Shown here: positions 1-59,530 of the stretch, piece by piece
Numbering within the stretch: position 1 is the first letter of the stretch
Layout: each line of letters begins with the position of its first letter
NCBI RefSeq assembly: GCF_001194135.2
Contig: NC_068995.1
Location: 34,998,404 to 35,057,933 of the forward strand
DNA from: Octopus bimaculoides
Taxonomy: Eukaryota
Length of the DNA stretch: 59,530 nucleotides
Direction of reading: 5' to 3'
Made by a program: the position numbers and the translations under genes
Notes under the pieces: model-generated
Seen by the model: the letters and a program-made list of their open reading frames with translations, nothing else
Told to the model about the DNA's origin: nothing
The model's database searches: none

Positions 1-33
1 ATATATATATATATATACACATATATATATTTA

Positions 34-92
<59 letters not shown>
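1..92. repeat. (AT)n/(GT)n microsatellite
   Basis: Direct reading of dinucleotide runs. Confidence 0.97.
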
Positions 93-94
<2 letters not shown>

Positions 95-827
95 AATTTG
101 AGAATGAAATAATGTCGTTGCTGTTGCTTCTTATGATTATGATGATCAGACAAACGGAGGTAGTAGTGGTGGTTTGGAGAATGAAAATCGGCAAACAGTT
201 ACAGTGGGAACTAAGGCTGTGCTTAGCAATACTTGAAAGTTCTACCTCTCCCAATAAAGCCGTAGACATATATGAATACGCCACCAATTAATACACACAG
301 CATAATTTCAGTTTCGTAGTTTTTTACGTAAGTCTTTCGTTTTAGATATTTAGTACTGTATTGAATTACATTTTATAATTAAAATCAATGTAATAAATTT
401 GTTTCGCTTTTATCGTACATAGTCCTGGCAAATGAAAAAAAATCCTCTAAAAAATTAACTGCAATTAATTCATTTCTCAGCATTTTTATTATGACTCTTA
501 ATAAAAGAAATCTCTTGACTTTAATGTATCCTACTTTAAGGATGCCAAATAAATATATTTTTCAAGAATGAATATAATAATACATTTTTCAAACAAAGAT
601 AGAACTAAGAAAAACAAATCAGAAAAGAATGATCTATGAAAGTATTTATAAATTAATTACATTGATAAAAGACACAAATATAGTAGAAGAGCCGTATTAG
701 TATTCTAAATAATGAAAATTATAGGTATTCAATAATGAAAGCATTAGTATTTTACTGTTCCACTTTCTGAAAATTTAAAAGCTATTTGTTCAATTTATTA
801 CGGTTGAAAATGCAAGTAAAAGTCAAG

Positions 828-828
<1 letters not shown>

Positions 829-874
<46 letters not shown>

Positions 875-886
875 TCTCTCTCTCTT

Positions 887-968
<82 letters not shown>
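829..968. repeat. Compound (AT)n-(CT)n-(AT)n microsatellite
   Basis: Direct reading; explains the ORFs at 782-1053. Confidence 0.97.
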
Positions 969-1559
969 CTTGAACTTGAAATATAAAAGAAATATATTTG
1001 TACAGAGAGAAAAATTGTTTTATATTCGAAGCACACGCATTGTAAAAAATCATTTTGTAAAAGTCACATTTATTAATTCTAAAATTGTAGCGTTCAGCAC
1101 GAAAACCAGAACATAATTTTGGAAATTAAAAAAAATATGAATGTTTTTTTTAATCTTAAAGGCGGAATCAAATAATATACACTTGAAAATATATGCGTCA
1201 CATCAACTGATGCGCAACTGAGAAATATGAAATGCAATATATTTATAAAAAAATGTATCCCTAGATAAACACATTGAGTATACTGTAATTATTTTGATTT
1301 CAAAGTGACGGTGCAACACTTATCAATGCTGTTGAATTTTTGCGGTTACAAGTAATTTGTTTTCATTGTTCTAAAAAATATTACATTACAAAACTTAACA
1401 TGCATAAGATTTGTTTGAAAATATCACTTATTTGATTTTCCAGAATTTATCTCAATAAAAAAAATATTCAAACAATTTATTCAATGTTGATTGTATACTT
1501 TATTGTTTCTATATATTCAGTCATTGATAAATTAGTTAAATTTCTGTTGCTTCAGAAAT

Positions 1560-2030
1560 TCTACTGACCGATGTTGCATGCCATATCGAATTACTTTTAA
1601 AGCCTTTCCCATCCGACCATTGGTTGGAGAAGCTTTGATATTTCTTTCGGATTTGATTTATTCCCTTCTGCTAATTTAAACCTGCGTTTCAATAAATCGC
1701 TGACAATGTCATTGTATGTTCCATCTGAAATTTACCATCAGTTGCCAACCAATTTTCAAATATATATCTCTCTTCAGGAATGAAGGATTTCATTTAAAAA
1801 AAGTTATAATTCCTTTTGAGCAACTATTTCTATGCTTCTTATTCTTTATTTCAGAAAGCCTGTGTTTCTTAAGCAATTATTTTCTGGAACTTGTTGCCAT
1901 GCCTTTGCTGTCATACAAATGTACCAGAAAGGGAAATCCGTTTTACAATTGGCATTAATCGAGTTTGGGTAGATCTTTTTACAAATTGTGTATTAATATC
2001 GCATGACACGCTCATTACATTGCTATAGAG
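1560..2030 (-). mobile_element. Possible Tigger/pogo-type transposase C-terminal remnant
   Basis: Minus strand gives MTAKAWQQVPENNCLRNTGFLK* and TYNDIVSDLLK, resembling the pogo/Tigger AWxxV..I.NC..K.GF and D.DIV segments. Heavily decayed. Confidence 0.35.
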
Positions 2031-2299
2031 TTTGAAGATTAAAAACCTGACGATTTTTGATGAAAAATTTGTGTAAAATTACAAAACCTCTTATTACTTT
2101 AATTCCAAAACTTAACTGATCAGTTGTTCAAAATAATTGTAGCCTTCCAATAGTTTACATTATAACTGTAATGAAGATGTAAATGTTTAGTTGAAATTCA
2201 GAGAAAAAAAACCATCAAAACAACAATACTTTTCCCAAACACTAGAAGGACTCGCAATAAAAAATTCTCCATAAGTGGTGCATATATCGTTTACTCTAC

Positions 2300-2480
2300 C
2301 CCTTGCCCTCTAACAGATGACGGTGGACGGCAGGCAGTACAACACAAACTGACATTGATGATCCACGATTATCGATCTTGAAAACGTACCTTGCCGTGGC
2401 CACGTTACTGGTGACTTCACCTCCTTCATCCAAAAAATCATAGCAGTGAATATGGAGGATGATGCAAGGCAGAGCTGCTG
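2300..2480 (+). mobile_element. Possible RTE-clade LINE 3' end remnant
   Basis: With frameshifts reads TDD-RWTA...KRTLPWPRYW*...WRMMQGRAA-WK, resembling the RTE C-terminal DxRWT...KR.RGRP..RW...W...AQDR..W pattern. Confidence 0.3.
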
Positions 2481-2559
2481 GAAGCAATTAAATACTTGTA
2501 AATAATGATGAGAGATAACCCGCTAACTAGAGCTATAGAAGAAGGGGATGAGGACAAGG

Positions 2560-3420
2560 ATCTGTATACGCTGAAATATGTCTTTCAGTTGATACCCTCT
2601 TTTTTGTTGTCTGTTCACGGCAACATTTTCCCACTCTGTTGTCAAGTTCTTTCTCGAACGTGTCTCAATATAATATGATGTCGTATGCTGTATCGGTAAT
2701 ACTCTAGGGCAAAAAAGCTCATCATCATCAGCAAAAATTGATTTCTAAATAAATTGCACCAGTTGATTGGTGTGGACCAGTAATTACTTCAGTTTCAGAA
2801 GGTAGTCATCAATACAATATCGGATGCAGAGACCGTCGAGGTTTTATTATGTCACTGTGAACATCATGCCAAAAACTTCAAGAGAGTACGCGCGTGTATG
2901 CACTCCTGCTTGACTTTCAGGATTTCTTCATTCACTCCCTCTTCACATAATCTGGTAATCTCTGTAAATGTTACATAGAAATCCATACTCTCTTTCCTAT
3001 TTTTCTATTAAATCTGTCAGAGAACAAATACATTGTCGGGCTCTGAGTACTCACTGTATCTCTGGAAAATATTCTACATGAAGTGCTCTTCTGTTCAGGA
3101 GTATAGTTGCGGATTTTCCAGCAGCGAATCTATCTCCATTATTAGTTAGTGTAATTGGACATTCCTTCTTCTTTCTATCCATGTCATTAGTGCATCTTGT
3201 TTCCAGCAGCATAAACACAATTCATAGTGTTTGGTATGCAAACCAGAACCTCCGTTCTTGTAAACTTCAAGTGGGATTTGGTTCAACACCTGCTGCTATT
3301 GCACTTTTCAGTTGCTTTATGTCGTTGCATACCATTACTATGTTTGAAATCTCATCCTAATGGCTGCAACGAATCACTGGAACATGCAGCTACTACTGAA
3401 GAGAATTTGGAAATGCTTCG
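2560..3420 (-). mobile_element. RTE-clade LINE reverse transcriptase remnant
   Basis: Minus strand gives VKQECIHARTL (2881-2914; cf. GVKQGCILAPTLF) and FADD (2724-2735). The two motifs are about 57 codons apart, the long spacing typical of RTE/BovB-type RTs. Many stops and frameshifts. Confidence 0.55.
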
Positions 3421-4344
3421 ACCACCGGTTTAGTATGCACTTCTCCGTGAAGAGTACTTAACCGTTAGCACTACACAAAAGAATCTAAGCTTGATGTAAA
3501 TAGATAGACATCAATTTAAAGTTGCATAAATCCATCAATACTATCCGGTATTTGAGCAAGATTCCCTTTCTCTACACATACTGACATCCTACATCGCATC
3601 TAGAAAAGGGTGAGTCGACCTATTGGTATAACGCCAAAACAGACACGCTGCAGTTTTAGCTAAGACTTGTGGTCTTTCCTTTCTCTAAATTTCACCCAAT
3701 AATATGAAGGCCTTTGTTCTGCTGAGTAGATTGGGTTCATTTGACTAAAACCCGGGCCTTCCAGGCCTAAAGAACTTACGTCATCTCCAAACCATTGATA
3801 TTTCTTACATACCACTCTGCACTATAATAATTACTATTGAACCATCCGTTGAATGTTGGCTATCTGGAACTCCCTCTTCGCTCATCCACTCCCTGTACGC
3901 TTGATTTGCATAGAGTCGAGAAGAACATTAACAATAGCAATTTTATTTGTATGGGACCCGCTAAAGACCAGAGGTATTCCGTTCCCCAGATACTGCAAGT
4001 AACATGGAAANNNNNNNNNNNNNNNNNNNNNNNNNNNNNNNNNNNNNNNNNNNNNNNNNNNNNNNNNNNNNNNNNNNNNNNNNNNNNNNNNNNNNNNNNN
4101 NNNNNNNNNNNNNNNNNNNNNNNNNNNNNNNNNNNNNNNNNNNNNNNNNNNNNNNNNNNNNNNNNNNNNNNNNNNNNNNNNNNNNNNNNNNNNNNNNNNN
4201 NNNNNNNNNNNNNNNNNNNNNNNNNNNNNNNNNNNNNNNNNNNNNNNNNNNNNNNNNNNNNNNNNNATATATGTATATACGTATGCATGTATGTACGTAT
4301 GTGTATATATGTATATATGTATATATGTATTTATGTACATTTGT

Positions 4345-4380
<36 letters not shown>

Positions 4381-7300
4381 CTATATCTTAATTGTTTTCT
4401 TTTCAATCATATTTTCCAGCAATTTTAGCGCAAGCACAGAAGTTGGCTTTCATCTCTGCCATTTCCTATTTCCGTCATATGTGATAAATAGAAGTTTGCT
4501 TTATTAGGGCTTGTGGCTGTATTGATGCTGTGTCTGTATAAATGTTATATTTGGGAGAGATATGAATTCTAGAGATAAGTGCAGCATTCTACAAACTACT
4601 CCTCAACGGATACCATCTAATGATCTATACCTTAAGTACTAGACATTCAAACACAATTATTTATTGAAATGTGTATTATTTCGTTATATTTAATTTCCTG
4701 TAAGTTCATTCCTTCTTAATAGATTACCAAATATAAATGAAAACGGACAGCCATAACAGAGAGGATTTCGGCATCAACTTCCATGAATTACGATTTCTAT
4801 CACAAGGTAAATATTCTATTCCTTCGCTGTATTCTTTTCTTTCTTCCGTTCCATTTAAACAAGAAACATTTTGGTTTGCATCATATACCTATCTTATATC
4901 CAAAGTTTACACATCGATAACAACTACGATCGACTCCCAAACAAACATTGACTTGAGCCCTATCGATGACAACATGAAGGATTATCACAATACCTTGCTC
5001 AATATTCTTCAATATTTCATTCTAAAGGTAAATATTTTTTCTGTTGCTCCTGCTGTATCACTATTGTTTTATATTTCTGCTATTTTCTATCTTTCAACAG
5101 TACGTTTTCTCCTCTCGTTCACGTTTTTAACATAAACATCATGTAAGATTACATATTTTCACTTTTGTTTTAAAATTCATCCAGTTTTTTATCATCTACT
5201 AATACTTACAGATCAAAAGGAAAAAAAATACAAATATGTGATATTCGTCGACACTATAGGAAAAATAATATTACTAAAGTATTAGAAGAGATTAAAACAA
5301 TCAACTATAACAAAATACATGATATTCTTCGTTTGTTGACATTTTCTTAACTCATTCGGATTTCTGTTTCCTTCTGTTCTGTATATATTGCATTGTACAA
5401 TTTATACCTCTCTTTTTTCTTTTCTCATATAACACAACTACAGTATCAAGATTTGACTAAAACCACAATCAACAACAAACATAATCCTACACATCAGCAT
5501 CTTCAGACAAAATATTTCCAGACTATTTCCATCATAAGGTAAATATTCTCCATTTCTTGACCGGTATCTTTACATTTTATGATTTTGTAACGTGGAATAT
5601 ACAATATGTCTTAAAAAGTTAGTAACTTGATATCTCAAAGGAGATAATAAGCTACTAACTTCGGGCAGAGTTCTTCTGTGAAAAAACATTGACTCTTTTG
5701 CTCACATCTTAATATTGATTGTCATAACTCTCTTTCCATTTCACATATCAATTCAGAATTATCTTCCACAATTGATTTTCTCTTATTTTTAAACAACGTA
5801 TAGTCGACCCTATACCAAACCACATCTAAAGAAATCACCATTATTAACAGAAAAGATCTTTACATTCCCAAAACTGAACTGAATAACATTTCAATCAGAA
5901 GAACAGCGCTATCCCTTATTTGACCATACTTCTTTTCGTTCACATGTTTGATGAAATCTACCATTTACACATTACTACCTACATTCTATATCTCTCCTTC
6001 TCTCATTTCTTTTACGTTTCAACAATGACCACAACAAACCAGACTACAGCCATAAACAACAACATCTGTTGTCCTATACATCATCATTACAAGACAAACG
6101 GTCATTCTTTGTTTATTTCTTCTTATCTCCGTGTATCCGGGTAACAAAAGTACTTTACAAAAAATAGAATTTGATGCTCACCTGTAAAGATTACATCAAG
6201 AGTGAATTCTTAAATGAACTCAAATAAATCACTTCTTACATTATCATTTCATAACTAGTAATAACATGTCGAAATTCTTCATAAAACATCTTCATTGACC
6301 TTCAGTAGCAATTTCATATCAGCACCATCTCCTTGCCAAAATAATACATTTAACTCAGTTATCTTTACTATCTCAAAGACATAATAAAATCGAAGCAGAA
6401 GAGCCTGATACACGAGTAACTAGGAACTTCACTAATACCCTCTCATACAACACAATGCTTTACTCATTCATTTGTATCGTCGACAAGGCCAGAAGGATAG
6501 GCACTTTCCAACAGAAAGTAAATATTTTTTACTTTTTACTCATTCATTAGTAGTTAATTCCTGCTCCTCAGTGGCCAAATTTTGACTTTCATAATTACAT
6601 TCATAATTCTTTCTTTCTTTCATGTATTGCAATTCAATCGCAAACAAGATTAACGTAATATAGCAGATAACGCAGGTAAACGTCTCAAGCGGTGTGCCAA
6701 CAAAACAGACAAAATCAAATATGACTCGTTCAAGGAGTTCCTCCTTTCCATAATCTTTAAACAATTCCAATTTAAGACATGAGCATCACAAATATCACAT
6801 CCGAAAACAATCATTCTTAGAAGCGGCATTACAGACAATCTCTCATAATAAGATACAAATCCTGCGTGCTTGGCTTATTCGGCTAATGTTACTCGCGAGC
6901 ATTTCTAGGCTTCATCTCTAACTCAGCTCTCAACCAAAGCAATAATGGTTCAGTCCTAAGCAACATTTGGGGGAAAAAACATTTGAAATTGGGTTCATTA
7001 GAAAAAAGGTCAAAATATCTAAGGTCAGAATATGCAAGGTAAAAAATGGGAGAGTAAGGTTAAAAATCGAATCTGAATCGGAATATCTCAGTTATTTTAA
7101 AAGAAAGTATAAATTAATTGGCTTTAAAACATTGTGCTCATTGAAACAATTTTATGGTGAAAATCTCATTAAAAACTATTAACTGCAAAAACAATTATTG
7201 TGGCTTTAAGAGACGAGAAAGTTAAAAATAGTAAGTAACCCCCAAATTTGATTTTGAATGAAAATTTTCCAGCTGTTTCAAAAGAAAACTATACAGTAGT

Positions 7301-9089
7301 TGTGTACAAATGAAAGAGTTATATGAGAAGCTTATGGTGAAAAGCTTGTTAGATATAAAAAAGTGGCGTGGCTTTAAAGTGACGAATAGAAAACAACTCA
7401 AAATATTTTTGTCATTTTAAGGGAAAAATATTATTTGTACTCAAATGAGAGTTCATCGAGACGAGTATTTTGGTGAAAGCCCGTCTAAAAATATGGGTAA
7501 AAATGTTAATTTTTTTAATGATTATATAATAAAACATATGCATATTCTAATAAAACAATTTCACTCTTTAAAAAAGCCTAATTATTAATTATTCAAATAG
7601 AATACAATATCATTTTATAATAAAAATTGTTTAAATATATATTAATTTATTTAATTTAATTTTAAAAAATTGAACATATTTTTATATAAGTTGTAGTAGC
7701 AATTTTCTCAGTTGTATTTTATTACTTAAATTTTAATTTATCATTTCATTATATTAGGTCGCGTTATTGATCTCATAGCAAACACAAACACCAATAAATC
7801 TGTCACTTCCTTATGCAATTGTTCCGAAAAACTGGATTTGAATCATCATAGTTTGCTTAAGTATTTTGTATTTTCTCTCAGTTTATTTGATTGTCATATT
7901 GCTCTTCTATCTATTAATATAGTCTACTAGTGTTATTCTTTAAAGAAAACAAGTTATTTTATATTTATTAATCTATCCATTACTATTCTACTATTACATT
8001 TCAATTTTTAAAAAAATAAAGATATCTTTTATTTATCAAATAATTTTATTTAAATTATAATTTATTCTACATTAATAATACTATGACTTTTCTCCATGAC
8101 GTCTTTACGTGTAATATTTCATTTTACGCGTTTTTCTTTGCACTTTATATAATTTTCAAATTGATACCATGGACTGTAAACGTAGCTCTAATATCATTTA
8201 TAATTACAGTTATATTTCTAATCACCACATAAAAGTCTATCACCTTAAAGGAAGCTTTATAAATTAACACCCAATAAGCACTCATTTTGATAATGAATAT
8301 TGCTTGCATGCCTTAATTTTAGTGCTTATTATTGAAGTGAAGAGGAGAGGTGAATCATAGTTAGTACGGGAGACCTCCACTAAAGTAAAAAAAAAAAAAT
8401 ACAGCAGAGCAACAATTCAATTCTGTAATAAATGTTGCCAACAGCATTCCACAACATTCACCATTCATGTACATATTTCTTATTTTTCAGGCGTTTCAAG
8501 TTTCATTAATACTTATGTATTCATTACCAATTTTCTGATGGCAAAGCAATTATGATCAATTTACATACCAATCAGATAATATTGCTTATGAACAAACAAC
8601 AAAACACAAAATGGAATACTCAGTGCCAATACATTCTTAAGTACTATATTCATTTTCTGAAATTGCGTTCGCCCATGGCCAGGCCATTATCACAATATGT
8701 TATTTAAGGGTTCTAAATTTCCATTACCACAGTATCATATATTGACTGTCGTACATACGTAATGATTTCTGAAATAAATTTAGGAAACAAAATCACACAT
8801 TTATACAAAAAAGAAAAAAAGAACATTCTGATGAAAGGATTTCAAATAATCTATAAAAAACAATACAGAAGGACGAATACCATACACTCAGTTCCATATG
8901 ATATACATTATTTACATACATATGCTTCTGGTTTTCCCACAGAGCGCCACCTCAATCCAATGTTGCGAATTGAATAAACATATCATATTTTCAAATAAAT
9001 GACAGCAAACGTACTAACTACATAACAACAGTACACATACAAATTATGTAATATACGATATAATATAATACAATATTATNNNNNNNNNN

Positions 9090-9122
<33 letters not shown>

Positions 9123-10239
9123 ATTTAATATGTATCCATTGTATAAAATTCGCGTGTAAGACATATGATACTAAATTTCACCTTGTTTTCGCAGGCATTC
9201 TCGATTTGCATAAGAAATGCACCCTTCTCTTAAATTCCCTTCCATTCTTTATATTTCTCTTCTATTGATAAAAATCTACTCGAAGATGAGTACTCATTGC
9301 TATTGCCAGCCATACACAAATCCTTCTTAACAAAGAAGACTGACAAATACTACAACCATAACGAACAAATCACCCTCTCATAGCAGGAATACTAGATTCA
9401 GGTATCCCTATAACATGTTTAAACTACACTTCCAACAAAATGTAACTCTTCTGCAATGTCTTTAACGATTTACCTCTAGAAACTAACAAATCTAATTACT
9501 ATTAACACACAATATTCTCTTCGAAAAACAGTAATACTTTCATAAACTTTCAAATTCCTTGTTCATTAAGATAAATATGGCTCCTTTCTTCATTTCTTCA
9601 ATTCCAATTCTTTCTTCATAATACCTTTCTTTGTACTAACATGCAGCCTCCTATTTGGCAGTATTCACTACATTTACGCTTATACAGCCTGTGGGAATAT
9701 ATATCAGCCAAAACAAAAGAGCAGCCAGTACAGGTACCTAATAACGATAACGAAGAAAGCATCTTCTTACAACAGAAGGGATCCTAAATTCGACTAGATC
9801 TATAATTATGAATGCAAAATATACACTAAAAATAGTGAGACAAAGTTTTCTCCAATATACTTTGTAATGTACCGATGCACAGCTAAAACATTCGCATTGA
9901 AATAGTTATAAATACCGAGACAATTGCTCACGCAGTTGAATATGATTCTACTCTTCTGAGATGATTTCCATTTACACCATTAACATCATTTTCACCGTTT
10001 CCTTTTCAAACATCATCATTCTTTCAGTTATAGCCATTACCGGTTTAATACTATGAGTATATACTCTTTCACAAACATGGAGAGATAAAAATTTTCAATG
10101 ATTATGATAATGGGGAAGAAACAAGATATTCACCGCGTGAGAGTTATGAAATTCATATGAAATGAATATCGATGACCAATACACTATACCGTCAATAATA
10201 TAGTAACATGAGTTTTACTCAATTACATTAAAAAGATTG

Positions 10240-10560
10240 ACACTCCGTCGGTAACTTATGACAACTTATGTCCCAGTTGATATGATCAACGGAACAGCCT
10301 GCTCATCAAATAAACGTAAAAATGACTGAGTACTCCACAGACATGCAAAACCTTAACGTAGTTCTCAGGAAGATTCAGCGTGACAAAGAATGAGAAAAGG
10401 TCGATCGTTTGAAATACAGGTAATACTCATTTCTGTCTGCTGCGTGGACTGGATTAATGTAAAATAATGTGACTTGTCCAAGGAAAAAACGCGCTACTGG
10501 ATTTCGAAATCTCAACCGTATGATCCTGAGCCAGATACACCTAACCGCTAAGCCACGTGT
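10240..10560 (-). mobile_element. tRNA-derived SINE, family A (CORE-like middle)
   Basis: Minus strand has an A-box-like TGGCTTAGCGGTTAG head, a degenerate B box and a CORE-like TTCCTTGGACAAGTCACATT segment. Its 3' half is shared with the copies at 15731-16008 and 27694-28007. Confidence 0.85.
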
Positions 10561-10986
10561 GTTACACAATATCTTCATTATTGCGCCCTCCCGTAATAAT
10601 AAGAACATTGTGTAACACACCACAAACAATTACAGTAACAATTCACATAAAAATACACGAATTAGTACAATACCAACAATATACTTCTACTATGCGCATG
10701 ATTTTCACTTCATATAGCAATGTCTCAGATGAAGATATGCTGGAGATTTGATTCGCTCCAAATGCAGTCAAGTCAAAATCAAGCGTCCATGCCAACGGTT
10801 TTATCAAAACATAACAGTCATTCCACCAGCCAATCACATCCAGCAACATCAGACGCTGAATGGTAGCACATCTGCAGGGATGAGATGATATGATCAGCAG
10901 TCGACTTCAGAGAGTCAAGGCAAGGAAAAAGACAGTATTGATATGGCATGGAACACCATGTATATATGAATTTTACATTACTTTTC

Positions 10987-11024
<38 letters not shown>

Positions 11025-11754
11025 NNNNNNNNNNNNNNNNNNNNNNNNNNNNNNNNNNNNNNNNNNNNNNNNNNNNNNNNNNNNNNNNNNNNNNNNNNNN
11101 NNNNNNNNNNNNNNNNNNNNNNNNNNNNNNNNNNNNNNNNNNNNNNNNNNNNNNNNNNNNNNNNNNNNNNNNNNNNNNNNNNNNNNNNNNNNNNNNNNNN
11201 NNNNNNNNNNNNNNNNNNNNNNNNNNNNNNNNNNNNNNNNNNNNNNNNNNNNNNNNNNNNNNNNNNNNNNNNNNNNNNNNNNNNNNNNNNNNNNNNNNNN
11301 NNNNNNNNNNNNNNNNNNNNNNNNNNNNNNNNNNNNNNNNNNNNNNNNNNNNNNNNNNNNNNNNNNNNNNNNNNNNNNNNNNNNNNNNNNNNNNNNNNNN
11401 NNNNNNNNNNNNNNNNNNNNNNNNNNNNNNNNNNNNNNNNNNNNNNNNNNNNNNNNNNNNNNNNNNNNNNNNNNNNNNNNNNNNNNNNNNNNNNNNNNNN
11501 NNNNNNNNNNNNNNNNNNNNNNNNNNNNNNNNNNNNNNNNNNNNNNNNNNNNNATATATAATGGAAAAGTAATGTAAAAATTCATTACGGAGGATATGTT
11601 ATAAATAATTAATAATTATTTATGAATATATCAATGGCTTTATAGCGATTTTGACTGGTATTTCTAAACATGTAAGGGTTTTGAAACTCTCTTAGTTATA
11701 ATTGTGACTTGTTCAATAATACAAACGTTCTTATATATATATGTATATATGCAA

Positions 11755-12360
11755 GCAATATATAAATGGGCTGATGAGAATAATATGCAGTTGAATGGCG
11801 CAGAATTACTTCGCTATTATCCAACAGATTATAGCTGAAGTGAACGGGACCAGCAGGCAATATAATCCAAGAGTTAGAGCTGGTGCGTGGCCTGGGAACG
11901 CACATGAGCAACGACGCAACTTTCCATGTGCACATTGCTCAAATAGTAACACTATGCAGACGGGTGGCAGGTTGGATACTTAGATCCTTCAGGACCAGGA
12001 ACAGAGACACAATGCTTTTGCTCTGGAGAACCTTTGTCCTCGGTTGTCTGGACTACTGCTCCCAACTGTGGTCCCCACAGAGTGTAAAACTAATTGCGGA
12101 ACTAGAAGAGATCCAATGCCACTTCACAAAGAAGATAGACGCAATAAAACACATGGGCTACTGGAAGAGATTGAAGGAACTGGGACTCTACTCCCTGGAG
12201 AGGACACGTGAGAGATATACAGTGCTATGCATTAGGAAAATAATAGAGGGTCTGGCTCCATATTTCGGAATTGAAATCTACAACAATCTCCGTACTGGAC
12301 GGCACTGCACAGTACCAAATATCCCATCTTCTCCATCGAGGATACGAATCCAATATTCTT
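11755..12360 (+). mobile_element. CR1-group LINE, RT C-terminal/thumb region (pseudogene fragment)
   Basis: IYKWADENNMQLN..ELLRY, then VRGLGTHMSND...GWILRSFRTR...LWRTFVLGCLDYCSQLWSP...LEEIQCHFTKKI...YWKRLKELGLYSLERTRERY...KIIEGLAP. This matches CR1/L2-group thumb motifs (DLG, YCSxxWSP, LYSLERRRxR). Confidence 0.9.
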
Positions 12361-12370
12361 TTCTATTCTA

Positions 12371-12430
12371 GACACAAGGCCCAAAAGTTTAGAGGAGGAG
12401 GTTAGTCGATTAGATCGACTCCAGTACGCA
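12371..12430 (-). mobile_element. SINE family B 3' fragment
   Basis: ACACAAGGCCCAAAAGTTTAGAGGAGGAGGTTAGTCGATTAGATCGACTCCAGTAC matches the 3' part of the family B copies at 21286 and 21721. Confidence 0.6.
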
Positions 12431-12766
12431 ATTATCTGCAATTCCAGATGAACCCATNNNNNNNNNNNNNNNNNNNNNNNNNNNNNNNNNNNNNNNNNNN
12501 NNNNNNNNNNNNNNNNNNNNNNNNNNNNNNNNNNNNNNNNNNNNNNNNNNNNNNNNNNNNNNNNNNNNNNNNNNNNNNNNNNNNNNNNNNNNNNNNNNNN
12601 NNNNNNNNNNNNNNNNNNNNNNNNNNNNNNNNNNNNNNNNNNNNNNNNNNNNNNNNNNNNNNNNNNNNNNNNNNNNNNNNNNNNNNNNNNNNNNNNNNNN
12701 NNNNNNNNNNNNNNNNNNNNNNNNNNNNNNNNNNNNNNNNNNNNNNNNNNNNNNNNNNNNNNNNNN

Positions 12767-12803
<37 letters not shown>

Positions 12804-12982
12804 TATACACATATATATATATATAAGTCAGTAACAGAACTCAAAATATAAGCGTATTCCTTAATAGTTTATAACTGAAACGCTCATAATTCCAGTGCAC
12901 TGAGTTACACGTTTCCAATCATGCAGCTGGTAATCAAAGCTTTTGAAGCACCTGCTGCTTGAATAAATATCATTTTCTATTC

Positions 12983-13174
12983 TAGGCACACGACCAAAAA
13001 TTTTCGAGGAGGGGGCCATTCGTTTATATCAACCACGGTACTCAACTGGTCCTTAATTTATCGACCCCGAAAAGTAAAGTCGATCGCGGCGAGATTCGAA
13101 CTCAACGTAAAGACAGACAAAATTCCGCAAAGCATTTAGGCCGGCGTGCTAACGTTTCTACCAGATCGCCGTCT
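12983..13174 (-). mobile_element. tRNA-derived SINE, family B
   Basis: Minus strand head GGCGATCTGGTAGAAACGTTAGCACGCCGG, B-box-like GAGTTCGAATC, and central TCGGGGTCGATAAATTAAGGACCAGT. Similar to other copies in the window. Confidence 0.85.
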
Positions 13175-14323
13175 TACTGCCTGAATGAATATTGAATATT
13201 GTTTGAAACTATTAAGAAAACTCTCAACTTTATGTTCTATTTGAAATGCCTTACGAGCATCACATGTAAAAACGATTTGTATTTTGTATTTCATTTCAGA
13301 CGTATGGAAATACTAAAACGTCATAAACTTCATAAAAGCGACGTCGCTTTAATATCTTAATTTGTGAAATTACGTTATATAAATATCAACTGATGGGATT
13401 TTAAATGATCGTGAAAATTAACTTGGTAGCATTTCAACGTATATTCGGCTAACAGGGTACTCAAGAAGAATATACAGATATTCGCAAACTATCAACCGCT
13501 CAATATAGTAGGCAGTCCAATGTTACCTGTTGTATAATGAGAGTAAACAGCATGTAAATCCATTTATGTAAGAAGAAAACCCGCCACGTTTTGTGAGGTC
13601 TATAATAAAATAAACAAGCATGAATGGAGAGCTCAGTATATGCTACACATGTTTACATGGTTTAGCCATTTATTATTACAGTAGTTATATATAGTCACAG
13701 ACTGGTGATCCGATACAGGTGGTTGATGTTGATAAGCCACAAAAATGGTGAAATATTGGTATCCTTCATTCCTGAATTCGATAGGAGGCGAATTGCCTCG
13801 CCTGTCTTTGACTCTAAGCGTTATGAGACAGTCATCCCCAACACGTTATACCGTAGCGAACTGGTGAAAAAAAGCACATAAACTGAGTATGTGTTGTTGA
13901 TAATTTCTATAACTCTAGTACTGCTTTTAATTCGTTACTGAATTGCATTATGTATATACTGACATATGTGTGATGTGTAATGTTAAAAACGTAAAATTCA
14001 AGAAATATTCTGCGAGACACCACCAGCACCAGGAGAAATTGAACAAAATGTTTGAGCAACTGAAAGTCACAACAGGTATATTGCTACCATTGCATACTCA
14101 GAATCGAGTAACCTGTGCTTGGCAGAAACACAATGCGTCATAATATGCAATAATATCAAGCACTCTGGAACCTGGCAGAAACCTCTGATATCTAATTGTA
14201 TATCAACCATTTCTTCAATTATAAATGTATTTATCGAATTTTGAATTATTATTCTTATTATTACTATTATTATACTGATTTACACAGACACACACATATT
14301 CCTTTTTCCTTTTATTTGTTGTT

Positions 14324-14542
14324 GAGCACCGCCTTTAGTCGAACAAATCGACTCCAGGACTTAAGAATACTTGTAACGATAATACAAAACTGGCTGTGTG
14401 GTAAGAAGCTTGCTTCCCATTCCCTGTGTCTGTGTTTGTTCCCCCGGCATCGCTTGACAACTGATGTTTGCGTTTATGTCTCTGTAACAACCTCCAGTAT
14501 GATCGCTGTCAAATGACTGGAACAAATAAAAGAATAAAAGAA

Positions 14543-14543
<1 letters not shown>
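14324..14543. mobile_element. Rearranged SINE family C (inverted piece plus doubly deleted sense copy)
   Basis: 14324-14375 is antisense and 14391-14543 is sense relative to the family C structure seen at 57063-57465. Confidence 0.8.
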
Positions 14544-14629
<86 letters not shown>

Positions 14630-14640
14630 TTATCTATCTA
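14543..14640. repeat. (TATC)n microsatellite
   Basis: Direct reading; lies at the SINE tail. Confidence 0.97.
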
Positions 14641-14887
14641 TATATCATGTAATTTCATGATAGTTTGTATGTGTATAAAGTTGTTGGGTTAAAAATAAAA
14701 CAGCTATAGGACAGTTATAGATTTAACATTGAATATATATATAAAGTAGTAGTATTATGCATGAATAGACACATTACGATGTGTAGAACTATGTAGGGTT
14801 GTACGAAAAAGTATCAAAAATTTACCATATAACTTTCAATTCCCTTTTAATTACAAACTCATAATTTGAAATGAACAAATATAAATA

Positions 14888-15124
14888 TTGGTTTGGTGCA
14901 TAACTATTGCAGCTTTTTTCTACAAATTTTATTCAACGAAAACAATAATAATATTTAACAAAGACATCTTTAAATGACGGTCTGACCGTCTGCCAAGCAA
15001 TGGGAAGCAGTAATTGAAGTAGATGGTAAATATACTCCGGAATAATCATTTGTTACATGTTGTTATTATTTTTGTTGAATAAAATTTGTTGAAAAATAGC
15101 CGCAATAATTATGCACCAACCGAA
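14888..15124 (+). mobile_element. Mariner-derived MITE (MADE1-like)
   Basis: About 50-bp TIRs (14888-14937 and 15074-15124) starting TTGGTTTGGTGCATAACTATTGC, similar to the Hsmar1 TIR. TA on the left flank. The interior encodes the mariner C-terminus RLPS-WEAVIEVDGKYTPE*. Confidence 0.85.
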
Positions 15125-15730
15125 CAGTAAAAGAGTATTAATATATGAGCGTGATTGTAGGCTTCATATAGTAGAGTAGCATAAATGGATATACACTTAT
15201 GAAAATGAAATGTTTGAATATATATCTGGATAAATATATGTATTTATATACACGTACATCTACTTTAATGTTGAATAAATATATATATGTATGTATATGT
15301 ATGTACATGTATGTGTGTTTACAAGTAAACTTGTTAGATTAATAACGTCTATGACTTGAAAAGCAACAGGGTTAAAAATTCTGGTAGTGGTAAGATATGT
15401 CTAAAATCATAACTGTAAGATGACGCTCTTTGATATCCTGCCATGTTAAAAGAGTTAACATATGACCTGATTTTCTTTGAAGTGGAACGGTAACAGACAA
15501 TGATAATGTTTATCCTTTTTATGACATTTTTATCTTTAAATGTTCTTTTTTATTATCTTAAAATTTCAGAAAAATCTGAGGTTAAAGATCGAATGAATAT
15601 ATTGTTTACTCCTTTAATTTTGTATTTTTCTTAATTTACTTTTGCTGTATTTTCTCTCTTGTGTCTCTTTGTATTTCCTTGTTCCTCTTTGTCTGAGGAA
15701 ATAATGACAATAGTATTTCGGTACGGCTAT

Positions 15731-16008
15731 TGTTGTTGGCAAGTGGCTGAGCACTCCACAGACACGTGTACCCTTAACGTAGTTCTCGGGGATATTCAGC
15801 GTGACACAGTGTGACAAGGCTAACCCTATGAATTACAGGCACAACAGAAACAGGAAGTAAGAGTGAGAGAAAGTTGTAGTGGAAGAGTACAGCAGGGTTC
15901 GCCACCATCCCCTGCCAGAGCCTCGTGGAGCTTTTAGGTGTTTTCGCTCTATAAACACGCACTATGACCGCGAGTCCGCTGCTCTAACGACTGGGCCATT
16001 GCGCCTCC
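15731..16008 (-). mobile_element. tRNA-derived SINE, family A-prime (B-box region deleted, 3' truncated)
   Basis: Head GGAGGCGCAATGGCCCAGTCGTTAGAGCAGCGGACTCGCGG on the minus strand; body closely similar to 27694-27925. Confidence 0.9.
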
Positions 16009-16410
16009 ATGGTACAGCTATCAATGCGAGACAATAAACATAATATAGCAGTGATTTGATTCTGGTCCTCAGAGGATGCGTATGAATACAGCTATTGTTG
16101 AATCCTACTAATACAGTATTATGTATGATACACGTAATATTCAGCAATTAACAGGTGATAATGATTTGTTGAAACAATTGTAGTGATTTGTTGTAAAACC
16201 TGTTCAGTCCAGTTTCTCGGATTAACTTTTGTTTATACTCAACGGATATTTGCGGGTTTCTACATGTATATCCAGTAAAAGAATTCCTACCTATAGTAAC
16301 AGTTGGTAGCTAATACCCAGAGAAGAGTTTTGGAAAATACACTATAAATTTATTATCCAGATCATAATAAAATATATGTATCTTTTAATATAATCTGGGT
16401 AATAATATAA

Positions 16411-16413
<3 letters not shown>

Positions 16414-16457
<44 letters not shown>
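16414..16457. repeat. (AT)n microsatellite
   Basis: Direct reading. Confidence 0.97.
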
Positions 16458-16461
<4 letters not shown>

Positions 16462-16598
16462 ATGAACAATATATGGATTTAACCAATCTAGGGGTAATCA
16501 TAAAAGACTCCTTTAATGGATTACACTACAAACCACATAGTAAACCAAAAGAGACAAAGAGATGTATAGTCCGATGAAGTTGAAATACAATAAATCTA

Positions 16599-16820
16599 CA
16601 GTAACCCCTTGCCATATCGCGGTTTACCTATCGCTGTTCATTTATCGCGGTTTATTATTTAGGCTTACGTCGATTCCTCCGTGGTATTGTTTTGCATTTA
16701 TTATAAAATAGATATATACAAATTATGAAAATACAGTACAGAACTGTTTCTACTTCGCGGATTTTCACCTATCACGTGGTTCTTTGGAACGTAACACCCG
16801 CGATAGTCGGTAATGATTAT
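16599..16820. mobile_element. Tigger/pogo-type MITE
   Basis: Left end TA|CAGTAACCCCTTGCCATATCGCGG with repeated TATCGCGG motifs. Right part CTACTTCGCGGATTTTCACCTATC...CCGCGATA is partly complementary to the left end. Confidence 0.65.
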
Positions 16821-18509
16821 TTCATTAGGAGTACATAAAATATAAAATATATCCCCTCTCTGTCTTTTTTTATATATGCGCGCGCGTGTGGGTGTGTGTA
16901 TGAGAGAGAGAGAGAGAGAGAGTGTGTGTGTGTTTGCCTCTTGTGGTCTTATGTATCAATTTAAACACACGTAGTGAAGCGATAGTATTCTAAGGTGTTA
17001 CCACAAGACGACACTTAATAATGAATAAGAAAATAACGATTGAATGATTTCGACCCAACCATAAATTCAAACGATATTATTGTTGCGGCACATACGCAAA
17101 CAGCAAAGTTTCATCTGTTGTAAATGTAAGTTTAATTAGTTGTTGGCATTTACGTTAATATGTAAGTTGTAGAGCACTTGGCCGCGTTCTGTGTAATCAT
17201 TTCTGTCTAAGCATTTCAATCATATCATAACACAAACTGTAAATATTAGAAAACAAGTGTAGTTTTCTTTGAATGTTCACTTTGACATTTATAGTGAATA
17301 AATGGCTTCACCCGTTTGTAACATAAATTCGATACAAATCTGTCATCAAAGGCATTTGTTTGATAAATCACAAATTCTGGAAGGCCAGAAGTACTGATCA
17401 TAGTTTTAAAGTTGATCAGAGGCTAATTTACTTTTAATAAATTTCCCTTACAGCGAAATTGGATTGAGGGATGTAAGTTATGACTTTAAATTATTTGGTT
17501 ATTAATATGGTTACATGCTTTATGCCGGAGAGTTTATAGTTCAGGAAACTACATTAACATCACACACACACACACACAAAAAAAAACAAAAAAACAATAT
17601 GGTTATGATGCTGAACGTTTCTGCTGGGTTCCACGTTGCTCTATATTTGATGTACATTCATGAATTATCTGAATAAGCTTTACAGCAACAAGGCATTTAA
17701 TCTCTACTCCAATATGTGTATATGATAGATATTCAGATGGAGGCTTGAAATATTAATTCAGCAACAATATCACGCTTATAATCTGAAGTAATTCATGTAT
17801 AATTTTATGACCATTTTTAATTGCATTATATTACTACCAGAATGAGAGCCTATTGTGCATTCCATGTCACTTCTAAATCTTTACATCTTTCTCTGTTATT
17901 AATTAGCGTTATATTCATGTATAATTTCAGGAATAATGACAGTGAAAACTGCTTACAACATTTAGTTACGTCTCTTTACGCTCAAACTTCGAATAATGTC
18001 AAGACTGACACTCCAGATCGATAAAATACCAAGCTGTTATGTACTGGATTAGTTAAAAATACTGTACTCTCTCACAAAAGTTACCCTTCTTGTTGCTGTT
18101 GTTATGGTTGCAATAATATCAGAGTACTGCAACTTGTATCTCCGTAAGCCTTGTTCAGTAATATATGTTCTTATAACTGTATCACTAATATCGTGTGGAT
18201 TGCGGTGGTAATATTTTACTCGGTTCACCCTCGGAACGAGGGCGTATACGTTGGTACTTATTTTGAGTTATCTAGAAAAACAGAGATTTTGAAATTTTTC
18301 AAACTTTCTTAAGAGAGGACAATAATGAAAAAAACGGATATGAGAGAGTGTTCAAAACGCTGTACATTCCAAGGAAACATGGCAACGAACCATAATGCCA
18401 ATGTCGCCAGTGAGAACTGGGACAAATTTAGCTGATCAAAGAAACGGATTCTTTTTAATGAAAGCAGTGACAACGGCAACACACTACCATGCCTGCATTA
18501 GCTTCAGCA

Positions 18510-18735
18510 AAATTAGCAACAGTGACAAAAATAGCAACAACATAAGCATTAACAACAGCAACAAGGAAAGCAACAAGAACGAGGACAACAACAACAAGAA
18601 CAAGACCGAAACGAATAACAGCGACAACACCAAGAAAAAAGTCATGAACTAGGAGATCAATTACACGAATAAAAACTAAAACAACTGTCTGCAAAAGAAG
18701 AATAACCTCAGCAACATTAACAATAACAAAGATAA
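18510..18735. repeat. Degenerate (AAC/AGC)n trinucleotide low-complexity tract
   Basis: Direct reading. Confidence 0.85.
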
Positions 18736-18993
18736 ATGTTTATAACAAACATCTTTTTTGAGGGCATTTAGCCGGTGAGGGAAGTGGGGCTGCGCATTTG
18801 CAAGACGGTTTGTAAGGTAAGGCCCTGCAGTATAAACAAAATACTGTCAAGCCAGGTGTAGTATCTCTTAAGGGGGAAGAAAACAAGCTCCGAAGAACGA
18901 AAGGTTATATATAAACGCATCTGTCGAAAAGACAGAAGACTTAAATTTCCTCTTGCAGCAGAAAACATCCTTGAAGATGTGTAGCTCTCAGTT

Positions 18994-19106
<113 letters not shown>

Positions 19107-19339
19107 AGAAGACTACGGGACAGGAGCCGCTATATGTATCAGGAAGCAGGAAGTTCGAAATATGGCTACAATAACTTGCACCTCACAGAACCATATTACA
19201 CTCCTCAAGTGTTAATGCTGATGCCAGTCCATAACCTCTTTAAACAGTTTTTGACTTGGATGTGTAACTCATTAAAACGAATCTCAGATTTTAATAGGTT
19301 TGTAACCAGTATAGCTTAGCTGGCAGTAGTTTCCATCAA

Positions 19340-19930
19340 TTCTGAATACACAGAATTTGAGGGTTTTTCACTTTCTTCCATTGAAAAGCTTTTCTGCTTT
19401 GATAAGGTTCTTTTGCCATTCTTCCACGGAATATTGCTCTTGTAACCTTGTTACCCATGCGAAAGAGACCTGGAGGACGTTTATGTTGTTGTTCCTGTTG
19501 TTCTTTCAGTTGCTGGTTCTGATGTTCATATCATATTGGTGGTTGTGGGTGATGGTTTTTCTAGGGGTCGAAGCGAATGTGCTAGTAGCGATGTCTCTGG
19601 TGGTGCATGAAGTGGCAAAGCTGGAGGTTTCGATGGTGTTTATGACTTTGAACTGGGTGCTTGATAAACGTGAAACTTCGTTACTACTGCAACCTTTGCT
19701 GTGTTTATTATTCTTTCCGTTCCGAATATTACCGTAGTTGATACTGCTGTACTTGTTACTGAGGTTGGTGTTGATCTTATCTTTTACTTTGCTAACAGCC
19801 GAAATAGATTCAACAGTAAGGCTTCGAGGCTTCGAACTCTCACTCTCCTTCATAACATCACCGTAGGTTTTATTAAATTCTCTCATTCTCCCTCTGATGT
19901 ATTGTCTCAACAGCGACTGACTCCATCAAC
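19340..19930 (-). other. Ser/Thr/Asn-rich open frame of unknown origin (candidate exon or decayed ORF)
   Basis: 134-aa ORF 19910-19506, GC-richer than its flanks. No recognisable domain. Confidence 0.25.
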
Positions 19931-20051
19931 AAGCGTCAAAGGAAATTACAAATCTTCCTCTTGAAGCAAAATTAATATCGGCAAATCACCCAAGGAATGA
20001 GGTTGGGGAGATTAAATAAAAGGGAACTCACTAGCAGATAACAGATTATTC

Positions 20052-20602
20052 TTCCCCACCATTTTACAAAAACTGAAATCATAAAAATAGTGAATAATAA
20101 GACTGTGAATAATAAAAAATAGCAATAAAATTTTATTAATTGTTGTGATAGTTGATTTATGTCGGTTGTTCAAGTTATTGCTATAGCTATTTAGACTATT
20201 AGAATGTTATATTTTGTTATCATTCGTTAGACTGTTGTGCATCACAATTCAGTTATTAATTATTTCGTCATGTGTGTTTCGTGAGATATAAAAAAAGATA
20301 TAACATAACTCCGGCTTGAAATGCAATTGACAAATGTAGTGTGGAGAGTGCCTGTGGAAGACGATGTAGATGTTTGTCATGTATATTACACTTATTTAGC
20401 AACATTTGTAGTTAAACAAATCCAACATAGGAGCAGGCATTGCTGTGTGGTTAAGATGTTCGCTTTCCAACCATGTGGCCTCGGGTTCAGTCCTACTGCG
20501 TGGTACCTTCCCCACCATTTTACAAAAACTGAAATCATAAAAATAGTGAATAGTAAAACTGTGAATTATAAAAAATAGCAATACAATTTTATTAATTGTT
20601 GT
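20052..20602 (+). repeat. Local direct duplication of about 95 bp (20052-20146 and 20508-20602)
   Basis: CCCACCATTTTACAAAAACTGAAATCATAAAAATAGTGAATA...TTTTATTAATTGTTGTG occurs twice with a handful of substitutions. Confidence 0.9.
20429..20508 (+). mobile_element. SINE family C, head-only fragment
   Basis: GCAGGCATTGCTGTGTGGTTAAGATGTTCGCTTTCCAACCATGTGGCCTCGGGTTCAGTCCTACTGCGTGGTACCTT; A- and B-box-like motifs present. Confidence 0.85.
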
Positions 20603-20737
20603 GGTAGTGGTGGGGGTTGTTATAGATGCTAATATGACCATTATGATCGAATAATCATTGTTAATTTCTAACTGGAAATGATACTTTTAGGGCATAACGT
20701 ATTCAGTAATACTCGAAGTGTATTATTTAAAATTAAG

Positions 20738-21145
20738 ACCCTCGCTTTGCAGTTCCCAGGTTTCAAGTTCAGTCCCACTGCGTGGAACCTTGGGCGAGTG
20801 CCTTTAATTACAGCAGCGTGCTGACCAACACGTTGTGAGTGAATTTGGAATAAATAAATTTTTATAAAGTTTGTCGTATACATCTAGGTTCGTATCTGTA
20901 TGTATATATATATATATATATATACACGTATGTGCGTGTGTATTTGTGTTTTCCCCTCCCATCACTTGGCAGCCGGTATTGGTTTGTTTACCCTGTAATG
21001 AGTGCAGCAGTTCGGTAAAAGTACTGATAGAATGAATAGCAGACTTTAAAAATTTGGTAGCGGCGATTTGTTTGACTGAAATGTACTAGGAGATACCACA
21101 ACATCGCACCGGTGCAATGACTGAAACAAGTAAAAGCTGAAAGAT
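20738..21145 (+). mobile_element. SINE family C, diverged near-full copy with internal (AT)n
   Basis: GTTCAGTCCCACTGCGTGGAACCTTGGGCGAGTG...TTGTGAGTGAATTTGG...(AT)n...AATGACTGAAACAAGTAAAAG; collinear with the reverse complement of 57063-57465. Confidence 0.8.
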
Positions 21146-21285
21146 TTATTGTCCCTTTCGGAAGTGATCCCTTCAGTCTTAACGTGTGAGGGATAATTGT
21201 TTTATCGATCTCGGTGGGATTAATTTGAGAATGGGGGAAAAACATTTCTGTGAATCAACCAAAATGAAATCATTCTTTTCTACCT

Positions 21286-21488
21286 CTGGCAAAAGGCACA
21301 AAATTTGGACGGAAGTGGCTAGTCGATTACATTGACCCCCCAGTGGTCGATTGGTACTTATTTTACCGACCTCGAAACGATGAAAGGCAAAGTCTACCTC
21401 GGTGAGTTTTGCACCTAGAATGGAAGGACAGTAATTCCGTTAAGTATTTTGTCTGGCGTGGTAACCATTCTCCCAGCTCACCGCCTTT
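21286..21488 (-). mobile_element. SINE family B
   Basis: Contains GGTACTTATTTTACCGACCTCGAAACGATGAAAGGCAAAGTC; head ends CCAGCTCACCGCCTT. Confidence 0.85.
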
Positions 21489-21547
21489 CCTAAATGAAAT
21501 AGAAGATACTTCTATAAACGTAAACAATTCTATCTCTATATAATATC

Positions 21548-21701
21548 GGTTTCAAATTTTAACACAAGGCTAGCAATTTCGGGAAAGGGAGTAAGTCAAA
21601 TACAGTTGCTCGGCTGAATTTACACAAAGAAAATAAAGATAGACGAAATGCCGCACATCATTTGCCTCGGCGTGTTAACGTTTCTGCGAGCTCGTCACCT
21701 T
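21548..21701 (-). mobile_element. SINE family B, internally deleted
   Basis: Tail ACACAAGGCTAGCAATTTCGGG and head CGGCGTGTTAACGTTTCTGCGAGCTCGTCACCTT are kept; the central domain is missing. Confidence 0.7.
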
Positions 21702-21720
21702 GTATTTGTATGTCAATATT

Positions 21721-21918
21721 GATTTCAAATTCTGGCGCAAGATCAGCTAGTTCGGGGGAAGAGTTAAACCGATAACATCGTCACCAGTGTTTGACTGGTA
21801 CTTATTTTATCGACCCGGAAAAGATGAAAGGCAAAGTCGACTTCGGAACTTAAAGACAGACGAAATGTTGTTAAGCATTTTGCCACACGTCCTAACAATT
21901 CTGCCAACTTGCCACTTT
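21721..21918 (-). mobile_element. SINE family B
   Basis: GACTGGTACTTATTTTATCGACCCGGAAAAGATGAAAGGCAAAGTCGAC central domain. Confidence 0.85.
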
Positions 21919-22569
21919 ATGTATATAAATATTGACCACAGTTTCTTAATTTTCTAAAGTCAATATCCTAAATATATTCAGCACAAACCAATGTTCTGTT
22001 TTATCTCTACTCAGTTTTCTCCACAACAATAATGCCGTTCGTAAACTAATAGCAGATACTAATGCAGTTGCTACTATAGTATATTTCTCCACGATTTCCT
22101 ATAAACAGACGTTAGTCAGACGCAACCTGATACCATTCGCCTGATCTTCACCACTTTCATGAAAGACCCTTTGTACGCATTCTCTTAAATATGATCTACA
22201 TTTATCTAACAATACCCCAGTCACAAGTATTACATATATGAAATAAACGACATTGAACTTCTTCACATTCCCCTGTCATAAACAAACACAACTATATCTA
22301 TTCTAACAAATAGAAGACTGGGTCATTTATTGACTCTGTTAATCCATTCTTACTTAAAATTTCTATATGTCTCGCTGCTCTCATAATAAAACTAAGGCTG
22401 AAGACACATTTCAGGCAAATCTGTCAACAGAAGATATACATAATACAGTGCAAGCGTTTTCTTGTAATAAGATAAATAAATAAAATGATATCAAATAAGT
22501 AAAAGTATTAAACACTTTTTTCACGCATTTTAAAACAATAATAATTGACTTACAAGATTGAATATATTG

Positions 22570-22767
22570 GTGTCAAATTTTGACTCAACGCCAGTAATTT
22601 TGGGACAGGAGGTAAGTCGATTATATTAACCTCAAGTCTCAACTGATATACGCTTTTCTCGGCCCTGAAAGGCAATGTCGTCTTCGGCGGAATTTGAACT
22701 CAAATCATATAGATTCTGCTAAACATTTTTCCTAGCATGCAAACGATTTTGCCAGTTAGCTGCCTTA
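22570..22767 (-). mobile_element. SINE family B, diverged
   Basis: GGTAAGTCGATTATATTAACC...GAAAGGCAATGTCG...GCGGAATTTGAACTC...GCCAGTTAGCTGCCTT. Confidence 0.75.
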
Positions 22768-24149
22768 GCTTGATTAAATATATTGAAGTTATAAATAATC
22801 AGTAACTCCTCGAATTTTTATTGTGGATGCATGAACGTTTATGGTAAAACAGCTTAAGGTCAAAATCTTATTCTTTGAAATGAAAACATACATGCCTATG
22901 AATAAATATACATACTTATGAATGCAACATAACTAAAGGATATATAATGTCTAAAAGTTATTCGACAAAACCAATCATTACTCGCACTAATATTAATGCT
23001 AAATGACATAAAGATCGAAATTTTACCGAGCTACTATATATATTGATCTATTCACATGCATGTCGACATTGGTGCAGTTTGAGTAGTTACATGTAAAAAT
23101 GCATTTAAGAAATCTAACCTCAGATAAGTTTGTGTTCAATAGCATATAGAAAGTGGAGGCTTCAAAATCTTATATCAAATAATTTCAACTAATTTCTTGT
23201 GAGGTGTTCTTAAACCTACATTTAAACAACACATCAAGTGATATATATATACATATATACACATGAAGGCATACACATATAAACACACTCGCATTGATAC
23301 ATGCATACACGCACCACATCCATGCAAACACACAAAAGCACACATATACACACTCACATGTATATATATATATATATATATNNNNNNNNNNTATATATAC
23401 AGTTAATAATTATGTTGACGTACTTGTCCAGAAATATAATAATGTGTATTTACAGGCTCTATTTTATGCATTTCAGACAACTTATAATATTAGATGAAAA
23501 TGGATACCCTGTTTCAATTTTCAATTGTAACTATGCGATTTAGTATAGTAAAATCTCAAGAAGGGCTAAGATCATCTAATTTCCTTTGGTAAGTATATTT
23601 TCATTTAATTAATTATCTAAAAGTAATTATGAATAAAGAGAATTTAGTATTGGTATATTCAGAACATTATTTCTAAACTGGCTAATATACTGTATCCAAC
23701 TGGTGATAGGGTATAATAACTTCAAAATAGCATTAAACCCTCCTTCATAGTTGACTGTGGGGTTGTGTAATAAATATGGCAGATGTGTACAAATGTGTCA
23801 CGTACCTTGTACACTTGACTAATTAATTTGCGACCATATGATGATCGATGTCTTTGTGCAATATCGCACACTAAACTTTAATAAGCTTCATAATATTTTT
23901 GTAGTATGAACGCTACTGCGAGCCCATTATAAAATTGGCCACAACTTAAAATGTAAGACTTCTAGCCGCCTTCCACAGGCACTCTCCACACTACATCTGT
24001 CAATTGCAGTTCAAGCCGGAGTTATGTTATATCTTTTATATATCTCACGAAACACACACGATGAAATAATTAATAACTGAATTGTGATGCACAACAGTCT
24101 AACGAATGATAACAAAATATAATATTCTAATAGTTTAAATAGTTATAGC

Positions 24150-25150
24150 AATGACTTGAACAGCCGACATAAATCAACAACTAAAACATACTATAATAAT
24201 AAAATTGAATACAAGAAGTCTAATACAATAGGAATCAAGATTAAAAATTCTCTCCGACCATAAACACTAATTAAAATCCAAACTATTAGTTAAGAAACTG
24301 TTCTAAAGATATGGCCTGGATGATAATCCCCCTCGCTAAGCAAGTTAAGTCAAAAATACCTAGAATGTTCTATGAAACACTAGATAAATCACAATCCGGT
24401 TCTGGAACTCTAGAAATTTAGCTCAAATTATAGCCGCCCACAACAGCAAACAAATGGAAAATCACTTGACAATAACATTAATAAGTTAAAGAATGAAAAC
24501 CAAATTAAAGATAATAATAATAATAATACCAATTTTTAAAACAAAAGTAAGATGATTAATCTACATTCTATTAAAACTACCGTTGAGAAGATAAAGATCA
24601 AAGGGAAACTACTCATTTAATAATTCCATAGCTCCTATAACTAAGACACAGGCACTTAAGGTTACTAGAAAGAGTAGCGACTATTATGAAAAGAGCAACA
24701 ATTAAGATAATCAGCAAAAGTATAAAACACAACATTATAAAATCTAATAATAAAGGCGTAGATAGCTAATACATTGAAAATGTGATTGCTCTAGGAGACT
24801 GCAATGCAAATCTTGAAATAACTGTGAGGTAAGAAATACCGTCTATAGACGTGTAATCACCACAGATAAAAACAAATATTACAATATTGCGGTTAGCACA
24901 TCATTTATAGAACAAAGAATAACAAATCATGTAAGTTCATTTAGAAATAATGCTGAAAATTTACAAGCCTTAACAAGTTTATATAGTCGCTCAATGAAGA
25001 AAATATTAAATATTCATTAAAATAGGAAATTATTAGTACAGCGAAACTTCATAAAATACGGGATGAAAATGCAATTTATACCTGGAATAATTATACCAAA
25101 TATTTACTTCCAAAAATAAATTAGTTAAAACTAGACGAGAAAGAAGCATA
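24150..25150 (+). mobile_element. Penelope-like element, decayed C-terminal region with GIY-YIG endonuclease
   Basis: About 24830-25145 reads NTVYRRVITTDKNKYYNIAVSTSFIEQRITNHVSSFRN...KCNLYLE*LYQIFTSKNKLVKTRRE. This fits the PLE endonuclease pattern VY...YIG...F..R..NH.SSF...C.LC..EK..I...LLN.R.E. The upstream boundary is approximate. Confidence 0.65.
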
Positions 25151-25565
25151 AAGACGAATATAAAGAATATTAGAATATAATTTAATTTATAAGATTATGA
25201 TATAACCTAAAACACTTTAAAGCAATAATAATAAATTAGAAGAATTCAAAATACAGCTGACTACTTCTAATAACTACGTTGTTCTTACTGCCTAGTAACT
25301 ATGCATTACTACTATTGATAACCTTCAAAAAATTCAAATAATATAATCAAGTTTGGAATCTATCAAAAAGCCATGTGACTATAAAAGTATGTAGAATCAA
25401 TAAAAAAAAACAGTATTCTATAGATAACCACTCCCCAATTAGCCAAGAAAATCTGCCAGCTTCAACAATAACTGCTGCTGCCGAATTTTAACCAAACGAT
25501 CAGTTGAGAAAAGCAGCTCATCGAAGAATATCATGGTTTACTAATACTACCAAACTTAATTCAAA

Positions 25566-25648
25566 CTGATAACGGAGGAAAATTCCTCTTCGAACAATGT
25601 CATACTTATATACCCTGACGAGATCGTACGACAAGACGTGACTAGGTC
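25566..25648 (+). ncRNA. Two tandem degenerate minimal hammerhead-like motifs (PLE pseudo-LTR)
   Basis: CTGATAA-c-GGAGGAAAATTCCTCT-tc-GAAC-AAT-GTC, then CTGACGA-GATCGTACGAC-AAGAC...GTC. Helix II hairpins are intact; the cores are mutated. Confidence 0.35.
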
Positions 25649-26780
25649 ATTTAATTTAGCTATATATTTAAAATATTATACAGAGTGTGTAACAGCTGTT
25701 TCTAGAATATCTCAGCTGTTGGAGCATCGTGTCGAGAGAGGATGATGGACTCATCTTGTCAGATGATAGCCGTCGCTCATTGAGTTTAGTTGTTCTGATT
25801 TACTTTCACATTTTCATGTGTGTAGATATGATTTTCCGCTCCACTCAACCGTCGCAATAGAATTTATAAAGAAATGAAATGATATTGAGACATCTGTACT
25901 ACATCGAATTTAAGTGAAAAAAGCTTCTACAATACTTCTTCCGCTCTTTCGAGGGTATAAGTTTCCGATGACAAGCATTGCTAGATGACTAGTACCATTT
26001 TGATTGCAACTTTTACGTCGGGGTATCATCCTCGTAGACGTGATGAAACTCTGGCTCAGGAGGACTTGAGGGTAATGGCTATCACTCATACACACACACA
26101 CTCATACACGCACATACATACACAAATCCCCCCCCCTATATATATCTATATATTTATTTATATAAGGGCATATATATATTTTGGGAATAAATGATGGATT
26201 TTTCCCTTATGAGGTTTTTTTCACGCTAGCTACTTGATAAATTCTTGTAAAAGAATTCATCCTATTATTGAATTTATATATATATATATTTAGTTATATA
26301 ATTGCATACGGGTCTAAGAAAAGTTTGTTAGTATATAAATATTGGATATTTGTTGATGATTTCTGCTATATTTTACTCGGCACACCTAACTAGATTCATC
26401 TACAACATTTTCTACATATGCATATTTGCGATATAGTATTCGTAGTTTCAACGCAGACATAATTAAACTTGAAATATCTCAAAATAGGTGTAGAATGCTA
26501 TGGCGGAGCTTCAATGCTTATCATTATAATCGAGCAAGCTGATCGAAAATTGAATGTTTTTAATTACAGCATATATTCTTTATGGTTTCTTGACGTATCC
26601 GTTAAAGGAAACACGTTGATGTGTTGATAAGCATAACAATCCGTGGTTGTCATGAAACCAAGCGCAGATCCCTAATCCGGCTCGTCAAATTGCATGTTGA
26701 TTGACAAAAAGCATGAGTTCTCCTAGCTTTGTTGACAAATTCAGTGCACTGACTGACGAAACACAGTTGTCCAACTCCTG

Positions 26781-26933
26781 CATATAACACAGTACCCTGA
26801 GGTACGCTCTAACGTAACATCATCTTCGTTTTTCTTGTATTCTAACATCTCTATTTTTCTCAACGTGAAAATGTTCACTAAAGTCTTGCTCATAGCCATG
26901 TGCCCCACATCGGCGAAGATGAGCTTTTCTTCG
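26781..26933 (+). other. Candidate TATA box plus first coding exon (MFTKVLLIAMCPTSAKMSFSS)
   Basis: CATATAA at 26781, pyrimidine-rich leader, AAA-ATG at 26871, hydrophobic N-terminus and CG|GTAATT donor at 26933/26934. No downstream exon was identified. Confidence 0.25.
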
Positions 26934-27325
26934 GTAATTTCATATTTGATTGCTACTTGCTATTTGTTTCCATAGATGTTTTCTTCATATGTTTACAATT
27001 GTAAGTTGCTCATAGATACACAATGCCCAAGAGTACACAACAGACATACCAGTACGTATACAAACATACAAAGATATTTCCAAATATAGTTTGGAAATAT
27101 ATTTATAATCGAGACGGAAATACGTTTTTGAAACTTGTGAAAAGAATTCAGATTTCTGCAAACAGTGGTTTAAATTCCCCAAGCACAATACAAATAATGA
27201 CTGACAGTGCCTTATCATGGGAATGGAAAATGTAATAGCAGCGTTATATTAGTGATAAACACAGATACACGCGCTTACACACACACACACACACACACAC
27301 ACTCATACACTTATGTATATGTATG

Positions 27326-27360
<35 letters not shown>

Positions 27361-27693
27361 NNNNNNNNNNNNNNNNNNNNNNNNNNNNNNNNNNNNNNNN
27401 NNNNNNNNNNNNNNNNNNNNNNNNNNNNNNNNNNNNNNNNNNNNNNNNNNNNNNNNNNNNNNNNNNNNNNNNNNNNNNNNNNNNNNNNNNNNNNNNNNNN
27501 NNNNNNNNNNNNNNNNNNNNNNNNNNNNNNNNNNNNNNNNNNNNNNNNNNNNNNNNNNNNNNNNNNNNNNNNNNNNNNNNNNNNNNNNNNNNNNNNNNNN
27601 NNNNNNNNNNNNNNNNNNNNNNNNNNNNNNNNNNNNNNNNNNNNNNNNNNNNNNNNNNNNNNNNNNNNNNNNNNNNNNNNNNNNNNNNNNNNN

Positions 27694-28007
27694 GTGAGTG
27701 TTTGTTTATTGAGCGAAAACACCTAAAGCTCCATGAGGCTCTGGCAGGGGATGGTGGCGAACCCTGCTGTACTCTTTCACCACAAATTTCTCTAACTCTT
27801 ACTTCCTGTTTCTGTTGTGCCTGTAATTCAAAGGGTCAGCCGTGTCACACTGTGTCACGCCGAATATCCCCGAGAACTACATTAAGGGTACACGTGTCTG
27901 TAGAGTGCCCAGCCACTTGCACGTTAATTTCACGAGCAGGCTGTTCCGTTGATCGGATCAACTGGAACCCTCGAGGTCGTAAGCGACGGAGTGCCAACAA
28001 CAACAAC
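27694..28007 (+). mobile_element. tRNA-derived SINE, family A-prime (5' end lost in gap)
   Basis: GAGCGAAAACACCTAAAGCTCC...GGTACACGTGTCTGTAGAGTGCCCAGCCACTTGCACG...GACGGAGTGCC with an (AAC)n tail. Confidence 0.92.
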
Positions 28008-28971
28008 ATATGTATATATACATATGCACACATATATAGAGATTCACGCATGCATGTGTGTGTGTGCGTATTGCGGGGTACAGTGTGGGTGAATGATTAA
28101 AACATCCACTTTGCAACCCTAAATTCTTTGGTTCGATTCCACTGAATGAAATCTTGAGTAAAATCAAATTTGTATGAACTCTCGTCGAAATATAAATCTT
28201 GAGTGAAATCGGTTAGACGGTAACTGTATAGAAGACCGACTCAAGGATTGTAACTATTATTCAAAGTTACACTCGTAGGGGATGACTTAACGTAAAGCAT
28301 GCACGTTTTTGTTGAATGTTTAGTCATTTCCACACAGATTGGTAGATCATATGCTATAGAATGTATTGCAACATTTATTCTGGTTCTTTGCACTGTAAGT
28401 TCAATTCTTATCGAAGATAACTTTTCGTTTCAAATTTTGAAGTCGATATGTAACATAGAGACTTATGATTGGGTCATATTTTCCCTCTCACAATTTTCTC
28501 CCTGGCTCTATTATGTTTTTTCTTTATGACAAAAATCACGGATAGTCAGCCACACATAAAGAATGATGGGTAGTGCCAATCTTACAAATGCCCAAATCAT
28601 AATGTAGATCACGGTGGCGTTACTACGACATACATAGGTACACATATATATGCATACGTATGCATGCATATACACACATGCAAGCATGCATACAAACATA
28701 CATAAATACATCATTATACATACATACAAAACATATGTATGTAATAAATCTGAAAATGTCTATCCTACTATCTAAATTTAGAATTCGATAATGGGTAAAT
28801 ATTGTCATTAGTTTCTCAATACGGCAGTAATTATTAAAATCAACAAAATGTAAATTGATGTATACATATATGTGTATATGTACATACATATCTACATACA
28901 TGCATGTACGCATATACACATGCGTGATCATCTTTCTTTCCTTTCAGGACTGTCCTACTAAAGACTGGACT

Positions 28972-29007
<36 letters not shown>

Positions 29008-29699
29008 NNNNNNNNNNNNNNNNNNNNNNNNNNNNNNNNNNNNNNNNNNNNNNNNNNNNNNNNNNNNNNNNNNNNNNNNNNNNNNNNNNNNNNNNNNNNN
29101 NNNNNNNNNNNNNNNNNNNNNNNNNNNNNNNNNNNNNNNNNNNNNNNNNNNNNNNNNNNNNNNNNNNNNNNNNNNNNNNNNNNNNNNNNNNNNNNNNNNN
29201 NNNNNNNNNNNNNNNNNNNNNNNNNNNNNNNNNNNNNNNNNNNNNNNNNNNNNNNNNNNNNNNNNNNNNNNNNNNNNNNNNNNNNNNNNNNNNNNNNNNN
29301 NNNNNNNNNNNNNNNNNNNNNNNNNNNNNNNNNNNNNNNNNNNNNNNNNNNNNNNNNNNNNNNNNNNNNNNNNNNNNNNNNNNNNNNNNNNNNNNNNNNN
29401 NNNNNNNNNNNNNNNNNNNNNNNNNNNNNGTATAGTATATCTAAATTATCAAACATATATATGTATATATTCACAGATATGCATATACATATATACATAT
29501 ATATATATATGTGTGTGTGTGTATTTCAGTTTTACTTTAGCGCCAGATTATGTGTGTGTGTTTTATGTATAGATGAATTCTAATGTATTTATTGTATGTT
29601 TTTATATATGTACGTACAATAATTTTTATATTCTAAGTTTCTGTTTTTGCAGATTACTCTATAGTATATTTTAGATCAGGATCATATCAGAAACGACAT

Positions 29700-30295
29700 T
29701 CAGTATGAAATAAAATGTTCTTCAGCAATGGAAGCCGCAATAAATATTTGTTCTGTTTATGGGTATGACATTTCAAACATCCAGGAATGCCAATAATGTT
29801 TTGCTTAACTCTGGTCATGAAATTTTTCTCTCAAAGATTCCTTTCAATCTGGATGACCAAGTTCTCGCGATATGGAGCTTCTAAATACAGGAGTCGAGAA
29901 AAATCCAACGCAAGCTGTACGATAATTAGGAAAATATTTCAGTTCAAGTAACACTTCGATCAGAATACAAATTCATATACACGAAGTGCCTAAACTTCGT
30001 CAGTAGGTCCTCTTCTGAGTTTCAGCAAAGAAATGAATATACTCGCTAGGGAACTTTTCCAGTGTATAATAGCCAGAGGTAATGAAAAGTAGGACGTCTA
30101 TGAAAATCAGTTATAGCGGATGATTAAAGGGAATCCATTCCCCATCCAAGATTACACGCCAAAAGATCTCTTGGGATATGATCAGTGGCATAGATCAACA
30201 AGTATTAAACAAAAATTTGGCAACCAGTTCAGAAAATTATTGTTGTTAATTGGAAGCATTCAGGAACTATTTGTAGAAAAAGCGCCCTAGTCACT
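29700..30295 (+). mobile_element. Mariner transposase remnant, Hsmar1/SETMAR-like
   Basis: EAAINICSVYG...ECQ*CFA...NFSLKDSFQSG*P...VEKNPTQAVR*LG...PKLRQ*V...GNEK*DVYEN...PRLHAK...SENYCC*L...KKRP follows the order of Hsmar1-type HTH and catalytic motifs. Many stops. Confidence 0.8.
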
Positions 30296-32642
30296 CAGAA
30301 AAAGATCATGGCTCTAAAGATAGAAATTGTGCCTCACTCTTCTTACTCCTCTAACTTTGTTCTATCTGATTATCATCTTTTCACTCAGAACATTGCAGCT
30401 TTATTTAAACTGAGAACAGATGAAAAATGAGAGCGCTTCGAAACGTGAATAGCTTTTAAGCCCGAAGGATCAATAATCTGCCAAATAGACTGGATTATAT
30501 TATGAATTATTAAAAAGTGAGGGGAAATGCTTATGAAATATACGAAATTAGGATAATAGAAACATTTGTTTCTTTCTCATCTTGAAGTTCGGTATGTATC
30601 TATACACACACACACACACACAAACATACAGAAATACACATACATAATACATACATACATACATACATACATATACATATACATATACATATATATANNN
30701 NNNNNNNNNNNNNNNNNNNNNNNNNNNNNNNNNNNNNNNNNNNNNNNNNNNNNNNNNNNNNNNNNNNNNNNNNNNNNNNNNNNNNNNNNNNNNNNNNNNN
30801 NNNNNNNNNNNNNNNNNNNNNNNNNNNNNNNNNNNNNNNNNNNNTATATATATATATATATATATGTATATATTTGTATAGATGGATTGTGTGTCTGTGT
30901 GAAGAAGTTAGGTAGAAGCAACAATAGTCAACCAATGAATATGCGAGAAACCGTCAAAGAAAGGGAAGTATAGAAGAAGGTAAAAATGGAGAAGTCGACA
31001 AGGGAGAAAATTACGAATCTGACGTACGTCAACTAAATTAGCTAATGTGTGCTATTTAGGAGAACCTTGTAGTGAATATTAAAAGAGAGAGTAATGTCAA
31101 CCGACACACATAAGATGTCGATCTATACGGATTGCAATGACTCTATCTTGAAAGAAGGAAATATATTTTAACTGAAGTAACCGTGAGATCGTTCCCCTAT
31201 CAGTCATTATACGTTCGTGAAATGATGAGAGATCAAACTTAAAGCTCTGGAGATATTGTTTGCAAGAATACACGTAATCGGCTATGTTATATGAATGTTA
31301 TGTGTTCTAAATGACAATTATATTTCTTTAGTAAGAGTGATAAAATGCAAATTTACACCTCTGTTTTGAAACTGGTTAATTCAAACTATCTTGAAACGAA
31401 ATTGTCATACCAGCATTACTGAATGTAGTTCGAATGTGTTCTGAATTTCGTGAAAATAAGATTCTCAAACGAAGATGGTGTATACACATCGCTAATTCAT
31501 GATTTTCTGGATATAGTTGTGTCAGATCTAGTTTATTATCAGCCTCCGTTCAAAAAACGTCATTTACTCAAATTCACATCCATTGTACAGATGTTTAAAG
31601 AGGCCATCAATTGTCCATCATAGCACAGTTCAATTAACAGAGCCTGGTACTGCCAGATTGCCTATTCTCTGAGTACAGCGAGTCATTTCGCATTTACATA
31701 CTCACATCATGTCATACAGGCGACTGAGATGCACAAATCAATTTATGGTCATCTTGTTATGCTCTATGACATTATAGTATCCTTACATATCTGAAATTAC
31801 AATTGTTAAGAAAACTTTGTAGTGGACATCGTGATATTTTCTTACGTAAACATGATGAAGTTTTCCAGCAAATTAGCCAACTGAATCATGATTGTGTTTT
31901 ATTGAACATCTTCCTTATGTATCCAAGACGACAGAAGAGTGAACAGCTGATGCTTCCGAAAATAACAAGCGACTGAAAGAGTTCAATGCCAACAGGTTGC
32001 AACAATTTTGCGTTTTTGAAACTGAATACATTTTTAGATCCTGTTTTGGGATTCTTATTTCAAACGTTGTTTTTGACTAACATTTTCATAGTATAGACAG
32101 GTTAAATTACCTATTTCTCACATTTTAGGAAAATTACTGCTTGTAAAAATTATTGCTCCGAACCATTTTGTTCAAATGAAAAAGGAAATAATATACACAA
32201 CATTTTAAAAAGCCTTTACACCGCAACCGCATACTTGCTCCAGATAACAAAACATAAAGTATAACGGAAAAAGACGTTTTCCAGATTAACCCTCTCAAAT
32301 AAGAGTGTTTAGTATTAAGTATCTAGTATTAAGATAGTGATTGTATCTACTGAAATGTTTGAAAAATGAGAAATGTAAAGAAGATAAACTACTTCTTGTG
32401 ATGAAGTTCTCGTAAAATTTGTAAGATTTTGATTGTCCTTTTACTGAGAATTGTTGTGGTTCTCTTGAAAAAGAAACTCTATTTTTGAGGAAACTTTAAA
32501 ATTTCGTGGTTGTGGGTGAATCATTTAAAATTTATTTTTCTCACACAGTTTCTGTGGGTTAGTATGTATAGATTTTTAACTTATATGTCTGCATTACTGT
32601 GCTTCCTAATTTATCACAGCATTATATGATTGAATCTTCACG

Positions 32643-32755
32643 CGCGCATGCGCAACAAAACCGACGTTTTAAACTGCATTTCTAGGTTGTCGATCATTGC
32701 TAAGTTAAATTTGTAACTCAATATGTCTAGCATCAGTGGGCGTAGGAAGTGAAAA
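32643..32755. promoter_or_regulatory. Candidate NRF1 site with nearby GC-box-like and ETS-like motifs
   Basis: CGCGCATGCGCA (32643-32654) matches YGCGCAYGCGCR exactly; TGGGCGT and AGGAAGTGAAA lie about 90 bp downstream. Confidence 0.3.
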
Positions 32756-35700
32756 CAAAAGCGCGAAAGAAATGATCGATACCATACATATATCTCGACA
32801 TGTTAATGCATCTTCCTTTCTCCCCATCAGATGAAATAACGCAGTAATTATTTTGCTACTCTGCCGTTAACGAGAATACTGAAAACACAATGCCTGTCAA
32901 TTGGAAGATGAAAAATTGATTGAGCTGTTGATCCACTTTTGCTGAACGATGCAGCCACTGCTGTACATATAACAGTGGGAATTGTTTGATACAAATATGC
33001 TTTGTTTAGTTGATATGCGTCTTTCCGTAGATATTGAGATAATTCACTAAGAAAACAGTTGAACGTGTGTTGCTGCTTTGTATCGTATCCACTGAACTAT
33101 GAAAAGTACGCTTCTACAGTAGGTTCAGTGTTACGTTTGGTCGGTTTGTTTAAATTCTCTGTAGGTTGTAATCTGTAGTTGATTAAGAAAAGGTATGGTA
33201 GATCTCTTAGATTTAAGACAAGAATGAACTAATGAAATGTTGTTCCCTTTCGGAAACAGAAAGTTTGAAAAATCAATGATAAATACTTGTGTAACTGTGG
33301 ATCATCAATAGGATCCTTAACACAACGGAACATTTCTTATTTTGAAAGAATAATGACTGATCCGACATTGTTGTGCAGTAAAATTTCGCACAGACTGTAT
33401 CATCCATAATCTCGAGAGCTAATGATATATATTTTTTCAACTGACAGTCCAGTTGTTTTATTTCAATTTGTTGCTTTGTTTATTCAAATATATTCTTTCA
33501 AGAAATTAAGTGCAATATATTCCTAACAGAATCATCGGTGCGGTTTGATTATACTTTTATGTCTAACTTCTTCGTCATAGAAATAAATTCTGCTAAAATA
33601 ATTGCTAGGCTGAATTAAGTATTCTGGTCGAGTAAATCCTGATGCCTAGCATCGCCAAACTTCAGTATCTGAATTTAGTAACAATATAAAATAAGCTAAG
33701 GGGAAAATAAACGAAATGGACAATTGACATGAAGTTTGATAACACCGTTAAAAGGGGGTTGTGCTGAACTCACTATGAAAAAATGTTTAATAATGGAAAT
33801 TTATCTTATAGATTTAGGAAAGAATCAAAAACCTGGCGGTAGTTATTAACAGCCTTCAATTGGGAAATAATTTCTATGGATTAAAATGTAATTGCTGAAA
33901 ATTGATTTAGCTGTTTAGGCGGATGAACGCCCGAATTAAGTGAACAATCATTGATATCTTTTAGTCTGTTAGTGATCCTCAGCATAGTTTAGTTTACTGA
34001 AGCCTGCAGAACAGTTCACATAGATTTTCACGTAGAGAGTAATAGACAGAAGTGATGTTGGCAAATCTAATTTTCTGAATGCAAAACAAAAGGAATTCAG
34101 ACGTGAGACTTGGAATTAGCGGACGAGAGAATACAAAATCCTAGTGCCAATTGCTAATGAACGCCACAGGAAAGAAGATATTCAAAAGATCAGCAACTAA
34201 TCTCTCTCAGTTGATTAAGGTATTTACGGGAAAGAAATTCCGATATTTACAAAGGTAGGCATATATAGTATTAATTCTGCGATAACAGTTAATTTATAAG
34301 CAGGCAGATAAAAAGGGAGTGGTCTGGCAGAATTGTTAAAAACTTATAAGAATATATGCATGTGTATATCTACATAATTACAAAAATACCATAGCATACA
34401 TTATGCATATATACAGAGAGAGACATACAGACATACATACAAACACACACATACACACACGCGCACACATATACATATAAACATACATTTTTGTTAACAT
34501 TAAATTAGATATTCTCGAATAGAAAGTACTCAATATGGAACATATTGTAACATGTTTCTGTAAACTCATTAGATAGAACTATTCGGTTAAAAAAGGTAAG
34601 TAAATCAAAACCAACATAAAGTAACAATCTGCTGCTCAAGAACAGAAAATTTGGAGCTGGCATTAGAGCTGATAATAATGTGGGAAATATAAAGTATTAG
34701 AAGATGAATAAATAACGGGAAATGTTTTTGAAAGGAATAACTGCTAAACAAATAATGCACAGGGCATAAACATATCATAAGATAAAACGTGTATGGCGTG
34801 TTTTGGGAAGAGGGTGAGCAAAAAATTGTACGATATACGTTATCTATGATTGTAGTTCAGAACTGTACTCCTGAAATTTGAACAATATTGCTTTAAAGAA
34901 AAAGTATATGGTTGTTATTCGCGGTATTATTACAGGGATGATCATTCCACGCATATTCCTTGTAAGATATAATGTACTACATTTAAAAGCCTATGAAGCT
35001 TATTTCCTTTAACGATCAAATAAATGAAGCCATAAAATATTTGTTTTCTTTAATGATGGTTTCTGAAGGAAAAGTTGTGGAAATAAGATTTTCATTAGTT
35101 AAGTAATACTGCAGTAAGCATTAATGTTTGTGTAAGTAGTATAAATTATTCGGCCTCAATATTCTTGTACAGAGAAAGGTCACACGGGTTACTATGATGT
35201 TGATTGTGTTACATTTATTTAAATTGCTAGTTTATAATGGGTTAAATTTCACTTAAAATATCATTAAAATACCCAAAGGTACTATTTACAGTTTAAGGTT
35301 AAATACCTTTAAAGGGCTTAAAGAGTGAATGGGGTAGCAATCGTGAGGTTGAACCGAGAATACCTAGTGATATTTCTTCTCGGATTTTATTTAAATTGGG
35401 AAAGTTTAAGTGCACTGTTTATGATTATTTTATGAAATATAAGTAAATGCTTGCTAGCATCTCTTTAGAAATATTTATGTACCTCATTTGGTCTGTGGTA
35501 CGCGTAACAGAAAAATGTAGATGCCGAGGGCAAAAACATTTTGTGAGATGACTTTCAGAAATTCATGCCTTAAAGATGATGAAGGGAGAATTTTATTTAA
35601 CTCCATCAGCCAGGTGTGGATTGATATTGGCTACATCTGAAAGTCTTACATCACGTTAAGGACTAATTTGGATACAAGAAAGCAGATTTTTACTTTGCAC

Positions 35701-37192
35701 AGTCTGAAAAGGAACGAGGGCGATGTTTTTAGTCGATTCCTGGTACCTGTGCTAAATACAAGGGATCAGTGGATTTTTAAAGGAATTATAAGTTCTTTTT
35801 CACGTGCGAAACGCATAATTTCAATTCCTTTCTTTATCGAATAGCTAAAGATAGATCGATTCAACGAAATTAATTGTGGCAATTAATATGGAAAGTGAGA
35901 TCGATGCGTAATAACCACATATTTCAAACTAGGAATACTTGCTTCCGTTTTTATGAGGTGTAGCCAATTAATTACATCCGATCTATAATTCGATAGTTTT
36001 AAAAGTGAGACGTTTATGCACATTTCAAAGTCTATTCTATCAATGATATGTTTGCTGGTTTCCCTGGTAGAAGTCTTAACAGGATTGATCTCATGTCCCT
36101 AATGGCTAGTTTACGATCGAAATCTGTCTTATGATCCTTAAGCATATGAAAAGATTCTATAAAGAATGTGTTCTATTTGGATACTTACGCAGTCTTGTAT
36201 AAGTAGATCTAAGGTTATCTTTACTAACAGCTTTGTTGATGTAATTAACCAAATTCAAGTTTCTTTTCTTGTAGTTCTTGGTAGTAGAACTGTGTGCATT
36301 TCAGCTAATATACAAAATACATAATCTTCAATCATAGATTGTATAATTAACAAGAAAATTTCAGCTTTATCTTTTACTATGACGAGCCAATGGATTGTAT
36401 ATGCCTGTAATGCTTGTATACGACAAATCAATGATTGCTCCGTTCGATCTACTAGAAATAACGCCTTTATAAGGACAAACACATTATATAAAATTTTTCT
36501 ATATATGTTTTTAAAAAGGTGGAATCATCGAATTATCATGAATGCAACAGCGTAGATAATTGATCTGTATCGTTAAGATTGCCCTGACGCTCAACAAGCA
36601 AAACTGGGGTAACAATCACATATAAGATATATCACGATGGATCGATTGTGTTAATATAGATACACCACCAGAACTACTATCTTTCCCGGCAGATTCCAGC
36701 CTAGAATTTAATAACAGCAGTCGCACGCAGGTCTACAAATGCAGTGAATAATGAGCTGTTTTCGTCAATATTATATGTAAACAAAAAAATTCATAAAATG
36801 TCCAGATACTCTCGTTTGGGTGAATTGTTACTAAGGTAGACACTAACCAGTTTCCAATCGATTGGGTTCTGAAGGAAATCTGAAACGAACGTCGATACTA
36901 ATTAAATATTCAGTTAAAAATAAAGTAGATCTCTATCATTTACTAAATATGTTTTATTTACTATACGGCACTAATGAACAGAAATAGCATCGAAATATCA
37001 ATATCCGTCGTTCTCGCTCGTCTACGGGCCAGTTTTTTCTCCTGGCTTTGAAGTATACTGTGATTTCAACACTTCACAACTTTAACTGGACCTTCCTAGG
37101 ATAAAATACGGCAGGCTAAAAGCATTTAGCAACACACATACATTAACAAACATTCAGTATATATGACATTGATAATATTTACGTTATTAATG

Positions 37193-37194
<2 letters not shown>

Positions 37195-37245
<51 letters not shown>
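37195..37245. repeat. (CA)n microsatellite
   Basis: Direct reading. Confidence 0.97.
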
Positions 37246-37249
<4 letters not shown>

Positions 37250-37298
37250 TATATACAGTATCGAACACGCAAACAGAAAGTATGTTTTCTAGTTCCAG

Positions 37299-37648
37299 GG
37301 TAGGCTGCGCTTATATGTGTAAGAGAATGCATTCTCATCAATGCACCTGGTATTAAAACACATAGAACTCAGAGACAAGCTAGATAACTCGCACTAGTTC
37401 CTACACAGGAGCGACGGATATCGGTGTACCATCATTTTTGTGACTTGTCAGCACCGGATACCCGAAAGAGGCCCGATTCAAGCTCGGGTACGCGGTGTTG
37501 CAAGTCACAAAAATGACGAAAGATCGATGTCACTCGCTCCTGAAAGGGACTTGATGCAAGTTATCTCACTTATCTATGACTTCCAGGTGCCTTAACACCA
37601 GCGCATTGATGAGAATATGTTCTCTTTCACCCATAAGTGCAGCCTACC
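37299..37648. repeat. 350-bp imperfect inverted repeat (foldback/MITE-like)
   Basis: Arms 37299-37465 and 37484-37648 with an 18-nt spacer; about 127/167 identities by manual alignment. Confidence 0.92.
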
Positions 37649-38159
37649 AACAATCTAACAAAACACATACCTTCTGTATGCGATTAAGATGTTTATATCC
37701 CTCGAGCTGCTTCTAATCCATATTTGAATTTATATATCTATGCGTGTGTGTGTATGTATGTATGTATGTATGTATGTATGTATGTATACATACATGCATA
37801 CATACATACACATAGGGTGCGATATTTGTTTAAGACATTTAATTAACAATATATTAACTAATCAGACCGATTACAATGCCCCTATTTCTTTATTATACCT
37901 CACAGTAGATTACATACTAACACAACATGTGAAAAGACATACAATCATTGTAGTTATATGTACAGAACAGTTATCTAGCAGCGGTCAAGTTTTTAAATAT
38001 CATATGATCCCTTGTAAATAAAGTTACGGCGGAATTGGAAGATTCCTACCTCAACATTTGCACTGCATGAAACGGAGAGAGAGAAAAAAATGAAAAAAAC
38101 ATTGTGTATGTTCTTATCAAGACACTACAATTCTTCTAACATGTTCAAAACGTTAGCGA

Positions 38160-38910
38160 CGGTGATCCGGAAAAATCAACGATAAGCATCGCAAAGGAAT
38201 ATCACGTGCTGGAGAGGACTATAAGAACCGTGTCGCACGAGAACATTCGGTACAATTTGCATGTACTGAGGAGAGACGGATTCATATGTACAAAGCCACA
38301 AGAAAACCATTTGTTCCGTGCAAAGATTTATGTAAAAGAGTTTAAAAACATTTAGCCACGTGGTATGAATTGGTTCTTCGTTAGTGAGAAAAATTTTGAC
38401 CAAGAGAGAAAGTCTAACGGAAAAATCAAAGATATGAATGCGCAGCAGCTTCTGCTATCCCTAGAGAGATGCACACTAGATTTCCTGCAACGGAGATACT
38501 TTTAGCAGTGGTGAGTACCGAAAATCACGCCGTGCTGCTTCCAGATACGTTGAGGTGCCTGGAAGAGGAATGAACAACGCAGGGGAATGCAATACATGTC
38601 TCTCAAAAAGATTCAGCCCGTTCATACAAAACCGACTCAACAGAAAAATGGATGTCAGATAATTATTACGATCATGTAACACCAAGCTATTGACATTCAG
38701 ACTCGGCATATTTAAATCCCATAGACTTCTACGTCTGAAGCTTTGTTCAAAGGGAGACTAAACGATATCCACACAATACCACTGAGGGCCACCATTGTCT
38801 TGGCGATGCCCCGAATGAACAAGAGCCGTTTAATGGATGCATGTTAAAGGTTTTGGTTTCGCATTGAAGCAGTAATCAAAACTGAAAACAATTTCATAGA
38901 ATAATCTTAT
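38160..38910 (+). mobile_element. Tc1/mariner superfamily DD37D (maT) transposase pseudogene
   Basis: DPEKSTISIAKEYHV...WFFVSEKNFDQ...MHTRFPAT...VVSTE...QKDSARSYK...LNPIDFYV*...IEAVI. Second Asp at 38610 and third at 38724 are separated by exactly 37 codons. Confidence 0.88.
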
Positions 38911-39943
38911 AAGAAAGATTGCCAAATACATGTACACAAATGTATATCAAAATACATTTGGTTTTTGCTAGATTAGAGTTGGTTTATTAAATTACCAACT
39001 GCGTTCTCAAATATCGAAATCCATCTCACATACTGAATATATATACATACATATATACATANNNNNNNNNNTATATATATATATATATATATACACGCCT
39101 CGAGAGAGAAACAGTGACGTAACTGTTTGTAATTGCGTTTTTATTTGCTTTAGTTTATCGGTTTACATGTATAAAAGAAACCTAGCGAAACAGTAATTAC
39201 TTTTTTTATTTGCTGGAAGGTATATAAAGTATTTTCAGATATACTCAGTTCCTATGCAATGATAATTTGCTTCCTGTAACAGTCGCCTCGCACAAACGTT
39301 TATATAACTCCATGTTGATAGATTAAACTAATATAAACGTTTGTGTACATAACGCAATATTGTTTTAAGCAAGATACATATACATAGAAATAAATGAATA
39401 AAAAAAAACAAGTTTTAACCGTACTGCATTTGTTTCTTTCACGGTGAACTTACTAAGGAAAAGTAATTAAATATATTTATATATTGCATATATGACAAGC
39501 AAATTATGTTCCAGAAATGTTGTCGTTTAACTCAATAAGTTATTGCAAATGTATTAATGTCTGATATAAGGATGAAAGGAAGTCAAGTCTGGTACAAGCT
39601 TTAAGTTGTCTATTGTTTATTAAGAAATTATCTTCAAACGACTCAATTACCAGCGTAAGTCTTCTCTAATTGAACAACAAAATCATCAATTGCTGATACA
39701 CCTGTGAGATAAAGAGAGAAAGAAAGAAAGAGAGAGAGAGGGAGGGAGGGAGAGAAGCGGGTCACTGGGTGATGAAAACAGTGTGTCTGTACGAAGTTTA
39801 TCTGAGAAATGAATGGGTTTTGCATGTATGTCGCGATTAAGGTGATTAGTCGCATCTCATGCGAAAGTTATGAACGATTACCAACACTAAGAGGAATATG
39901 ATGTATCAATATATTTCCGCTTATATATATACATATATATATA

Positions 39944-40081
39944 CCCTAACTTTTCGAAACGCCAGTGTTGAATGGTGGCAGCTGATGAAGGAAATGTTCT
40001 CTATGTGGCCTGTGTGTTTTCTGTACTTGTTTATCATTTTGTCTACGTTTTGTTTGCAATGTCCAGTACCCAGATATGCAT
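39944..40081 (+). mobile_element. Short microsatellite-embedded repeat with GAAAC and CTGATGA motifs (PLE pseudo-LTR-like)
   Basis: Ends GTCCAGTACCCAGATATGCAT, 19/21 identical to 52949-52969; flanked by (AT)-rich repeats. Confidence 0.45.
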
Positions 40082-40789
40082 CTATATACACAGGTAGATG
40101 TAAGTATTATGTACATACATGTTCGTATATATGCATATACTCATTTATTATTTGTATTATATATATATATATATATAGGGAAGAAGATTTGAAAATGCAC
40201 AAGTCTTTTAAAGATATTTATTGACTTGGCTGGTTTCACGTTTTTAATAAAAGATTTTCGAAAGTAAAATGTAAGGCTTTGTGTAGCCTTTGTGGTGATA
40301 AAAAATGTTTAACATAGATGTATTAAAATACAATGATAGAGTCTCTGAGGGTGATAAGAAAATGTTAAGAAACAATCTTTGACAGGGGCTTTGTGTTTAA
40401 ACAGTTTACATAAAATTGTTCAAAATAGGTTGTAAAATAATTCATAATTATTTATATCTTCATCAATAATCATGTTTGTATTCAAGCATATCTACAGAAA
40501 GAATTTGTAGACAGTATTTGATAGGAGGAAGCTTGTATTACTTATTCAAAACTTCATCAGAAATCATATTTAAATATTTATACAGAATTTTAGGGGAATG
40601 ACCAACCTTTATTCTTCATCTCCAATTCTTGTATATGTGTTTGGCAAGGACGGTTGCTATTTTTAGAAATAGTGCAGGAGGTTGGTTGGTAGGGGAATGC
40701 ATTCACATGATCTGATATCGAATAGTTTGTAGAGTGAAAAGGATTTTTTTTTCTCTGGGCTAGTCTGTCATGGTTCAGTGGTTTTTGGA

Positions 40790-41350
40790 CTAGTCTTAGA
40801 GTTCAAGATGGTATGAATGAGAGAGTGTGTGTGTTTGAACGGTTCTGTGTGTGTGCGTATATATGTGCTTGTGTATGTGTGCGGGGATTTTTTGAGTGGT
40901 CTTAGGATTCAGTGAAGTATTTGTGTGTGTGTGTGTGTGTGTGTGTGTACATGAGTCTGTGTATGAGTGTGTCTTATAATTAGCAGAGTGGTGTGTATAT
41001 GTGTACACATTTGTGTCTGTGTCTGTATGATTTGTATTTGTCAGGGTTCTGTGTGCGTGTGTGTGTATATGTTTGTGTATATGTCTTTGTTCATGTGTGT
41101 ATGTGTATGTCAGTGTGTGTGTGTGCGTGTGTATGTTTGTGTGTGTTGTGTTGGTCAGGGTGGTGTGTGCGTGAGCCTGAGTATATGTGTGAGTGTCTCT
41201 CCGTGTATGTTAGTCATGTTATAATTGTCCAGATGTTGTGTGTGTGTGTTTGTATACGCATGTCTGTGGGGGTGCATATGTATGTATGTGTGTGAGTGTG
41301 TATGTCTGTGTGAGTGTGTTGTATTTGTCAGGACTCGGTAGTGGGTAGTT
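40790..41350. repeat. Degenerate (TG)n-rich tract
   Basis: Direct reading; generates spurious C/V-rich ORFs. Confidence 0.92.
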
Positions 41351-41366
41351 ATGTGAAATAAAGCTA

Positions 41367-42690
41367 TCATTCAACCCTGTTTAAAAATATACGATAGTAC
41401 AACGTTTCCTGGCTAGACAGTACTGGATGTTGCATTTTGTGTGTGACATAATTTGAGGGTGGCATTATTTGAAATTTAGGTATTGGTGTGTATCTGTAGT
41501 AAATATCAATTGTGATTCTGGTGTTGTTTTTAATTACCATTATGTCAAGAAATGATAACTGTGTATTGCTCATTTCTCTTGTGAATTTGAGACTAGGGTG
41601 TAGATTGTTGAGGTGCTGAATCCTTCCAGATTCCCTAGGGATTTATTTCAAATTAGGAAACAATCATCGAGGTATCTTTTCCACGTGTCCTCTATATGTG
41701 TTTTAAATGTCATGCCGTAGTTCTCTTCAATTGTTTTACATTGGTTTTGTTCCAAGTGTCCCAATACTGAGTTCTTGAAAACTGGAGCAAATCGCGTCCC
41801 TATAGCTGTGCCTCGAATTTGGAGGTAGTATTTTCCGTTGAAAAGGAATGTATTGTTTTCGAGGATGTGGCTGACCGCGTCCAGTATGAAGGTTACAGTA
41901 AATCTACTGCGATCACTTCTCTATGTTTTTCGACCCAATATTTTATGGCAGTAATTCCCAAACCGCGTGGAAGATTCGTATATAAGTTTACTATATCAAA
42001 ACTAACAGTGAATTAGATTCTGTTGTCTTGGGCAGATGTGACAGGAAATCGATGCCATCTCGAATGAAACTGGATATGTAACTACATATTTGTTTTAGAA
42101 TAATGTCAATGGGGTTGCTCATAGGATGTGTAGGACAGGCGTGACCAGCTATGATGGGTCTTAGTTTAAGGTTTTTTGGCTGTAGTAGTTTCGTGTATTC
42201 AATACATTGTTCCTTTATAGCGTTTTGTATTTCTTTCGTTTTGTGTATTTTAGTTAAGTTATAGAAGATGCTGGATTTCGACTCAAAATTGGTAATATAG
42301 TCCCTTTCATTAAAAGTAACAGAGTTATAATGATTTCAGACTAAATAATTGAGTTTCTTCATGATGCTGCCGTCGATATTTGAGTGCCTTTCACGTTAGA
42401 ATGTTGTATCCTTCAAATGATCTTCAGCTGAATCCCGGTAATATTCTGTATCCATTATAACAAAGGCACCCCCTTTATCCGCCTGTTTGATGACAATTGT
42501 GACGTCATTTTGAAGACGTATAAGGGCAGACTTTTCTAGTTTTGAAATGTTTGCTCTGACGATGATTTTATGCCTCAGTGGCTTTCTGGAGAGGTTTGCA
42601 ATGAACCAATCTAGATGTGTGTTTCGTCCTATTGGCGGGTTAAATTTTGATTTAATTTTCGTCAAGTATTATGCTTTCTCATTATTTTTA
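41367..42690 (-). mobile_element. Penelope-like element reverse transcriptase pseudogene
   Basis: KSKFNPP...LDWFI...NISKLEKSALIRLQND..IVIKQADKGGAFVIMD (42396-42665), LRPIIAG..CPT, GTAIGTRFAP, WKRYLDDCF (YLDD at 41663-41674) and LSFLDIMV...IDIYY. These are PLE RT motifs in the expected order. Confidence 0.92.
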
Positions 42691-42825
42691 TCAGTAAGAC
42701 CTCCATATATANNNNNNNNNNAGAAAGAAAGAGACATCGATATTATGTAAACAGAGGAATTTATCTGTAAATATATGTGACAATTATTTGGTAGCCATGA
42801 TAAAACTCCAAGGGGATATGTTTTT

Positions 42826-42910
42826 CCCACTGAAGATATTATGCTCAGGGTATATAGATTTAATATTTACTTAGTATTTACTGAGTGTTAATTCAAACAG
42901 CTGTAAGGGA
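42826..42910 (+). ncRNA. Degenerate type I hammerhead ribozyme motif with extended helix II
   Basis: CCCA-CTGAAGA (42830-42836), helix ATGCTCAG/CTGAGTGT, then CAAAC-AGCT-GTA-AGGGA. It has a palindromic helix III loop and TCCC/GGGA helix I, but G12 of GAAA is missing. Confidence 0.55.
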
Positions 42911-45357
42911 TGATGATTAATCTACTGTTAATAATAAACAATTATTAACTTCCCAATCTAAATTTTCTTTTTATTCTTGTATATGTTTAAGTATACATTT
43001 ATATATATNNNNNNNNNNNNNNNNNNNNNNNNNNNNNNNNNNNNNNNNNNNNNNNNNNNNNNNNNNNNNNNNNNNNNNNNNNNNNNNNNNNNNNNNNNNN
43101 NNNNNNNNNNNNNNNNNNNNNNNNNNNNNNNNNNNNNNNNNNNNNNNNNNNNNNNNNNNNATATATGTGCGTGTGTGTGTGTGTGTGTGTGCGTGCGTGC
43201 GTGCGTATATGTATGTATGTATGTATGTATGTGTTTAGGTGTGTGTGTGTTTACTGTAGGACATGCAGTTTAAAGAAAACGCTGTTGTGAATGAATTATA
43301 GGTGCTATTTCTAGCAGATCAAGCAATCATTTAGAAGCATCGAAACCAGTCCACATGTCCTTACGTGACTGGCAGCAACACAGGTATAGTAGATCATAAT
43401 TCCACCTCAGGAGCAACTCTCCTCTCCTCGTTCTCTCTATTCACTCTATCCATCATCTCTCTTGCTGTGCACCTGTATCTCTCACACACCTATGTTTATT
43501 TTCCTTCTGAGAAATGGTTGATGCTAAAGGCAACATGTAGTATGAGTCACTTCCATTTCAATACATCAGAGATGTAACTAATTTTATAAGCATTGAGATA
43601 TGAATTATTTAGAGAAGCTGTGAATAGTGGTGGGAGAAAGAGCTGATATAATATTGGTTATATTTATCCGTATACTTTCATAATATATTATACTAAAGAT
43701 TGTTTACACGTATAACAGACGTAATGATAAAACATCCGACAAAATGGCTTGTAATATGCAGTTGTATTTGTTTCCGTTTTGAATTCCAATCCCGTTCTTT
43801 CCCACCAAATTTTTGCATTAAACCAATGTCCGAAAACGTTACGTCTATATTAATGCACTACGGCCAAATTCGTGCCGCTGTCACGTAGTTCGTTGAAAGG
43901 AGAACCAGCTTGTAGAAGTTTTGTGAATAGCTATTATCGAGTGTACAACGGCCTGACTATCAGTTGAGTTCATTGAAAACATAACACCATCCGTCTACTT
44001 TTGATAAGGGAAGGCGTACTCTTTTCCTCTATTTGACGGCCTAAGCAAAAAATGTTGATTGTTGGATTAAAGGGATTGAAAAGAAATACTTACCTTTTCG
44101 GCCCACACATCGTTGAAATTTCAAGTTCCATTCGGAAAATGAAGAGAGGAAAGTTGAGAGAGTTCTGTCTCTCAGTAAATTTAATAAAACGTTTGAGAAA
44201 GTAACGAATACAAAATCGCATTTAGGCAGGTAAACAGCTGCTGAGAGATGGCCCATGCCATCTTTGTCGGTGTTGTCCAGAATTGGTAGCTGAATTTGAT
44301 AGTGTCCCCCTCGAATAGAGTAGACATATTTTATAGGAATATTTTTGCTACTTTGTTTTTCATTTTACTCAATTTTAAACGTCTTGCTGAAAACACCATG
44401 TTTGTACCATGCACTATCCTTCATTTCTCACTACTCACTTCTCAATAGAGAAATTAGGATTAAAACTATTACTTGCTATAATGACAGAACATTAAGATTG
44501 GATGTGGTAAGTGATGCATGCATTCTCTCGTTTTCCTAACGATTATGATGTCCGCACTTCTTTCAGCAAATGTTTGGGTAGAATTGTGTTGGAGTAGTCT
44601 TGATCTAGAGATAAATATGAAATTCACTGAATGTTACATCTACAGTCGCATATGTGCGCAAATGTTATGGTGTGTGCTTTCATACATCGTAGACATTTAA
44701 CCTCAATATAAACTGCACAGAAATATTTTTTTCCACATCGAGAATGGTTCATAGAAACCTCTTAATCTTTAGAATGAAGGATGGGAATAGCATTTTAGAT
44801 GTATGAATTTTGTAGGCGTTATTGATAGAAGATTGTTTGCAAAAGCCTCAGTGTTTCTCAGTTCTAACAATCTTGAAGGTAACGTTTGGTTTTACCGAGA
44901 ATACAGGTACGTGGATTTCAAAAACCATAACAGTCCATCCAGGTCGTTAGGTTTGTCGATAGTTGACAGGTTAGTGCAGACCCCTTAAACGCAGTACAGG
45001 AACGTGTGTGTTTACATGTGGGCGAATAAAATAAAACAATGCAAATAATGAAAATTACTAAAAATCTTAGTATTGGAACAGCTAGTTAGTTATACCAGCT
45101 AATAATGAAAGAGAACTAACGTGGTGGCTAACCTGTGACAAATAACAACGGATTGCACTTTTCTTCTCAAATCACCTACCATCTTGAAAACGGAAGATAC
45201 TTTTAGAACTTTGGTTAAGCAGTTATTAATTCCCCCTGCGCTTCTGTCTTGCTAATGTCTAGAAAGAATGTCTGATTTTTCTTAACAAAATTCGGTTTAA
45301 ATTTGATATGGTTTTTTGTCTGAATATGACATATTTTGATGATTTAAGTATGCTAAA

Positions 45358-45408
45358 ACACACAGAGACGCGCGCGTGCGCTCTCTCTCACGCACACACA
45401 TGCATATG

Positions 45409-45439
<31 letters not shown>

Positions 45440-45505
45440 GCATATATGTTTGTACGTATGTGTGTGTGTGTGTGTGTGTATGCATGTTTGTTTGTATGTA
45501 TGTAC
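45358..45505. repeat. Compound (CA)n/(TG)n microsatellite
   Basis: Direct reading. Confidence 0.9.
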
Positions 45506-46279
45506 GTCAATCACTCTACACTAGACATAGTTTACGCTATGCCAGTTTATATTTAATAAGACAGTTTATATTTAGTAAGATAAGCTTATATTTCAGTATA
45601 AATTTCTCTTGAATACTTCAATTCAGTATTGAAAAGATAAGATTCTTCATCCTCGCAGATTTTACAGTTCTAAACAATGCATTGAGTTCTTTAACTGACT
45701 TATTTACGGAAACGAAGAATAATCTCTGGAAGCTTTGCCACAGAATTTCTGTTGGATTAAGTGCCGGCGTGTTACAAGGCCATTATAGTTTATTTCATGG
45801 TATTTCTGCCACTTCACAATGGTTGTTACTTATGGCACATAAACCAGTCATACTGGAAAATTGCCACATCTGTATTTTTTAGCATTTAAAGTTCCTTTTA
45901 TAATTTCAATATGGCTAACATATTCCTAGACATAAAACTCTGTCGTTACACACAGACAGGACGCTTCATTCTTACTACTTTACGCAAGTGCAACCTATCT
46001 TCATTTCTCCATGCACTTCACTTCTTTCAATCCATTATTGTGGAGAAGTGAGATTTTCATCTCATTCCAACATGGCCTTACGACATTCTTCAGCTTTCGA
46101 GTCTTCTGTTCTATTTAACAAAAATGATGTATTCATATTTTGTTGTGTCAATGAATCTTGCAAACCAGATACAAAAACGATGTATTCATTCTCTGAAGAA
46201 CTTTCAGCTATATTTGGTTTTTAACACTCTTCTTGAATTCTCCTAAAGAGTTTGGCTTTGATTGCAAATTAGAAATCTC

Positions 46280-46465
46280 TACCATAGACACAATTTGAAG
46301 TCTGGAGTGATGTTAGTCAATTACATTGACCCTAGTACATAACTGGTGCTTTATTTTATCGTATCCGAAATGATGAAAGTTATAATTGAAAGGATTTAAA
46401 CTAAGAGACGCAACAAAACCTGCAAAATATCTTCCCAACAGTTTCACCATTCTGCCAATCGTTTG
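46280..46465 (-). mobile_element. SINE family B, strongly diverged
   Basis: TTAGTCAATTACATTGACCCTAGTACATAACTGGTGCTTTATTTTATCG...GATGAAAG...CCATTCTGCCAATCG. Confidence 0.65.
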
Positions 46466-47842
46466 CTCTCATCTCAATGCTTCTTGGATTGTGTCATTCG
46501 CTTTCTTTTCATATGTAGTAAAATTTGATCATTAACAGTCGCGTTTGTAGAGTACCGAGAATAGATTTAAGAGTTGATATTCATACACCAACTATTGTGA
46601 TAATTAACATGTATAGTTCTTTATAGTGTAAATAATTAATATCACTGCATAATAACATGCAATGGGATCAATAAAATTACAATGTCTGCGGTAAAATTTT
46701 ATTCATCTCTGACAACTAGAAGGAAATTGAACCGATAATTTCATTTTATTTACAGTGGTTTCGATCGTTTTATTCACATTCGTGAAAGCAACATTTAAAG
46801 TATTAAATTACATCCATACACAAATAATGATATTGCACACACACGTAAACACACTCAATTCCGAGTCTTACAATAAACTACTATTGACAAACTTTGTTGA
46901 TCTAAACATTAGTGGAAAGTTGAGTCCGTTTCACATGTACACTCACCCTGTCGACAGAATTGTCATATCTTTTCTTCGCTTACTTTTCTTCAGTATGGTA
47001 TTGCAGCTTGATGCATTGTTTCCCTTATTTCTTTGTCTCCATTAAGTTCTATAAATTCTATACAAGTTTCATGTGTCAGCGCTTAACGAAGGTAAACAAA
47101 ACTGATATTAGATGAAACAACTGTCTTATGAAGGCAGTTGCTTCACTGTGTATTATGTTAAAGACAGACGGAAGATTAAAGCTGGAAGCTACAACCCGTC
47201 CGTCTCACGTTCACATTGGAAACAGACAAATAATTTTCCTTGAACCTCACTTGCCTTTCTCCAAAAGTTGGCAAAGAATTGTCGAAATACTTTTGAGACT
47301 AATATAATTGTCCAATTAAGCTAATCATTTACAGCAATAAATTCCTGCTAACAGTGCTACATACTATATTTAATACTGAGGCCGATGTACAAACACATGC
47401 TCTACTCCAGGCATTTCTTCCACTGTCTCATTACCAGCCTTATTTCTGTCGACTCTCCCTCTCCCCAACTGTCTCTGTATGTACATGTCCCTTTCTGCTT
47501 CTCTCTTCCTTTCTGTTTGGGTGAAATGTATATTTGTTTTTTCCTTGTGCAACTTCAGGGACCGCTTTCTATGGCCAGTAAAATAATAATTCTACAAATG
47601 GAGCAATGTGACTTGTTCTCTTTTCTTTTTATACACTGTGGCAATTATACATTCTCGCAGGTCTTCATGTATAATTTTTGTTTCCATTTTGCCGACGAGA
47701 AAAAAGCCAATGGAGAAGTAGCTTCTTAACAATTTTATATAACGTTTGGGCCATTGATGAATGACATACTCTCTCTCCATTCCAGAGTTCAGACATCATA
47801 ACATTATGCATGCCTTGAAGTAAAGACCACAGTTTAAAAATA

Positions 47843-49161
47843 TGAGGAGATACCCAAAAGCAACCGGAAACGTTCTCTGTGGGACACGTTCGTTGTAGTT
47901 CAGGTTTCTGCCGCTAGAAGCCACTTGATGCGACCCTCAGGCATCAGTCTGACGATCGGCGTCATTAGCTGTAATCATACTGCCACGTAATGTGTCTTTG
48001 TTTCACAGTGCTCCTCCCCTGTTCATTGACTTTTGCGATGGCTGAAACGAAGGAACAGCGTGTTTCCGTGAAATTCTAATTTCTGCTGGGGAAAACGGCG
48101 CCTGAAACTATTATCATACTTCAAACAGCTTACACGGACGCTGTCATGAGCAAAACAAGGTTTGCAAGTGGCTTTCATGCTTTAGAAATGATTACTTGAG
48201 GCTTGAAAACCAACCTCGTTCAGGGCGACCGCCGACCTGCTGAACGGATGAAAACATCACGAAAATTCCTGAACTGATCTTTGAGGGCCGTCACCGAACA
48301 AGTGACGAACTGAAGAACTTACTTACATGACTGGTGTCCTGGAACTCCTGCAAATGTATTTCGAACGAGGAATTGCGAATAAAAAGAGTTGCAGCAAAAT
48401 TTGTACCTCACTCCCTCAAGGAAGATCAAAAGCACTCACGACTAAATGCGTGTCGTGAACTGAAAGAATAGTTGGCAGTTGATTCGGACGTTTTTTCGAA
48501 GGCCATTACTGGTGACGAAAGCTGGTGTTACTGATGCGACCCGGAAACGAAGCAGCAATCAAGTCAATAGAAGCATTCAATGTCACCACTTCTCCAAAAA
48601 GCGCGTCAAGTGAAGTCTAATGTCAATACGATGTTACTTTGTTTCATCGATGCGAATGGAATTGTCCACACAGAATTTGTTCCTACTGTTCAAACTTTTA
48701 ACCAGGCATTTTATTTGGCGGTTCTAAAGCGTTTGTGAGACGCGGTGAGTCGAAAGTCCGACGACCTATGGCAAAGTGGAGAGCGGTGACTTCATCACGA
48801 CAATCTGCCTGCGCACTCTGTCTTGAGCGTGAGACAGTTTTTAACCAAAAATGGCATGACCCCACTGACTCACCCTTCCTATTCACCCGATCTTGCTCCT
48901 TGCAATATCTTTTTGTCCACCTCAATGAAAATTAGTCCTTAAACGTTTTAGAGATGTGGAAGAGGTGAAGAAAAATATCGACAGTGGGGTCAAAAGGCAT
49001 CACTTTGCAAGAGTTCCAGGACTGCAACAGTGGAGAACGCGTCTGGACCGATGCATTGCTTCAAACAGAGAATATTTTGAAGGCAATAAAAGTGTAAATA
49101 TATAAAACTAAGTGGATAAAATAATACTGCAAAATTCCGGTTTCTTCAGGATACCGCCTCG
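47843..49161 (+). mobile_element. Full-length inactivated mariner element (DD34D type), 1319 bp
   Basis: 27-bp TIRs (47843-47869 and 49135-49161, 20/27 identical) with TA on both sides. Transposase 48038 to about 49105: EQRVSVKF, PRSGRP, KFVPHSL, ITGDESWCY, HHDN, HPSYSPDLAPCN, YFEG. The second D is followed by 34 residues and then N. Confidence 0.96.
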
Positions 49162-51612
49162 TATCTCTCGGTTTATTACTTTGAAAAGTAAAATTTCGAG
49201 AGCTACAATAAGTTCCTATTTGCTAATTTAATTTACATGGGACTCTTATAGGAGATCGCATACAGCAAGTATAGCTTGGCGCCAGGAGCTGCAGTCTCAA
49301 TCATATCACTTCTTGAATGCCGATCAGCCGTCTTTGAAGACGGCGCTAAGTTCTCCATCAAAAGAAGACCTGGAAAACGTACAGCGGTCGATAAATCCTT
49401 ATGATTATCGTAACAAGGCAGATTAAGGTTTAGTGCATATGGTTTCAAGTAACTAATCAAGATTCTGTGAAACTTTGATTGATAAGCAAGAAACACTGCA
49501 ATAATGTCCAGTATTTTGACTCACTACTGATAATACACTTTTAGCTGTGGTAAGATTCATTGAACCTAGACCAAACTAAATACTGCACAGGTTTGTAAAG
49601 GAAAAGAAAAGGTGTCGTCTTGCTTAACATTTCCACCGCCTAGGAACATCAAAGCATCACTACAGGGCACACAGAAATATAAATTTCCCACGATTTCCTT
49701 ACAATAAGAATGCTTCCGTCACATCTATTAGGGTTTGCAGTCAGACCTCATTGATGAAGGATAATGAACCACATAAATAAACATCAAACTTGTAATAATA
49801 CTACTAATACTAATAGCGATTTCTGCTGTGCAATAATATGATATATCTTCATAATTATGAGAGGTTCTATACTATAATTAAGAGTGAGATTGACCTACAT
49901 TAGATATCTGATGCCGATTTTATGAATTAAAGGGATTGACGGTGGGTTTAGGTGAGATTAAAACACTGTAAAAACTAGATGAAAACTATTTAGACATGTA
50001 CTCGTCTGTATCTTCCATTCAACTGAACTGGTGCTACATTAAGTATTATCACCATTTTAACTGTGAATATCTATTCTCATGTCATTTTTATACTAACAAA
50101 AAAATTAACTTCAAGATGACAAAGTGGAATTAAACATCAATTTTCATTATTCCACACGAGGTTTGATGCGACAGTTGTGTTTCATAAGCGTTTTATTTAC
50201 AGTTTGTTGTTATAGCAAACAATTATTACGTCACTCGTCAGCTACAAATATACATCGCAGTAGAAAAACTACAATGAATATTCTATAATTACAATAATTA
50301 TATTGCAATATCTTCTCGCTTCAAATACATCCATGGTTGATATGTATGTGCCTGTGATTTTCTCATTCTCACTTTCACCTACGCATAGATATCCGTTGAA
50401 TTACATTTGAATTAAAATATCGCTAATTTTAAACATTAACCGTAGTCCTCTGTAAATAGGGATATTTTAATGATCAAAATACATACATACATACATACAT
50501 ATATATATATNNNNNNNNNNNNNNNNNNNNNNNNNNNNNNNNNNNNNNNNNNNNNNNNNNNNNNNNNNNNNNNNNNNNNNNNNNNNNNNNNNNNNNNNNN
50601 NNNNNNNNNNNNNNNNNNNNNNNNNNNNNNNNNNNNNNNNNNNNNNNNNNNNNNNNNNNNNNNNNNNNNNNNNNNNNNNNNNNNNNNNNNNNNNNNNNNN
50701 NNNNNNNNNNNNNNNNNNNNNNNNNNNNNNNNNNNNNNNNNNNNNNNNNNNATATATATATGAATATATATAATTATATATATTGGGGCTCCAAGGTTAT
50801 AGCCGAGACGAATAGCACCCACACACAAATCCCCATGGTCATTAACACGTATCCCTTCTATATCTCTATAATACTTATATCTTAGCTCTCTTCTATCTAC
50901 CTTACCTCATCGCACTATGAGATAAATGTTAATTCCTTACTTTATCCTTTATTTTTAAACCTTAGCCAATAAATCCCCTAATATAAATCTCTAACTCCCA
51001 CACATAAATAATTTAACATTCAACTTCTTTCTCGACTTCCTTTCTCGACTACTTTCATACCCATAACCCCATTGCTAAAAATAAATCTACGGCCACTGAC
51101 CTTAGCCAGGCCGGATACAAGCAGTTATTACTAAATTTCGTCCCGAACAACTTTAGACCTTAAGACTTACCTGACATCTGCTACTCTCTTCAAATTTCTT
51201 TCATGTTGCGTTATTTTTTACGGTATCTTCCTCCGCGCCTCACCTTCCTTCTTATCTTCTCGGCTACCCCGAACTCAGTTCTTAGACACCATACACCTAT
51301 GCACCTTAGGTTATCTTATAGCCAATCCTTAAAATCCCTCCACCCCACTCTGTCTATCTGTCTTTCTACTTATTTCTTTTTTAAACTTTTACCACTTAAT
51401 AGACATCTCCAATACCATTCTGTTATTGAAGGTTGATATCTTCGCATCTTTTTTCTTGGGATGTGTACTATATCAGGATTTTAACCCACATGGATATACC
51501 ATTCTCATTTTCTCCATTGTTTTTAAATTTCTTCCTATAATAATATTGTATACGACTTGAGATGTTTGCCTTGCCTTAATGTTTTCTGTCCTGTTTAACA
51601 ATTATATATGTG

Positions 51613-51645
<33 letters not shown>

Positions 51646-52744
51646 TANNNNNNNNNNNNNNNNNNNNNNNNNNNNNNNNNNNNNNNNNNNNNNNNNNNNN
51701 NNNNNNNNNNNNNNNNNNNNNNNNNNNNNNNNNNNNNNNNNNNNNNNNNNNNNNNNNNNNNNNNNNNNNNNNNNNNNNNNNNNNNNNNNNNNNNNNNNNN
51801 NNNNNNNNNNNNNNNNNNNNNNNNNNNNNNNNNNNNNNNNNNNNNNNNNNNNNNNNNNNNNNNNNNNNNNNNNNNNNNNNNNNNNNNNNNNNNNNNNNNN
51901 NNNNNNNNNNNNNNNNNNNNNNNNNNNNNNNNNNNNNNNNNNNNNNNNNNNNNNNNNNNNNNNNNNNNNNNNNNNNNNNNNNNNNNNNNNNNNNNNNNNN
52001 NNNNNNNNNNNNNNNNNNNNNNNNNNNNNNNNNNNNNNNNNNNNNNNNNNNNNNNNNNNNNNNNNNNNNNNNNNNNNNNNNNNNNNNNNNNNNNNNNNNN
52101 NNNNNNNNNNNNNNNNNNNNNNNNNNNNNNNNNNNNNNNNNNNNNNNNNNNNNNNNNNNNNNNNNNNNNNNNNNNNNNNNNNNNNNNNNNNNNNNNNNNN
52201 NNNNNNNNNNNNNNNNNNNNNNNNNNNNNNNNNNNNNNNNNNNNNNNNNNNNNNNNNNNNNNNNNNNNNNNNNNNNNNNNNNNNNNNNNNNNNNNNNNNN
52301 NNNNNNNNNNNNNNNNNNNNNNTATATATGTATATATGTATTATTTATATTATTATTTCAAGTAAGTTTATCATAACCTTTTTGATGCACCTATACTCTA
52401 TACTGTTTTCTCCCCTATCCTTTCTAACTCCCTTTTTCTCCCTCTCATCGTTCTCTATCTGTTTCTCTCTCCTCATCCTTCTCTTTTTTCTGTCTCGTTG
52501 CTCACACGTGACCATCATTCATCTTTCTTTTCCTCACGTGACCTTCTTTCTTTCCTGCACGTACTTTCCAAGGCCTGGACGTCTCCTATCACTCTCTTCT
52601 ATCTTTTCGCTTTTCAAAGAAAACATTTCTCTCAGTGTTTACTATTTTACTCTCGTTCTGGTCTAACGACCCTCCATGTTTGTTATTGTTCGGTTTCCTT
52701 GTATGTCTCCGCTGTCCAGTTTTTGTTCCTAACTTTCACCCATA

Positions 52745-52965
52745 ATTCCCAAATGTAGTTTGGTATTTATGGGAGCAACTGTCTTCGAAGACTCATTGTC
52801 GTTGATTGCTCGAAATTGTGAGTAGATAGACAACCGACAAATGATGACGGGTCATTCATTCTTTGTATTACTTGTCCCTTCTTTTCTCTTGTTATTTGCG
52901 AATTGAACTCATTTGTTTTCGTGTTTCATATTGTTTACTATTTGTGACGTCCTGTACCCATATAT

Positions 52966-52969
<4 letters not shown>
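52745..52969 (+). mobile_element. Repeat with degenerate hammerhead-like motifs (PLE pseudo-LTR-like), related to 39944-40081
   Basis: GAGCAA...TTGCTC helix followed by GAAAT-TGTGA-GTA, then TGATGA; shared 21-nt 3' end; runs into (AT)n/(CA)n. Confidence 0.45.
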
Positions 52970-53009
<40 letters not shown>

Positions 53010-53423
53010 ACACACATANNNNNNNNNNNNNNNNNNNNNNNNNNNNNNNNNNNNNNNNNNNNNNNNNNNNNNNNNNNNNNNNNNNNNNNNNNNNNNNNNN
53101 NNNNNNNNNNNNNNNNNNNNNNNNNNNNNNNNNNNNNNNNNNNNNNNNNNNNNNNNNNNNNNNNNNNNNNNNNNNNNNNNNNNNNNNNNNNNNNNNNNNN
53201 NNNNNNNNNNNNNNNNNNNNNNNNNNNNNNNNNNNNNNNNNNNNNNNNNNNNNNNNNNNNNNNNNNGGTGGTAAATATAGTTCACAATGATGATGGGTTA
53301 CTATCTAGAAGCCGTAGGACATTAGGAAAGATTAAATTATCTAAATGTGAACACGCAAAGTGTAATGTTAATGCTCAACCAACACATGTCCTTTTTTAAT
53401 CATAGAGATAGATATCAAATGAC

Positions 53424-54330
53424 ATGGCTTCAACGAGAGGATGCAAAAATGATCCTAACTTATTTTGCTATACATGCGGCGAGTTCACATCGAAAGCTAA
53501 CAGGAAACTGATATCTGATTTTTACAAGAAAGTCTATCGTGCTTACTTTCACGTCAAACTTGGTGATCAGGACAAATCATGGGTCCCTCACATTGTTTGC
53601 AAGACCTGTTTGGAACACATGAGACAGTGGACTTCAGGTTCCCGAAAATCGCTGAGATTCGCTATTCCTATGATCTGGCATGAGCCAAAGAACCACTCTG
53701 ACGAATGATACTTCTGCTCAGTCAGTGTTGCGGGACTGAACCAAAAGAAACGCAGATTTATCGACTATCTCAGTCTTCATTCCGCTATTCGACCAGTGCC
53801 GCATTCAAACGATTTGCTAATCCCAGTTTTTCACGAAAATTTGTTGAAACTTGTTGAAAGTGATGAGTCAGATACTGATGTAAATGAGAAACACAGCGAA
53901 AGCGATCTTGACTATGTTCCCGAAACCGTAACAGAGCCGTTTAACCAAAATGAGCTGAATGGTTTGGTTCGAGACTTAAATTTAAGCAAAGAATCAGCAG
54001 AACTTTTGGCCTCAACGAAAATCACCTGTTAGCAAAAGGCACAACGGTAACATTCTATCGAAATAGGGAAGCTGAATTTGTACCAATCTTTAATGAAAAC
54101 ACGGATCTTGTTCATTGCATGTCGTTGAGACGTTCTTCTCCGACTAGGCGTTCACAAATACGATACTGATGAATGTAGATTGTTCATTGATAGTTCAAAA
54201 CGTAGTCTTAAATGTGTTTTGCTCCATAATACCAACATGTATGTGCCAGTACCTATGGGTCATTCAACAACACTGAAAGAAAAACATGATGTCATCAAAC
54301 AGGTATGGAACAGATTGACAACATCAAATA
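53424..54330 (+). mobile_element. Chapaev3-type (CMC superfamily) transposase pseudogene, 3' truncated
   Basis: FCYTCGE...KLGDQDKSWVPHIVCKTC...W...IWHEPKNHSDE*YFC...SAIRPVPHS...FNQNELNGLVRDLNLSKESAELLAS...TFYRNR...RLFIDSSKRSLKCVLLHN...GHST. N-terminal Cys/His zinc-binding region plus the start of the catalytic region as I recall them for Chapaev3. Confidence 0.8.
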
Positions 54331-54351
54331 CAAGTGAATGTTATGGGTCGA

Positions 54352-54363
54352 GCACACACACTC

Positions 54364-54418
<55 letters not shown>

Positions 54419-54682
54419 CTTCAACTTAAATGAAGAGAGAAATAGGTATATATAGATGGATAGATAGACAGACGGACAGATAGATTGATAGATAGACAGA
54501 CAGACAAACAGGCAGACTGACAGACAGATAGATAGAAACAAAGGCAGACAGACAGATAAATAGATGGATAGAGAGAGAGAGAGGGGGAGAGAGAAGGGAG
54601 ATAGAGAAAGAGAGAGAGACAGGTAGACAGAGAGACAGACAGGTATAGATAGATAGATATGTACGCACACACACACATACAT
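54352..54682. repeat. Compound (CA)n/(TA)n/(GATA,GACA)n/(GA)n microsatellite
   Basis: Direct reading; truncates the Chapaev remnant. Confidence 0.95.
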
Positions 54683-55343
54683 TGATATCAGAGAAAGAAA
54701 TTTACACAAGTGTAATAAACTTACAATTATTATCACTTATTTGCAGAGAAACTCAGACCTGAAACCAGCGTAGAGCAGCGTGGAGTATAGCTCCATTAGC
54801 ATCGCTTGTTATTTACAAGGTAACCAAGAGGTACTTTTTCGTACGTTCTGCAGAGGGCTAGAGATAGGTAGCATAGTATTTAGAGAGAGAAAGATATAAG
54901 GGAGATGAGGAGGGGAGAGAGAGAAGGAGAGCACTTGAATTACAGGTATCTATCTGAAATATGATGAGCAGCAGGCACAGTTTGTGTTAATTGCAGTGGC
55001 CACAATTATTTAAATACAACCGTATCGAAATTTCTTAAACGCATAGATTTTATTTTACAAATTCATACGTTTACAAGTTATGTACACTACACTGAGGTAA
55101 TAATTAAGTTAATTATACGCACCACCAATGAATGTGCTGTTGTGTAAATGAACACAGAAGATACTGTTTGTTGTTCGATGAGCATTTCATAATTGGCTCT
55201 CAAAAGAACGGATTAAATAAATGGACAAACATTTGAGTCTATTTATAACAGATGCAGCTGGTCGCGTTCTTTGATGTACGGCCGACTGGAAGAACTTTGT
55301 AGTTTAATTACAAAATCTCCCCCTCTCTTTCTCTCACTCTGAC

Positions 55344-55388
<45 letters not shown>

Positions 55389-57062
55389 GAAATATGTTAC
55401 AATAACAAAATAGAAACTATACGTGGAAGTTTAAGAGGAAAGTAAGAAGAAAAATATGCGAAAATGCACATTTTCACCATCAGCAACTATTTAGAGTATG
55501 GGGAAATCTTTTGTAGGAACTAAATAATTTTAGCAGTTGATAGCTGGAAATTCCTTTATATATTATCGATGAAAGCAGCTACCGAAGTTTGTTTCAAAAT
55601 TTTAAGACATGTGAGAATATACTATACTTATCCAAAAGACGATCACACTTGCTAAAGCTTTGTGCAGAAATGTTTATACTGGCATTTTGGTTTTACAATT
55701 GTGAGTATAAACCTTAAATAGCGAAGTATAAACCTTAGATATACTTAGATAGTGAAGGACAGAGGCATTAGGCATCTTTGAGGTAACTTGAATGTATACG
55801 CATGATGTAACTTTGTAAAGAGCTTTTCAGCAAGATTTTTACATCACTGGCAATTTCGGGAGAAAACTAAAGGTGTTACGTTCAGCGAACAGGTGCTAGA
55901 TTTATTGCAATTACTTAGATGAGAACAATATGGCGTACTTATACCGGACGAATTTCTCCTGTTTGTATTCGTTGTGGCAGCAAATTCTGATGCAGATATA
56001 GCTCACCTTAATGTTATTACTATCAAAGCCCTTATGATATCTGTTCTATGAGGAAATTTTTATTCATAAGGTTAAGCAAAAAGCAAAAATCTTCATGATA
56101 CCAGGAATTGTAACATGTAACATAATTTTCTATTTTTAGTTTTGCTTTAGTTGCATTTACAATATATTCTAGCTTTGAAGCCCCTGCCTTTCAATCCACC
56201 ACTGTAATGATAAGATCACGGTTAAAGAATTCTCTTTCAGACGGCAAAATGGATTTTCGTATAATAATATTATTAACTTTGCTTCTAAACATTATTATCG
56301 GATGATTTTAATGTATTTAATTCATATCAACTTTCTGAAATTTCTTGTTAGATTTATCGTAACGGTAAAAAAGGCAACAAGAATTTAGAAATCAGATATA
56401 AATATTTCGTACCTACTATATACTTTCAATCTATCTCTTTAAATATGGCCAATAATTCTTTCCTAGCAGCATTTATGTGGGCCTTTTTATAATTCGCAAA
56501 ACTTATGTTCAATCATCGCAGTAAATGCCAGACTAAGCAAAACGGAATCTCATCAGAAGAACAGATAAAAATGAATATTCAGCGATATATCCTGAACTTT
56601 CAACAAACAATCCCTGGCTATTAAGTTTAACCTGAACATAATTCTTGAAAATGGCAAAGGTGTTCTAGCATATGAGTAATAAGAATGTCAGAATCCTTAA
56701 TTGAATAGAACTTTTAATGAATTTTTATATTTTCTTCCAGAAAGAATTCTGACTTTTTGTACTTTAGCTCTTTCGTTCTTATTATTCTGTATTTCGGTTT
56801 GGCAATAAATTATTTTTCACGTTCATTAAACCTAATGAATCGTTTGCATAATTTTAATGATTCTACTCAGCTGTATATTTTTAGTTTTGTAGCTATTTGT
56901 TTCGTTCTCAAATTGATGACGCTGTAAAAAACTGGTGTCGATTTTCTTCCAGATTCTTCTTTGGTGTGTGTAGACAACGATTTCTTAAACAATATTTGTC
57001 TGAAGAAATATCTGTATTATTCGATCATATATTTTTTTTATTCTTCTTTTATTTTTTTGTAT

Positions 57063-57252
57063 TTTTTTCAGTCATTTGACTGCAGTCATGCTGGAGCACC
57101 GCTTTTAGTCGAGCAACTCGACCCAGGACTTATTGTTTGTAAGCCTAGTACTTATTCTACCGGTCTCTTTTGTCGAATCGCCAAGTTACGGAGACGTAAA
57201 CACACCAGCATCTGTTGTCAAGCGATGGTGGAGGTCGAACGTAGACACACAA

Positions 57253-57296
<44 letters not shown>

Positions 57297-57465
57297 GTAT
57301 GTATACTATGGGATTCTTTCCAATTCCGTCTACCAAATCCACTCACAAGGCTCTGGTCCGCCCGAGGCTATAATAGAAGACATTTGTCCAAGGTGCCACG
57401 CAGTGGGACTGAACCCGGAACTTTGTGGTTGAGAAGCAAGGTTCTTACCACACACCCACGCCTGC
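57063..57465 (-). mobile_element. tRNA-derived SINE family C, full length with internal (TA)n/(TG)n microsatellite
   Basis: Minus-strand head GCAGGCGTGGGTGTGTGGTAAGAACCTTGCTTCTCAACCAC, B-box-like GGGTTCAGTCCC and tail CAGTCAAATGACTGAAAA. A short head duplicate lies at 57472-57492. Confidence 0.92.
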
Positions 57466-57632
57466 ACCTATCCACACAGCCACGGCTGCGCCAGCGAGTA
57501 GATATTTTTAATAATTGTGTAATATATACGTATGTGTCTATGCATGTATGAATGTATGTGTGCATGTATGCATGTATGCATGCATGTATATCTGTATCCA
57601 TGTATAGAAATATGTATGTATGTATGTATGTA

Positions 57633-57780
57633 TGTTGCGTGGGGAGGTGGAAATATCTGGGCTGGTGTCCAGGTGCGCGGTTGGCCCACTGGGTGTGGGA
57701 CGACCCTCTGTTGTTATCACATCTCTCTAGAAGAAGAGACTCTGAGAGAAGACATGCGACACATACACTATTTAATGATG
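57633..57780 (-). mobile_element. Possible LTR 3' remnant inserted in a (TATG)n tract
   Basis: GC-rich island; the minus strand has ATTAAA about 140 nt before a terminal ...CGCAACA. Confidence 0.35.
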
Positions 57781-58147
57781 TAGACTAGTTCTTCTTTTCG
57801 AGCTTATGTTGTCCATGTTCAAACAGTGGGTTTAGATTTGTGCAAATCCTTTCCCCACTATAAAAATCATCATGCTGAGATATCGCTGAAAAAACGTAAG
57901 ACTCATCACAAGAATGGCTGCTCGTTGTCTTCGTATGTCTGGCACTTTCGATAAGGCAAAAGCAAAACACAAACACGCGTTTTCAGCTATCATGTATGTA
58001 TGTATGTATGTATGTATGTATAAGCATGCGCACGCGCGCGTGTGTGTACATGTTTATGTATAGTTATCAAATATTTAGATTAACTAAAGTTTATGGATAA
58101 AAGTAACTTGAATAAGCACCAAACAAGTTTGCTTGCGTCTGTGTGCC

Positions 58148-58150
<3 letters not shown>

Positions 58151-58197
<47 letters not shown>

Positions 58198-58248
58198 AGA
58201 GATAGCGAGTGAAAAGAGAGAAAGCAACAGAGAGAGAGAGAGGGAGAG
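58151..58248. repeat. (GA)n microsatellite
   Basis: Direct reading. Confidence 0.95.
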
Positions 58249-58659
58249 AGATGTTGCACATAAACAACTTTCTTAGATCCAAACACATTGTACATTTATA
58301 ACCAAAGCCGTATTGCCAAATTGCGTTTGTGGTGTTATGAAAACTATCGATCAATTAACGAACCAGCTGCATTACTTTATTAGAGACTAGCTTAAAAGCT
58401 ATCCCGTTTGTATTTGATAAGACGTTAAGGATGGATGAGAATTAATTCTCTAATGCAATCATTCTATTGTTCCAGTCCCAAGTTGAATTCCAACTGTCGA
58501 CCAATTTGTCCCAAATTTCATATCTGGACGTAAAATTAACGAAGCGACTGTCATTTACCTCCCCCCCTCATCTCTGACGTCATCTGACAAACGCCAAGCA
58601 CGATGGCGTCAATTAACCATGCTTTACCTACTAGAAGTCGCAACCCAGATACCTTTAAA

Positions 58660-59120
58660 TCACCTACCAATATTGGATGTTCAAGAACCAACTTAAGGGC
58701 CGTTTCGAAAGGCTATCAAGAGCTAACGCCCAGGAAAACTGATGAATGGCGTCTTGTTTCAATAGGACAATGCTTCAGCACACAACTCCTTGGTTTCATT
58801 GGCTGTTGTGCGTGACTGGATTTGAACTGGTTGACCCCACCTCCCTATGTTAGGGATTTGGCTCCATCTGATTATCACCTATTTCCCAATATGAAAAAGA
58901 CTCGGACGAACACCAGTATCGATGTGATGAGCACGTCTTATCTGTAGCTGTTGATTATTTTGACCAACAGCATAGCTTCTTCACCAGTGCCATCCAAGCA
59001 CTGCAACTAATTATGGAAGTGTGTGGCCAGTAAAAGGAACTGTGTTAAAAAATGAACTTCATTTAGTCACATTCCATGAGGATATCTTGCTCAGCCTATA
59101 GACATTTCAGTCAACCCTCA
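58660..59120 (+). mobile_element. Mariner 3' remnant (Himar1/irritans-like motifs)
   Basis: RPGKLMNGVLFQ*DNASAHNSLV...FELVD..PP...DLAPSDYHLFPNMKK, then a TIR-like end TTTCAGTCAACCCTCA|TA. Confidence 0.8.
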
Positions 59121-59317
59121 TAATAATAAAAAGTATTATAACTGCATTTGTTTTGATGTTATCATTAAAAATTCCACGTTTTTCGTAAAATATTTGGACG
59201 TGGGTTTGCATCACCTAAGCAAACTTTGTTCCCGGACTAGTGGACATAAGCCACGTCTTTCTATTTCAACTATTTGAAAATCAGTTTTAAGTCTGAAAGC
59301 AGTTAAATCTTTAAATA

Positions 59318-59420
59318 TATAGATGTTTTCGATCTAGTTTGGATTCTTTGCCATCAAATTTGAATTCTTTGCAATCAAATTTGATGGCAAAGAATCCAAA
59401 CTAGATCGAAAACGTCTATA
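59318..59420. repeat. Near-perfect inverted repeat, 46-bp arms with 11-nt spacer
   Basis: 59318-59363 versus the reverse complement of 59375-59420: 45/46 identical. Confidence 0.97.
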
Positions 59421-59530
59421 ATAAAAAAGATATTTTACCTATTCTCAGTGCATTTTCAACTTCTATTCGTCTTATATTTCTACCCGTGTGGAATAAAATA
59501 ACTTTCTCTCTTCTCTCTTTCTCTCTTTCT

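What the first reader, a model, noticed from the sequence alone, without database searches (positions are those of the whole stretch)
37299..37648. 350-bp foldback element with nested palindromes
Seen: arms of 167 and 165 bp, about 76% identical by hand alignment, around an 18-nt spacer. Perfect blocks remain (GGTAGGCTGC, ATTCTCATCAATGC, TCATTTTTGTGACTTG, TACCCGA). The left arm contains its own 14-bp palindrome GAGAATGCATTCTC. It is GC-richer than its flanks, non-coding, has no clear target duplication, and matches no family I recognise. Inference: an old all-TIR MITE. If transcribed it would form a long imperfect dsRNA; established: such duplexes are ADAR substrates and coleoids edit RNA extensively. 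It could also be a small-RNA source or an exapted element.
Basis: partly seen in the sequence, partly recalled or inferred. Interest (0 to 1): 0.7.

Follow-up and report, generated by a model that had tools for sequence, protein, structure and literature searches.

The report
Head-to-head pair of an old interspersed repeat
The 350-bp hairpin-forming stretch is real, but it is the core of two decayed copies of a roughly 300-bp tailed repeat lying head-to-head, which is an ordinary genomic fossil and not a self-contained "all-inverted-repeat" transposon.

Summary
Window 37299-37648 has arms of 167 and 165 nt that are 77% identical, an 18-nt spacer, and a predicted fold of -188/-207 kcal/mol (z about -20).

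The boundaries and the MITE reading do not hold. The inverted homology runs outward on both sides to microsatellites: (CA)n at 37194-37245 and (TG)n(TATG)n at 37744-37812.

A solo relative with no inverted partner lies at 13709-13982 (nhmmer E = 8e-12). A weaker relic lies at about 36960-37190. Both run from the same head (TCGGGTA...) to the same TG-type tail. So the repeated unit is one arm plus its tail, not the palindrome.

The inverted repeat ends at the unit's head (inside) and at its tail (outside). The locus is therefore best read as two unit copies head-to-head, 18 bp apart, like an inverted Alu pair. The anatomy is retroposon- or SINE-like, but no pol III boxes, TSDs or partner LINE could be shown.

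Nothing points to selection:
- Perfect blocks of at least 16 nt are expected at 77% identity.
- The 14-nt palindrome occurs at chance frequency.
- Transitions show no strand bias.

If transcribed, it would meet published criteria for an ADAR substrate. Expression, copy number and taxon could not be tested. Interest is low.

The parts
37299..37465 (-). It is the 5' 167 nt (head and body) of unit copy U_L, whose sense strand is the minus strand.
   Evidence: Global alignment with the right arm is 77% identical. nhmmer E = 2.5e-56 to the arm profile.
37466..37483 (.). 18-nt spacer (AAGAGGCCCGATTCAAGC) between the two heads. It is not part of the repeat family and forms the loop of the hairpin.
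   Evidence: The inverted homology stops at TACCCGA/TCGGGTA. The solo copy U_3 shows no homology to the spacer upstream of its head.
37484..37648 (+). It is the 5' 165 nt of unit copy U_R (sense on the plus strand).
37194..37465 (-). Full unit copy U_L: head at 37465, body, and a (CA)n run at 37194-37245, which reads as a (TG)n tail on the sense strand. It lacks a ~41-nt segment present in U_R, U_3 and U_4.
   Evidence: Three- and four-way alignments. nhmmer E = 3.9e-65 to the extended profile.
37484..37812 (+). Full unit copy U_R: head TCGGGTA at 37484, body to about 37743, and a (TG)5(TATG)n tail followed by (CATA)n at 37744-37812.
   Evidence: E = 4.4e-79. No significant homology beyond the microsatellite.
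13709..13982 (+). Solo, older family copy U_3. It has the same head (TCCGATAC...), a colinear body and a degenerate TG-rich tail, and no inverted partner.
   Evidence: Local alignment score 65 against a null of 24 +/- 3. nhmmer E = 7.9e-12 with a profile built only from the two arms. No inverted repeat nearby, fold z = -1.7. K2P about 0.6 to U_L and U_R.
36960..37190 (+). Probable very old relic U_4 of the same family. It is colinear with the unit and lies tail-to-tail against U_L.
   Evidence: nhmmer E = 1.3e-3 for 36978-37057. Colinear four-way alignment including GGCAGGCTA...ACACATAC. Pairwise scores are only at the upper edge of the null, so this part is tentative.
37323..37336 (.). 14-nt perfect palindrome GAGAATGCATTCTC inside the left arm.
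   Evidence: The frequency is at chance expectation. The right-arm homologue GAGAATATGTTCTC is imperfect and U_3 has none.

Best explanation
The locus is a head-to-head (5'-to-5') pair of two decayed copies of an interspersed repeat about 270-330 nt long. The repeat has a fixed 5' end (TCGGGTA...) and a 3' (TG)n/(TGTA)n microsatellite tail, which is the anatomy of a LINE-dependent retroposon (SINE-like). The copies are separated by 18 bp of unrelated DNA.

Shown:
- The unit, not the palindrome, is the repeated entity.
- The inverted repeat begins at the unit's head and ends at its tail.
- The arms differ by K2P about 0.25, in a neutral-looking pattern.

Inferred:
- The pair arose in one of two ways. 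Either two insertions occurred close together, or a single event made an inverted dimer (for example replication of a snap-back, hairpin-ended cDNA, or a very local inverted duplication). The second route is favoured by the clustering of family copies.
- It has since decayed without selection.
- Its only likely 'activity' is passive. If a transcript runs through it, the RNA folds into an imperfect duplex of about 165-220 bp with an 18-nt loop. This is the same kind of substrate as inverted Alu pairs, which ADAR hyper-edits.
For: - Solo relative: the copy at 13709-13982 is found with a profile built only from the two arms (E = 7.9e-12). It has no inverted partner.
- Extended homology: the three copies share homology beyond GCAGCCTACC, through a common segment, to a TG-type microsatellite. 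Extended-profile E-values are 4e-79, 1e-66 and 4e-65.
- Limits of homology: it stops at the microsatellites and at TCGGGTA. There it coincides within 1-2 nt with the 5' limit of the solo copy.
- Orientation: a T5 run is conserved on the antisense strand, but no conserved T>=4 run occurs on the sense strand. This is compatible with pol III transcription in the head-to-tail sense.
- Fourth relic: it lies adjacent at about 36960-37190. Three of the four copies fall within about 850 bp (P about 0.0025 under uniform placement).
- Neutral decay: 20 transitions, 14 transversions and 4 gap columns; G.U-preserving transitions are 7 (+) against 13 (-), p = 0.26. Perfect blocks and the nested palindrome are at chance expectation.
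- Fold: the extended fold is -216 kcal/mol, z = -15.
- Literature: neighbouring inverted repeats are the main source of hyper-edited dsRNA in Metazoa (PMC5625713). SINEs make up about 11.6% of an octopus genome, while annotated MITEs are few (PMC13282606).
Against: - Only four copies were available, one of them weak, and all come from one 59.5-kb window. No genome of this organism was reachable, so copy number and consensus ends are unknown.
- No A/B boxes appear above chance, and there is no tRNA, 5S or 7SL similarity. However, no tRNA-like head was detected anywhere in the window, so this negative result is weak.
- No TSDs flank any unit.
- No partner LINE with a matching 3' end was found. 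The only LINE 3' end in the window runs into an N gap.
- A head-to-head pair with heads no more than 30 bp apart is unlikely for random insertion at the observed density (P about 0.002 per window). So a purely 'two independent insertions' origin needs either selection bias from the scan or a mechanism.
- U_L and U_R are not independent witnesses of the 5' boundary if the palindrome moved as one piece.
Confidence: 0.6

Rival explanations
1. It is a genuine foldback or long-TIR non-autonomous DNA transposon. The whole palindrome (about 37194-37812, larger than the reader thought) is the mobile unit. The solo copies at 13.7 kb and 36.96 kb are half-elements left by deletion of one arm.
For: - The structure is a near-complete palindrome with co-extensive arms and a short loop.
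- Long hairpins are prone to deletion, so half-elements are expected.
- Palindromic MITEs exist and are heavily edited, for example the palindromic Harbinger repeat in Xenopus (PMC5625713).
- No retroposon hallmark (pol III boxes, TSD, partner LINE) could be shown.
Against: - The 5' limit of the solo copy coincides within 1-2 nt with the arm/loop junction. This would require a deletion breakpoint exactly at that junction.
- The outer ends are microsatellites with no shared terminal sequence beyond them. That is unlike transposase-recognised termini.
- There is no TSD at either candidate boundary.
- No second palindromic copy exists in the window.
Confidence: 0.2
2. It is a local DNA-level inverted duplication of one pre-existing repeat copy, for example by replication template switching or hairpin-capped break repair. 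No transposition of the second copy was involved.
For: - The arms are each other's closest relatives by far (K2P 0.25-0.32, against about 0.6 to U_3).
- The spacer is very short (18 nt), which is typical of such events.
- The family copies cluster locally.
Against: - The duplicated segment would have to begin exactly at the unit's head and end within its tail. No flanking non-repeat DNA is duplicated on either side.
- A random segmental inverted duplication would normally carry some flank.
Confidence: 0.12
3. It is a functional hairpin RNA locus: an hpRNA, endo-siRNA or miRNA-like precursor, or a selected ADAR-binding structure, exapted from the repeat.
For: - The predicted hairpin is very stable (z about -20).
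- The centre of the hairpin gives a weak hit to the mir-153 model and shares GUCAUUUUUGUGA / UCACAAAA.UGAU with it.
- That block is also the best-conserved part across all family copies.
Against: - The mir-153 score is 26 bits, against a gathering score of 54. Unrelated models (mir-9223 at 27 bits, mir-19 at 21) score alike on the same hairpin.
- The position corresponding to the 3p seed carries a deletion.
- The stem between the miRNA-like blocks is 55 nt, not about 28.
- The solo unit carries the same block without any hairpin.
- 23% of stem positions are mismatched, with no strand bias towards G.U.
- There is no Rfam hit at gathering threshold.
Confidence: 0.04

Closest known systems
Inverted Alu (IRAlu) and other neighbouring inverted SINE pairs, the main ADAR hyper-editing substrates in Metazoa (Porath et al. 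2017, PMC5625713)
   Same: Two copies of one short interspersed repeat lie in opposite orientation and close together. They form a long imperfect intramolecular duplex if co-transcribed. The 77% identity exceeds the paper's dsRNA criterion of at least 65% over at least 80% of the length.
   Different: - The spacing is only 18 bp and exactly head-to-head, which is much tighter than typical pairs.
- The repeat family is unidentified, and its SINE status (pol III head, partner LINE) is unproven.
- Transcription and editing are untested.
Palindromic MITEs, e.g. the ~200-bp palindromic Harbinger repeat of Xenopus tropicalis (PMC5625713), and Drosophila Foldback (FB) elements (own knowledge)
   Same: A single locus folds on itself with a short loop, is non-coding, and is a few hundred bp long.
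   Different: - Here the repeated unit is the half, not the palindrome.
- There is no TSD, and the outer ends are microsatellite tails.
- FB arms are built of tandem subrepeats. These arms are unique sequence except for the terminal microsatellite.
SINEs and LINE 3' fragments with simple-repeat tails recognised by a partner LINE (Ohshima & Okada model, summarised in PMC4824008); octopus SINE families OR1/OR2/OK and squid/cuttlefish Ceph-SINEs
   Same: Length of about 300 nt, a fixed 5' end, a simple-repeat 3' tail, dispersed copies of different ages, and no coding capacity.
   Different: - No tRNA-like head or A/B boxes were detected.
- No shared LINE tail was found.
- Consensus sequences of the named cephalopod families were not available, so relatedness could not be tested.
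mir-153 precursor (Rfam RF00650)
   Same: It shares a 13-nt block and its complement at the hairpin centre.
   Different: - It scores 26 bits against a gathering score of 54.
- The loop region is 55 nt, not 28.
- The seed region carries a deletion.
- Other miRNA models score equally on the same hairpin.
- The block is part of a dispersed repeat.

Membership tests
MITE / all-TIR foldback DNA transposon | Terminal inverted repeats that end at defined, conserved element termini | tested here: not met
   The inverted homology does not stop at 37299/37648. It runs out to (CA)n at 37194-37245 and (TG/TATG)n at 37744-37812, with no shared sequence beyond.
MITE / all-TIR foldback DNA transposon | Target-site duplication flanking the element | tested here: not met
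   There is no direct repeat at 37298|37649, and none outside the microsatellites. The element is old, so loss by decay is possible.
MITE / all-TIR foldback DNA transposon | The whole palindrome is the repeated (mobile) unit | tested here: not met
   The other copies in the window are solo units: 13709-13982, with no inverted partner, and about 36960-37190. A genome-wide census is not possible with these tools.
MITE / all-TIR foldback DNA transposon | A related autonomous transposon with the same termini | not testable with these tools
   No genome of the source organism is in any searchable collection.
SINE / LINE-dependent non-autonomous retroposon | Fixed 5' end shared by copies | tested here: met
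   U_R and U_L start TCGGGTA and U_3 starts TCCGATA. Homology is lost immediately upstream in all three. The sample is only three copies, two of which may not be independent.
SINE / LINE-dependent non-autonomous retroposon | 3' simple-repeat or A-rich tail | tested here: met
   U_L has (TG)n, U_R has (TG)5(TATG)n, and U_3 has a degenerate TG-rich run. All are preceded by TGTATATATAC-like sequence.
SINE / LINE-dependent non-autonomous retroposon | Head derived from tRNA, 5S or 7SL with internal pol III A and B boxes | tested here: inconclusive
   The best A/B-box matches are at chance level. There is no tRNA, 5S or 7SL hit at a permissive Rfam threshold. However, no tRNA-like head was detected anywhere in the window, and the copies are old.
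SINE / LINE-dependent non-autonomous retroposon | Target-site duplications around each copy | tested here: not met
   The longest word shared between 5' and 3' flanks is no more than 5 nt for all three copies.
SINE / LINE-dependent non-autonomous retroposon | 3' region shared with a partner LINE | tested here: inconclusive
   The unit profile finds nothing near the LINE RT tail at 11844-12368, whose 3' end runs into an N gap at 12458. Other LINEs of the genome are not available.
Inverted-repeat dsRNA substrate of ADAR (IRAlu-like) | Two similar repeat copies in opposite orientation, with at least 65% identity over at least 80% of their length, close together | tested here: met
   77% identity over 168 columns with an 18-nt spacer. 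The criterion is as stated in PMC5625713.
Inverted-repeat dsRNA substrate of ADAR (IRAlu-like) | Both copies lie in one transcript, and A-to-G clusters appear in RNA reads | not testable with these tools
   No RNA-seq data are available. No exon or gene was recognised within several kb.
Helitron / Helentron-derived element | 5' TC and 3' CTRR ends with a subterminal hairpin, and insertion between A and T | tested here: not met
   The units start with TC, but the preceding base is C, T and A in the three copies. No CTRR or hairpin end was found at or after the tail.
mir-153 (RF00650) | Reaches the family's gathering score; conserved mature 3p sequence | tested here: not met
   It scores 26 bits against a gathering score of 54. 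The region corresponding to the seed has a deletion, and the loop region is 55 nt, not 28.

The most novel reading that the evidence does not exclude
The repeat family habitually inserts as ready-made head-to-head dimers, for example through snap-back self-priming of the cDNA during target-primed reverse transcription. That would seed the genome with short-loop hairpins. It would help explain why octopus-type genomes have an exceptionally high density of long dsRNA-forming loci and of hyper-editing (PMC5625713). This locus would then be one decayed example that is still an ADAR or small-RNA substrate when transcribed.
Probability: 0.07. Interest if true: 0.5.

Novelty: new member of a known kind. 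Interest (0 to 1): 0.15.

Why it matters
It matters little on its own. Neighbouring inverted copies of short interspersed repeats are the commonest source of long hairpin RNA in animal genomes and are already known as the main ADAR hyper-editing substrates.

The useful outcome is a correction. The feature is not a novel 350-bp all-TIR MITE. It is a pair of tailed repeat units whose true extent is about 620 bp.

One thing could be of wider interest. If a genome-wide census showed that this family is systematically found as tight head-to-head dimers, that would imply a dimer-forming insertion mechanism and a built-in source of dsRNA.

Tried and rejected
1. Exact-ORF look-ups of window ORFs in public assemblies found nothing on record.
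2. A degenerate DNA pattern shared by all three copies was scanned in three collections. The metagenome scan gave two chance hits in bacterial coding sequence. The prokaryote genome scan gave one chance hit in a Treponema MAG. The viral scan gave none.
3. A protein-space probe with the 65-aa stop-free translation of the element found no candidate.
4. I tried to use relatives of the window's LINE tail to reach related eukaryotic contigs. The loci L003 and L004 (GC 40.6%) carry APE+RT LINEs but no copy of the family.
5. Taxon identification through the RT tail and a transposon-like ORF failed. The best identities were 69% and 66%, and named hits come from spider, hagfish and a hemipteran, so the taxon is not confirmed.
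6. Pfam on ten ORF fragments gave only a sub-threshold zf-AD hit.
7. The idea that the microsatellite is internal, with the unit continuing beyond it, was rejected. Post-microsatellite similarity is at null level for 300-nt flanks and marginal for one pair of 70-nt flanks (P = 0.004 by shuffles, 0.035 against real sequence). The motif is better explained as part of relic U_4.
8. A tRNA, 5S or 7SL origin was not detected.
9. mir-153 homology was rejected as a generic hairpin score plus a short resemblance.
10. The similar palindrome at 58437 has no significant surrounding homology and no inverted structure.
11. A literature search for the conserved blocks as printed sequence found no papers.

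Full report
**1. The observation**

The sequence at 37299-37648 is as described.
- A global alignment of the left arm (37299-37465) with the reverse complement of the right arm (37484-37648) gives 130 identical columns of 168 (77%) and 4 gap columns. The score is 138, against -108 +/- 13 for shuffled arms.
- The spacer is 18 nt.
- As RNA, the 350 nt fold into one long imperfect hairpin. The energy is -188 kcal/mol on the + strand and -207 on the - strand, with z-scores of -19.4 and -20.5 against dinucleotide shuffles.
- GC is 46%, against 34-37% in the flanks and 32.5% in the window.
- The longest ORF is 51 aa, and the longest stop-free stretch is 65 aa with no homologue.
- There is no Rfam match at gathering threshold and no tRNA anywhere in the window.

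So the foldback is real and far beyond chance.

**2. Supporting details that do not carry weight**

- Perfect blocks: at 77% identity over 168 columns, the mean longest perfect run is 16 nt, and 46% of simulations reach 16. The quoted blocks therefore say nothing about constraint.
- The 14-nt palindrome GAGAATGCATTCTC (37323-37336): about 6.5 such palindromes are expected in a window of this composition, and 5 non-microsatellite ones are seen. The homologous site in the right arm is imperfect, and the solo copy has none.
- Arm differences: there are 20 transitions, 14 transversions and 4 gap columns, and 7 of 34 substitutions touch a CpG.
- Strand bias: transitions that would keep a G.U pair number 7 on the + strand and 13 on the - strand (binomial p = 0.26). 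There is no sign that a hairpin on either strand has been preserved.
- Arm divergence is K2P 0.25.

**3. The arm is a member of a dispersed repeat, and the unit is longer than the arm**

A local alignment of the left arm against the window found a relative on the minus strand at about 13727-13830. Its score was 65, against a real-sequence null of 24 +/- 3 with a maximum of 33. A profile built only from the two arms finds it with E = 7.9e-12.

It continues through A.AAA..ACATAC.TTCTGT.TGCG. It then passes through a ~41-nt segment shared by the right copy and the solo copy but deleted in the left copy. It ends in a TGTATATATAC-like motif followed by a TG-type microsatellite in all three copies:
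- (CA)n at 37194-37245, which reads as (TG)n on the sense strand of the left copy;
- (TG)5(TATG)n at 37744-37812 in the right copy;
- a degenerate TG-rich run at about 13964-13982 in the solo copy.

With the extended profile the three copies score E = 4e-79, 1e-66 and 4e-65. A fourth, weak relic appears at 36978-37057 (E = 1.3e-3). A four-way alignment suggests this relic is colinear over about 36960-37190.

Beyond the microsatellites there is no significant similarity. One marginal short motif is better explained as part of the fourth relic.

On the loop side, homology of the solo copy ends at TCCGATAC (13709). This corresponds, within 1-2 nt, to TCGGGTA at the inner ends of both arms. Nothing upstream resembles the 18-nt spacer.

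The solo copy has no inverted partner within +/-600 nt, and its region does not fold better than shuffles (z = -1.7).

**4. What this means for the anatomy**

The repeated entity is a unit of about 270-330 nt with a fixed 5' end and a simple-repeat 3' tail. The 'foldback' consists of two such units, U_L (37194-37465, minus strand) and U_R (37484-37812, plus strand). Their 5' ends face each other across 18 bp and their tails point outward. The real inverted structure therefore spans about 620 bp.

Folding 37247-37745 extends the stem by about 35 further pairs on each side and gives -216 kcal/mol (z = -15).

Both limits of the inverted repeat coincide with limits of the family unit.
- This is what one expects of two unit copies, or of a dimer made from one unit.
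- It is not what one expects of a segmental inverted duplication, which would carry some flank.
- It is also not what one expects of a foldback transposon, whose half-copies would have arbitrary breakpoints and whose outer ends would be specific transposase-binding sequences and not microsatellites.

**5. Which class of repeat?**

A fixed head plus a simple-repeat tail is the anatomy of a SINE or other LINE-dependent retroposon (model summarised in PMC4824008).

One further detail fits. The antisense strand carries a T5 run (CATTTTTGTG) conserved in all copies, while the sense strand has no conserved T>=4 run. This is compatible with pol III transcription from head to tail.

The other defining features could not be shown:
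- A- and B-box matches are at chance level.
- No tRNA, 5S or 7SL similarity appears even at a permissive Rfam threshold.
- No TSDs flank any copy.
- No LINE 3' end in the window resembles the unit. The only LINE tail, at 11844-12368, runs into an N gap.

The same permissive Rfam scan found no tRNA-like head anywhere in the window, so the negative head result is weak.

Helitron-type ends are not present.

I therefore call the unit 'SINE-like' by anatomy only, and I do not file it in any named family. Consensus sequences of octopus OR1/OR2/OK or of Ceph-SINEs were not available.

**6. How the pair arose**

Three of the four family copies lie within about 850 bp, in + - + orientation. Under uniform placement of four copies in the window this has P of about 0.0025. 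A head-to-head pair with heads no more than 30 bp apart has P of about 0.002.

Selection by the first-stage reader inflates such coincidences. At a density of one copy per about 14 kb, a large genome would contain some chance pairs. Still, a local mechanism is plausible. Candidates are an insertion preference near existing copies, a very local inverted duplication bounded by the unit, or formation of an inverted dimer in a single retroposition event (replication of a snap-back cDNA). The data cannot separate these.

U_L and U_R are much closer to each other (K2P 0.25-0.32) than to U_3 (about 0.6). That fits either a common young subfamily or a single event.

**7. Function**

Nothing indicates a selected function.

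The centre of the hairpin gives a weak hit to the mir-153 model (26 bits, gathering score 54) and shares GUCAUUUUUGUGA and UCACAAAA.UGAU with it. Against an orthologue:
- mir-9223 and mir-19 models score alike on the same hairpin;
- the loop region is 55 nt and not 28;
- the seed region has a deletion;
- the same block sits in the solo, non-hairpin copy.

The likely consequence of the structure is passive. If a transcript covers it, the RNA meets the criterion used by Porath et al. for putative long dsRNA (at least 65% identity over at least 80% of the length). That study found:
- most hyper-editing in Metazoa lies in such structures;
- these are mostly formed by neighbouring inverted repeats;
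- octopus has an exceptionally high density of them (PMC5625713).

Whether this locus is transcribed is unknown. No exon or host gene was recognised nearby. The recognisable coding remnants in the window are transposon-derived.

**8. Context and limits**

The window is a draft animal assembly: 14 N gaps, dense microsatellites and 32.5% GC.

No tool confirmed that it is from a coleoid.
- The LINE tail has at best 69% identity to public sequences.
- The transposon-like ORF at 53412-54452 belongs to a family found across animals.
- From my own knowledge, some peptide-like translations in the window resemble abundant octopus SINEs. This is a recollection, not a test.

No collection reachable here holds the source genome. 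Copy number, consensus ends, orthologues and expression could therefore not be examined.

**9. Verdict**

The feature is real but ordinary. It is a decayed head-to-head pair of an unclassified, SINE-like tailed repeat, wider than reported, with no sign of selection. It is a new instance of a well-known kind, the inverted repeat pair that is a potential dsRNA source. The MITE interpretation is not supported. The ADAR-substrate idea is plausible in principle but untested.

Noticed in passing
window 20129-20363 and 23967-24206: A second, younger inverted pair: 241 nt at 90% identity with 3.6 kb between the arms. These are the only two copies in the window, plus a 51-nt direct repeat at 20558-20608. 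It looks like the terminal inverted repeats of a ~4.1-kb element, and it gives no Rfam hit.
   Followed up: partly
window 36960-37812: Three copies of the same repeat family (U_4 +, U_L -, U_R +) are packed into about 850 bp, while only one other copy exists in the remaining ~58 kb. P is about 0.0025 under uniform placement. This suggests an insertion preference or a local rearrangement.
   Followed up: partly
window 37425-37523: The hairpin centre shares a 13-nt block and its complement with the mir-153 precursor model (26 bits, gathering score 54). Other miRNA models score equally, so this is judged a generic hairpin score plus a short chance resemblance.
   Followed up: yes
window 37741-37816, 45404-45487, 4271-4360, 28643-28925, 59318-59420: Palindromic TG/CA/TA-type microsatellites give sub-threshold hits to repeat-derived miRNA models (mir-297, mir-466, mir-3149, MIR7533 and others). 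All are well below their gathering scores.
   Followed up: no
window 11844-12368 (+): This is the C-terminal tail of a non-LTR retrotransposon ORF. Its best public relative is 69% identical. More distant relatives sit downstream of APE endonuclease and RVT_1 ORFs on megabase-scale eukaryotic contigs of ENA sample ERZ26052378 (L003, L004). The 3' end of this copy runs into an N gap at 12458.
   Followed up: partly
window 53412-54452 (+): A decayed ORF in one frame with in-frame stops, starting with a Cys-rich region (weak zf-AD hit). It has 148 relatives at E <= 1e-8, including unnamed proteins of a spider, a hagfish and a hemipteran, so it is a widespread animal transposon-type protein.
   Followed up: partly
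window 41370-42668 (-): Four consecutive ORF fragments whose sequence looks like a reverse-transcriptase-bearing element (my reading of motifs such as FLFNGKYYLQIRGTAIGTRFAP). None gave a Pfam hit at E <= 0.01. A long CA/TG-rich low-complexity tract follows at 40799-41292.
   Followed up: no
window 58431-58455: The 14-nt palindrome GAGAATTAATTCTC is nearly identical to the element's GAGAATGCATTCTC. The surrounding similarity is not significant and there is no inverted repeat nearby.
   Followed up: yes
window-wide: There are 14 runs of N (3352 nt in all), most of them next to microsatellites. They create spurious 'perfect' inverted and direct repeats in repeat finders (for example 51625-52341, and 10992-11339 with 12458-12805).
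   Followed up: yes
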